A DNA stretch of 64,000 nt from Giardia intestinalis (taxonomy: Eukaryota), in NCBI GenBank assembly GCA_000002435.2, contig CM018793.1. One strand, given 5' to 3'. The notes under the pieces were generated by a model. The model saw only the letters and a list, made by a program, of their open reading frames with translations, did not search any database and was not told the origin of the DNA. The translations under genes were made by a program, and so were the position numbers. Numbering within the stretch: position 1 is the stretch's first letter; each line of letters starts with the position of its first letter. Below, piece after piece: positions 1 to 64,000 of this stretch.

Positions 1-22
1 TCACTCTTTTTATGACCGGTCA

Positions 23-832
23 ATGAATGCCGCTCTTTCTAAACTGTATATGTCCTCACCCGATGCAATGGCTCTTTACCTTTTTCTATGGAAAATGGGG
101 CTTCATTCGACAATGAGACAAAATGCTTCATCTTTATCTTCACATCATGGAGAACAACTTTCAAAAACAACTGGCTCAACGTTCGATTCGCTGCTCCTTC
201 CGGAAGAGCTGCTCTACTTGCGATTGCACTTGCACCTTCTGATTTTCTATTTCATTACAGCTTACTCCAAGAAGCGACTACGCACAGTCATGCCCGACAG
301 GAGCAAAGGTGCAAGCCTTTTGACTATGCTTATATCTCTTGCCGATCATATAGCAGATCTTCAGCGCGAAACCGCTGTCCGACCGTCCTGTATTGTTACT
401 GATTGGTCTATTTGCTCACTAATTCAAGGGCCTACGGCCATTAAGCTTGGCGTGCCAGAGACTGGTAGTCTATACTTTGCCAGCTACGGACTCGCTGGGC
501 TTTTGCCCTTCAACGATAAAGGCGGGCACTTTCTTGTTTTTCTCATGACAATGGACACAGCGATGCTTAAGCTCCTCTCTGTTATGAAGCTCGAGCTGCA
601 ACCCGATAAGTACTATCTTTCCATATTGATTGGCAACTACCAACTCAGCTCTAAAACAGTTGGACCTGTTCCCTTCTCAAGTCAATCAACTCCCCTAGAT
701 CTCAGCTTTCGTTTGATGATAGCTAGTAGTGAAACAAGTAGTGTCCCTAACAGTGTCCCTAGCAGTTTACACAGCACCCCTACCCAGAAGCGCACGCTTG
801 ATACTACAGATACGCATACTCCTCTTCCTTAA
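23..832 (+). CDS. Hypothetical protein with hydrophobic segments and a Ser/Thr-rich C-terminal tail; the ORF is open to the window start and may begin upstream.
   Basis: 269-aa ORF and the only long ORF in 1-803. No competing minus-strand ORF. ATG at 23 with no upstream stop inside the window. Confidence 0.3.
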   Translation: MNAALSKLYMSSPDAMALYLFLWKMGLHSTMRQNASSLSSHHGEQLSKTTGSTFDSLLLPEELLYLRLHLHLLIFYFITAYSKKRLRTVMPDRSKGASLLTMLISLADHIADLQRETAVRPSCIVTDWSICSLIQGPTAIKLGVPETGSLYFASYGLAGLLPFNDKGGHFLVFLMTMDTAMLKLLSVMKLELQPDKYYLSILIGNYQLSSKTVGPVPFSSQSTPLDLSFRLMIASSETSSVPNSVPSSLHSTPTQKRTLDTTDTHTPLP

Positions 833-2360
833 ATTCCCACCTGTTCCCTTCAAGAGGCTTGGGCTGGTAGTCTGCGTGGTATGTACTCTCACCATCAAAC
901 TTTGTGCCATCCCCAACCATAAAGTGCGTTTTTCTTAGGCCAGACCCATCCACAGGAGCACTTGCACAATTATTGAACGCAATGTATTTGGAATTGTACT
1001 CTGTACTACTGAGGAACCTGCCTCCCGCTGCCTCCCTCATTATGTGTGAGTCGCGCAACCCCATGTCTACAGCATCAGTCAGCTTTTGGCCAGCGTACGG
1101 CTTACTTTGAAGTAGCATGTCAGACGTGGTGGTTGTGGTTTGGAGTGGATTGATACCAGACAGCTCCGAAAGGTGTGATCTCCGTAGACGCTGCGCAGCA
1201 TCTGGATCTAGGGATGAACGCGCATCTATACTGGGTACCTTGTTATAGTTATCCATGAACTCTGATGCTCCAGCAAACTTTGCAGTTGTTGGGTTCAAAT
1301 TGATGAAGCCACTTTCCCGCTGTATGCGATTCTTCAGGTCTGATGGCTGATAGTGAGCATTATTCAATTCTTGAGGGTTGTAGGCGACATATTTTGCAGC
1401 AGTTTCAGACAGATTTTTGCCTTCAACTGTTGCAGGATTAAGTACATGCTTCTTTGTATCCTCAGACTCAGGCTTCAACAAACCCGAGGGGACGTGGCCA
1501 GGGTAATTAACGTAGTTTGCCTGGTGCTCAGTTTCCTTGGTCAGCATCTGGGCCTGCATGGGATATGGTAGGTGGGACCTCCGCAGCGCAGTCGGGTCCA
1601 TGTTATCCCACTTATCTCCGCGTACTCCTGCCGTCTGGCTCAGCATGTCTCTAGTTTCTGAAGAGCGAGGTCCACTGGGATCATATCCTTGATCGATGTG
1701 GCTCCTCCGCAGCGCCATATTCACCGGCTTAGCCGCAAGCTCGTCATAGTTTGAGCCAGTAAGATACGGTCTATACTCATCTTGCGTTTCAGAGAACTTC
1801 CCCTTGAATCCTTCGTTGGCTGTTGGAAAGTGGGACCTCTGGAGAGTTGCCGTATCCAGAAGCTGTCTGTTTGGGTCTATTGAGTGCCTGACAAAATCTG
1901 TCTGCTGGATCGACTGTCCTAATGGCACACCGGAGCTCCCAGGTGCGACCTCAAAGTGCGATCTCTGCAGGGCCATGCTTGCAGCAGGAAGGACCGCACC
2001 AGAACCTACTGGGTATGGCTTATAGTCGTGTGTGTAGACAGACTCACCTTCCGGGACATGGCCACCCTGGGTGAGATTTATGTTGTCTGGTTTATGGTGT
2101 AAACTCACGGCAGATTCCTGCACGTCAAACGGCCTCTCGATGAATTCTGCTTGGTGCTCAGATAAACCAAGATTTGAGGTGTGATCACCACTGATGCTAA
2201 AGTGAGATTTCCTAAGATTGGCGCTTGCTGCACCTGGATCAACAGAATTTCCCTGAACACTTCGTGGGACGTATTCATCGTGGTACTCCGAGTTGACTTT
2301 GTGGGGGTAGGATACCAACTTGATGTGCGACCGCTGAAGAAGATGAGTACGGCTTGTCAT
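804..2360 (-). CDS. Repeat protein with about 8 degenerate [LM]R[RK](S/T)H[FIL] repeats and two C-terminal S(T/V)YxxDY(Q/K)P motifs; possibly a SAXO/MAP6-like microtubule-associated protein.
   Basis: Long ORF. The track start at 2411 is a TTG, so I trimmed to the first ATG at 2358-2360 (AATTTTATG context). Internal periodic motifs: ALRRSHI, ALRRSHL, RLRRSHL, GLRDSHI, GLRKTHF, NLRKSHF, ALQRSHF, TLQRSHF. Confidence 0.6.
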   Translation of the reverse strand: MTSRTHLLQRSHIKLVSYPHKVNSEYHDEYVPRSVQGNSVDPGAASANLRKSHFSISGDHTSNLGLSEHQAEFIERPFDVQESAVSLHHKPDNINLTQGGHVPEGESVYTHDYKPYPVGSGAVLPAASMALQRSHFEVAPGSSGVPLGQSIQQTDFVRHSIDPNRQLLDTATLQRSHFPTANEGFKGKFSETQDEYRPYLTGSNYDELAAKPVNMALRRSHIDQGYDPSGPRSSETRDMLSQTAGVRGDKWDNMDPTALRRSHLPYPMQAQMLTKETEHQANYVNYPGHVPSGLLKPESEDTKKHVLNPATVEGKNLSETAAKYVAYNPQELNNAHYQPSDLKNRIQRESGFINLNPTTAKFAGASEFMDNYNKVPSIDARSSLDPDAAQRLRRSHLSELSGINPLQTTTTTSDMLLQSKPYAGQKLTDAVDMGLRDSHIMREAAGGRFLSSTEYNSKYIAFNNCASAPVDGSGLRKTHFMVGDGTKFDGESTYHADYQPKPLEGNRWEFKEEEYAYL

Positions 2361-2411
2361 AAAATTCTTTGCTTGGTGGGAGCTTAGGATCCAATTTTTT
2401 GAAACTGCCAA

Positions 2412-3632
2412 ATGCCACCCAAAGGGAAGAAGGAGGAGGACGACTCGAAGGTCATCGCCCTTTTGGGCCGCGCCAAGAACTCGCTTTCAATGGGCATTGT
2501 TGGGCTTCCAAATGTGGGAAAGTCTCTCACCTTCTCCACTCTGACAAAGGTCCAGGTACCCAGCGAAAACTATCCCTTCTGCACGATAGACCCCAACCAT
2601 GCGCGTGTTGCTGTACCCGACAAGCGCTTCGAGTGGCTCTGCGGACACTTTAAGCCGAAGTCTGAAGTTTCCACGTTCTTGGACATAACAGACATAGCAG
2701 GTCTTATTAAGGGCGCTTCAGAGGGCAATGGTCTTGGAAATGCGTTCCTATCACACATCAAGGCAGTAGATGGAATTTACCATGTCGTGCGTGTCTTCCC
2801 AGATGAAGATGTGAGCCACGTGGAAGGGGAGATTGACCCCACGCGTGACCTAGAAATCATAACCACCGAACTTACAGCAAAGGACCTTGAGTTTCTTGGA
2901 GCACGCATCACCGATAATGAGCGCAAGATCGAGCGGGGCCTGGATAAAAGTCTCAAGGATGTCCAACCAATATACCTAAAAATAGAGGGACTACTCAAGG
3001 AAAAGAAGGATCTCTTTGCCCAGAGCTGGTCGCCCCGTGAGGTGGAGATTCTCAACGAGCTGCAGTTGCTTAGTTGCAAGCCTGTGGTCTATCTTTTGAA
3101 CATGAGCGAGGCAGACTATAGTAAGAAGAAGAATAAGTTTCTTACCAAGATACAGGAATGGATAACGGCCAGAAACGAAAATGCGCATATAGTTCCATAT
3201 AGCGCCAAGCTAGAGGCGACGCTTTTGGAGCTAGGCTCTGCAGAGGCTAGAGACGCTTACCTCAGCGAGCTCCCCTCAAAGTACAAGCTCCCTGACGGTT
3301 CCGTTGTGGAGTCGGCTCTCGATAAGATCATCAAGACGGGATATAAGGCATTGAACCTCTGTCATTTCTTCACATGTGGTGCAGACGAAGTTAGATGCTG
3401 GACGGTCAGAAAATACACCAAGGCGCCGGATGCAGGTGCGGTCATTCACAGCGACTTCCGCGACTACTTTATATGTGCAGAGGTTTATACTTATAAGGAT
3501 CTCAAGAGGTTAGGGTCCGAAGCAGAGGTCAAGGCAGCCGGGAAGGTCCGCACCGAAGGGAAGAACTACGTTGTTGAAGATGGGGACATAATCTTCTTCA
3601 AGAACAACTCACGTGGCGGTAAAAAGAAATGA
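2412..3632 (+). CDS. OLA1: Obg-like ATPase 1 (YchF/OLA1 family GTPase)
   Basis: N-terminal MGIVGLPNVGKS P-loop (G1), YchF-type central domain and C-terminal TGS-like domain. 406 aa, typical OLA1 length. Confidence 0.85.
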   Translation: MPPKGKKEEDDSKVIALLGRAKNSLSMGIVGLPNVGKSLTFSTLTKVQVPSENYPFCTIDPNHARVAVPDKRFEWLCGHFKPKSEVSTFLDITDIAGLIKGASEGNGLGNAFLSHIKAVDGIYHVVRVFPDEDVSHVEGEIDPTRDLEIITTELTAKDLEFLGARITDNERKIERGLDKSLKDVQPIYLKIEGLLKEKKDLFAQSWSPREVEILNELQLLSCKPVVYLLNMSEADYSKKKNKFLTKIQEWITARNENAHIVPYSAKLEATLLELGSAEARDAYLSELPSKYKLPDGSVVESALDKIIKTGYKALNLCHFFTCGADEVRCWTVRKYTKAPDAGAVIHSDFRDYFICAEVYTYKDLKRLGSEAEVKAAGKVRTEGKNYVVEDGDIIFFKNNSRGGKKK

Positions 3633-3692
3633 GTTCCATAGATACCTCACAGGCCTGCCTATACAGATTGAATGGGTACTTATATGAGAGCT

Positions 3693-5381
3693 TCACTTCC
3701 TATAGAGGTTTATCATCTCGACTATCTCTGGTCGCGTCTCTGGTGGAATAGTAAACCCATTAAGGGATTCGTATTCGTAAGGAAGCAAGATGCGTACTGC
3801 CACTCGTTTGTTCTGGTAGATAGCGTAATGGAGTGCCGTGAGGTTGTGGTGATCTCTCATGTTGGCAAGATGTGGGGCTAGAACACCGATGTCATAGTAC
3901 CTACTGGCGTGGACAGCAGAGATAAGATCGGTGGAAAATACCTTCGCGTCTTCAGGCAGTGAGCCTTCTTTATTCACATCTACAGTGGTGTGCTGCTTAT
4001 CTTGTGTTGAAGTAGTGGGCTTGCTCACAGTGGAACCAGAGAGAGCCGGCCTAGGGCTACTACGACTGGGGCTGGGCCTGGATATGCGTGGCGCTAGCCG
4101 CCCGTGACGAAGCAGGATCTGCTGAAGAGAGTTTCGTGAAATTCCTTCTGAGTCCTCTAAAAGATCTATCAGCTCCATATTGTCGAAGAGCTTGGCATAA
4201 TCTATTGCACGCAGACCCCTATGGTCCACCAAGCCCGCTTCATAAGGAATGAGCGCCTTGCAGGCTTGATAAAGGTTCTGCTCTACGGCATAGATAAGGG
4301 CTGTTTTGCCCTGGAAATCTTGGTTGCTAGTCTCACACTTGATAAGTTCCTGAATAATAGGCTGGTTGTTTGATAGTACTGCATGCATTAGCGCCGTCCG
4401 ACCTACAACGTCCTTCAGACCAACCTCATACTTTAACAGCGTCTGGACGAGCTTTAAATTTCCCTTGTTCACGGCGAACATCAGGGCCGTCATTCCAGCA
4501 GGATCTTGGATCTTCGCCTCGTATTTCCTGAGTATTGCCGCAGCGGACTCATTGCCTATTTCTGCCGCGATCATGAGCGCAGTCTTCCCCTCCCTGTTCA
4601 CGTTTCTGCACAGGATAGAAGAATAGTCAAGCATCTTCTTATAGTTGAAGGTCATGACTGCCCTCATCAAGAGAGTGTTTCCGTTCTCATCTACTTTGGG
4701 ACCACCCTTTACAACATCTGGAGTCGTTGTGATCAGTATGGGAGAAGCGTGTTGGCGCCTTGAGTCATCCCGGTGTGTGAGTCCGTCAAGCACACCCATG
4801 AGGTACGTTATGCAAAAGGTTGGGCCGGCAGCTGTTTCGAGAGAAATTGCCTCGGCTATATCGCCCGCAGGCAGCTTATGACAGTGACGGATGGCGTCCT
4901 GCAGGAGCTCGTAGTCATTCAGCTCAATAGCAAACATTAATATCTTTCTAAACTCCCCATCCTTGCCCTGAGCCAGATCTTTGGATGGATCCATATGCTC
5001 AAAGCACATATGTGCAATGGTGTCCTGCTTGTACTTCAATGCCATAAGGAGTGGAGAAAGACCGGAAGAGGCCTCAACAGAGCCCTCATACGGAAGCAAG
5101 ACTCCTGCAGCATCAATCGAGGACGCGCGGATTGCGTACCCAAGAGCCGTGAACCCCTCAGAGCTGATTTCGCACGCTTCACTAACCAGTGCTTGGACAC
5201 ACGATGCGTGACCTGCATCCGCTGCATGCATCAGCGCAGTCATTCCTCGGGAGTCCACGGCTCGCCGCATGGTCGCTATATGCTGTTTTAGATAGGCGCA
5301 ATCTCCGCGCTGTGCAGCAGAAAACCAGCGGCCAAAGGATTCTTCTGCCGCTTTGCCCTCGTCCTGGTCCATCAGGCTCAT
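3693..5381 (-). CDS. Ankyrin-repeat protein (Giardia 'Protein 21.1' family)
   Basis: Multiple GxTALMxAAxxGH ankyrin repeats. ATG verified at 5379-5381. Confidence 0.85.
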   Translation of the reverse strand: MSLMDQDEGKAAEESFGRWFSAAQRGDCAYLKQHIATMRRAVDSRGMTALMHAADAGHASCVQALVSEACEISSEGFTALGYAIRASSIDAAGVLLPYEGSVEASSGLSPLLMALKYKQDTIAHMCFEHMDPSKDLAQGKDGEFRKILMFAIELNDYELLQDAIRHCHKLPAGDIAEAISLETAAGPTFCITYLMGVLDGLTHRDDSRRQHASPILITTTPDVVKGGPKVDENGNTLLMRAVMTFNYKKMLDYSSILCRNVNREGKTALMIAAEIGNESAAAILRKYEAKIQDPAGMTALMFAVNKGNLKLVQTLLKYEVGLKDVVGRTALMHAVLSNNQPIIQELIKCETSNQDFQGKTALIYAVEQNLYQACKALIPYEAGLVDHRGLRAIDYAKLFDNMELIDLLEDSEGISRNSLQQILLRHGRLAPRISRPSPSRSSPRPALSGSTVSKPTTSTQDKQHTTVDVNKEGSLPEDAKVFSTDLISAVHASRYYDIGVLAPHLANMRDHHNLTALHYAIYQNKRVAVRILLPYEYESLNGFTIPPETRPEIVEMINLYRK

Positions 5382-6343
5382 TTCCTCGTTTTTTGTGATG
5401 GCTTTGTGAGCCTATAGAGACCACAGTGTACACTGTTCAACGCTGTTAGCATGTGTGAGACCGTTTTTTGGTTCTTCGTCATTCGTCCCACTCACACCGT
5501 AACACGCGTCGGTACTTTATCCCATCAGGACCCCTCTGCCTCGTACAAGGCGCAGAACGTGTGTGTCGAAGGGGCCAGCTCGCACGTGCCGACAGAACGG
5601 AGGCCGCCTGCGCCGCTCTCCACGGGCATCCTGTGGAAGCGGCTTCTTTCGTGAGAATTCAGTGGACTGCGTTCTGCCGATGGCGCTTTCCACTAGTGTA
5701 GGGCTTGAAGTGCTCCCGCAACGTGCCTTCTTCAGGAGAAAGCGTAACAGGTGAAGAGCGACTGCACTCTCTGCACAGCAGTCCACTGAGCTTGGGCAGA
5801 CTACGTCCAAGGAGACCTGAAGGTCCTGCAATGGGCATAGCTGCAACTCATGGGAGAGCCCCCCGCTGTTCGTACAGACACTTTCTTCAACCATAGAAGA
5901 CTTACAGATGTAAGCACAAGGCATCTGAGATCATGGCTGCCACGAGGTCCAACGACAGCGGCAGATGAATTAGCACTGAGCACGAATCCTTGGTTACAGT
6001 CTCAGAGTAGTCCACATCACGTAGCCCATTTGGGTAGTCAAGCATGAGTGCTCACAGACAGAGCATAGCGCACTGCACTTTGCGGGTGAGATGAAAGCCC
6101 ACCAGTGTTCTACGCTGTTAATGGCTCTAGCCTAGTACTTCACAAGATCCCATCTAGCCGCAGCACGAAGGAGCAGAGGCCGGACATGGACGCATAACAC
6201 TGCATACAATTATATGCAACAGAAAGAATCAGCAAGTGCCAGAATTATATAGGAATACATGTATGGACATCAGTTGACTGAGCTGTAGATTACAGTGTGA
6301 ATTACAGGTGTTTTAGCCCTTTCTTCGGCAGGAAAAATAAAGG

Positions 6344-7867
6344 ATGGCATGCAACGAACGCGGAGGGTCGCGAGCAGGCAGTTCTAGTCAAGAGGATGCC
6401 TCTTCTGTACCTCACTCCACAAGGGATTCATTCTGGACGCCCCTTATGCGTGCTGCTGCGGAAGGAAATGCTGGGACCGTCCGGATGCTGCTTGAAGCGG
6501 AAGTCCGTACCGGCCGGCGCAATAGACAGGGGATGACGGCCCTCATGCACGCGGCCCAGCGGGGACACGTTGATCCTATTAGGCTGCTTTTTGAGAAGGA
6601 GGGTGGCATCAAAGACAAGAACGGTTGGACCGCGCTTATGCACGCAGCGTACAACAATCACCCTGAGGTGGTTGAAATTCTCGTCCCTCACGATCGTGGG
6701 GAGAAGGACAAGAACGGCCGCACTGCTCTGATGATGGCCGCAGAGAGGGGCCACACAGAGATCGCCTCCTTCTTGGCCCTACACGAGGGGGGCCTGGCCG
6801 ACAGCAGAGGCCGCACGGCCCTGATGATCGCCGCACAGAAGGGGAATCTTGAGATTGTCAGGGCCCTTGTCGAGCACGAGAGGGGCCTGAAGGATAACAA
6901 CGGCTGCACGGCTCTTTCCTGTGCAGCCCGAGCCGGCCACCGCGATGTCGCAATGCTCCTCATGGCACACGAGAAGGACTTTATGGAGTGGACGATGCTC
7001 ATGTGTGCCGCGGCCCTCGGAGACACGGACCTGGCATTCCGGCACCTCGATGAGAAGGGCCAGAGGGACAAGCGGGGCCAGACAGCCCTCATCATCGCCG
7101 CCCAGAATGGAAGGGACGAGGCTGTGGAGCTCCCAATAGGGTACGAGAGCGATGTATCAGGATGGACAGACCTTATCTACTCTGCATACCTCGGGGACAC
7201 GGATGAAGTCAAGGAAAACATTCACGAGAAGGGACGCACTGATATCATTGGGATGTCTGCTCTCATGTGGGCTGCACACCAGGGCCACAAGGAAGTAGTG
7301 GAGTTCCTCCTCGAGCACGAGAGGGGCCTGAAGGACAGAGCTGGGAAAACAGCCCTCATGCATGCTGTTTCTGCATTCAGTGATACTTTCGATGGACGAG
7401 CGGTTCCGACTGATGCGTCAATGGGTACCGGCCGCGGTAGTGTGGTTTCAGAGCGTTATGAGGATCGCCTACAGTGTATCGAGCTACTTGGGGAGCATGA
7501 AGCGCGTATGCGGGATAACAGTAGGAGGACAGCCCTTATGATAGCAGCGGAGTGTGGCCACGGGGGATACGTCAAGAAACTTCTAGATAAGGAGAGGGGC
7601 ATGAGTGATAGTAATGGATGGACTGCCCTCATGAGGGAAGCATCCAATGGCCACACAGAGATAGCAAGGCTCCTGGTGGAGAAGGAGGGGGGCATGAATA
7701 ATGGTAGTGGATGGACAGCACTCATGTTGGCAGCACGGAATGGCCACACAGAGGTGGCGAGGCTCCTACTAGAGAAGGAGAAGGACATGAAGAGTAAGTG
7801 GGGTAATACTGCCCTCAGTATAGTCAAGGGGTATAACCACCCCTCTATCATCTCTCTCCTCTCATAG
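6344..7867 (+). CDS. Ankyrin-repeat protein (Protein 21.1 family)
   Basis: At least 12 tandem ankyrin repeats (G(R/W)TALM.AA..GH). TAG followed by AGTAAAC poly(A) signal at 7869-7875. Confidence 0.85.
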   Translation: MACNERGGSRAGSSSQEDASSVPHSTRDSFWTPLMRAAAEGNAGTVRMLLEAEVRTGRRNRQGMTALMHAAQRGHVDPIRLLFEKEGGIKDKNGWTALMHAAYNNHPEVVEILVPHDRGEKDKNGRTALMMAAERGHTEIASFLALHEGGLADSRGRTALMIAAQKGNLEIVRALVEHERGLKDNNGCTALSCAARAGHRDVAMLLMAHEKDFMEWTMLMCAAALGDTDLAFRHLDEKGQRDKRGQTALIIAAQNGRDEAVELPIGYESDVSGWTDLIYSAYLGDTDEVKENIHEKGRTDIIGMSALMWAAHQGHKEVVEFLLEHERGLKDRAGKTALMHAVSAFSDTFDGRAVPTDASMGTGRGSVVSERYEDRLQCIELLGEHEARMRDNSRRTALMIAAECGHGGYVKKLLDKERGMSDSNGWTALMREASNGHTEIARLLVEKEGGMNNGSGWTALMLAARNGHTEVARLLLEKEKDMKSKWGNTALSIVKGYNHPSIISLLS

Positions 7868-7909
7868 AGTAAACAGGACCCCGCCCCGGCCTCGCGGCCC
7901 GACATCTTG

Positions 7910-9129
7910 TTTACTCTCTCCGTTTCACCGAGGTGGGGTTGCCATCTGCCACCTGAGCAATCCCCTCCATGCGAGCCACCGCCACTCTGGGTAGGCGGGT
8001 CCCTCTCGCCCTCGCACCAGCTGAGATCTAGAGTCCAGAGTCTAGAAACCAAAATCTGAGAATATGAGCTCAGATGTCAAGCGATTCCGGTGGGAGAAGA
8101 AGAAGAAACTTCACTCTATCCACTGGGAGTCTCTGTCGCTCTTCGCGGTGCCTTCCGAGGCTCTCCCATCTTCTGGCCTTTCGGGTCAGCTGTCGTCTGA
8201 TATCTAGTGAGCACCCGTTGTCTCGGGCTTTTCCGTCAGCCACAGCAGTCTGGCCTCAGAAGCAATTGACCCTGACCATGTACTCCAGAGTCGCCTTGGT
8301 GCTGGTACTCCATGATGAAGATCGCACGCCACGAACCTCAGGTGTCGATCCTTAGGTCCCTGAGGTGCTCCCTTGTCTTCTCGTGGAGGGTGCCGTCAGT
8401 CCCGAGTATGATCGGGAGGGTGCTCCCCGTATGCCTCTATCTTAGAGTGGTAGTACGAGCTCATGGATGCCGGCTGAACCACTCCTATGTCGACGGCCTG
8501 GCTGGTGTCTGGAAGGAAGAGGCCCGGCTCTGGTTCGCCTTGTCATGGTCAACCCATACCTTCTGCTCATGGACCACAGTGCACCTCTTCTTCGACACTG
8601 TGTGGTCATCCAACACGAGATCGCGTCGAGGCATCACTTTATGCAGTGTGTCTGGCTCAGTGACGATGTGGTCTGCGTCCATCCTCGCACAGCACACTTA
8701 GAGGTGATGCTTTGGTCTGTTGAGGCGTCGGTCCAGGGTCACATCTTTCCGAGGGGTATCATCTGCAGCATCAGGAGCGATCAGGATCGGTTCACCAAGG
8801 TTGTGTCGCTCTATGATGACATCTCATCTATATCAAGGATATGTGGCTGTTTGTGATGATGAACTCCAAAGCACCAGTATTCTTCAGTGTAACTAGATTC
8901 AATGTACTTCTCAAGACTTGAACCAGATATCCCAGCAAGAGCTTCTCCAACCTGCTTATCAAAGGATTCATAGTAGTCATGTGGTGAGTCCATGTCAATC
9001 AGCAGTGTGTAGTTAGTCACTGGACGATGATCTTAACCAGCGTGAGACCCGCCCAGTGCTGCAACGACTCACACGAGAGAATGTACCCAAACAGCAGCTA
9101 TCAAACTGACCTCAATGAAGTAGAGTAAA
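7910..9129. mobile_element. About 1.2 kb non-coding repeat element with imperfect terminal inverted repeats (left TTTACTCTCTCCGTTTCACCGAGG; right CCTCAATGAAGTAGAGTAAA). Its left ~900 bp is homologous to the outer part of the large palindrome arms.
   Basis: Direct sequence comparison: 7910-8850 aligns with 34925-35600 and with the reverse complement of 49500-50176 (e.g. ...GATGCTTYGGTCTGTYGAGGCGTCGGTCCAGG...). The 8-bp termini TTTACTCT/AGAGTAAA are inverted. Only short, degenerate ORFs inside. Confidence 0.4.
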
Positions 9130-9225
9130 TCTTCCTCTTCCGAATAACGCCTCCGTTAAAAAATGAAATGTAAGATGTGATGGCACAAATGATGGACATT
9201 AAATTGAAATACCTCCATAAAAATC

Positions 9226-9594
9226 ATGGACCCAAACTCCCTGGCAAGCTCCTTTGTGCAGCACTACTACTCCAACTTCTGCAACCAGGCGACACGTGCT
9301 AACGTCCTGTCGCTTTACAGCCCCACAGCGCAGATGATTTTCAACGGAACACATTGCCGGGGAATCGAGGCCATCCAGCAACAGCTCGAGCGCATGAGCT
9401 TCAAAACCGTCAATATTCCTAATCCTACTATTTCTGCGATGGATCTCGGGGGACGATACTTGGTGAAAGTGTCCGGCCTTTTGAGCATCGACGACTCCAA
9501 TCAGCCTATAGGCTTTGCCCACGTCTTTGTCCTGGGCTCCAACAACGGCTCATTCTATATAGAGGGCGAAATCTTTTCCTTCGCTATAAATTAA
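9226..9594 (+). CDS. NTF2: Nuclear transport factor 2 (NTF2)
   Basis: 122 aa. FVQHYY..F motif and overall NTF2-fold similarity (compare FVQHYYQLFD...FHQMFLL in NTF2). Confidence 0.75.
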   Translation: MDPNSLASSFVQHYYSNFCNQATRANVLSLYSPTAQMIFNGTHCRGIEAIQQQLERMSFKTVNIPNPTISAMDLGGRYLVKVSGLLSIDDSNQPIGFAHVFVLGSNNGSFYIEGEIFSFAIN

Positions 9595-9663
9595 TGATTG
9601 GTGTCGGCAAAAAGTAAGTAAAGAGCAAAACTAAATTTTGGGCTTTTCGGCGACGCCTACTCC

Positions 9664-20249: not shown

Positions 20250-21197
20250 ATGATGTTTAGAATGTGTGGCTGTGGCCCTCTCGTGAAGCTGCGGATAGAA
20301 AGTTTAGGGGTTGGGCCAGATGAACCCACAGCGAATGTAGACGCCTCTACTAACACTGCTAACCCAGATCCCTGTGTCTCTGGCCGGGAGAGCCAGAAGA
20401 TTGCCGTCTCGCCAGCTCTTACATTTCGCTCTGCTTATAGTGCTCTTTCAGGGAGGACGACGACAGATATTGATGTCACCCCTCTATATCATCAGTTCAC
20501 AGTTCAACCTGAACCCCAGGAAACATTAACTCCTCGCGAAATAGATCAACTCATCTCATTTCTGTATGCCTATATGGAGCATCGCATGGTGCCGCAACAA
20601 TGTGCTATCCCTACATACGTTGACGTCCTAGAGGACCGAAATGCGCTAATCTCATTGGCTAGACTAAACGTAGAGCGAATGCACGCCTTCGCTGAATCAT
20701 TCATCCAAAGGGATTCCTTCTTGGCCTTCCTCGCACTCTTCTTTCGTGAAAGCCCGCTTCGCCATCTAACCACACGGAGCAACGTGAAGTTCATACAAAA
20801 CAACAGGTATGGGGTAATTTTTACACAACATACACTTATGCGCGTGTTAGTTAATTATGTGAGTTCTCACTGGTCCGACACGATGGGTGTGCAGCTGTTC
20901 TACGCAGTCCGAGCCGATCTACTGCGGAATGGAGCGCTAGGAGTCACTATTTCAGACCTGCGAATGCAGCAAAAAGGCAACCAGGATCCCGTAGACCAGG
21001 GGTCTACTCCCACCAGGGGAGCTGCTTGTTGCAGTAGATGGTCACAAAATAGAATGGTTGTTCTATCGATGCTAAAATGTGGAACGCTACTTCGTATCGT
21101 AGGGGCGATAGAGCCAGATAATAATTATCAAGTGGACTGCTTTGAGTTGGGTTGCTTCCTAGAAGTCCTCTTATCTATGCTTGACTTGGTCAAGTAA
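20250..21197 (+). CDS. Hypothetical protein (315 aa)
   Basis: Long ORF with a verified ATG. No domain recognised. Confidence 0.45.
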   Translation: MMFRMCGCGPLVKLRIESLGVGPDEPTANVDASTNTANPDPCVSGRESQKIAVSPALTFRSAYSALSGRTTTDIDVTPLYHQFTVQPEPQETLTPREIDQLISFLYAYMEHRMVPQQCAIPTYVDVLEDRNALISLARLNVERMHAFAESFIQRDSFLAFLALFFRESPLRHLTTRSNVKFIQNNRYGVIFTQHTLMRVLVNYVSSHWSDTMGVQLFYAVRADLLRNGALGVTISDLRMQQKGNQDPVDQGSTPTRGAACCSRWSQNRMVVLSMLKCGTLLRIVGAIEPDNNYQVDCFELGCFLEVLLSMLDLVK

Positions 21198-21211
21198 TTG
21201 AACGAGTTGCA

Positions 21212-21790
21212 CTAGAGAAGGTCTAGCTTGAGTGAGTATGTGTTTCCGCGCCTATTTCGTCTGAACCTTTCACATCGGCGGCGGAAAAAGCATTCATGTT
21301 TATACAGTTCCTTCTCCCAAGTTGTGAGAGGGGTGCGGTGAAGTACAGAGAGATCCGATGCTTTCCTGGAGCAGATGAGGCGAAAGCGCCGCGACATGAG
21401 TTTCTTTAAATTGTTGAAATAGCTTCGCCTGAAGTCGCTGCTGGCAAATGCGGCACGCTTAATAAGACAGCAATGAAGAGCAGCGCTCTCGAAAGCGTTG
21501 CGAGTGTATTTATAATAGGCTGCACTCGACACGCTGTACGGCTCTGTTATCATCTCAAGCTCTTTCTCCTGCGTTACCATTCCCGATGTACGAACTGTGA
21601 TAAAATTTGGCTCAAGAAGTCTATCTGCGAACCAAAGAGGCACATAGACGGTCGCGCCTTTTTGCAACTCCTGGGATGCATTCGTTGTGTCTAGTAGCCC
21701 CAGGGCGTGTATTTCCATCCTCGTACGAACAGAAATACGCTCGGAGCGCGCCAAAGCTTCATCGATACTAAGATAATCAAAGAGTAGCAT
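21212..21790 (-). CDS. Hypothetical protein
   Basis: ORF. The track start at 21826 is a TTG; first ATG at 21788-21790. Confidence 0.4.
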   Translation of the reverse strand: MLLFDYLSIDEALARSERISVRTRMEIHALGLLDTTNASQELQKGATVYVPLWFADRLLEPNFITVRTSGMVTQEKELEMITEPYSVSSAAYYKYTRNAFESAALHCCLIKRAAFASSDFRRSYFNNLKKLMSRRFRLICSRKASDLSVLHRTPLTTWEKELYKHECFFRRRCERFRRNRRGNTYSLKLDLL

Positions 21791-22317
21791 AGATATTAAA
21801 ATAATTGATATCTGCGAAATTGGCAATGACGTTGGTATGCGCCGGGTACGAATGGTACCATTGCTGACTTCGAATGGGTCCGCATCAACTGGCGGAATTA
21901 TCGGACAAGCTTCCTGGTCCGTTTTTTAAGCGTCTGTTTGTCTCAATGTGCAATCTATTTTTCCTGTCAATAACGCTAGCTACTGGGGAGTTTGCTAACT
22001 GCTTGCTATAGATACCTCAGTTACATGTGCTACACTTTCTTGTCAACAAGTCTGGGAAGCTTTACACTTAGACCTCGTTTAAAAGTATTGTATTAATTGT
22101 AATAACAGGTCAGTCGGTCTTTTTAGTGGCATAAGCTTCGCAACCATTTCACGGGCGACAGCCTCAGGGGCGTCCTACCATTGCAATTAATACAAATGCG
22201 CAATTGATGTTCTAGATATAACTAACGGTAACAACTGGCCTGTAGAATGTATGGTAACCTCTACTCGTTCTAATATACTACATAAAATTATTCTAGGAAA
22301 CGCTGTGCATTTAGCAA

Positions 22318-25300
22318 ATGAAACAAAAAATGCATAAGGTCCACTCCTGCCCGTTTGCCTTTGTAGGAGAGGGTACCACTAATTTAATGGTTGCGGCATC
22401 TCACGGGAATATTTCTGAGCTAGAGAAAAATCTCGACCAGGCGGGTTCATACAATGCCCGTGGCCAGACGGCTCTCATGCTCGCCGCAGAGCACGGTAAT
22501 GAAGAGGCCATAAAGACCCTTGTTAAGGTAGAGTCGACCTTAGCAGATTCCAGTGGCCGAACCGCACTTATGTATGCCCTAGATCATGATCACTCACGCT
22601 GCGCCAAGATTCTGATTGAGAAGGAAGCAGGACGGCAAGACGAAGATGGAGAGACTGCATTGATGCTTGCAGTGAAGAAGAACAACTATAGATTAGCTCG
22701 CCTCCTTGCACGTTGGGAGGGAGGATATCAGAACACGCATGGCATGACTGCCCTGATGATGGCTGTGCAGTCGAACCACTTGGAGAGCACAAAACTGTTA
22801 CTTCCACTAGAGATGGGTTGTCAGGATGAGCGAGGTTGGACAGCCCTTATGATGGCAGCGGACGCTGGAAACGTTATGAGAGTGGGCCTTCTGGCGCGTG
22901 CTGAGGCCGGAATTGTAGATAATGCAAAAGAAACTGCACTCATGAAGGCCGCTCGCAATGGTCATAATAACTGTGTTAGAATACTGGCTAAGCGGGAGGG
23001 CAGAGCGAGAAATGACAAAGGCTTCACGGCTTTGATGATTGCTGCATCTATGGGGTATAGTAGCTGTGTTAAGACGCTGCTTTTTGAAACAGGCCTGAGA
23101 AATACTGTCAAGGAAACAGCCTTGATTATAAGCATTAAAAGCAGACATGATGCGTGCGTCGACATCTTACTACCACATGAAGGAGAGTTTCCTGATTCAC
23201 GAGGAGAGAATGCCTTGTTTTGGGCTATAAGAAACAACGATTTAACATATATAGATAAATTGATAGTTCATCTCAAAGGACGGCACTCTGCTCAAGGAAA
23301 AACAGCGCTGATGCTTGCAGTTGAGTTGCATAATATCCCTGCCATCCAAAAGCTCTTGCCGCACGAGGCACGGCTTTGTGACAACAAGGGCCGGTCAGCG
23401 CTCATGTATGCAGCAGAGCTGGGAAACGCAGTACTAGCTGCGCTGCTTGTGGACCATGAGGCAAAGATTCTCGACGTTTACGGTAGAACAGCTCTCATGC
23501 GCGCGATGAAGCATGGCTATATAGATTGCTTTCACGCTTTGTTATCTCACGAAGTTTTAGTAAGAAGTAGCAAAGGACTTTCAGTGCTGGATCTTTGTCT
23601 CAAGTGGGCGCTTGAGGGTGTTAGTGACTTTGAAGATCTTGATGATGAGGCGTTTTCCACTTCTACACTGGACTGCGATTCTACTGACTCTCTGCCCGTG
23701 TCAGGGCCTAATTTGGCCTACAACGAAATCGCCACATCTAAGATAAAGCTTATGGAGAACGATTATATCTCCACATCTACTCCTTGTCTCCAGCTGAGGA
23801 TGGACAACAATGTGGACGAGAGCAACCCCAACATGGCTCCTTTGATGCAGAATATCTCGTTTAGTAGTAATTTAACCCCAAATAGTGAAGTATTAAGCTT
23901 TACTACAGATAGCAGTGCTGGGCTGGATATGCAGCTAGGCCTAACTGACTTGTCCTTTACATCAGAGCAGCTGCCTGGGAGCCTGCATCAGTCTCCAGGA
24001 TCTTTAAATGCCCCCAGTACTACTCTGACAGCATCGGAAATTAGTAATGTCGACGCGAACGTCCTTTTGACGCCAGCACAAATGCACGGCCCATTCTGTG
24101 GAGCTAACCTTTTGTCTCGAGTTACCCCTTCTGACCTACCTGATACCACACAGTCCTCTTTGCGGTACTCTAGGTTGCCACCTTTGCCTTCATGTGTGCT
24201 GACTCCTGGTCCAGCAGTTCAACCAGTGCCTCAGCCTAAAGACCCAGAGCGGCAGGTTGCTGATGTCTCCTACGAGTCGTCACATGAAGCAAAAACACAG
24301 AAAAGTAGTGGGAAGCAGTCTTGGTTCAAGCACAAGGTTAAGAGCATTGGGACGAAGTTGTCCCTGCTCGGGCGAAAAGAGAAGCAAGCAGAGCCTGTAG
24401 AAAAAGAGCCGAGACCATCTGCTGTTATTCCTGTCAAAAAGGCAGTCGCACTACGCACACCTCGTCACCAAAAGCTTGGCGTGTACACGTCCTCTGATAG
24501 TGAGTCAGAGAACGATATAGGCCTCGGAATCATAGCGGTAGAGCCAGAAGATACAGTTCCTTCCAAGAGTAGAAGCCGTCCTTTTTCATTAAGATGCGCC
24601 ACTGACAGGGACGCCACCGCTTCCGGGGTTATATGCGTTAGTAGTATGACCAATCTCTCGGACTCATCGTCACTAGCCCGTGTCTCCTCGAGTCACGCAC
24701 CTGTTGATGCCATTGACCGGGGTGGAGTGAGGTTTGGAGAAATGAACGTGCCGGGATCTAAACCTATTAGTCGGATTTACAGTCTTAGCCGTCTATCCAA
24801 GGCGACTAGAGATGATATTGATGAATACAGAACACAGATCTCCTCGCATCTAGATAAGACGGATCAGCGCCTGGTGCTAACCCCGCGAAATCCCACCGTA
24901 TTGTCTGCAGAGCGTACAATGCTCATGGAGTATGCTATAAAGGGAGATATCACTGGTGTGCAACGGCATCTTCACGAGCTAGGGGCCATGTGTACAACGG
25001 ATGGAGACAGCTCTGGTGCAACGGCTTTGATGTTAGCAGTAATAGAAGACAACGTCAATGTGATACCTTATTTGTTGAACGAGCTAGGAATTGTCAATAA
25101 GAAGGGCTATACTGCTCTCATTTATGCTGCACAGGACGGTCTAGAAGAAACTGTCCCGCTCCTGCTTTTGGAAGCAGGGATGAAGAGTCAGACGGGGCGC
25201 ACCGCTCTTATTCAGGCAGCGGCGTTCGGCCAGACGCCAATATTGCCTTATCTTATCCCGTCGGAAGCAGGCATCTGCACCAATAAAAGCCAAACGGCCC

Positions 25301-25854
25301 TAATGCGTGCGGCACAGAACGGACACTTTAGGTGTGTCGAAATTTTGAAAGAGAGTTCTAAAGAGATCAAGCGGGTTGACAAGGACGGCCGGACAGCTCT
25401 GTGGAAGGCAGCTTCTGACGGTCACATTGAATGCACTGCTATGCTTGCTCCTTTGGAGTCAAAGATTGCCGCTAAAGATGGGACGACTGCTCTCATTATG
25501 GCTGCAGAACGCGGCCATACAATGTGCGCCCGTATCCTCACTGCTTGGGAGGCCAGACTCACAGACAAAACACATACGACTGCGTTGATGTATGCAGCAC
25601 GCGCTGGAAACATCGAGTGTGTGCGACTCCTTGCGCCCCTTGAGCAGCGTATGCGTCGTGTGGACGGAACAACAGCTCTAATCGTCTCCATCCGGGCCCG
25701 CAAGCCTGAGTGTACAAAGCTCCTCCTTGCAGAGGCAAATATGCGGAGTGGGGCAGGAGAGTCTGTGCTTGCCATTGCGAAACAGATGAACAGCATGGCA
25801 TGCCACCAGGTCATTCTTAGCGCAAAGCACAATCAACAGGAATTCACTTCATAG
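22318..25854 (+). CDS. Large ankyrin-repeat protein (Protein 21.1 family): N- and C-terminal ankyrin blocks separated by a ~450-aa Ser/Thr/Pro-rich low-complexity region
   Basis: GQTALMLAAEHGN-type repeats at both ends. Verified ATG. Confidence 0.85.
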   Translation: MKQKMHKVHSCPFAFVGEGTTNLMVAASHGNISELEKNLDQAGSYNARGQTALMLAAEHGNEEAIKTLVKVESTLADSSGRTALMYALDHDHSRCAKILIEKEAGRQDEDGETALMLAVKKNNYRLARLLARWEGGYQNTHGMTALMMAVQSNHLESTKLLLPLEMGCQDERGWTALMMAADAGNVMRVGLLARAEAGIVDNAKETALMKAARNGHNNCVRILAKREGRARNDKGFTALMIAASMGYSSCVKTLLFETGLRNTVKETALIISIKSRHDACVDILLPHEGEFPDSRGENALFWAIRNNDLTYIDKLIVHLKGRHSAQGKTALMLAVELHNIPAIQKLLPHEARLCDNKGRSALMYAAELGNAVLAALLVDHEAKILDVYGRTALMRAMKHGYIDCFHALLSHEVLVRSSKGLSVLDLCLKWALEGVSDFEDLDDEAFSTSTLDCDSTDSLPVSGPNLAYNEIATSKIKLMENDYISTSTPCLQLRMDNNVDESNPNMAPLMQNISFSSNLTPNSEVLSFTTDSSAGLDMQLGLTDLSFTSEQLPGSLHQSPGSLNAPSTTLTASEISNVDANVLLTPAQMHGPFCGANLLSRVTPSDLPDTTQSSLRYSRLPPLPSCVLTPGPAVQPVPQPKDPERQVADVSYESSHEAKTQKSSGKQSWFKHKVKSIGTKLSLLGRKEKQAEPVEKEPRPSAVIPVKKAVALRTPRHQKLGVYTSSDSESENDIGLGIIAVEPEDTVPSKSRSRPFSLRCATDRDATASGVICVSSMTNLSDSSSLARVSSSHAPVDAIDRGGVRFGEMNVPGSKPISRIYSLSRLSKATRDDIDEYRTQISSHLDKTDQRLVLTPRNPTVLSAERTMLMEYAIKGDITGVQRHLHELGAMCTTDGDSSGATALMLAVIEDNVNVIPYLLNELGIVNKKGYTALIYAAQDGLEETVPLLLLEAGMKSQTGRTALIQAAAFGQTPILPYLIPSEAGICTNKSQTALMRAAQNGHFRCVEILKESSKEIKRVDKDGRTALWKAASDGHIECTAMLAPLESKIAAKDGTTALIMAAERGHTMCARILTAWEARLTDKTHTTALMYAARAGNIECVRLLAPLEQRMRRVDGTTALIVSIRARKPECTKLLLAEANMRSGAGESVLAIAKQMNSMACHQVILSAKHNQQEFTS

Positions 25855-28800
25855 CCGGAATGTTCTCGCACGCAACAAAGTCCGTCTGGCCGGCGACATT
25901 GCGAAGGACTGTTTGTCCTGCTGAGACGGGTGCCTCTACTTGGATTGCGGGTGTTGCATTAAGCTCTTTCAGAACCGAACTCATGCGATCGACAGGGACG
26001 GGCGTCTTGTTCTTTACGATAACATGAGGCTTCGCTCCGTTCAGAACAGGAATTGCTGTGGAGAATACCCCTAGAAGACGATTATCAACTACCTTGACGG
26101 AAAACTCATGCGGATCGAACTCCAACTTCAGAGTAATGTTCACGCCCGGCACAAGGTCCTGAAAGGCTGAGTTGGAAACGACCATCCTCGTAACTACCGT
26201 TGGAGACACCTCCCTAAACTTCTCCGTTGCTAGCACTTTACCTGTGCTAGTTGTGGAGACCGTGACGCGGACATTTGCCATGGCTCGCGTCGTTTTAAAG
26301 TAAATGAAAGTCTCACCGCTCTTGTCTGTGGGGCGCTTTGAAAGGGTGATGCTTTGCGGCATGAAGTACTTAATGTCACTCCGGTTCGTCTCACTCAGTG
26401 TCAGGTTAACAGATGGAGGATTGTAGGAGCGTGCAGTATCGCCAACGTCTATCGCAGCATTAAACCCTGCCAGCTTTCCTTCTGCAAAGGAAGACTCGGC
26501 GGACGGATGGCAATGAAGGTTTCCGCCCGCAGCATATAGGAGCTTGTCGCTGGCAACAGCACAACGGTTGTCCACCAAAAGCCCACAATACTGAGAACTC
26601 ACGCCCTTACATCCCATCCCCTTGACAAGGGCCATCTGGGGCAGAGTACCAAGCGACGTCACGAGGCAATCACAAGCAACGGTCTCGGCCTCGTCTGCAG
26701 TCACCCCCTTTGTCAAGGGATTAACCGGGGCTATGCACACAGATTCTATTACGCCCTGTCCATTAATACGCGAAATGGATTTATTGTAGCTGATCGGAAT
26801 ATCAAACTCCTTTGTTAAAAGGTCCAAGTACTGAGAATTCCCTACAAGATGAGACTCTGGTTCATAGATACCGAGGACTTGTCCCCCTGAGATGGAGATC
26901 TGACGCGCTGCAAGCAGACCCGAATCTCCTGACCCAAAGATAACAACTCGCTTGCCTGGAAGAACATTGTCAAAGGCAATAGACCTCAGTGCAGCATCAG
27001 CGGTCATAACTCCATATGGGCGTGTTCCCGGGATAGCAGCATTAAAGCGGTGCTTTTCGCGGCTCCCCAGACAGAAAATAACAGCTTTGGCAGATATCTC
27101 AAGCTGTCCGACGTTTGCAGACATGCACTTCACAGTGAAAAGCTTACGAGATGTGTTGTAGCTACTGTCTAAAATAAACGTGTTCAAAATAGTTATAACG
27201 CCAGTCTTCATCAAATCTTCTCGAAGTTGCACTGCAAACTCAGGGCCTGTAAGCGCAGTTGAACCATCCCCGGCGTTGTGCGATCTATGAAGAGCATACA
27301 TCAAGGACCCTCCCACATAAGCGTCTTTAGTGATGACCAATATCCTAGCATCGGGATTCGTGTCATAGGCAGCCAGAGCCGCTCCCAGACCGGCAGGTCC
27401 GGTACCAAGAACGACGAGATCAAAGGCATGTATACACTGAACAAGCTTTGTGCTGAGCGAAAAGGCATTCAGCGCAGACTCCTTAGTGTGCTTGGGTCCG
27501 AAAAGAAGGTTGCTCACCAGGCTAGCACGGATGCCGACCTCGCTGCAGTCCAGAGGGCGATACAGCTTGACATCAACAGTACTCGATGGGTATGCCTTGT
27601 CCATCGGGGTGTTGTGGCTTATTCGACAAACCTGTTCATAGGACACGCCAAGCCTCGCTGCCAAAAGCTTTCTTAGCTTGCTTGAGCAAAAGCTCCCCTG
27701 ACAACGGCCAGCTGTTGCGCGGGTCCTTAGCTTTAGACCAGTAATGGACCTTGCGCCTTCGGTGATGGCGTTCTCGATGTCTGCCTCAGTAACGCACTCG
27801 CATCCGCAAACAATCTTTGAAAAGTTCAGATCCTTCTCAATAAGACCGTGGCGCTTATCCAACGCAGTGCGGCAGAGACGGCTAGTAATAGGGTACCAGA
27901 ACCATGCTTCGGGTGGCTTCACGATGCTGCTCATCCGATGGGAAGGATAGCGCAGCTTGACCAGCTCGATCAAATATGCACCTATGGCAGGACCAGCGGT
28001 AAGACCAGGGGACTGTATTCCCGCGCATTGGATGAACCCGTCTTCATCTCTGATTACAAAGTCATTGGAAGGAAGAACTGCCCGAGCGCTAGCGAAGCTA
28101 TACATGATCTCCTCTGGGACAATACGAGGACAGAGTGCATGAGCATGTGCGAAGATGGTAGAACGGCCATCCTCGGTCGTCTCGATGTCTGCCATATTAG
28201 ACCCAGTGCTTCCTAAGGGTTCAGCCGTAGGGCCTACCATAACCGTTCCATCAACTGTGGGTATGATCAGCATCCCCTTTGATGAAGCGTTATTTGGGAT
28301 AACAGAGAAGATAACTCTAGTGACAACGTCTTTCAGGTTTTTATCTAAAACATAGAGCTCGCCGCGACGCTTTGTGATGTTGATTGGGGTGGCGTTTTTC
28401 AGGAGCTCTGTAACAGATCCTGCATCAACACCGGTCGCATTAATAACAGTTTGCGCGTAGAGGTAAACAGGAGAAGAGCCCTGGCGAGAGATTCTCAGCT
28501 CAAAGATGACCTTTGGAGCAGACTCCACCAATGCGTCACCATCTTCTTCCGCTAGTCTATTAATTTTACGAATACCCGTAACCGTCGATCCACACGATAT
28601 CTCTACACCATTTGCCATCGCACAGTTTGCCATTGCGTTGCACAATTCAAACGGATTGACAACACTGGTCTCGGGTATTGAAAGAGCGCCTTCGATAGAA
28701 TCAATAGCTAAGTTAGGCTCTTCAAGCTTGACCCTTGCGGGTCCCCAGAGAGAGCACTCCAAGTCGAGCGCAGCACACGACTTTTGAAGTTCTTGCAAGG

Positions 28801-29179
28801 CGTTGAGTTCAGCCTCGTTTCTGGCAATTACCAGTTCTCCGCAGCGGCGCAATGATACGTTCAGGCTTTTGCAGAGATGCGCAAAGATTCTCCTCCCTTT
28901 TTGTTCCAACTGGGCTTTGAGAGTTCCCTGGGTCGTGTGCACTCCACAATGCACGATGCCACTATTTGCACGGGTTGTGGCAACGCTCGTCTCGAGACCC
29001 CTCTCTAGCAAAATTGACTTAAGAGTGGTGTGAGATGCTTCAAGGGCCGCGGAAACCCCGCTTATCCCACCCCCAATAATCGCAAGATCGTAAATGTCCG
29101 CCGATGCCAGCTTTGCAAACGGCTGAGGAGAGTCGAAGAATGTATGGCTCTGGATTGGTAAAGGGTGAGCGGTGGTCAT
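25844..29179 (-). CDS. FAD-dependent glycerol-3-phosphate dehydrogenase-like multidomain oxidoreductase: DAO/GlpA-type FAD domain, a BFD-like [2Fe-2S]-binding domain, and a pyridine nucleotide-disulfide oxidoreductase module
   Basis: N-terminal IYDLAIIGGGISGVSAALEA (GxGxxG). CGCECVTEADIENAI....TRATAGRCQGSFC (BFD-like). A second dinucleotide fold FDLVVLGTGPAGLGAALAAY plus RVVIFGSGDSGLLAA. 1111 aa. Confidence 0.65.
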   Translation of the reverse strand: MTTAHPLPIQSHTFFDSPQPFAKLASADIYDLAIIGGGISGVSAALEASHTTLKSILLERGLETSVATTRANSGIVHCGVHTTQGTLKAQLEQKGRRIFAHLCKSLNVSLRRCGELVIARNEAELNALQELQKSCAALDLECSLWGPARVKLEEPNLAIDSIEGALSIPETSVVNPFELCNAMANCAMANGVEISCGSTVTGIRKINRLAEEDGDALVESAPKVIFELRISRQGSSPVYLYAQTVINATGVDAGSVTELLKNATPINITKRRGELYVLDKNLKDVVTRVIFSVIPNNASSKGMLIIPTVDGTVMVGPTAEPLGSTGSNMADIETTEDGRSTIFAHAHALCPRIVPEEIMYSFASARAVLPSNDFVIRDEDGFIQCAGIQSPGLTAGPAIGAYLIELVKLRYPSHRMSSIVKPPEAWFWYPITSRLCRTALDKRHGLIEKDLNFSKIVCGCECVTEADIENAITEGARSITGLKLRTRATAGRCQGSFCSSKLRKLLAARLGVSYEQVCRISHNTPMDKAYPSSTVDVKLYRPLDCSEVGIRASLVSNLLFGPKHTKESALNAFSLSTKLVQCIHAFDLVVLGTGPAGLGAALAAYDTNPDARILVITKDAYVGGSLMYALHRSHNAGDGSTALTGPEFAVQLREDLMKTGVITILNTFILDSSYNTSRKLFTVKCMSANVGQLEISAKAVIFCLGSREKHRFNAAIPGTRPYGVMTADAALRSIAFDNVLPGKRVVIFGSGDSGLLAARQISISGGQVLGIYEPESHLVGNSQYLDLLTKEFDIPISYNKSISRINGQGVIESVCIAPVNPLTKGVTADEAETVACDCLVTSLGTLPQMALVKGMGCKGVSSQYCGLLVDNRCAVASDKLLYAAGGNLHCHPSAESSFAEGKLAGFNAAIDVGDTARSYNPPSVNLTLSETNRSDIKYFMPQSITLSKRPTDKSGETFIYFKTTRAMANVRVTVSTTSTGKVLATEKFREVSPTVVTRMVVSNSAFQDLVPGVNITLKLEFDPHEFSVKVVDNRLLGVFSTAIPVLNGAKPHVIVKNKTPVPVDRMSSVLKELNATPAIQVEAPVSAGQTVLRNVAGQTDFVACENIPAMK

Positions 29180-29370
29180 TTTAAAAACATCTTTAGCCTT
29201 TGAGTTTTAAAATTATTGACTAAACACATCACAGAACTGCGATGCGGTGAGGGACGACCAAACGCTAGATTGGACACAAGTGCCTTATTTACTTTGTTGT
29301 GAAAAACGTGACGAACATCAATCTGCATTCAACGATTGATGCCTATTAGTGTACCTTGGAGCTCTACCTG

Positions 29371-31830
29371 CTACTCGTTGTCCTCGTAACCCTGAGGACT
29401 ATGAGGCGGATTGTAGGTCTGGCACTCGTTGTAAATGTCGGCCATGTCCTGTCTGCGACTCTGCTCCTTATCAACCTTTCCTGTCCTGGTACGATGCTTC
29501 TTGCGTGCTTCACGCTCAGTGTTGTCCAGATCCCCACTGATACGACGGTACAAGAGAATATATGCCAACGGGGTGATAACTCTGACTTTTGGCACAGGGA
29601 TAACACGCTCATCATTGGCTTCCCACCACTCTCCGGTCTCTTTAGAAAGAATATAAGCAAAATAATGACCGTAGTTTGTGCTTCCATAATGACAAATGAC
29701 GGCTGTGAGCATGTACTTTTTCGGATCCGTGTCAGATTGATCTTCTATGTATGGACTGATGTCCAAGACATGAGGGTAACACACGTTATCCTCCTTCTTG
29801 ACGAGATAGAACCTCCCGCAATTATCAAAAACTTGATCGAAGCGCTTCAAATGGATGATAAGATAGGGAGGCGCCTTGTAGAGCGTGCTACTATTCTTTC
29901 CACTCGGGTTTTGATGGTTCTCTTTGCCGCACCTCCAGCCTTCAATAATGCTTGACTTCGCATACTCTTTAAAGCAATCATCTAAGGACCAAAACTGCTT
30001 CGTCTTATAAGTCTGTGTGTGGCATTTCTGCATGAAAAGGCCTATGGCTGGCTTAAATAGCTCTTGAAAACACACGGTATTGCTAGCTCCTTTGGTATCA
30101 TTTAATATGCTGTCTATAAGCTCTAGCTTACTACTCTTTAGAATGTATCTAATTGTGCTCTTCGCCAAAGGATCACTGGAGTTCTCAGGCTCGAGGTATG
30201 GATTGATGGTATAGCTTTCAGAAGAAAGTAAAGTGCTAAGCAAAGAACGTGGGAGGTCAGTGTATGTGTTTCTGAGGTATAGGTCGTACTGGAACAGCAG
30301 TAGTCTGAGCCCAACCTTGACTATGTCATTTATACCAGTCAGTGCAGGGCTCTTTGTTAACTGGGAATCATCACAGGGATTGAAGTAGGAGAACGCTAAG
30401 GTACTGGTGCAGAACTCTAAGGGCGTAGCAGTCTGTTGTGGATCGGGACAGCTACTACGGGATTGACAAGAACCAGAGTCACCAAGATTGACAGGGTCGA
30501 TGCATAGAGATATGGCCACCTTTAAAAGTTGGGGTGTAGGGCGTGATAATGATGAGATGTTAGTAAGGTACTTGTGCTGCTTGTGATTATCGTAGGAGCA
30601 GGGGGAGGCATGCAGCATTGTTATGATAATTAGATGATCTGCCCCCAACTCACCGGAAAACTCGGATACTCTCCTAGACACCTTCTCTATTTCCTCATTC
30701 CCAAATGTTATTGGTTCATAGGTTAAACTAGAGAGGTGCATGTCGTCCTTGGCAGTGGGATCAGCGGCATCAGTAACGCGGCCTACATTATCTTGTAAGC
30801 TGTTCTCCTCCTCCCCTGAGTCTGAGCAAAGAGAAAGCTCGACCTGAGAGTGCGCAGATCTAATGTACTCTTCATCGTTACGGTAGTGATAGCTTAAAAT
30901 TGTTCGGACAATAACATCTAGGTCAGTAAGATCGAACTCGTGGCTGTAGGCAGTTATAAGGAAATCATCGAAAAGGTTCTGCTTTCGAGAGAAAGAAATA
31001 AGACTGTTATAAATCATTTCGCGATATATGTCCTCCAATTCGCGGTGAATACAGTCAATGTGAAGACACTTAGTTGGGATGTAAAATCGGAATTCATGAA
31101 TGCTTTTACATTTATCCTGAACATAGACCACAATGTGTGTCAGTGAAGTGGAACTATCATATGCTATTTTGTTATCAGCGGAAGCTGGGGAAACTAGACC
31201 TGAGTCGGGAGCAGACGGCAGTGGTAGAGATAGTCCAATCCCGTGTTGAAATCCAATACTGGTGTATCCACAATGAGTGCACACAGTACGAGATATCTCT
31301 GTTGTTTCTATACACTGCTCGAACGGCGAATCAAGCCCAACAAGCTTCGCAGAGCGAGACTTTTCATACGCGTCTTTGAGATCCTCGTTGCCATCTGGGT
31401 CATAATAGTTGCACTTCTTATTGTGGTTCTTGTTTGTGCCCCTGATCACGGCATCCAGCACCAGGGTCAGAACCTCGTGGGCATCCCCCTGAATGCCGTG
31501 GCGAATACCATCATACTTAGTCTCCATAAGTGAAAAGAGACTCTGTGGGCTAATTCCCAAGCAAACCGACCGTTCTTTTCTCATACGACGCACAACGTCT
31601 TCAAACTGCGCAATTACCTGGTTATAAAAATACATGTCCTCGTCTGTCTCAGAATTTGGAGGAATGCTCTCCTGGAGGCAAATCGGATACGAAATCGGTC
31701 TAATGGCGTTAAGGAACTGAAGAGCAGAATTGAAAAAGCATGTGTTTCCCGTATTCACAAGGCCGGAAACAGGCTTCTTCTTAAGAGAGTTGCCAGACGA
31801 GGTCAGTCTGGAACCCCAACTGCCGTTCAT
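29371..31830 (-). CDS. Ubiquitin carboxyl-terminal hydrolase (USP / peptidase C19 family)
   Basis: Cys box GLVNTGNTCFFNSALQFL near the N-terminus and His box YMLTAVICHYGSTNYGHYFAYI near the C-terminus. The track start at 31833 is a TTG; ATG at 31828-31830. Confidence 0.8.
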   Translation of the reverse strand: MNGSWGSRLTSSGNSLKKKPVSGLVNTGNTCFFNSALQFLNAIRPISYPICLQESIPPNSETDEDMYFYNQVIAQFEDVVRRMRKERSVCLGISPQSLFSLMETKYDGIRHGIQGDAHEVLTLVLDAVIRGTNKNHNKKCNYYDPDGNEDLKDAYEKSRSAKLVGLDSPFEQCIETTEISRTVCTHCGYTSIGFQHGIGLSLPLPSAPDSGLVSPASADNKIAYDSSTSLTHIVVYVQDKCKSIHEFRFYIPTKCLHIDCIHRELEDIYREMIYNSLISFSRKQNLFDDFLITAYSHEFDLTDLDVIVRTILSYHYRNDEEYIRSAHSQVELSLCSDSGEEENSLQDNVGRVTDAADPTAKDDMHLSSLTYEPITFGNEEIEKVSRRVSEFSGELGADHLIIITMLHASPCSYDNHKQHKYLTNISSLSRPTPQLLKVAISLCIDPVNLGDSGSCQSRSSCPDPQQTATPLEFCTSTLAFSYFNPCDDSQLTKSPALTGINDIVKVGLRLLLFQYDLYLRNTYTDLPRSLLSTLLSSESYTINPYLEPENSSDPLAKSTIRYILKSSKLELIDSILNDTKGASNTVCFQELFKPAIGLFMQKCHTQTYKTKQFWSLDDCFKEYAKSSIIEGWRCGKENHQNPSGKNSSTLYKAPPYLIIHLKRFDQVFDNCGRFYLVKKEDNVCYPHVLDISPYIEDQSDTDPKKYMLTAVICHYGSTNYGHYFAYILSKETGEWWEANDERVIPVPKVRVITPLAYILLYRRISGDLDNTEREARKKHRTRTGKVDKEQSRRQDMADIYNECQTYNPPHSPQGYEDNE

Positions 31831-31870
31831 CAAAAACCCTAAATTTTATTTCAATTTACTTTCTTTCAAT

Positions 31871-33658
31871 CTACTTTCCACCGTGACCTTGGAACATTCT
31901 CATCCCCTGTCCGGCGATTGCTCCGCCCATGCCTGCATCAGCAAGTCGCTGCTTCATATCAGCTGTTTGGCCACGGCCGGCATTGACGTCTTGGACGCTG
32001 GATTTTAGAACGATGGTTTGATCGATCCCCAGGATAGTTCTTGCTGCCTCAAAGGAAGCCTGGAGGGCATTGATGCGGATTAGAGATGGCTCCCAGACCA
32101 TTGCAGACATACAGTCTATCGTCTTCATATCATTATTGATATCCACCCCGTGCCAACAGACTGATCCCTGCTTGATGGCCTGGGAATGCAGTGACCTAAG
32201 TTGCGCCAAAATGCATGTAGAATCAAACCCAGCATTTTCACAGAGTGAGTACGGAATAATCTCCAGAGCCTTTGCGATTGCTTCAAAGATCAGCTGATTC
32301 TTGCCAGAGATTGTCTTGGCATGCCTGTAGAGCATAGCAGACAAGTACATCTCTATGGAGCCACCTCCTGCGATGAATCTAGGATGTCTGATAGCACGCC
32401 TGACAACACAGATGGCGTCATGAAGTGAACGCTCGGATTCTTGAATGAACTGATCTGCGCCACCACGCAGGATGAAGGTACAGGTATTGACATGCTCAAA
32501 GTTTGTAAAGTAGTTGAAGCGCTCCACACCCATCTGCTTTTCTTCAAAGAGACCACACCTCTTACCTAAAACAGAATCTGTCAGGTCAGAAACAGCAGAA
32601 ATAATGCGAGCACCACTACAGGCACTGATACGCTTCATGTCCTCGTCGAGTACACGGCCTGCGCAGAATACCCTGTGGTCTGCAAAGTACTGCGTCGCCA
32701 AGTCTCCAATGGACTTGTTTGAAAGAACAACCGTGGCACCTGCAGCGACAATCTTCTCCAGCTTTCCAAGAATAATCTTATACTCTGCGCTGACAATATC
32801 CTTGAACTTCTCTGGATCCGTTAGTCGTATCTCTGCGTTGTCTTTTTCTGCTTGCCACTCTAGTTCAAAGTTGAGGCAGCAAATGACAGGGTTTGCAATG
32901 CGCTTAGGTAGCTGCTCGTGTCCCGCATAGGTGAATGTCTTCTTAAACGCCACACCATGCACAAGTTGCGAATCCTGAAGAGCCCCTCCAAGCACTTTCT
33001 TCACCCCAATCAAGGTGTTCGCGTCAAGAATTTGCTTGCTAGATGTCTGGTCCTGTGCATCGTCAATAAGACTCATGACTGCATCCACAGTCATCTTGGA
33101 GAACTGCTCTTTGCATGGTGCAATCAACTTGCTATTCATTGCGGTGGCGGCCAAGGTTTCGAGCTTTTGGCGGAGCTCGTCGTTGAATCCAGTATTTCCA
33201 GGAACATACTCCGGCATATTGACCTCTATTTCTTTTATCTTTGCAATGCACATAGACAAGGCCTCCGACAGAACTCTGATGATAAGCCTGGGATGAACGT
33301 TAACTTCTATCAGCGGCATGCAGGACTTAAGAATACTGCCTGCTAAAACAACCACAGAGGTGGTCCCGTCACCTATCTCGCTGTCCTGCGACTTAGCGAT
33401 ATCGACAAGGCAACGGGCGGCAGGATGAACAATGTCTAAAAGCGTTATTATGGTCGCGCCATCATTAGAGACTGTAGGCTTGCCCTTAGAGACAATTAGC
33501 TTGTCCATGCCCCTAGGCCCCAACGTTGTCTGAAGCACGTCACTGATAGCCACACATGCTCGGATATTGGTCAGAAGCTGGCCCTTCCCTTGTGACGTAT
33601 CCGTGCTATCTTTGAGAAGCAAAATAGTGGGACGCAGACCGAACTTAGGCTGAGCCAT
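31871..33658 (-). CDS. CCT7: T-complex protein 1 (CCT/TRiC chaperonin) subunit eta
   Basis: LGPRGMDKLIV, DIAKSQDSEIGDGTTSVVVLAG (compare CCT-eta DIAKSQDAEVGDGTTSV) and VHPAA. 595 aa. Confidence 0.8.
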   Translation of the reverse strand: MAQPKFGLRPTILLLKDSTDTSQGKGQLLTNIRACVAISDVLQTTLGPRGMDKLIVSKGKPTVSNDGATIITLLDIVHPAARCLVDIAKSQDSEIGDGTTSVVVLAGSILKSCMPLIEVNVHPRLIIRVLSEALSMCIAKIKEIEVNMPEYVPGNTGFNDELRQKLETLAATAMNSKLIAPCKEQFSKMTVDAVMSLIDDAQDQTSSKQILDANTLIGVKKVLGGALQDSQLVHGVAFKKTFTYAGHEQLPKRIANPVICCLNFELEWQAEKDNAEIRLTDPEKFKDIVSAEYKIILGKLEKIVAAGATVVLSNKSIGDLATQYFADHRVFCAGRVLDEDMKRISACSGARIISAVSDLTDSVLGKRCGLFEEKQMGVERFNYFTNFEHVNTCTFILRGGADQFIQESERSLHDAICVVRRAIRHPRFIAGGGSIEMYLSAMLYRHAKTISGKNQLIFEAIAKALEIIPYSLCENAGFDSTCILAQLRSLHSQAIKQGSVCWHGVDINNDMKTIDCMSAMVWEPSLIRINALQASFEAARTILGIDQTIVLKSSVQDVNAGRGQTADMKQRLADAGMGGAIAGQGMRMFQGHGGK

Positions 33659-33684
33659 GAGGGTGATATTTAAATTTCATTTTA

Positions 33685-34665
33685 ATGAACCCCTCAATTA
33701 AGATCCTTTCGAAGACGGACCTCAAACTAGAACTAGAGATCAGTGGTGTCGACATCTCATACGTCAACGGGCTTCGTAGAGCCATATATGCCGATGTGCC
33801 CACCCTTGCTATCGATATTGTTAAGTTTTTAGACAACAGTACAACCCTCACGGAAGAATTCATAGCGCACCGCTTGGGGCTCATTCCGTTGAGAACGGCA
33901 GGTTCTCTCAGTGCAATTTCCTATTGGTACACTTGCGACGAGGAGCACTCAACAGAGATCGAATGCCGCGAGTGCACATTCAAAGGAACTCTGAACATTT
34001 CTAATGACAGTACTAAAATACGGGTAGTCACGGATAAGGATATAAAGTTCGATCACGGGGGTATCAGTACTCTCAGCAACTATCTAGAGTCGTCTTTTGG
34101 AGCAGCAGAGACGCCGAGCATCCCCATTCTGAAGCTAGCACCTGGCGAATCCATCAATGCCCTTCTCTATGCACGCAAGGATAGGGGGAAGATTCATGCC
34201 AAATGGTGCCCTGCAGCCTGTGTGGTCCTCCGACCTCTGGCCAGGATCATTCTGTGCGATGAATTTGAAAGGCTCCCACAGCAACACAACGACGTTGCAA
34301 GAACATACATTAGTGAGACGTGCCCCAGGAATGTCTTTACTATTGAAAACCGTCGAGTGGTTGTCAAGGATTCCAATAGCTGCATCTTTTGTAATGATTG
34401 CTTCAATATTCCGATTTCCCTGGGCGAACAGGGCGATAATGCCAATACAATCTGGCATCCAGCGTTGGTTACTCAGCAGCCAAACGCATTCTACTTTAGT
34501 ATAGAATCTAATGGCAGTATATCAGCCTATGATATCTTCCTGATGGCGTGTGATGAAATCAGTGCACGTGCAGATGAGATCCTTGCTGCGGCGACGAGTG
34601 TCTTCCAGGTTTCTGCAAAGGCCGACAACGTGATTATGTCCATTGAAGATGACTCATTAACATAA
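33685..34665 (+). CDS. DNA-directed RNA polymerase subunit of the Rpb3/AC40 (RpoA/RpoD) family
   Basis: N-terminal dimerisation-domain signature (NGLRRAIYADVPTLAIDIV...HRLGLIPL), a Cys-containing loop and HAKWCP motif. 326 aa. Confidence 0.65.
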   Translation: MNPSIKILSKTDLKLELEISGVDISYVNGLRRAIYADVPTLAIDIVKFLDNSTTLTEEFIAHRLGLIPLRTAGSLSAISYWYTCDEEHSTEIECRECTFKGTLNISNDSTKIRVVTDKDIKFDHGGISTLSNYLESSFGAAETPSIPILKLAPGESINALLYARKDRGKIHAKWCPAACVVLRPLARIILCDEFERLPQQHNDVARTYISETCPRNVFTIENRRVVVKDSNSCIFCNDCFNIPISLGEQGDNANTIWHPALVTQQPNAFYFSIESNGSISAYDIFLMACDEISARADEILAAATSVFQVSAKADNVIMSIEDDSLT

Positions 34666-37600
34666 ATGTCTAGGTATATACGGTGAACAATATGGCGAAT
34701 GTTAATGGTATTTATTCTTTCCCCTGTTTCATTTAAAAAGGATATGTCAATGTGTGAGATTGCAGAATAATGTTATTGTACACAAACAACATTTTATCGG
34801 GTGGAGGTACTAAGCATAGATCGGATCATCATTAGACTGTTCAAGTAAACTACCCGGCTGAGTCGTCCCTCAAAGTGGCCTTTCATTGAATCTTAGCCCA
34901 CCATTCGGCTCTGGTGAGGAAGAGAACCTCTTAATTTACTCTCTGCTTCACCGAGGCGGCCGCCCGCTGCTGCCCGAGCATCTCCGTGAGGATCGCCGCT
35001 CCTCGCGATGCCTCTAGGGTTCCTTCCTTCCTCTGGCTAGCTTGGGGCAACCATCGTCTGGCACCTGGGTGACCACACACTATCTCAGGGCCTGCTGTCG
35101 ATCACGGCGATCTGGCTTCCACGTGGCCCTGGTGCTAGTTCTCCGTGACGAGAATCGCACGCCATGAGCCTCGGGTGTCCACCCCGTTCCTCGGGGTGCC
35201 TCTTCATCTCCCCATGACGTGAATCATCGACCCTGCTGTCGGAGGTGCGCTCCACGTACGCCTCCATCTTGGAGTCATAGTACGCATTCGTGGATGCCGA
35301 CGGAGTACTCCCATGCGTTGTGTCGGGGGAGAAGTATGGCCCTCCTGCTCATGGATCGCAGTGCACTCTTGCAGGCGGTCCGTCACCCAGCACGAGACCG
35401 TGTCGACGCCCATCCTGTGCAGTGCATCTGGCTCAGTGACGTGTGGGCTGGTCCATCTGCACAGCACACCTGGGGTGATGCTTCGGTCTGTCGAGGCGTC
35501 GGTCCAGGACCACCTCTCTGAGAGGCGTCGTCTGAGGCACCAAGAGCGATTAGGACCGGTTCACCGAAGTCGGCTTGCTCGGTAGCCGGCACCCGCCTAC
35601 TCGGGGGTGTCAGGCACTGCCAACTGCTGTGGCAGACCCCTGGCAGGTGGCCCGGGCCACCACTCTTCGGTGCAGGCAGGATCAGCCCGCCTCTGTCAGC
35701 CAAGCACCCCAGGGGCCGACTTGCCTGTCGAGGGATTCACATGGGCCGCGTGTGGGTCCATCCCGGCCAGCACGGCGAGTGATTAGTGCCATCACTGACT
35801 TCAGGCTCTCTGCCGCCTTGGGGGCTCCTTGAGACCGGCCAGGAAGGAGGCCCCCTGCCCCTCCGTGCTCCTGCACCCGGTGGTGACCGTCGAGCCATGT
35901 TGCTTCGCCGGGCCTGTCGCTTCTGTGACTGCCCCGTCGCGTCGCTGTCGTCGGCACGGGCAGTGAGCGGGGCATCTCCTTCAGCTCCTGGTGAGCAGGT
36001 TCTGTCCCCCGCAGCACAGAAGCATGCGCAGGGCCCCGAGGGATCGAGCCCAGGGGTGCAGCGCGTCGCAGCCGGAGGAAGGCCCCGACGCAGCTCCTCG
36101 GGACGGGGCATACTCGCCTGGCAGAGGCCGTCTACTGTTGGAATGTTCGCTATGTCGAGCAAGACCGCTGTGTTCCATCAGTCTGCGCCTCTCTGCGCCA
36201 TGCAAATGCCGCCCATGTGCAGTCGGTGGAACGCAGTCTGCTCGGTCTCAAGGAAGACCAGTGTCTGGGTCTCCAGGGGACTCGGAACTGCCTTGTGGAG
36301 CGCATCATGATAATCCACCGATTGCACTTGCCCTGCCTCGTCCTTGGGAAGAGGGAAGAACAAGAGTTTTTCTCCCGTCGAAGTCGCTTGACACTCACCT
36401 TCGAACTCTGGATCTGGATCTCGGTTGGTGAACGAGCGAGGGACTTGCCCAGGGAGGCGGTGGCTCGCATGAGAGACCACTCAGATAGCAGGCGACAGCC
36501 CCACCCCGGCTAAAAAACTTGAGGCAGCCGTTGCACCCGCCGCCCTCAGGACAGAGTTTCTGCATGCATGGCTAGCTGCCCTTGCCAGTTCGGTCTACTG
36601 GTCCGGTAGTCTGAGGACCCTCTGCCCCGCTCTCTGGCGTACGATGCATCGCAACTGCTCATACGGGTAAGCAGCGTGAAAGAGGAATTGCATGTGCAGA
36701 CAGCGTGTTGTGCTCGTCTCAGAGGCCCAGGGCTTCTAAAGGCGAATTGCTGTGCTGAGCCACACGCCTCATTGCCTTGCGCCGGTGACTGCCTCCACCA
36801 CCGTCTTCGTTGCACTTGGGCTGTGCCTGCCCAGCAGACTGAGCAGAGATTACAGAAGCTTCTCTAATAATGCACACACGCCGCATAAGGTCTGATGGTA
36901 GAATGGACACCGCCTGTTTGAGCTATCTGTTATCAGTGAAGAATAGCACCAGAGATGCTTCTGTGTAAGCATGGGGTCTTCGCACCTGTCCCCTATCAGC
37001 TATAGCGACAGCTATATATCCAGAAAGGTCCTGCAGAGCGCTCCACCGTCTTTCAAGGTGAGACATGAGCTCCACACCTATGGCTAAAACAGAACTCTGT
37101 ACACCAACTGTTGTAAGCCTCATGTGATAACTGGTCTGTATCATAGTCAACTTACTAAGCATCTATACACTTGTTTGGATGCCCGTTGCTGGTTTTAGAC
37201 GGACCTGCGAAGAGGCTTGCCTTTGTCCGCATTGACCTAGTGGTATCTAGTCTTGGTGACAGGCTTCAAGGAAGGAGGATGTTATTTGGGTACATAGAAG
37301 GCTACTCGTGTACAAAGATCCTCGAGAAGCAAATTTAGACAAAGAAGATGGAGAAAGCCAGGGAGCCCACTCTGTAATAGGATGACTAGGTATAGACCCA
37401 TATTGCAATAAGGACACACGTGAGTCCCTCTGGCTTCTAGCCGTGGAAAATCGTGGAGTCTGCGGACGACTTGGAGGCTGATTTGATTTTGTGCATTTGT
37501 AGCGAGGCAGAGGCTTCTGGATACTCAACTGTTCCGAAGTCGAGGGAGCTCGTTTCCTCTCCATACGTAGCGCAAGACCCTATTGTAGAGGTATACGGTG

Positions 37601-39384
37601 CACACCAATATCAGTCAGCGTGTTTGCTACTCAGCAGTTCCTCAGTTGCGTCTTTCCGCAGTAGACGAGCCACCGGATGATGCTCCCACAATCCACACGA
37701 TTAGCTTTATAGTGCTCTGTAGATGGCCATCCACCCTTACCAGAGGACGACTACACGCATTACGCAGTTTGAGGTACTTGCCAATCGAGGTGGCATAGTC
37801 AGCTCTTGCCCGCTCAAGCTAGACCTCAACCACCTTGCCAACTACATTCCAAGTCACGGTGTTTATAGATGTCCACCTCAAGTCTGCAAGGTGCATCCCA
37901 CGACTGCACAGCGCGGATAGAAATCCTTGCCTGTTATAAGAGGCGCCAACCAGTTTACTGCATCTGGATATCCCTTGTGCGCCCAACAGAGACTTAATGG
38001 ATCACATTGCTGTGCACACCAGCCTCTCTGCTCGCGAGCTGCTTTAGGGCTCTCTCATTGTCTCGCCTCCACATGGTTGTCAGACTACCAAGCACTTTGT
38101 AACGTCAGCTGATCACCCGAGATATCAAGCTTTCGTACAGCGGGTTGCTCAATGTGACACGAAATCTAGAGGGCACTGACGTTCCTAGCTTGCTGTCCAT
38201 ATAGCACTATCATCAATCTTCAGTCCAGTTGACCAGCACACAGTCCGTTCTCTGGCCAGCCAACCGGGCCTAGTCTTGCTGGTAGACTTTCGAGCATAAG
38301 AGTATCCCCTGACAGCGGTGGCCACGCTGTGTACATTGCCCGGATGATCACTCTTGGCAATGGCTCCAGGACCTGGGCACCCCAGACCAGAGGGACGACA
38401 ACGGCCCAGTTCGTCTACGGCTCCACTATCCCTTAGTTAGCATGGAGTGTGGCAGCCCAGATAGCGCTGGCCGTCCGGTATCACCTTTTCTCCGGTGCGC
38501 GGGGGTAGCCCTCGTGTGAGAGGCGCTGTGATATGTTGGCTGGAGCCGGTCAGGCGAGCGGGACCACCGCTCTAGAAGTGCTGGCACATCATTGCGTGTC
38601 CGAAGGCATGCCCACCTCAGTGGGACCATCCCAGATGAGGACGGACGGGCACCGGTTCCTAGATGGGCCTGCGACCGGCGAGGGACAGTCTTTAAAGACG
38701 ATCGGCCGGCAGAGCCCTTCAGTGGCATAGGAGTCGACAGGGGGCAGGCTTATCGACGGTCTGCGGTGCAACCAGGTTAAGTCGTATGACAGACGGACAT
38801 CCATCCGTTCGCGGTGGGCATGTTGCGTGTCCCTAAGCAGAGGGGGCAGTCGTAGTGAGTCGCGATAGAACACGCAGCCATCCTCCACGGGGCATCGCTC
38901 CTGCCGGGCCTCAATGTAGGACCTCGACGAGCAGTGTCTGAGGCATCTGCTTGTGATGACCCGTGGCTCGGGCTGCTGGACATCGCACGGCCGGCTCCAT
39001 CGGGTCGCTGGTCAGGCATCCAGGAGAACCTAGGAGTTCCTTGGCAGACCTTGTGACTGGCACAGCAGGAGAGCTGGTCGCCAGGAGACCATCACATCAC
39101 AGTGAAGAGCTAGACAGGCCACCGTGTAGCAGTTATCATGTGATGCGCCTTGCAATGTAAAGGAGGAGATCTGCACTGATCGATCCATCTTCATGGCCGG
39201 CTAGTTACATGGGACCCGGGGATGGCAGGCCATGAGACTGGAATCAGCACGCTCCCACCTCTCAACGCAGACCCATGTGGAGGCCCTCCCTGCCAGTGTG
39301 TTATGCAGCACAGGCAGATGCCACGAAAGGACGGACTGACGAGCGAAGTTGCTATATCCCTGTGTAACAGAGCGTCGAGCCACA

Positions 39385-41166
39385 ATGTTCTACGCAGTTT
39401 TGCTGATTGGCCTCATGCTCGAGATGGCATGGGCAGCGCAAGCCGGAGACGAATGTGAGGAGGTAACTGGCAGTGAACCCAATACTTGCAAGACCTGTAG
39501 CGCCGTCATCAACGGCAAGAAGTACTGCTCGCAGTGCAACGACACTGGGAATTCTAATTCCGGTGGCGCCCCGACAGACGGAGTGTGCTCAGCAGACAAT
39601 AACGAGTGCAGCCAAAAACAAGATGGGAAGTGTACACAGTGCGCTAATAAATCCTTCATGTACAAGGGCGGATGCTACAAGGATAGCCAGGCACCTGGCA
39701 ACACGATGTGTGAAACAGCAACTGATGGAGTGTGCACGCAGGCTAAGGCTGGGTACTTCCTACCACCCGATGCTGATAGAGATAATGCACACCAATCGGT
39801 CATACCATGTGGAGATGTTGAAGAAGTGTTGGTTGGAAACAGCCACAAGTACAAGGGCGTGCTGCACTGCAAAGTGTGTGATGCACCCAAAGCAGCAGCA
39901 AGTGATACTAATCCTGTGCCTGCCACGTGCACAACCTGTGAGGACGGGTTCTTTGGCCCCACTTGTGAAGCATGCCAAGACGAGAATTGTGCTACGTGTG
40001 CCGTAACAGGCAATAACAAGTGCAGTAAGTGTAAAGGAACTGGTACTAAGACATATCTGAAAGTGGACAGTGGCAGCACAGGCACGTGCGTCGAAGCATC
40101 TGGATGTACAGCGGCTACGTTTCCAAAGGTCGATGAACAACAGGGAAACAAGTGCGCTGCATGTAATAGTGTGCCAGATGGTGGAATCGCTAATTGTGCG
40201 ACGTGCAGTCTGCTCACTCAAGGATCTAGAGCCGCCCCTTTGGTCACATGCTTGACGTGTGAACAAAATAAGTATCTCACTCCAGAAAAGAATGCGTGCT
40301 TAGATACCTGCCCTGCTGGAATGTATGCCGTTAGTGGCGATAGCGGCAATGTTTGTACCCCCTGCCACGAGTCATGCGCAAGCTGTAGTACTAATGCAAA
40401 AACGTCGTGTACGGCTTGCTACCCTGGGTATGTGCTAAGCAAGGGCGACGATGGAGCCACCGGCACATGCATCCCAGAGTGCACGGGAAGGTATGCAGAG
40501 AATTGCGCAGACGGGCAGTGCACGGCCGTCGTTGGGGGCTCCAAGTACTGCAGCAAGTGCAAGGCCGGATACGCCCCAGTGGACGGCGTCTGTGTGTCGA
40601 CAACGACAAGGGCAGCACTTGGATGCACCCCGGGTGACGGAGTATGTACTGCGTGTACAGGTTCATACTTCCTGCAGTCTGGCGGGTGCTATCAGTCGAC
40701 AGCATACCCAGGTAACACATTATGCAGTAGTGCTCAGAACGGACAGTGTCAGACATGTGCAGCCAATGGACAAAGCCCAGCCGGAGGAAAATGTCCGGAA
40801 TGTTCTGAGGGCTGTGCAAAGTGTGGGGCTAGCAATTCGGATGTTTGTACTGAATGCTATTCTGGATATTATAGAACTGGTACTGGTAAGTGTTTCAAAT
40901 GTGCAGCTGATAGCGATAATGGAATAGTTGGTGTGCCTAATTGCGTAAGCTGTGCTCCTCCATCTAATGGTCAAGGATCTGTCATCTGCTACATAACGCG
41001 ACAAGAGACTGACGATGGCACCGGCGGAGACACTGGAGGAGACAGCATGAACAAGAGCGGCCTCTCCACGGGTGCCATCGCGGGGATCTCTGTGGCTGTG
41101 GTCGTCGTTGTGGGGGGCCTCGTAGGCTTTCTCTGCTGGTGGTTTATCTGCCGTGGAAAGGCGTAG
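39385..41166 (+). CDS. vsp: Variant-specific surface protein (VSP), copy A
   Basis: Signal peptide MFYAVLLIGLMLEMAWA, many CXXC motifs, GGCY motif (KGGCYKDSQAPGN), C-terminal TM plus invariant CRGKA tail. The track start at 39349 is a TTG; first ATG at 39385. AGTAAAC poly(A) signal 15 nt after the stop. Confidence 0.9.
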   Translation: MFYAVLLIGLMLEMAWAAQAGDECEEVTGSEPNTCKTCSAVINGKKYCSQCNDTGNSNSGGAPTDGVCSADNNECSQKQDGKCTQCANKSFMYKGGCYKDSQAPGNTMCETATDGVCTQAKAGYFLPPDADRDNAHQSVIPCGDVEEVLVGNSHKYKGVLHCKVCDAPKAAASDTNPVPATCTTCEDGFFGPTCEACQDENCATCAVTGNNKCSKCKGTGTKTYLKVDSGSTGTCVEASGCTAATFPKVDEQQGNKCAACNSVPDGGIANCATCSLLTQGSRAAPLVTCLTCEQNKYLTPEKNACLDTCPAGMYAVSGDSGNVCTPCHESCASCSTNAKTSCTACYPGYVLSKGDDGATGTCIPECTGRYAENCADGQCTAVVGGSKYCSKCKAGYAPVDGVCVSTTTRAALGCTPGDGVCTACTGSYFLQSGGCYQSTAYPGNTLCSSAQNGQCQTCAANGQSPAGGKCPECSEGCAKCGASNSDVCTECYSGYYRTGTGKCFKCAADSDNGIVGVPNCVSCAPPSNGQGSVICYITRQETDDGTGGDTGGDSMNKSGLSTGAIAGISVAVVVVVGGLVGFLCWWFICRGKA

Positions 41167-41180
41167 ATGTACTTAGGTAG

Positions 41181-41187
41181 TAAACGC
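41181..41187 (+). terminator. Giardia poly(A) signal AGTAAAC in the conserved VSP 3' end (GTACTTAGGTAGTAAAC)
   Basis: Matches AGTRAAY 15 nt downstream of the VSP stop codon. Confidence 0.6.
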
Positions 41188-41627
41188 GTCACTGTATATG
41201 GCTTATTACACTATGCTGCTGGGGCTATCTGAGTGTGGCCCAGAGATTGTGCGGGTGGACCCGCTCCTTCCTGGCCAGTTCAGAGACGAGGGTTGAGTAT
41301 GGATAACATAATGAAAGAGTCCTCTTCAGTGACACATCCAGAATCTGGGCATTCCTCGCCGCTCCATGAGGATATGCTCTGTCTGGATGTCCATGCCGAT
41401 CTGCCTTGGATTCAGGCCTTCTCGCAGGCTCTCTGCTCTACCGGTGGCGCCTCTCCATGGTCTGCCGCCTTGGTGGGTGAAGCTCCGATCGCTGTCTTTT
41501 TTAGATGCTCCCGTCTGTCAGGGGCTGCCCTCGGGCTCTCCGCTGGCTGGGCCCTCGGTGTCCGCCCGGCTGTGGTTCTGGGCAGTGCTCTACAGTCGCG
41601 GTCACGCAGGTCTCAGTGGGCCAGCTG

Positions 41628-41684
41628 GTGGGTGGGGCGGGGGTTGATGGGGCGGTGGGACTGGAGGGGACCGGGTGGGGGGTG
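41628..41684 (+). repeat. G-quadruplex-prone G-run cluster at the arm A / spacer junction. The mirrored C-rich copy is at ~43426-43482 (G-rich on the minus strand).
   Basis: GGTGGGTGGGGCGGGGGTTGATGGGGCGGTGGGACTGGAGGGGACCGGGTGGGGGGTG has at least 8 runs of G3 or more. Confidence 0.6.
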
Positions 41685-43943
41685 TTCGTATGTGCCCCTG
41701 GGTCCGGTGGGCCATCGGGGTGGTGGGTGGGGTGATCCCCACTCTGTTTGCTAACGTAATTGTGTCTGATCTCCAGCCTTCGTTGCACTCCCCGAGACAG
41801 AGGCACCGACGATCGTGTCGTGTCCCCCTGACTGAGTGCCTCCCTTGGCCCCTGCATGTCTCAGGCAGTACTGCTGCTCTGTCTGGCTGGTGCATGAGTG
41901 TCGAGGCAGGCCATCGCAGTCTCTCCTGCTACTCCTTGATGCTCTGTGCGGGTCTGCTGAGCCCCTGGCATGCCCTGTCCAGTGCCTCGACGGTAGTTCG
42001 CCTCGGGCCAGCAGGGGCATGGATGAGCCTGTGGATGGGATGGGGTTCTCTCATGCCTCTAGTGTGATGGCCCAGAAGACTGGCACGGTGGGGCACCGGT
42101 GACTGCACTGTCCCCGTGGTCAGCTGTGCTGCTCCTGGTGGGTCCTTGTTGTGGAGCGCTGTGTATCATCCGTAGGCAGGGGTAAGCCATCCCTGGTCTC
42201 AGGATGCTCTATCATGCAGAGAGGAGCACGCTGAGGGTCACCCACACCTCACCTGCTGTGCCCGCTCGGAAGTTCCTGATGTGATCCACCAGGACCTTGA
42301 CACCTCTCGTGGCTCTGATGACCCCTCGGGGAGAGCCGGGGTGTCCTATGCCAGGGAGGCGTGCACCTTCCTGCATGAGCTGGGCCATCCACTGCACTGC
42401 CTCCAAGGAGGTCTGCTATGAGAGGCAGTGGGATGATCGACAGCCCCAGAGTGCGGTGGAGGGTGCTCGTGGTCGTCTCTGTGATCGGGCATCACTCATG
42501 ATGGTCAGTCCTGTGCCTGTGTGGTGCTCAGAGGCCACCTGTCTGCCTCATCGCCTGCTGGACAGCCGGGCCTCTTGTGGTGTCCGAAGATCTCCTCACT
42601 CCTCTGGCTGCTGCCCCCTCTGGTCATCGATGGAGGCCAGCGGAGTCTTCGGTGAGTCTGGTGCCTGCCTGGGTGTCATGGGGGCTGGCAGCTGTCAGGG
42701 CTCTGCCACTGCTCACCTGCCTGGAGTGTGCCTCCCTTGGGCCTGCTCTACTGTGCTGCGTGAGTCCTCTGGCTTCCTATCAGGCCCTGATTGTGAGGGT
42801 GACCCCACCTGGCCTTCTGATGCCCCTGTGGATGAGCATGGCAAGGTGTCTGGCTGGGGATCTCTAGTGCCCGTGTCTGTTGCTGCCTCTCGGGTGCTCG
42901 GGTGGCTGTCTGGGGATCTCGTACGGGGCACAGTCAGCGTGTCCCGAGCAGACTCCGGTCCTCTCTGGGTCCACACAGTCTGTCCGTGTGTGGATGGTCC
43001 TCCTACACTCATGTCCATCTGTGCACACTGTCACTCAGCCTCGAGAGCAGACCAGTGCAGTCACCAGGGTCGCTGTCAGAGGGAGTCGTCTGCCACTACC
43101 ACTGTTCGAGCAGACTCTACAGCTCAGGCTGGCTGCTGTGCACCCTCATGGCAGGGATACTTGACTCCCCTTGGTCATCCTCTCTGCCCCGGTGTGCACG
43201 GCTCCTTCGGGTGGCCTCTGGTGAGTCTGCACTGGGAGGCACAGAAGAGCAAAGGCAGTCCTTGCTGGCACCACTCTCCGGCTCCTGAGGGTTGTCTGGG
43301 TGGAGGCACTCACAGATCACGAGCACACAGAGGGATGAGTCACAAGGGGACAGCCCCCAGTCACCACAGCTATGATCACCCCAGTCTATCGAGTGGCCAG
43401 GGGCATATACAGACACCCCCCATCTCAGCCCCCACCCGGTCCCCTCCAGTCCCACCGCCCCATCAACCCCCGCCCCACCCACCAGCTGGCCCACTGAGAC
43501 CTGCGTGACCGCGACTGTAGAGCACTGCCCAGAACCACAGCCGGGCGGACACCGAGGGCCCAGCCAGCGGAGAGCCCGAGGGCAGCCCCTGACAGACGGG
43601 AGCATCTAAAAAAGACAGCGATCGGAGCTTCACCCACCAAGGCGGCAGACCATGGAGAGGCGCCACCGGTAGAGCAGAGAGCCTGCGAGAAGGCCTGAAT
43701 CCAAGGCAGATCGGCATGGACATCCAGACAGAGCATATCCTCATGGAGCGGCGAGGAATGCCCAGATTCTGGATGTGTCACTGAAGAGGACTCTTTCATT
43801 ATGTTATCCATACTCAACCCTCGTCTCTGAACTGGCCAGGAAGGAGCGGGTCCACCCGCACAATCTCTGGGCCACACTCAGATAGCCCCAGCAGCATAGT
43901 GTAATAAGCCATATACAGTGACGCGTTTACTACCTAAGTACAT

Positions 43944-45725
43944 CTACGCCTTTCCACGGCAGATAAACCACCAGCAGAGAAAGCCTACGAGGCCCCCCAC
44001 AACGACGACCACAGCCACAGAGATCCCCGCGATGGCACCCGTGGAGAGGCCGCTCTTGTTCATGCTGTCTCCTCCAGTGTCTCCGCCGGTGCCATCGTCA
44101 GTCTCTTGTCGCGTTATGTAGCAGATGACAGATCCTTGACCATTAGATGGAGGAGCACAGCTTACGCAATTAGGCACACCAACTATTCCATTATCGCTAT
44201 CAGCTGCACATTTGAAACACTTACCAGTACCAGTTCTATAATATCCAGAATAGCATTCAGTACAAACATCCGAATTGCTAGCCCCACACTTTGCACAGCC
44301 CTCAGAACATTCCGGACATTTTCCTCCGGCTGGGCTTTGTCCATTGGCTGCACATGTCTGACACTGTCCGTTCTGAGCACTACTGCATAATGTGTTACCT
44401 GGGTATGCTGTCGACTGATAGCACCCGCCAGACTGCAGGAAGTATGAACCTGTACACGCAGTACATACTCCGTCACCCGGGGTGCATCCAAGTGCTGCCC
44501 TTGTCGTTGTCGACACACAGACGCCGTCCACTGGGGCGTATCCGGCCTTGCACTTGCTGCAGTACTTGGAGCCCCCAACGACGGCCGTGCACTGCCCGTC
44601 TGCGCAATTCTCTGCATACCTTCCCGTGCACTCTGGGATGCATGTGCCGGTGGCTCCATCGTCGCCCTTGCTTAGCACATACCCAGGGTAGCAAGCCGTA
44701 CACGACGTTTTTGCATTAGTACTACAGCTTGCGCATGACTCGTGGCAGGGGGTACAAACATTGCCGCTATCGCCACTAACGGCATACATTCCAGCAGGGC
44801 AGGTATCTAAGCACGCATTCTTTTCTGGAGTGAGATACTTATTTTGTTCACACGTCAAGCATGTGACCAAAGGGGCGGCTCTAGATCCTTGAGTGAGCAG
44901 ACTGCACGTCGCACAATTAGCGATTCCACCATCTGGCACACTATTACATGCAGCGCACTTGTTTCCCTGTTGTTCATCGACCTTTGGAAACGTAGCCGCT
45001 GTACATCCAGATGCTTCGACGCACGTGCCTGTGCTGCCACTGTCCACTTTCAGATATGTCTTAGTACCAGTTCCTTTACACTTACTGCACTTGTTATTGC
45101 CTGTTACGGCACACGTAGCACAATTCTCGTCTTGGCATGCTTCACAAGTGGGGCCAAAGAACCCGTCCTCACAGGTTGTGCACGTGGCAGGCACAGGATT
45201 AGTATCACTTGCTGCTGCTTTGGGTGCATCACACACTTTGCAGTGCAGCACGCCCTTGTACTTGTGGCTGTTTCCAACCAACACTTCTTCAACATCTCCA
45301 CATGGTATGACCGATTGGTGTGCATTATCTCTATCAGCATCGGGTGGTAGGAAGTACCCAGCCTTAGCCTGCGTGCACACTCCATCAGTTGCTGTTTCAC
45401 ACATCGTGTTGCCAGGTGCCTGGCTATCCTTGTAGCATCCGCCCTTGTACATGAAGGATTTATTAGCGCACTGTGTACACTTCCCATCTTGTTTTTGGCT
45501 GCACTCGTTATTGTCTGCTGAGCACACTCCGTCTGTCGGGGCGCCACCGGAATTAGAATTCCCAGTGTCGTTGCACTGCGAGCAGTACTTCTTGCCGTTG
45601 ATGACGGCGCTACAGGTCTTGCAAGTATTGGGTTCACTGCCAGTTACCTCCTCACATTCGTCTCCGGCTTGCGCTGCCCATGCCATCTCGAGCATGAGGC
45701 CAATCAGCAAAACTGCGTAGAACAT
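43944..45725 (-). CDS. vsp: Variant-specific surface protein (VSP), copy B, identical to copy A
   Basis: The 605-aa ORF is identical to 39349..41166 on the opposite strand. The same CRGKA tail and poly(A) signal are mirrored at 43923-43929. Confidence 0.9.
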   Translation of the reverse strand: MFYAVLLIGLMLEMAWAAQAGDECEEVTGSEPNTCKTCSAVINGKKYCSQCNDTGNSNSGGAPTDGVCSADNNECSQKQDGKCTQCANKSFMYKGGCYKDSQAPGNTMCETATDGVCTQAKAGYFLPPDADRDNAHQSVIPCGDVEEVLVGNSHKYKGVLHCKVCDAPKAAASDTNPVPATCTTCEDGFFGPTCEACQDENCATCAVTGNNKCSKCKGTGTKTYLKVDSGSTGTCVEASGCTAATFPKVDEQQGNKCAACNSVPDGGIANCATCSLLTQGSRAAPLVTCLTCEQNKYLTPEKNACLDTCPAGMYAVSGDSGNVCTPCHESCASCSTNAKTSCTACYPGYVLSKGDDGATGTCIPECTGRYAENCADGQCTAVVGGSKYCSKCKAGYAPVDGVCVSTTTRAALGCTPGDGVCTACTGSYFLQSGGCYQSTAYPGNTLCSSAQNGQCQTCAANGQSPAGGKCPECSEGCAKCGASNSDVCTECYSGYYRTGTGKCFKCAADSDNGIVGVPNCVSCAPPSNGQGSVICYITRQETDDGTGGDTGGDSMNKSGLSTGAIAGISVAVVVVVGGLVGFLCWWFICRGKA

Positions 45726-48700
45726 TGTGGCTCGACGCTCTGTTACACAGGGATATAGCAACTTCGCTCGTCAGTCCGTCCTTTCGTGGCATCTGCCTGT
45801 GCTGCATAACACACTGGCAGGGAGGGCCTCCACATGGGTCTGCGTTGAGAGGTGGGAGCGTGCTGATTCCAGTCTCATGGCCTGCCATCCCCGGGTCCCA
45901 TGTAACTAGCCGGCCATGAAGATGGATCGATCAGTGCAGATCTCCTCCTTTACATTGCAAGGCGCATCACATGATAACTGCTACACGGTGGCCTGTCTAG
46001 CTCTTCACTGTGATGTGATGGTCTCCTGGCGACCAGCTCTCCTGCTGTGCCAGTCACAAGGTCTGCCAAGGAACTCCTAGGTTCTCCTGGATGCCTGACC
46101 AGCGACCCGATGGAGCCGGCCGTGCGATGTCCAGCAGCCCGAGCCACGGGTCATCACAAGCAGATGCCTCAGACACTGCTCGTCGAGGTCCTACATTGAG
46201 GCCCGGCAGGAGCGATGCCCCGTGGAGGATGGCTGCGTGTTCTATCGCGACTCACTACGACTGCCCCCTCTGCTTAGGGACACGCAACATGCCCACCGCG
46301 AACGGATGGATGTCCGTCTGTCATACGACTTAACCTGGTTGCACCGCAGACCGTCGATAAGCCTGCCCCCTGTCGACTCCTATGCCACTGAAGGGCTCTG
46401 CCGGCCGATCGTCTTTAAAGACTGTCCCTCGCCGGTCGCAGGCCCATCTAGGAACCGGTGCCCGTCCGTCCTCATCTGGGATGGTCCCACTGAGGTGGGC
46501 ATGCCTTCGGACACGCAATGATGTGCCAGCACTTCTAGAGCGGTGGTCCCGCTCGCCTGACCGGCTCCAGCCAACATATCACAGCGCCTCTCACACGAGG
46601 GCTACCCCCGCGCACCGGAGAAAAGGTGATACCGGACGGCCAGCGCTATCTGGGCTGCCACACTCCATGCTAACTAAGGGATAGTGGAGCCGTAGACGAA
46701 CTGGGCCGTTGTCGTCCCTCTGGTCTGGGGTGCCCAGGTCCTGGAGCCATTGCCAAGAGTGATCATCCGGGCAATGTACACAGCGTGGCCACCGCTGTCA
46801 GGGGATACTCTTATGCTCGAAAGTCTACCAGCAAGACTAGGCCCGGTTGGCTGGCCAGAGAACGGACTGTGTGCTGGTCAACTGGACTGAAGATTGATGA
46901 TAGTGCTATATGGACAGCAAGCTAGGAACGTCAGTGCCCTCTAGATTTCGTGTCACATTGAGCAACCCGCTGTACGAAAGCTTGATATCTCGGGTGATCA
47001 GCTGACGTTACAAAGTGCTTGGTAGTCTGACAACCATGTGGAGGCGAGACAATGAGAGAGCCCTAAAGCAGCTCGCGAGCAGAGAGGCTGGTGTGCACAG
47101 CAATGTGATCCATTAAGTCTCTGTTGGGCGCACAAGGGATATCCAGATGCAGTAAACTGGTTGGCGCCTCTTATAACAGGCAAGGATTTCTATCCGCGCT
47201 GTGCAGTCGTGGGATGCACCTTGCAGACTTGAGGTGGACATCTATAAACACCGTGACTTGGAATGTAGTTGGCAAGGTGGTTGAGGTCTAGCTTGAGCGG
47301 GCAAGAGCTGACTATGCCACCTCGATTGGCAAGTACCTCAAACTGCGTAATGCGTGTAGTCGTCCTCTGGTAAGGGTGGATGGCCATCTACAGAGCACTA
47401 TAAAGCTAATCGTGTGGATTGTGGGAGCATCATCCGGTGGCTCGTCTACTGCGGAAAGACGCAACTGAGGAACTGCTGAGTAGAAAACACGCTGACTGAT
47501 ATTGGTGTGCACCGTATACCTCTACAATAGGGTCTTGCGCTACGTATGGAGAGGAAACGAGCTCCCTCGACTTCGGAACAGTTGAGTATCCAGAAGCCTC
47601 TGCCTCGCTACAAATGCACAAAATCAAATCAGCCTCCAAGTCGTCCGCAGACTCCACGATTTTCCACGGCTAGAAGCCAGAGGGACTCACGTGTGTCCTT
47701 ATTGCAATATGGGTCTATACCTAGTCATCCTATTACAGAGTGGGCTCCCTGGCTTTCTCCATCTTCTTTGTCTAAATTTGCTTCTCGAGGATCTTTGTAC
47801 ACGAGTAGCCTTCTATGTACCCAAATAACATCCTCCTTCCTTGAAGCCTGTCACCAAGACTAGATACCACTAGGTCAATGCGGACAAAGGCAAGCCTCTT
47901 CGCAGGTCCGTCTAAAACCAGCAACGGGCATCCAAACAAGTGTATAGATGCTTAGTAAGTTGACTATGATACAGACCAGTTATCACATGAGGCTTACAAC
48001 AGTTGGTGTACAGAGTTCTGTTTTAGCCATAGGTGTGGAGCTCATGTCTCACCTTGAAAGACGGTGGAGCGCTCTGCAGGACCTTTCTGGATATATAGCT
48101 GTCGCTATAGCTGATAGGGGACAGGTGCGAAGACCCCATGCTTACACAGAAGCATCTCTGGTGCTATTCTTCACTGATAACAGATAGCTCAAACAGGCGG
48201 TGTCCATTCTACCATCAGACCTTATGCGGCGTGTGTGCATTATTAGAGAAGCTTCTGTAATCTCTGCTCAGTCTGCTGGGCAGGCACAGCCCAAGTGCAA
48301 CGAAGACGGTGGTGGAGGCAGTCACCGGCGCAAGGCAATGAGGCGTGTGGCTCAGCACAGCAATTCGCCTTTAGAAGCCCTGGGCCTCTGAGACGAGCAC
48401 AACACGCTGTCTGCACATGCAATTCCTCTTTCACGCTGCTTACCCGTATGAGCAGTTGCGATGCATCGTACGCCAGAGAGCGGGGCAGAGGGTCCTCAGA
48501 CTACCGGACCAGTAGACCGAACTGGCAAGGGCAGCTAGCCATGCATGCAGAAACTCTGTCCTGAGGGCGGCGGGTGCAACGGCTGCCTCAAGTTTTTTAG
48601 CCGGGGTGGGGCTGTCGCCTGCTATCTGAGTGGTCTCTCATGCGAGCCACCGCCTCCCTGGGCAAGTCCCTCGCTCGTTCACCAACCGAGATCCAGATCC

Positions 48701-50488
48701 AGAGTTCGAAGGTGAGTGTCAAGCGACTTCGACGGGAGAAAAACTCTTGTTCTTCCCTCTTCCCAAGGACGAGGCAGGGCAAGTGCAATCGGTGGATTAT
48801 CATGATGCGCTCCACAAGGCAGTTCCGAGTCCCCTGGAGACCCAGACACTGGTCTTCCTTGAGACCGAGCAGACTGCGTTCCACCGACTGCACATGGGCG
48901 GCATTTGCATGGCGCAGAGAGGCGCAGACTGATGGAACACAGCGGTCTTGCTCGACATAGCGAACATTCCAACAGTAGACGGCCTCTGCCAGGCGAGTAT
49001 GCCCCGTCCCGAGGAGCTGCGTCGGGGCCTTCCTCCGGCTGCGACGCGCTGCACCCCTGGGCTCGATCCCTCGGGGCCCTGCGCATGCTTCTGTGCTGCG
49101 GGGGACAGAACCTGCTCACCAGGAGCTGAAGGAGATGCCCCGCTCACTGCCCGTGCCGACGACAGCGACGCGACGGGGCAGTCACAGAAGCGACAGGCCC
49201 GGCGAAGCAACATGGCTCGACGGTCACCACCGGGTGCAGGAGCACGGAGGGGCAGGGGGCCTCCTTCCTGGCCGGTCTCAAGGAGCCCCCAAGGCGGCAG
49301 AGAGCCTGAAGTCAGTGATGGCACTAATCACTCGCCGTGCTGGCCGGGATGGACCCACACGCGGCCCATGTGAATCCCTCGACAGGCAAGTCGGCCCCTG
49401 GGGTGCTTGGCTGACAGAGGCGGGCTGATCCTGCCTGCACCGAAGAGTGGTGGCCCGGGCCACCTGCCAGGGGTCTGCCACAGCAGTTGGCAGTGCCTGA
49501 CACCCCCGAGTAGGCGGGTGCCGGCTACCGAGCAAGCCGACTTCGGTGAACCGGTCCTAATCGCTCTTGGTGCCTCAGACGACGCCTCTCAGAGAGGTGG
49601 TCCTGGACCGACGCCTCGACAGACCGAAGCATCACCCCAGGTGTGCTGTGCAGATGGACATAGCCCACACATCACTGAGCCAGACACACTGCACAGGATG
49701 GGCGTCGACACGGTCTCGTGCTGGGTGACGGACCGCCTGCAAGAGTGCACTGCGATCCATGAGCAGGAGGGCCATACTTCTCCCCCGACACAACGCATGG
49801 GAGTACTCCGTCGGCATCCACGAATGCGTACTATGACTCCAAGATGGAGGCGTACGTGGAGCGCACCTCCGACAGCAGGGTCGATGATTCACGTCATGGG
49901 GAGATGAAGAGGCACCCCGAGGAACGGGGTGGACACCCGAGGCTCATGGCGTGCGATTCTCGTCACGGAGAACTAGCACCAGGGCCACGTGGAAGCCAGA
50001 TCGCCGTGATCGACAGCAGGCCCTGAGATAGTGTGTGGTCACCCAGGTGCCAGACGATGGTTGCCCCAAGCTAGCCAGAGGAAGGAAGGAACCCTAGAGG
50101 CATCGCGAGGAGCGGCGATCCTCACGGAGATGCTCGGGCAGCAGCGGGCGGCCGCCTCGGTGAAGCAGAGAGTAACTGGATTGGAAAGCATGACTTCCTC
50201 ACCGAAAAAGACCGAATTCGTCTGAATAGTATACGCACAAATAAATCATCTGGCCACCATTCACCATAGTAGACGTGCAATGCACTGGGAGAACACAGCT
50301 TTTGCCTTCTGTATATTTGAGCTACTCTGTGAGTAGATCCCTTCCATGCATAACTACTCCACTTGATTCGGTTAGTTATACCCTAGTAAAACGCCCTTTC
50401 ACCATACTTGGCTCTAGGCACATGATCACAACCAAGGCTTTATAACTTCAAAAGTTAAGGATAGAGTAAAGTTACTTTTGGCTTTGAG

Positions 50489-51052
50489 ATGGATGAATAC
50501 GATAATCTAGTGAAGCTTCTCACTTGTAACACTAGCGCGGACTCGTCTTCACAACTACAAAAGATATCGACAAGGCAACAGGAGTCAGTTCAAAGATTGG
50601 GCCAAAGATCGACGCCAAAACCGAAATCCTTGCCGGAGCAGGAAGATCCTATGAAGGAGTGCACATTCCACCCCCAGATTATTAGTCAATCGAAAGATTA
50701 TGTGCACAAGGAAAAAGATCCTCATCTCCGTCTCTATGAGCAAGCAAAACAGAAACAAGAAACACTGAATCGAAAGATGGAAGAAAAGAAACTTCAAGAG
50801 GCCATTGAAAAAGAGAACGAGAGGCCCACTTTTCAGCCTGTCCTAATTTCATCCTCTAAGTCGAGACATAGAGCAGAGCGAGACGCTTTTAATGCCCTGT
50901 ATAACGACGCCATAAAGCAGAAAGCCAAAAGAGATGAGCAGGCCATAACCTTTACGACAATTGACACATTTAAGCCGAAGACGCATACAAGAGCCTTTGA
51001 TCGCGAATCAACTATTCAAACCATAGTTGATCAGCTTTCGAACCTGCACTAG
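50489..51052 (+). CDS. Hypothetical Lys/Glu-rich (charged, probably coiled-coil) protein
   Basis: 187-aa ORF with a verified ATG. Confidence 0.45.
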   Translation: MDEYDNLVKLLTCNTSADSSSQLQKISTRQQESVQRLGQRSTPKPKSLPEQEDPMKECTFHPQIISQSKDYVHKEKDPHLRLYEQAKQKQETLNRKMEEKKLQEAIEKENERPTFQPVLISSSKSRHRAERDAFNALYNDAIKQKAKRDEQAITFTTIDTFKPKTHTRAFDRESTIQTIVDQLSNLH

Positions 51053-52849
51053 CACCACAATACTAATAGATATCAATATGAAAATCATTATGCACAGGGA
51101 AGTTGATTGGTAGGAAGTCGATTTAGTTGCATTGTTCAGAGGTTCAGAAGCTGGAGGCATCTGCGGGGCAATGCATGAGTACATCTTGGCATTAGCAATA
51201 ATGGAAGCGGGTCCAGCCAAAGAGCTGTGTGCAGATATGTTTGATAATTGATTAAAGGCCACAGCTCTAACTGGGGTTATCAGCTCAGAACCAGGAGTCG
51301 GTGTAATCAATTTTTGGACTTCTAGGTCTCCTTCATCTCCTATGGTGAGCATCCTTTGCTGATCATTTGACGACTGTTGACTGTGTAGCTCGCATAAATA
51401 CTGGTGAATAGTTGCTACTTTTGGTTGCATTCTTAAGCAATCTTTTAGACAAGCTGCCCTATCCCTTACAGCAAACGGCAGAGAGGTGGAACACGAACCG
51501 ACAGTAAGACAGATCTCGATATCTCCGTCATCCTGAGTGGCTAACATAGTGCATGTATCCTTTGAAAGAATCAGGCAGTATGCATGCGTCTTTTCTATAG
51601 CCAGTAGCTTACATTCAATAGGTACCCAGATAGCATTCTTGGAAGTGGACAAAGACTTGAACTGCTTTCCGGGAACAACTACACGATAAGGGTGCTTTCC
51701 CCTAGACTTTCGCACTACGAAGATGTGAACTCCAGATGCTACTTTTGCACACACTACTGCTTGAAATGTGTCTGTCAACGCGCACCGGAGGAATTCCAGT
51801 TCATCTGTTCCAGTCACTCCAGTCACTTTGGCTATCGTTTGCTTCACAAAGGCGCTTCCAACAAATACGCAGAGACTACGTGCATCAGCACCCACAAAAA
51901 CTCCATTTCTATATGCGAGTGCACAGTTTTTGGACAGTTCGACGAGACTGATGCAAGGAAGATTTGGCCGTGTGCATTGAACGACATCGGGGCTGGTATC
52001 TTTTGTGCTGTATTGGTAGACCCTAGCACCTAACCTTTCCGTTAGATAATACTTTGTTTTTTCAGACTTAACTGGAACCCACAGATTAGACAGGGGTTGT
52101 GCAGCATACTCAGCTGTTTCGAGCTCATTGTCTGTTTTGAATTGAATAATTAGTGTGTCTGTACCATTGTCTTCTTCTAATATAACTGATAGAACTGTGC
52201 CTGGAACGGGAATTCGCGCCGGACTGTTTGTTACCTCGCCTAAATAATGCAAATAAACAACCCCGTAGGAGTGGGATTGAGTTACAGATGTACTTGCTAA
52301 AGACTCGTTCATTGGTGAGTAGTTACAAAGAGTAGCTACGTGTTGAGCCGTAATAGATAAGAATGGCTCCAGCGTCTCATCTACTTCCTTTTCAATGGGC
52401 ATAGTAAGAAGCGGTTTGAAGCTGTTTGTCCTGCCAGAGAACTCGATCAATACTATATCTTTCCTGGTGAGAAATGCAGTAACCAGTGTTCGACTTGCTC
52501 CCTCTGCGCAACCGTGGCAACGGACGAGTGGAGTAGTAGCAAAAAAGTGCATATCGACAAGCCCGGAAACAACGTAGTGTGCCGTAGCAAAGCATGTGAA
52601 GTTGGCTTGAAACTGTGCAGTAACCTTTCGTGTGCTAATATCGACAATCCAAAGCATGTCATCTCTTTGCGAAACAACTAGAACAGTCTCTTTCCAAAGT
52701 GATATCAAGTTGCCTGGGGAGGAGATGGGCGGTTTCAGATTGCACAAATCTAGAACTACTTCAGTCGTACTCAGAGAGGACGGGGTGCAGTAGGTAGTGA
52801 CTGCGAGCTCTTGCGTAGCTACATCATAATACACTGTAGCAGCTTGCAT
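51008..52849 (-). CDS. Hypothetical protein with a C-terminal transmembrane segment (613 aa)
   Basis: Long ORF with a verified ATG. C-terminal MIFILISISIVVLVQV hydrophobic anchor. Confidence 0.55.
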   Translation of the reverse strand: MQAATVYYDVATQELAVTTYCTPSSLSTTEVVLDLCNLKPPISSPGNLISLWKETVLVVSQRDDMLWIVDISTRKVTAQFQANFTCFATAHYVVSGLVDMHFFATTPLVRCHGCAEGASRTLVTAFLTRKDIVLIEFSGRTNSFKPLLTMPIEKEVDETLEPFLSITAQHVATLCNYSPMNESLASTSVTQSHSYGVVYLHYLGEVTNSPARIPVPGTVLSVILEEDNGTDTLIIQFKTDNELETAEYAAQPLSNLWVPVKSEKTKYYLTERLGARVYQYSTKDTSPDVVQCTRPNLPCISLVELSKNCALAYRNGVFVGADARSLCVFVGSAFVKQTIAKVTGVTGTDELEFLRCALTDTFQAVVCAKVASGVHIFVVRKSRGKHPYRVVVPGKQFKSLSTSKNAIWVPIECKLLAIEKTHAYCLILSKDTCTMLATQDDGDIEICLTVGSCSTSLPFAVRDRAACLKDCLRMQPKVATIHQYLCELHSQQSSNDQQRMLTIGDEGDLEVQKLITPTPGSELITPVRAVAFNQLSNISAHSSLAGPASIIANAKMYSCIAPQMPPASEPLNNATKSTSYQSTSLCIMIFILISISIVVLVQVRKLINYGLNS

Positions 52850-52955
52850 AGATATATTTCTTTTTGTACGAAATCTATTAATCTACGAAATGTAAATGTT
52901 TATACGAATATAAGGTTCGCACTTGGGTAGGATAGTGGGCAAGAAAAAAATATCA

Positions 52956-53573
52956 ATGAGTCATGCAATGGCAGATGTAATTGTTAGCCAGCAAATGGAG
53001 ATCGTGAATCCCATGTCGCCCAATGCGGCCAAATGCTCCTGCAACTGCCATCGTGCCCAAATCGTGTCACCGGACTCTCAGCAAATCAAAATGGTCTGTG
53101 AAAACTGCAGCATCCGCCACAACATCGACCGTAGCATAAACGACGTGAATGTGCGTGGACTCGAAGTCACCGACCTGGGTCAGCTCTGCCAGCTACTCAG
53201 CCAACTGTCCACAGTTGGAGACGTCTCTCACGAGTCCCTGATGGAATTCTATAAGTGTGTCAAAGCGAGTGACAGACACATTGTTGCTGTGATTGAAAAC
53301 ATGGACAATCAGATCATCGGCACCGCGACTCTTCTTGTCGAGCCCAAGCTCTTACACCAGGGAAGCTTTGTGGGCCATATCGAGGACGTGGTCATTGACA
53401 AAAAGTATCGCGGCCTCGGGCTGGGCAAGCTCCTAATCACCCATCTGGTCCTGAAGGCGCACCGTGCAAATTGCTATAAAGTGATTCTAGACTGCAGCGA
53501 CGAGAACGTCGGGTTCTATGAAAAGTGCGGCTTAGAGCATCACGGAAACTGCATGGCCATTTACTTCCATTAA
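52956..53573 (+). CDS. GNA1: Glucosamine-6-phosphate N-acetyltransferase (GNA1, GNAT family), an enzyme of the encystation-induced UDP-GalNAc pathway
   Basis: LLVEPKLLHQGSFVGHIEDVVIDKKYRGLGLGKLLI....YKVILDCSDENVGFYEKCG closely parallels GNA1 (IIHGCGLVGHIEDIAV..KYQGQGLGKLLI...YKIILDC.EKNVKFYEKCG). The track start at 52923 is a TTG; first ATG at 52956. Confidence 0.8.
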   Translation: MSHAMADVIVSQQMEIVNPMSPNAAKCSCNCHRAQIVSPDSQQIKMVCENCSIRHNIDRSINDVNVRGLEVTDLGQLCQLLSQLSTVGDVSHESLMEFYKCVKASDRHIVAVIENMDNQIIGTATLLVEPKLLHQGSFVGHIEDVVIDKKYRGLGLGKLLITHLVLKAHRANCYKVILDCSDENVGFYEKCGLEHHGNCMAIYFH

Positions 53574-53766
53574 TATTTTACACGTTCGATTTAAGCAGCA
53601 ATGGGAGTGAATACTAAACTATGATTCCACGAGCGCCCTGAGGTAGACCGCTGAATGCATTGTTGAATAGCAGGAAAGATATCAAAAAGACAAGGCAGTC
53701 GTTACAAATCTTCTGTTTCATTAATAAAAATTACTCTACTTTTATCCTGAATTCGGTACTACAACC

Positions 53767-56700
53767 ATGACCAAGGGCATCACGACCATCAAATTCCGAT
53801 CATCTGTCAATCGGATCAGGGGCCCATCTGGTCGTTCTATTATCAATGGATATCATATCCTCAGGGAGCTGGGATCTGGCACAGAGTCCTCTGTACGCTT
53901 AGGACAGTCTCTACAGTCTGGGACGCAAGTGTCTGTCTACTTTCAACCCTTAACAGACTCCAGGAAAGGCTTTACTGGTTATAATGGAAGGTTTAATTAC
54001 TTTCAATTACTTGATAAAATTAACGTGCACGCTATACCAGGCACTCGCAGAGTCCTAGAAATATGGTACAATAAAAACTCGTGTATCCAGTTACACAAAC
54101 TACTTGTATGTGCTGGTGTGACCTTCATCGACAGCCTCTATGATACCACAGCCCCTCTAGGAGACACTGACTCAACAATCGCGCGAACCTTATTTTTGGT
54201 TGTTGAATACTGCAGCAACAGCGGCATTCAGCCCATCGTCGGGCAGCTCCACTACTCTGACTACATAAGCTTTTCTCGCAGGCTTTCCTACACCATCTAT
54301 AGCTTGCACAAAATAGGAATTATTCATAAAGACATTAAGGTTGATAATATTCTGTTCAATGAGAAACATTTGCGTCACAACGAGTTATTTTATGCCGAGG
54401 AGCACCCCCTCAGTGTAGATCCTTATCTGATCGACTTTGGTATAAGCATCGATTTAAGCTTACTAAATACAAAGATAATAACATTCGACACGATGCTACA
54501 AGGGATTGGCAGATTGCTCACGAAGGATCTAGGTCAAGTTACCACCTTAGAATGGTTTGACATAGAGGGCCCTGTGTATGCAATTTTAACAAAAAACGAA
54601 CGCGTTGAAAGGCTTATTGAGATTGTCATGTATTACATTAAGCATTTTTTCACAATAGAAAGCCTCAGAATTCTTGCAGACCCACTAATATCGAGCAATG
54701 AGAAGTTTATCACCAACAAGAATGGAACAATTGCATATTTACCACCTGAACTAAGTTGTGAAGACCTACACACTTCAATCTGTGATCGTCCAGGCTCTAC
54801 TATAAAGACACATGAGCAAGCTACATGTGCTCTTGCGGAGGTCTCTGTCCTCCCACGGTGTTCTACCCATCCACGCTGCAACAGCTTTAAGTTTAACAGA
54901 GACACTAGGTCTTGCAATCTATGTACTAGACACGAAACGTCAAGCCACGAAGAAGATGCTCTTGAGAGTGATCATATGGTTTCCCAGGCGACTCTCATCA
55001 AAAGTACTATTACTTTGTCGACGACTGCTAAGGAGTCGTCCAAGGAATTCTCTAGTACATTCAGAAAGATCTCTGCTTCTAACTCATTCTATGCTATCTT
55101 GCCCTCACCAGTTGATGTGTGGTGTTTTGGGGTGACCATCCTTTACATTATGATTGGCGCCGCACGCACAGAACCGTTGTATCGGCGAAGCAATGATGTG
55201 CTCGCCATTTCACAGCATCTTACCCCATTTACAACGGATCTACTCTGTGGATGCCTGGCACTGGACCCCGTTGAACGGTATACGGCAGAGGATATATCTA
55301 GACATCCCCTCTATGTGGGCTACCGTGTGAGCTATGAGGAAGACAATCTGACTACCTATGTCTCCAGCATAGCTGAGTACCGCAGACTGTTCGGTCTCCC
55401 ACCATGCTCTGAAGAAGGATTTGCAGATGAGGCGAAGGCCCCCATTGAAGATGACCTGGAACAGACAACAGGAAATGCTCTAGAAAACTACCATCAATAT
55501 ATTGTAAGGACACGTAGGAAAACAATCATATCGAATAACAAAAAACATATTCGCAGAGCATCTCTCTCCTCATTGGAGTCTGTCTTTCATGAGCACATCT
55601 TCAAAGATGTCTATACAGATGATACCATTCTGATGGCTCTTAAGCTACACAATTCAGATGTGCTTGCAGACCCTTGGATAAGCTCTGTACTTCTACAATT
55701 GGATTTAACCGCAATTTCTCTCCAAGTGCGCAACAGTATGGTACGATATCTCCACCCACAAGATTCCCCTAACAGCAGATCATATCTAGTTCCAAAGTTC
55801 TTTGATTTGGCACATACCCTTGGCAAGAGTCAATCAATCAGTCAAGGACTACTGTCCATGAGGCTGAAGTCTCTGACTTACCTTGCCACGCGCTTATTGG
55901 AGACGACGGTCTATCATAACAGCTATACTGACTTCAAGAAGCAAATTATGCCTGAGCATGTCCGTGGCTATACACATTGCGGGAGCCTTGTTCCCTGGGT
56001 GGCTGGGGCTTCTGCAGACGGTCAGGAGTGGGCTCGGTACCGCAGGTGCTGGGGCACAAGAGCCTCGGAGCAAGGGAGTATTTGTACCGAGTTGTTCTTG
56101 TTTTCGTCTGAGCGTTTATCCACCTTAACTTTGTCGTCCTCAGAATCTTCATCACCATCGATTGACAATATCAATCAGATAACCTTAGAGTTCAGCTCTC
56201 AAGGGGGTATGTCTTTTGCTGGAACACCTATTGAACCGTCATATTATCACTTAGCAAGAAACCAGTTACAATCACTACCAAAGGATGTTTCTATTTTCGG
56301 CGTACAGAGCACCTTACAGGCCGAACTTTCATATAGGGATGTCACAGAAGATGAGATCTCATCGTCTCAGTGTAAAATTACCGAGGAGAGTATCCTGACT
56401 GCACAACCAACAACTACATACACCGCGGACACAACCTTCGTATCTGAAACTCCTGGGACGTTTCATGAGTCTCATGACACGTCTCACGACTTATTTCCCC
56501 TGGGGCTTGCAACACCGTCCGAGCATCACATCATGGATCCGAAAATGTTTGCCACTCAAATCGTGCAGCCCCCATCCTGTGACCTGCTCAGTCACAATTT
56601 GCAGCTTCTTGATAAGACACTGGTCAGCCACAAGGTCGTAGCAGGACACCACCACACTAATAATTCATTACGGCGGTTTAAAGATACTCCTTTCAAAAGC

Positions 56701-59700
56701 TCTAACTTGATCAGTGTGGTAAAGCTTACGACGGCTAAGCCACCCAGTACTGGTAGTTATCAGTGTTCACAGTACCCTTTGTCAAAGGAACCGCCAGACA
56801 AGCATACCACAAATGAGTCAGCACACAAAAGATACAAAAGGAGCAATCTTCTCTTGGCCTCAACCGCGCGAACACTGAGAATGCATAAAAGTTATACTGC
56901 GAATTATCCTACCTACGATAATTGTCAGATCACTACAGATACAAGTACACTTTGCAGAGAACAGCCCGGAGGTTTTCAGATACAGAGAGAGCAGCCACAA
57001 CACACAGATGCCCTTGAATCAAAGTCCACACAAAGTACTTCTGTCTCTTTAAACATTCATATAGGGGGCAACGAGTTAGTATCTTTCCAGAGTCCATGCG
57101 TTCATCAGATTGGCAATATATCAATGCACAGTTCGTTTGAAAGCACAGATGTAGACGATGCCGTGCCGTACAAATTACGTAGCAACATCTTCAATTCGAA
57201 TACTAAGTTACCTGATATTAAAGTTGCTACCGAAGCAAATACACGGATGCGCTCATCGCTAGAGGATCCTAATTCTTTGATCAAGACTCGATTATGGGAT
57301 AAGAAGAAAATGGAAGAAAACTCCAATGCAACTGCCTTCGCACTGCATCACAACGCTAAGCACCCATCGCTGAGTGCACTGAGCACAACTAGAACCCTTC
57401 GCTATCAATTGCGAAATGCAATTGGGACAAAGGCAGACCACACTCTAGAGGTCTGTGGAAAAGTAGCGAATGCTGTTGTGCCGATCACAGCCAAACGAGT
57501 ACAATTCCATTGCCAGAGGAGGTACGCGCTGTTCAAGAAATCGCTTCCAAAGAAACATAATCCGCCGTTGAAGGTCTCTGTTGTTCTGAAAGCATCTACA
57601 ATAGACGAACAGAGCCAGGACGGCCAACAACCTTTCTGTCATCAAAATCCAGCAAGCACGTCGTCCTCAATATTAATGGTTAGACCCATTACCAACACAG
57701 CCATATCTCTCCAAACCAGCGACTCAACCACAACAACAGCAAGTACTGATGTTAAGTCCGTACAACTGCAAACACAAAGCAAAGTCTCCTCTAGTCTCAG
57801 GAAATCTCTGCTCACAAGCTCTGTTAACTGCGAAACATTCGATGTGGATACATCTACTACGACGGATTTTGAAATAGCTGGTTATAATGCCGCTTCTGGT
57901 ATCGAAAGGGACAGTCTAGTCCCCATTTCATCAGACATAAACGCCTCTCCAGCTATCGTTTCATCAGGAGCTTATACATCCGTTCTTACTTATGATACTC
58001 CAGTTCACGAACTGAACGATAAAAGTACCCATACTAAAATGACATCAACACTGTCTCATGACAACAGTCTTGTGGAGACAACTGGCGACGAAGAGCCTGC
58101 GAATATAGATCCAAGTACCTTGTCACAGACAGAGCCACGTTCGCTCAACTATCCCAAGAGCAGTTCAAAGCCTGTTTTATTGAATTTTCCAAATGTTCAG
58201 CCAACAATAGCGGACTCGGTAGATGTTCATGAGGCAAACCCTGCATATTCTGTTGGTATTCCGCCGAAACATGTCCATCAATTACATCATTGCCAGCACG
58301 CCAGAAGCATGCTCCAACTAGAGGTTCAGAAAGATAAGCAATTACAAGATGGAACGGACCTAAATATTATGCCAAATTCAGATAGCAATCACCAGGGAAA
58401 TAGATCTACGGTATTAGTGCCAACGGAACTAGCAGACAGATCTATACGTTTCTCAATGCAATGCACACATAAGCATTTCGTTAATGTCCTTAAGCGACGG
58501 AGTCGTGGTTCTAATCTTGCCCAGTTTCTCTTCAAGGAATTGGAGGTGCAGTATCCAATGGAGTCGCAGCTGCTGGCACCGAAACACTTTGACCTTTCGA
58601 CAAAAATATTCCAAGATACCACCACATCTGAGGAGACGTTTAGTAGCTCCAACCAAGATGACAGCCCAATGCCACTACCCAACTTTCTCTTCCGCTCCAG
58701 GACCCTTAATGCACTCATAGACTTGTCTGACATAGAAAGTTTTGATGACCCACATCTCACCAAGTGTTTCTCTGCCCAGAAGACCAAAAGATTAAGCTCT
58801 GCTTTGCAGAGTAAGGATTCTGCTCTCAAGGACAGAAGAGCCTCCAATTTTAGTGGGAATATATTTGCATCTAAGTGGCTCCATAACAATGTAACCACTA
58901 TACCAACTCTTCCATTAGTATCTACCCGTAACTTGGGGATAATCGAAAAGACTTTCATAGCGGAGGGAGCAGGCTCTTTAGACGGTTCGAAGCTAATTAG
59001 AATTAATCGGTATGACGCCAACAATTCCAATTTAAAGGAGGCTGCGTCTTATTTGCGGAATGCATGCACGTCGAATATCACAGAGCAGGATACCAATAGG
59101 CTTCGTCCATTCACTTATGAAGTTAGTGACACGAATAATGACGAAGCTAGCAATGAGAAACCCGCTACATCCACAGAACTATGCACTTTGCCTTCTTGCC
59201 AGTCAACCGGGGCTAATGACAATGTTAAGTGCTTCGAAGATAATCCTCAATTGAATGCATCAAAAATGCTGGACGCTAACCAACGGCACAGTATAGATAT
59301 CTCAGTAGACATATTAGATAGCTGCGAAACGTCTGACAAGAAAACTATTGGGGTGGATGAGTTGATGATACAGGCGATAAGTCCTGGAAATTTAGTGGAA
59401 CCGATAGATTTCCACAGGAACGGGTCTTTGTTGCTGCCAGACAGTGTCTTATCAGCAGGGTATACCCCGCAAACTGGAGATGAAGCAATATCATTCATGA
59501 ATCAGCAGACACCACACGGCCTTGAAGCAAGCACAGTTAGTTACATAGCTAAGGACTCGATAAATAATGATGTTTGCTGTTTGACGGTAGCTGAAGATAA
59601 TGAGGAGTTTCTATCTAAGTCAGATGAGCCATATACACCGACAAAAGAAAAGCAGGAGAAAAAGCGTCTGCCGGTGGCTCTCTCCAACAAGCTAGGCCAG

Positions 59701-60366
59701 GGAGACGTGTGGAAAAAGTGTGCTCAAATATCAGCCATAAGCTGCATAGACTCGCAGTCAATATTAGAAACTAAATGGCGAATACCAGACACCAATCCAA
59801 AGAACATTGGAGACACAAGAATAGTTCTGCCTACCGTGACAAGCAGCCCCTTAGCAAAGTACGTACAAGGACTGCCACGCTTTCTCAATAGATTTTTTCC
59901 GTTTTCTTTCACTCAGTCCCTCTTCAGTTCCGCAGCTAACGCACCGTATAGGTTATCTGGGTTGTTTTTTGCACATTACTACACTTATATGCTTCCTCAC
60001 GTCATTGAGCCGCTAGATATGTTTGCCAAACATGACCTCATGGAGGTGTCGCGAGAATATGAGCTGAGCTTAAGCGTGGACAGCGCACAAGAGACAGTAT
60101 TCGTCCCTGGCATCAATAATCCAGCTCCGAAAGCTCTGGTGGGGTCTTGTCGTACGATGTCTAATAATAAGGTTCTCAGATCCGCGGAAGCAGCTGTGAA
60201 AAAGCCGCCAGCTAGAACCTTGAACAATCTGAAGCTGACTGATTTTAGTGAGCTGTTCAATGACGTCAATGCAGACGAAGAGACCCACATATTGGAACTA
60301 GAAGCTAAGGATTCGCAATACGAAGGAAGCGAGTTCTTAATGGAGGATTATGATTCTGGCGTGTGA
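53767..60366 (+). CDS. Giant (2199 aa) protein with an N-terminal Ser/Thr protein-kinase domain and a ~1900-aa Ser/Thr-rich low-complexity tail
   Basis: Gly-loop LGSGTESSV, catalytic loop IIHKDIKVDNILF, DFGIS, and WCFGVTILYIMIG (subdomain IX-like). Confidence 0.75.
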   Translation: MTKGITTIKFRSSVNRIRGPSGRSIINGYHILRELGSGTESSVRLGQSLQSGTQVSVYFQPLTDSRKGFTGYNGRFNYFQLLDKINVHAIPGTRRVLEIWYNKNSCIQLHKLLVCAGVTFIDSLYDTTAPLGDTDSTIARTLFLVVEYCSNSGIQPIVGQLHYSDYISFSRRLSYTIYSLHKIGIIHKDIKVDNILFNEKHLRHNELFYAEEHPLSVDPYLIDFGISIDLSLLNTKIITFDTMLQGIGRLLTKDLGQVTTLEWFDIEGPVYAILTKNERVERLIEIVMYYIKHFFTIESLRILADPLISSNEKFITNKNGTIAYLPPELSCEDLHTSICDRPGSTIKTHEQATCALAEVSVLPRCSTHPRCNSFKFNRDTRSCNLCTRHETSSHEEDALESDHMVSQATLIKSTITLSTTAKESSKEFSSTFRKISASNSFYAILPSPVDVWCFGVTILYIMIGAARTEPLYRRSNDVLAISQHLTPFTTDLLCGCLALDPVERYTAEDISRHPLYVGYRVSYEEDNLTTYVSSIAEYRRLFGLPPCSEEGFADEAKAPIEDDLEQTTGNALENYHQYIVRTRRKTIISNNKKHIRRASLSSLESVFHEHIFKDVYTDDTILMALKLHNSDVLADPWISSVLLQLDLTAISLQVRNSMVRYLHPQDSPNSRSYLVPKFFDLAHTLGKSQSISQGLLSMRLKSLTYLATRLLETTVYHNSYTDFKKQIMPEHVRGYTHCGSLVPWVAGASADGQEWARYRRCWGTRASEQGSICTELFLFSSERLSTLTLSSSESSSPSIDNINQITLEFSSQGGMSFAGTPIEPSYYHLARNQLQSLPKDVSIFGVQSTLQAELSYRDVTEDEISSSQCKITEESILTAQPTTTYTADTTFVSETPGTFHESHDTSHDLFPLGLATPSEHHIMDPKMFATQIVQPPSCDLLSHNLQLLDKTLVSHKVVAGHHHTNNSLRRFKDTPFKSSNLISVVKLTTAKPPSTGSYQCSQYPLSKEPPDKHTTNESAHKRYKRSNLLLASTARTLRMHKSYTANYPTYDNCQITTDTSTLCREQPGGFQIQREQPQHTDALESKSTQSTSVSLNIHIGGNELVSFQSPCVHQIGNISMHSSFESTDVDDAVPYKLRSNIFNSNTKLPDIKVATEANTRMRSSLEDPNSLIKTRLWDKKKMEENSNATAFALHHNAKHPSLSALSTTRTLRYQLRNAIGTKADHTLEVCGKVANAVVPITAKRVQFHCQRRYALFKKSLPKKHNPPLKVSVVLKASTIDEQSQDGQQPFCHQNPASTSSSILMVRPITNTAISLQTSDSTTTTASTDVKSVQLQTQSKVSSSLRKSLLTSSVNCETFDVDTSTTTDFEIAGYNAASGIERDSLVPISSDINASPAIVSSGAYTSVLTYDTPVHELNDKSTHTKMTSTLSHDNSLVETTGDEEPANIDPSTLSQTEPRSLNYPKSSSKPVLLNFPNVQPTIADSVDVHEANPAYSVGIPPKHVHQLHHCQHARSMLQLEVQKDKQLQDGTDLNIMPNSDSNHQGNRSTVLVPTELADRSIRFSMQCTHKHFVNVLKRRSRGSNLAQFLFKELEVQYPMESQLLAPKHFDLSTKIFQDTTTSEETFSSSNQDDSPMPLPNFLFRSRTLNALIDLSDIESFDDPHLTKCFSAQKTKRLSSALQSKDSALKDRRASNFSGNIFASKWLHNNVTTIPTLPLVSTRNLGIIEKTFIAEGAGSLDGSKLIRINRYDANNSNLKEAASYLRNACTSNITEQDTNRLRPFTYEVSDTNNDEASNEKPATSTELCTLPSCQSTGANDNVKCFEDNPQLNASKMLDANQRHSIDISVDILDSCETSDKKTIGVDELMIQAISPGNLVEPIDFHRNGSLLLPDSVLSAGYTPQTGDEAISFMNQQTPHGLEASTVSYIAKDSINNDVCCLTVAEDNEEFLSKSDEPYTPTKEKQEKKRLPVALSNKLGQGDVWKKCAQISAISCIDSQSILETKWRIPDTNPKNIGDTRIVLPTVTSSPLAKYVQGLPRFLNRFFPFSFTQSLFSSAANAPYRLSGLFFAHYYTYMLPHVIEPLDMFAKHDLMEVSREYELSLSVDSAQETVFVPGINNPAPKALVGSCRTMSNNKVLRSAEAAVKKPPARTLNNLKLTDFSELFNDVNADEETHILELEAKDSQYEGSEFLMEDYDSGV

Positions 60367-60615
60367 CCTCAGGTATTTCAGGATCGGAGCTTGGAGGTCT
60401 TTAACTTACAATGGAAGTGGTACTTGGCTCAGACTTGTTCGTACTTATGGAACTTTAATTTTTTGCCCTGAGGATTGCGTACTCAGTACGAACTGTTTGC
60501 CTGCTCAGGCAATCACCCCGGATATAAATTTTAGTTAATCTGTGATTGATCAGCTGCTTGACCGAATGTCTTCTGCGGTCCAACTCTCATTACCGTCAGG
60601 GACGATAAAATCCAG

Positions 60616-61572
60616 ATGCTCCTGTGTGCCACGTGCATGGAGTCGCGCGGAGGACCACAGACTCTAGAGATGGAGAATGGCAAGCACTCATGCAGTGTAT
60701 GCACCAAGCTGTTTCAGCGATACCGGGTCTATCAGCCGGAGAGATGGAGCACCTCTCTGCCTACTGCCATGTGCCGCGACTGCGCAGCTGCAAGACAATG
60801 CTGTCAAGTATGTTATTGTGATCTATCAACATTGATGGTCAACAGAGTTTACAGCAACACAGTCCCGCCCGGTGGATCATTTCTGCAAGCAGATGTGAAT
60901 GCAGACACGCTCCAAAAGCGCTATGAAGGACCCTTTTTGCAACACATGCAAGGATTCATACCTGTCTTTGTGTGTAGGATGACTTTGGTGGATCTTCGAA
61001 GTGCCAATGAAGAGCTGGTAAAAGAGGTGTGCAGTAATCTTTGCATCATGAGGTCTTTGATTGATCAAAGAGCGTCTAGCAGCACAGCAGAGAATTGTGC
61101 GGACCACACGACCATGCACATGACGATTAGTTTGTCCTCTGAGCAGCGGAGTGCATTCTTTCTGGACATCCCTCCAACGTGTGCCAGAATACGAGCATAT
61201 ATAGATCAACTCAGCGGGATGTTCAAAGAGATGCAGCGCATAGTAGCAGCTCAGCGCCTTCGCTTGGCCAATGTCTTCGGAGCCTTCGCAGATTTTGCTT
61301 ACGAGCCATTAGAGTTAGAGGAGTCCACAGCTACAGGAAAGCAGTGCAAATCTGACCTTCAATATGAGCATACAGAAAATGCACGAGTGATGAAGATAGA
61401 AGTGATTGTTATTGAACACAACTCATTTTCTTTGGAGCTCGTAATAAAAAGTGCCTTTCTCGCGGAGCTCATGTGCCTTCTAAAGGTGTACACTGAAGTG
61501 GATGCTATACTAGAAATAAGTGTGGACAACATTAGCGAGAAAGCTACTCTAGATAGTCAAATTCTCCGGTAA
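60616..61572 (+). CDS. Hypothetical protein with an N-terminal Cys-rich (CxxC...CxxC) zinc-ribbon-like region
   Basis: 318-aa ORF. CATC...CSVC...CRDC...CQVCYC cluster. The 3' end overlaps the Mnd1 3' end by ~29 bp in convergent orientation. Confidence 0.5.
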   Translation: MLLCATCMESRGGPQTLEMENGKHSCSVCTKLFQRYRVYQPERWSTSLPTAMCRDCAAARQCCQVCYCDLSTLMVNRVYSNTVPPGGSFLQADVNADTLQKRYEGPFLQHMQGFIPVFVCRMTLVDLRSANEELVKEVCSNLCIMRSLIDQRASSSTAENCADHTTMHMTISLSSEQRSAFFLDIPPTCARIRAYIDQLSGMFKEMQRIVAAQRLRLANVFGAFADFAYEPLELEESTATGKQCKSDLQYEHTENARVMKIEVIVIEHNSFSLELVIKSAFLAELMCLLKVYTEVDAILEISVDNISEKATLDSQILR

Positions 61573-62155
61573 TTCCAAGCGCGGTAGAGACAGTCTTCTT
61601 GTCCATTTGCAATTTAGTCAGCATATATTTTTGCAAGCAGAAAATGTTGTCAGTCCATAGATTTGCTTCCTGTTTCGCAATATCTGTATAATTTCGTAGC
61701 TTCTGTGCAACGTCTGGATCGTTCTTAAGCAGATCGCGGAAGGTGCCTCGCTGCTCCTCTAGCTTCACCTGTAGTGCCAGTTTTTCTTTGAGCAGCGAAG
61801 ATCGTTCTTCTGTCTCCTCGCGGCCAACCTTCAGCTCCTCAATTCTTGCCGTCGCTTTATCTATAAAATTGGTTTGCTCCTCTAGTGCCTTCTGTAGACG
61901 GGCAAGCTCTGTGCGTGCAGCCTGAGAGCGCTTGGAAGCAAAGCACCAATAATAGGTACTGGCCCCTATCTTGTCCGTGTCTACAAGGTCCTCATTCACG
62001 AGGGCCTGGAGGACATTCTTAATGACCATTGAGGAGATTCCTGTGGGCTTGGAAAGGGTTTCGATGGTCTTATTGGAATATATTTCGCCTCTCTTGAGCA
62101 TTTCTTCCAGCAGTCTCTCTTTTTTCTCATCCAAGGATGTGCCTTTGGGTGCCAT
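61544..62155 (-). CDS. MND1: Meiotic nuclear division protein 1 homolog (Mnd1)
   Basis: End-to-end similarity to MND1. IGASTYYWCFASK (human IGTSNYYWAFPSK), NLWTDNIFCLQKY (NRWTDNIFAIKSW) and C-terminal GITGEFDYLE (GIPEDFDYID). 203 aa, close to the ~205-aa human protein. Confidence 0.85.
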   Translation of the reverse strand: MAPKGTSLDEKKERLLEEMLKRGEIYSNKTIETLSKPTGISSMVIKNVLQALVNEDLVDTDKIGASTYYWCFASKRSQAARTELARLQKALEEQTNFIDKATARIEELKVGREETEERSSLLKEKLALQVKLEEQRGTFRDLLKNDPDVAQKLRNYTDIAKQEANLWTDNIFCLQKYMLTKLQMDKKTVSTALGITGEFDYLE

Positions 62156-62340
62156 TTATTTCTCCTTTCTACTGCTTCTAGTAGAGCAAAGGATCGAAGA
62201 AGGGCAAGAGGGGCTGACTGTACACAGGTAAATACCAATTTCTGGGCCGATATGCCCACTTTTGAGGTCAGCTGTTACTGGTCTAACATCCCCTCTGCCA
62301 GGGATCTTCTTTAATTATTTGGATGAAAAATAGCAAAACG

Positions 62341-63999
62341 AATGCCTCTCCTCAATGGGTTCCCCCTTACACCAGTAACCGAGACCATTCAAGCAACTTC
62401 CTCCAGTCTTTTTAGCATTCTCCTCACGAACGATTGCTTCTCATCCTACTCCGACTACATCACTAGGGTTCGCCAGCTTCAAAGCCCACTCTTTCAGTGT
62501 GTTACTACTATGGCTACCGGCCTCAGCTATCCGGAGGCGTTAACCAGCGAGCTGAGAGCTATCCATACCATCAGGCGCTTGCCCTCCTTTATTATACTCC
62601 ACTTCATACCGCTACTCGTGAACAAGGCCATGTCCAGTTACCTACTCCCTCTTCTTCTGCTCCCTACCGGTGAGAACGCCACGATAGACGAGTCTAAGCG
62701 TCGATATTTCTGTCAAATCAAAGAGCTGTACCATGAATGTCTCCACAACCTTCCATTCGTCGGAGAGCCCGTTCTTCTTTCTAATAAGCGCATTGGTATC
62801 ATAGTTCATGGATCAAACCTTTTTTCCGCAGCATTTGAAAGCCCCCAGGGCCAACAGGCCACTCTAAACTGCTCGTCAGCCGAGTATTGCGTTGCAGTGG
62901 AGATATCTGGATCTTGGGCCATAAGTTACATGAGGGATGTTGAGTCTGTCCTGGGTCACCAATTGAAAGATGTGATTGACTCTCTTGATGAGCCGTGCTT
63001 CACCTACACAGATGAAGATTCTGGGCTAGATCTGTACATCTTAAAAGAGGGGTCTTATGCCAGGTACACAGTAACGTATGATGATGGTGATGCCTCTCTT
63101 TTTGACTCTCCATCCGTCTATCCCTTGACAGCCTCTCAGTTTGAATACCTTTGCCTTTTGCTCAGATACTTCTTCAATAGCAAGGGAGCTATTCCACCCG
63201 AAGTATACCAAAAACTCCTTACCCTGGTTGATCACATTAATTTGAAAATAGGAGCAGTCAAACAGTCTGTTCAAGCTCAGCTGAACAAGTGCACAGACAT
63301 TAAAGATATAAAAAGCGTGTTTTCTTCCAAAGGACTTGACACCACAGGAATTCTCGAGCTATACATGTGCATCCTTGACGTTCATGCTACTATTCAACCA
63401 GTTCTTACGACCTTTCAGACCGATTGGCTATTTGACTCATGGAACAGAGCAATACACACTCTCTACCCACTACGGCCAGATAACAATCTGCTGGAGCTGA
63501 TTGCAGATAGAAACATGTTCAAGTCACAGGTCATGGGTGCAAACGTTTCGGTCGTAGGAAAGGTTAGCAGCTATGAGATTGACGGCCAAAAATTTTTTAT
63601 TGATGATTCCTTGGCTCTTTGCGAAGGTGAGCGTCGTATCCCTATTCGCATTTCCTTCGTACCGGATCCGCACGGCGCCGGATTGAAAAAATATCTTGAT
63701 ACTAAAAATAAAATAAAGCGACAAGATAACACATCTTCTTCGCAAGATGAGAGTGAGTCCATAGACATTCTGGTAACACCTTCTCGACGGGACTCTTCCG
63801 GCAGAGGCTCACGAGACCCCACTGGCAAGAAGAACACCGCACCATCTACTAAGCCTGTGCATGGTGAGCAAGATAATACTAATGATAACGATGACAACGA
63901 CGGGCCTTATGATTCAGCTGTCATGGACACCGCCACATCCTCTGGTGCCAAGCGATCTGGCGAAAAGACGAAAGGGAAGAGGGCGCCTAATGGCTGTCG
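62341..63999 (+). CDS. Hypothetical protein, 5'-complete and 3'-truncated by the window end (more than 553 aa)
   Basis: Manual translation from the ATG at 62341 (in-frame TGA 18 nt upstream) shows no stop to the end of the window. This ORF is absent from the supplied track because it has no stop codon. Confidence 0.55.
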
Positions 64000-64000
64000 A

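What the first reader, a model, noticed from the sequence alone, without database searches (positions are those of the whole stretch)
41628..43482. G-quadruplex motifs exactly at the arm/spacer junctions, and a strongly strand-asymmetric centre
The near-identical arms stop where dense G-runs begin (GGGTGGGGCGGGGG...GGGTGGGGGGTG at 41628-41684, with the mirrored C-rich copy at 43426-43482). The unique centre (about 41700-43400) is markedly A-poor on the plus strand. This produces a 403-codon stop-free frame (42297..43508) encoding Pro/Ser/Cys/Gly-rich low-complexity sequence. G4-forming junctions bracketing a palindrome centre could mark a recombination breakpoint, a replication-fork stalling site or a regulatory element. 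The asymmetry hints that one strand is under selection or mutational bias (transcribed, or replication-associated).
Basis: seen in the sequence. Interest (0 to 1): 0.5.

Follow-up and report, generated by a model that had tools for sequence, protein, structure and literature searches.

The report
G-rich ends of Giardia VSP palindrome spacer
This is the non-coding 2.8-kb stretch between two identical, convergent surface-antigen (VSP) genes of Giardia; its G-quadruplex-prone tracts and A-poor centre are real and belong to a conserved repeated module, but the 403-codon "gene" inside it is an accident of base composition.

Summary
All five canonical G4 motifs of the 64-kb window lie at 41630-41727 (+) and 43416-43476 (C-rich); shuffles give about 0.45. 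The centre is 14.8% A, and the 403-codon open frame exists.

The locus is a catalogued one: the Giardia WB chromosome 5 tail-to-tail VSP pair 137708/137707 (593 aa, 2777 bp apart). Here it forms a 6.75-kb, 99.9%-identical palindrome.

The spacer is not unique. Homologous copies, about 90% identical, sit beside unrelated VSP genes on other Giardia contigs. The inverted repeat ends at the same nucleotides (…GTGCCCCTGG) in a second locus, so the junction is inherited and is not a fresh breakpoint.

The 403-aa frame is not a gene:
- its codon usage is atypical;
- homologues shift frame 10-17 times through 1-2-nt indels;
- substitutions show no codon-position bias.

No structured RNA was detected.

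The A-poor skew starts inside the arm (about 41400) and flips at about 43300. It is eroding rather than being generated, with 37 A gains against 13 losses.

The G tract is the most indel-prone part of the module, and the strict G4 motif is kept in only some copies.

Most likely this is the spacer module of the tail-to-tail VSP palindrome family. Any G4 function is untested. Interest is modest.

The parts
34936..41684 (+). Left arm of the palindrome (6749 nt). It holds 4.4 kb of non-coding upstream DNA, VSP copy 1 and its 518-nt 3' flank.
   Evidence: the repeat finder pairs I1 and I2. Global alignment of the arms shows 6 internal differences.
39385..41166 (+). VSP gene copy 1. It is 593 aa, starts in the context CAATGTT and ends ...CRGKA*.
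   Evidence: Translation. 593/593 identical to P0126 = KAE8305305.1/KAE8305306.1, Giardia WB. Matches 'chr5 137708/137707, -> <-, 593 aa, 2777 bp' in PMC7000408 Table 2.
41171..41185 (+). Extended VSP polyadenylation signal ACTTAGGTAGTAAAC; the mirror copy is at 43925-43939 on the - strand.
   Evidence: Pattern search. These are the only AGTRAA sites in the 2777-nt inter-ORF region. Homology to unpaired VSP loci ends just after this signal.
41400..41617 (+). A-poor (8% A), GC-rich distal part of the arm. It contains a conserved T6 at 41497-41502 (A6 at 43607-43612 in the mirror copy).
   Evidence: Composition. Alignment of five arms.
41618..41737 (+). G-rich tract on the sense strand of VSP copy 1: 14 G-runs and three non-overlapping canonical G4 motifs. 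The first 67 nt lie in the arm and the rest in the centre.
41677..41701 (+). Degenerate last 25 nt of the inverted repeat, GGGGGGTGTTCGTATGTGCCCCTGG. It pairs 22/25 with 43397-43421. L002 has the same end point.
41685..43425 (+). Asymmetric non-coding centre (spacer), 1741 nt: 62% GC, 14.8% A, CpG observed/expected 0.36.
   Evidence: No Pfam hit, no Rfam hit, fold z about 0.
42205..43198 (+). Conserved core of the centre, 90-92% identical among four loci.
42297..43508 (+). 403-codon stop-free frame. It is not a gene; it is an accident of this copy.
43199..43278 (+). 80-nt segment present only in this copy, bounded by the 8-nt direct repeat CGGCTCCT (43199 and 43279). It lies inside the 403-codon frame.
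43279..43415 (+). Right end of the centre. The A/T skew flips at about 43300.
43407..43495 (-). G-rich tract on the sense strand of VSP copy 2 (C-runs on +), with two canonical G4 motifs.
43426..50175 (-). Right arm of the palindrome (6750 nt).
43944..45725 (-). VSP gene copy 2, identical to copy 1.

Best explanation
The region is the non-coding inter-ORF module of a known tail-to-tail duplicated VSP pair, Giardia intestinalis WB chromosome 5, GL50803_00137708/137707.

The module has three parts: a roughly 535-nt inverted repeat formed by the VSP 3' flank, a 1.7-kb asymmetric centre, and the second copy of the inverted repeat. Each repeat copy ends, on the VSP sense strand, in a G-rich, indel-prone tract that can form G4.

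The module is a repeated element that travels with unrelated VSP genes.

Shown:
- Its inner repeat ends are inherited; the end point is the same in another locus.
- The centre is non-coding and shows no conserved RNA fold.
- The 403-codon frame is an artefact.
- The A-poor skew is an old compositional property that is now eroding.

Inferred mechanism:
- The short inverted repeat of the module lets the two sides pair. Arm-to-arm gene conversion or fold-back-primed synthesis then runs outward through the VSP gene. This creates the long, near-identical arms (6.75 kb here) and keeps them identical.
- Identity cannot extend inward past the fixed end of the repeat.
- The asymmetric centre serves as the loop or spacer that keeps a 15-kb palindrome replicable.
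- The G tract sits at the stem-loop junction. Its G4 potential may help, through fork pausing, strand opening or transcription pausing downstream of each VSP, or it may be incidental.
For: Identity of the locus:
- The VSP is 100% identical to the WB pair KAE8305305/6.
- 593 aa and a 2777-bp spacing match PMC7000408 Table 2.
- The 518-nt 3' identity and the abrupt divergence fit PMC2996952 Table 5, where most tail-to-tail pairs diverge 486-559 nt past the stop.

Repeated module:
- Window 41050-43217 aligns with L002 at 87.5% over 2190 nt.
- The core 42205-43198 is 90-92% identical in L001, L002 and L003, next to VSP genes that cannot be aligned beyond their conserved tail.
- L008 carries the arm at 88%, and its contig ends in the G tract.
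- Four unpaired VSP genes (two in L004, one each in L006 and L007) lose homology about 25 nt after the stop and have no G4 motif.
- All 12 tail-to-tail pairs of WB are 2526-2813 bp apart with no gene between them.
- A preprint notes nearly identical intergenic sequences between two other pairs.

Inherited boundary:
- The arms of L002 are 77-100% complementary and end at ...GTGCCCCTGG, as here.

Near-identity of the arms:
- There are 6 differences in 6.75 kb, 5 of them within 26 nt near the outer end.

Non-coding nature:
-.

Skew not ongoing:
-.
Against: - Gene conversion or fold-back synthesis is inferred from the pattern only. No population or time-series data were available.
- L002 (a module beside a single VSP) could be a decayed pair rather than a precursor.
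- The centre is more conserved (90-92%) than the arms (59-88%) in L001 and L003. A passive spacer does not predict this, so there may be constraint or exchange between modules.
- The 407-codon open run exceeds composition-only nulls (p about 0.003) and remains unexplained.
- The strict G4 motif is absent from three of the five other junctions seen (L001, L003 and the right junction of L002). This argues against a sequence-specific G4 role. It does not argue against a role for G-richness, since G4Hunter is 1.8-2.2 at all of them.
- The claim that all WB tail-to-tail pairs hold this module rests on spacing and on one published remark. The other WB loci could not be fetched.
Confidence: 0.6

Rival explanations
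1. The G tracts are active recombination initiators of the pilE type. G4 formation on the VSP sense strand stalls forks or recruits recombination proteins. The resulting nicks or breaks drive arm-to-arm conversion and VSP exchange between modules.
For: - All canonical G4 motifs of the window lie at the two junctions.
- The tract is the most indel-rich part of the module: 76% identity and 12 gap positions in 74 nt, against 89% on either side, plus a 46-nt deletion in L001 and L002.
- Modules are rearranged between loci.
- G4 motifs beside variant-antigen genes are a known theme in Neisseria, Borrelia and Plasmodium (PMC4412290, PMC5093961).
Against: - The canonical motif is not kept in L001, L003 or the right junction of L002.
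- The outer ends of the palindrome have no G-runs.
- The boundary is inherited rather than created locally.
- Antigen switching in Giardia is described as epigenetic or post-transcriptional, not recombinational (PMC2996952).
Confidence: 0.15
2. The G tracts are transcription pause or termination elements. G-rich non-template DNA 450-570 nt downstream of each VSP poly(A) signal favours R-loops or G4 and stops RNA polymerase. Convergent transcription then cannot run through the centre into the partner copy and make VSP double-stranded RNA.
For: - The G-rich strand is the sense strand of the adjacent VSP on both sides.
- No further AGTRAA signal exists on either strand in the 2777 nt.
- An unpaired VSP (L005) has a non-homologous A-poor, G-rich 3' flank that holds the only G4 motif of its 16.9-kb locus, on the sense strand.
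- The junction RNA folds into a G4 in the minimum-energy prediction.
Against: - Four other unpaired VSP 3' flanks have no such tract.
- No transcription data were available here.
- A preprint describes the annotated pseudogene between one tail-to-tail pair as non-transcribed.
- This idea does not explain the conserved 1.7-kb centre.
Confidence: 0.12
3. The centre is a source of non-coding or small RNA, for example a hairpin or antisense precursor acting in VSP silencing. The strand asymmetry then reflects a transcribed strand.
For: - The core is more conserved than the flanking arms.
- A conserved A6/T6 lies in each arm on the strand antisense to the VSP, and short AT-rich elements can act as promoters in Giardia (own knowledge).
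- A transcript crossing both arms would fold back on itself.
Against: - There is no Rfam match.
- Fold z-scores average about 0 on both strands.
- RNAalifold gives a covariation term of -2.6 out of -347 kcal/mol, with 3 of 328 pairs compensatory.
- The substitution spectrum is strand-symmetric.
Confidence: 0.08
4. The 403-codon frame (42297-43508) encodes a real Pro/Ser/Cys/Gly-rich protein.
For: - The open run is longer than in composition-preserving shuffles (p about 0.002-0.004).
- An identical 396-aa entry exists in a protein collection (P0001, UPI0001CA7288).
Against: - The codon log-likelihood is -0.065, below all 16 real genes, and composition is flat across codon positions.
- 11-13 indels per kb against each homologue, nearly all of 1-2 nt.
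- Substitutions per codon position are 32/22/30, 35/23/32 and 28/25/30.
- Homologues change frame 10-17 times.
- The consensus has no frame longer than 194 codons.
- An 80-nt copy-specific insertion lies inside the frame.
- There is no Pfam domain, and the current WB annotation lists no gene between the pair.
Confidence: 0.02

Closest known systems
Giardia inverted (tail-to-tail) identical VSP pairs (Adam et al. 2010, PMC2996952; Xu et al. 2020, PMC7000408; preprint 10.1101/2022.03.07.483299)
   Same: It is one of them. It has two identical convergent VSP ORFs 2777 bp apart. The 3' flanks are identical for 518 nt and then diverge abruptly. No gene is annotated between the copies. The pair is listed as chr5 137708/137707.
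   Different: In the text I could search, the papers give distances and note that some intergenic regions resemble each other. They do not describe the G4-prone tracts at the repeat ends, the A-poor and CpG-poor composition, the fixed repeat end point, or the 6.75-kb extent of the arms at this locus.
Large near-identical palindromes with a unique spacer kept uniform by arm-to-arm gene conversion (human Y-chromosome palindromes P1-P8; own knowledge)
   Same: It has long arms of 99.9% identity or more that carry members of a multigene family. A non-palindromic spacer and sharp inner boundaries are present. The differences are concentrated at an arm edge.
   Different: This palindrome is about 1000-fold smaller. 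Here the spacer itself is a conserved module shared by different palindromes, and the inner boundary is inherited with it. Conversion has not been demonstrated.
G4 motifs beside variant surface-antigen genes (N. gonorrhoeae pilE G4; Borrelia vls G-runs; P. falciparum var-associated motifs; PMC4412290, PMC5093961)
   Same: G4 motifs are rare in the surrounding genome but clustered next to variant-antigen genes, on a defined strand, at sites where homologous sequence tracts end or exchange.
   Different: The motifs here lie 3' of the gene at the end of an inverted repeat, not upstream or inside the gene. They are not strictly conserved between copies. No link to switching or recombination has been tested, and VSP switching is not known to need DNA recombination. 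The 2015 review does not mention Giardia.
G-rich RNA polymerase II pause or termination elements downstream of poly(A) signals (R-loop-dependent termination in mammals; own knowledge)
   Same: The non-template strand is G-rich downstream of the poly(A) signal of each of two convergent genes.
   Different: The tract lies about 450-570 nt from the signal. Nothing is known of such elements in Giardia. Most unpaired VSP genes examined lack the tract.

Membership tests
Giardia tail-to-tail identical VSP pair | Two identical VSP ORFs (signal peptide, CXXC-rich, ...CRGKA tail) in convergent orientation | tested here: met
   Translation. The arms are identical across the ORFs. 100% match to the WB pair KAE8305305/6.
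Giardia tail-to-tail identical VSP pair | About 2.4-3.2 kb of DNA without genes between the ORFs | tested here: met
   2777 nt, the same as Table 2 of PMC7000408. No coding signal.
Giardia tail-to-tail identical VSP pair | 3' flanks identical up to an abrupt divergence a few hundred nt past the stop codon | tested here: met
   518 nt of identity, or 535 nt counting the degenerate end. The published range is 318-559 nt.
Intramolecular G-quadruplex-forming sequence | Four or more G-runs of at least 3 with short loops, and a high G4Hunter score | tested here: met
   5 motifs with loops of 1-7 nt, G4Hunter 2.52. 0 of 1000 shuffles reach 5 motifs. A G4 appears in the minimum-energy RNA fold.
Intramolecular G-quadruplex-forming sequence | Cation-dependent folding shown by CD, melting or polymerase stop | not testable with these tools
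   This needs an experiment on the 41618-41737 oligonucleotides.
Functional G4 element (pilE or var type) | The motif is conserved across homologous copies | tested here: inconclusive
   The canonical motif is present at the left junction of L002 only. It is absent from L001, L003 and the right junction of L002. G4Hunter is 1.8-2.24 at all junctions. A 46-nt deletion removes part of the tract in L001 and L002.
Functional G4 element (pilE or var type) | Disrupting the G-runs changes recombination or expression | not testable with these tools
   No genetic data.
Protein-coding gene (the 403-aa frame) | Reading frame conserved in homologues, with substitutions concentrated at third positions | tested here: not met
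   10-17 frame changes per homologue. Indels are of 1-2 nt. Substitutions are spread evenly. The longest frame in the consensus is 194 codons.
Protein-coding gene (the 403-aa frame) | Codon usage like that of genes of the organism | tested here: not met
   LLR -0.065, against 0.079-0.256 for 16 window genes and 0.108 for the VSP.
Structured non-coding RNA | Match to a known family, unusually stable fold, or covarying base pairs | tested here: not met
   Rfam gives nothing at E up to 1. Mean z is +0.09 on the + strand and -0.09 on the - strand. 3 of 328 pairs are compensatory. With only four sequences, power is low.
Retrotransposon relic (a reverse-transcriptase remnant is reported between some head-to-head pairs) | Detectable reverse-transcriptase or other element-derived coding remnant | tested here: not met
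   No Pfam hit for seven ORFs of the module or ten ORFs of the upstream arm. PMC7000408 lists psi-RT only for '<- ->' pairs. DNA-level comparison with the GilM, GilT and GilD elements was not possible.

The most novel reading that the evidence does not exclude
The G4-prone tracts at the inner ends of the module are cis-acting elements. They control the tail-to-tail VSP palindromes either by triggering the arm-to-arm conversion and inter-module exchange that duplicates and reshuffles VSP genes, or by stopping convergent transcription so that the pair does not make its own double-stranded RNA. Either role would add Giardia to the pathogens in which G4 DNA is tied to variant-antigen loci.
Probability: 0.15. 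Interest if true: 0.65.

Novelty: new member of a known kind. Interest (0 to 1): 0.33.

Why it matters
About 30% of the intact VSP genes of Giardia WB sit in identical inverted pairs (38 of 133, PMC7000408). Adam et al. called these pairs 'an interesting, but cryptic observation' (PMC2996952).

Three results give a concrete, testable picture of how such pairs could arise and stay identical:
- tail-to-tail pairs share a conserved, non-coding module;
- the module has a fixed inverted-repeat end;
- the only G4 motifs in 64 kb sit exactly at that end.

The results also offer defined oligonucleotides and deletion targets for experiments.

The analysis also removes a false gene: the 403-aa frame, still present in a protein collection as UPI0001CA7288.

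If the G tracts proved functional, Giardia would join Neisseria, Borrelia and Plasmodium in linking G4 DNA to antigen-gene dynamics. As it stands, the finding adds descriptive detail to a known structure.

Tried and rejected
1. Protein-coding reading of the centre. Rejected.

2. Structured RNA. Rfam, sliding-window z-scores and RNAalifold on four copies gave nothing.

3. Hidden palindromy inside the spacer. Local alignment of the two spacer halves scored 26, against 22.3 +/- 2.4 in shuffles. Rejected, apart from the 25-nt degenerate extension.

4. Tandem or simple repeats as the source of the composition. TRF found only three trivial arrays.

5. Similarity of the centre to the VSP gene, to the other A-poor tract (34851-36200), or to anything else in the window. 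None was found.

6. Ongoing strand-biased mutation. Rejected by the symmetric polarised spectrum.

7. G4 as a general feature of VSP 3' flanks. Only 1 of 5 unpaired flanks has one.

8. G4 as a general feature of the palindrome ends. The outer ends have none.

9. Fetching the other WB tail-to-tail pairs. NCBI eukaryotic proteins are not in the position index.

10. JGI metagenome scans. The conserved 22-mer gave 0 hits. A 20-mer from the arm gave two chance matches, L009 and L010.

11. A third protein search in another frame. It added only three small ENA contigs.

12. Literature search for G4 in Giardia. It returned telomere papers only. Nothing usable was found on cytosine methylation in Giardia to explain the CpG depletion.
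Full report
WHAT IS THERE

The window is Giardia DNA. An ORF at 39385-41166 (+) encodes a 593-aa cysteine-rich protein with a signal peptide and the ...CRGKA tail. An identical copy lies at 43944-45725 (-). The protein is 593/593 identical to P0126 (KAE8305305.1/KAE8305306.1 = XP_001707979/80), a VSP of G. intestinalis WB on the 4.02-Mb chromosome. Its length and the 2777-bp gap match one entry in Table 2 of the WB reference-genome paper: 'chr 5, 137708/137707, -> <-, 593 aa, 2777 bp', with no gene listed between the copies (PMC7000408).

The two copies belong to a much larger palindrome. The arms are 34936-41684 and 43426-50175, with 1741 nt between them. The arms differ at only six internal positions, five of them within 35425-35450 near the outer end. 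The palindrome lies between an Rpb3-like gene and other ordinary genes. The 4.4 kb upstream of each VSP copy has no long ORF and no Pfam hit.

CHECK OF THE OBSERVATION

The G-runs are real and not due to chance. All five canonical G4 motifs (G3+, loops of 1-7 nt) of the 64-kb window lie at 41630-41727 (+) and 43416-43476 (as C-runs). The two highest G4Hunter values of the window (2.52) are at the same places. Dinucleotide shuffles give 0.47 motifs for the window and 0.44 for the local region; none of 1000 shuffles reaches five. With G4 energies switched on, ViennaRNA places a four-layer G4 in the minimum-energy fold of either junction. On both sides the G-rich strand is the sense strand of the adjacent VSP gene.

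- The 57-nt tract is the last part of each arm, not the point where the arms stop. The repeat continues in degenerate form (22 of 25 matches after a 12-nt indel) to 41701/43397. A third G4 motif (41700-41727) lies in the centre on the left side only.
- The A-poor tract is not the same as the centre. It begins inside the left arm at about 41400 and flips to T-poor at about 43300, which is 125 nt before the right arm.

The centre itself is 14.8% A. The 403-codon frame exists.

THE CENTRE IS NOT UNIQUE

A protein search with the 403-aa frame returned one identical entry and four ORF calls on metagenomic Giardia contigs. The contigs carry homologous DNA.

- Window 41050-43217 aligns with L002 at 87.5% over 2190 nt.
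- The core 42205-43198 is 90-92% identical in L001, L002 and L003.
- The adjacent VSP genes are alignable only over their conserved C-terminal tail.
- L008 is a further VSP with the arm at 88%. Its contig ends in the G tract, as expected where an assembler meets the end of a perfect repeat.
- Four unpaired VSP genes (two in L004, one each in L006 and L007) lose all similarity about 25 nt after the stop codon, just past the extended poly(A) signal, and have no G4 motif.

The roughly 520-nt flank, the G tract and the centre therefore form one module specific to this arrangement.

The literature fits this picture.

- All 12 '-> <-' pairs of WB are 2526-2813 bp apart.
- Most tail-to-tail pairs diverge 486-559 nt past the stop (PMC2996952 Table 5).
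- A preprint remarks that the intergenic regions of two other pairs are nearly identical (10.1101/2022.03.07.483299).

I could not fetch those WB loci. The statement that all tail-to-tail pairs hold this module is therefore an inference.

THE JUNCTION IS INHERITED

L002 has a complete module beside a single VSP. Its own arms are only 77-100% complementary, yet they end at ...GTGCCCCTGG, the same nucleotides as in the window. The arm/centre boundary is thus an old feature of the module, not a breakpoint created at this locus.

The G tract is the least conserved part of the module. It is 76% identical with 12 gap positions in 74 nt, against 89% on either side. A 46-nt deletion removes part of it in L001 and L002. 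G-richness is kept everywhere (G4Hunter 1.8-2.24), but the canonical motif is kept only at the left junction of L002. The outer ends of the palindrome have no G-runs.

THE 403-CODON FRAME IS NOT A GENE

- Against each homologue there are 11-13 indels per kb, nearly all of 1-2 nt.
- Substitutions are spread evenly over codon positions: 32/22/30, 35/23/32 and 28/25/30.
- Each homologue changes frame relative to the window's ORF 10-17 times and has stops in every frame.
- The majority consensus of four copies has no frame longer than 194 codons.
- An 80-nt segment found only in this copy lies inside the frame.
- The codon log-likelihood, trained on 16 genes of the window, is -0.065. Those genes score 0.079-0.256 and the VSP scores 0.108. 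Composition is flat across codon positions.
- There is no Pfam domain.

All stop codons, and their reverse complements, contain A on the + strand, so an A-poor strand is short of stops in all six frames. Even so, the 407-codon open run exceeds block shuffles (200 +/- 45 codons, p about 0.002-0.004). I treat this as a chance feature of this one copy, but it is not fully explained.

NO STRUCTURED RNA, AND NO ONGOING STRAND BIAS

Rfam gives nothing. Fold z-scores in 150-nt windows average +0.09 on the + strand and -0.09 on the - strand. RNAalifold on four core copies has a covariation term of -2.6 out of -347 kcal/mol, with 3 of 328 pairs compensatory.

I polarised 127 singleton substitutions among the four copies. 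Complementary rates are equal: A>G 0.094 against T>C 0.107, and G>A 0.117 against C>T 0.118. A is gained 37 times and lost 13 times. The skew is therefore an inherited property that is decaying. It is not the product of a current transcription- or replication-linked bias.

The centre is also the most CpG-depleted 1.7 kb of the window (observed/expected 0.36 against 0.74), with TpG and CpA at 1.6. I have no explanation for this.

HOW IT MOST LIKELY WORKS

Shown:
- There is a repeated non-coding module with a fixed inverted-repeat end.
- It lies beside unrelated VSP genes.
- In this locus its arms have been extended to 6.75 kb at 99.9% identity.

Inferred:
- The module's short inverted repeat lets the two sides pair. 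Conversion or fold-back-primed synthesis then proceeds outward through the VSP gene.
- This would explain four things: the constant ORF spacing, the locus-specific outer ends, the clustering of the few arm differences at the outer edge, and the existence of single-VSP modules such as L002.
- The asymmetric centre acts as the loop that keeps so large a palindrome from being a perfect hairpin.
- The G tract sits at the stem-loop junction.

Whether its G4 potential matters is open. It could act as a break or pause site for recombination, or as a transcription stop downstream of each of two convergent genes.

For a role:
- All G4 motifs of the window lie on the VSP sense strands.
- An unpaired VSP in L005 has a non-homologous A-poor, G-rich flank holding the only G4 motif of that locus.

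Against a role:
- The motif is poorly conserved between copies.
- It is absent from four of five unpaired flanks.

One thing does not fit a purely passive spacer. In L001 and L003 the core is more conserved (90-92%) than the arms (59-88%). Either it is constrained, or modules exchange sequence; the rearranged module in L001 suggests exchange does occur.

COMPARISON WITH WHAT IS KNOWN, AND NOVELTY

The palindromic VSP pair, its spacing and its gene-free gap are already published. The partial similarity of such gaps has been noted in a preprint.

Four features do not appear in the papers I could search:
- the G4-prone tracts at the repeat ends;
- the fixed end point of the repeat;
- the A-poor and CpG-poor composition;
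- the non-coding status of the old hypothetical ORF.

A review of G4s in pathogens does not mention Giardia. The finding therefore adds a new example to a known theme, G4 motifs next to variant-antigen genes, inside a known structure. No function has been shown.

VERDICT

- Observation: confirmed.
- Interpretation: partly supported.
- ORF: artefact.
- Interest: modest (0.33).

Noticed in passing
window 42001-43400: The centre is the most CpG-depleted stretch of the window (observed/expected 0.35-0.36 against a mean of 0.74), although it is among the most GC-rich. TpG and CpA are both at about 1.6. Other GC-rich non-coding parts of the arms are not depleted (0.68-0.77).
   Followed up: partly
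window 17916-19046 (+): A 376-aa ORF encodes only the N-terminal half of HSP90: HATPase_c plus HSP90 profile positions 1-165 of 518. This fits the split, trans-spliced HSP90 of Giardia (own knowledge). The T-poor tract 18301-18950 lies inside it.
   Followed up: partly
window 34851-36200 and mirror 48901-50200: A second GC-rich (65%), A-poor (15%) non-coding tract sits at the outer end of each arm, 3.2-4.5 kb upstream of the VSP. It shows no similarity to the centre and has no G4 motif at the outer palindrome boundary (34936/50175).
   Followed up: partly
window 35425-35450 and 37626 (mirror 49660-49686 and 47484): The only internal differences between the 6.75-kb arms are five within 26 nt near the outer end and one at 37626. 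This pattern is expected if homogenisation is less efficient at an arm edge.
   Followed up: no
window 43199-43278: An 80-nt segment is present only in this copy of the module. It is bounded by the 8-nt direct repeat CGGCTCCT (43199 and 43279). It looks like a microhomology-mediated deletion in the other copies, or a duplication here.
   Followed up: partly
window 41497-41502 (T6) and 43607-43612 (A6): A homopolymer run is conserved in every arm seen, inside an otherwise A-poor context. It reads CTAAAAAAG on the strand antisense to each VSP. It may be an AT-rich initiator for antisense transcription; this is speculative.
   Followed up: no
L005 11834-12401: An unpaired VSP has a 3' flank with no homology to the module. 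The flank is nonetheless A-poor (17%) and G-rich (35%), and it holds the only canonical G4 motif of that 16.9-kb locus (12118-12143, VSP sense strand, about 285 nt past the stop).
   Followed up: partly
L002 425-3030: A complete module with decayed arms (77-100% complementary, including one 77-nt patch at 100%) lies beside a single VSP. A Mec-17-type acetyltransferase gene sits where the second VSP would be, and no VSP tail remnant is visible.
   Followed up: partly
L001 1-480: The conserved core is preceded by an arm-like piece in direct rather than inverted orientation. That piece is homologous to L002 2737-3029. This is a rearranged module with a break near window position 42200; contig L003 also starts there.
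   Followed up: partly
window 41300-41754 (+) and L002 555-908: A small ORF in the arm starts MDNI.KESS in both loci. It goes out of frame for about 150 nt and then returns to the same frame (...FRC.RLSGAA.GLSAGWALGVRPAV). This is probably chance and was not tested.
   Followed up: no
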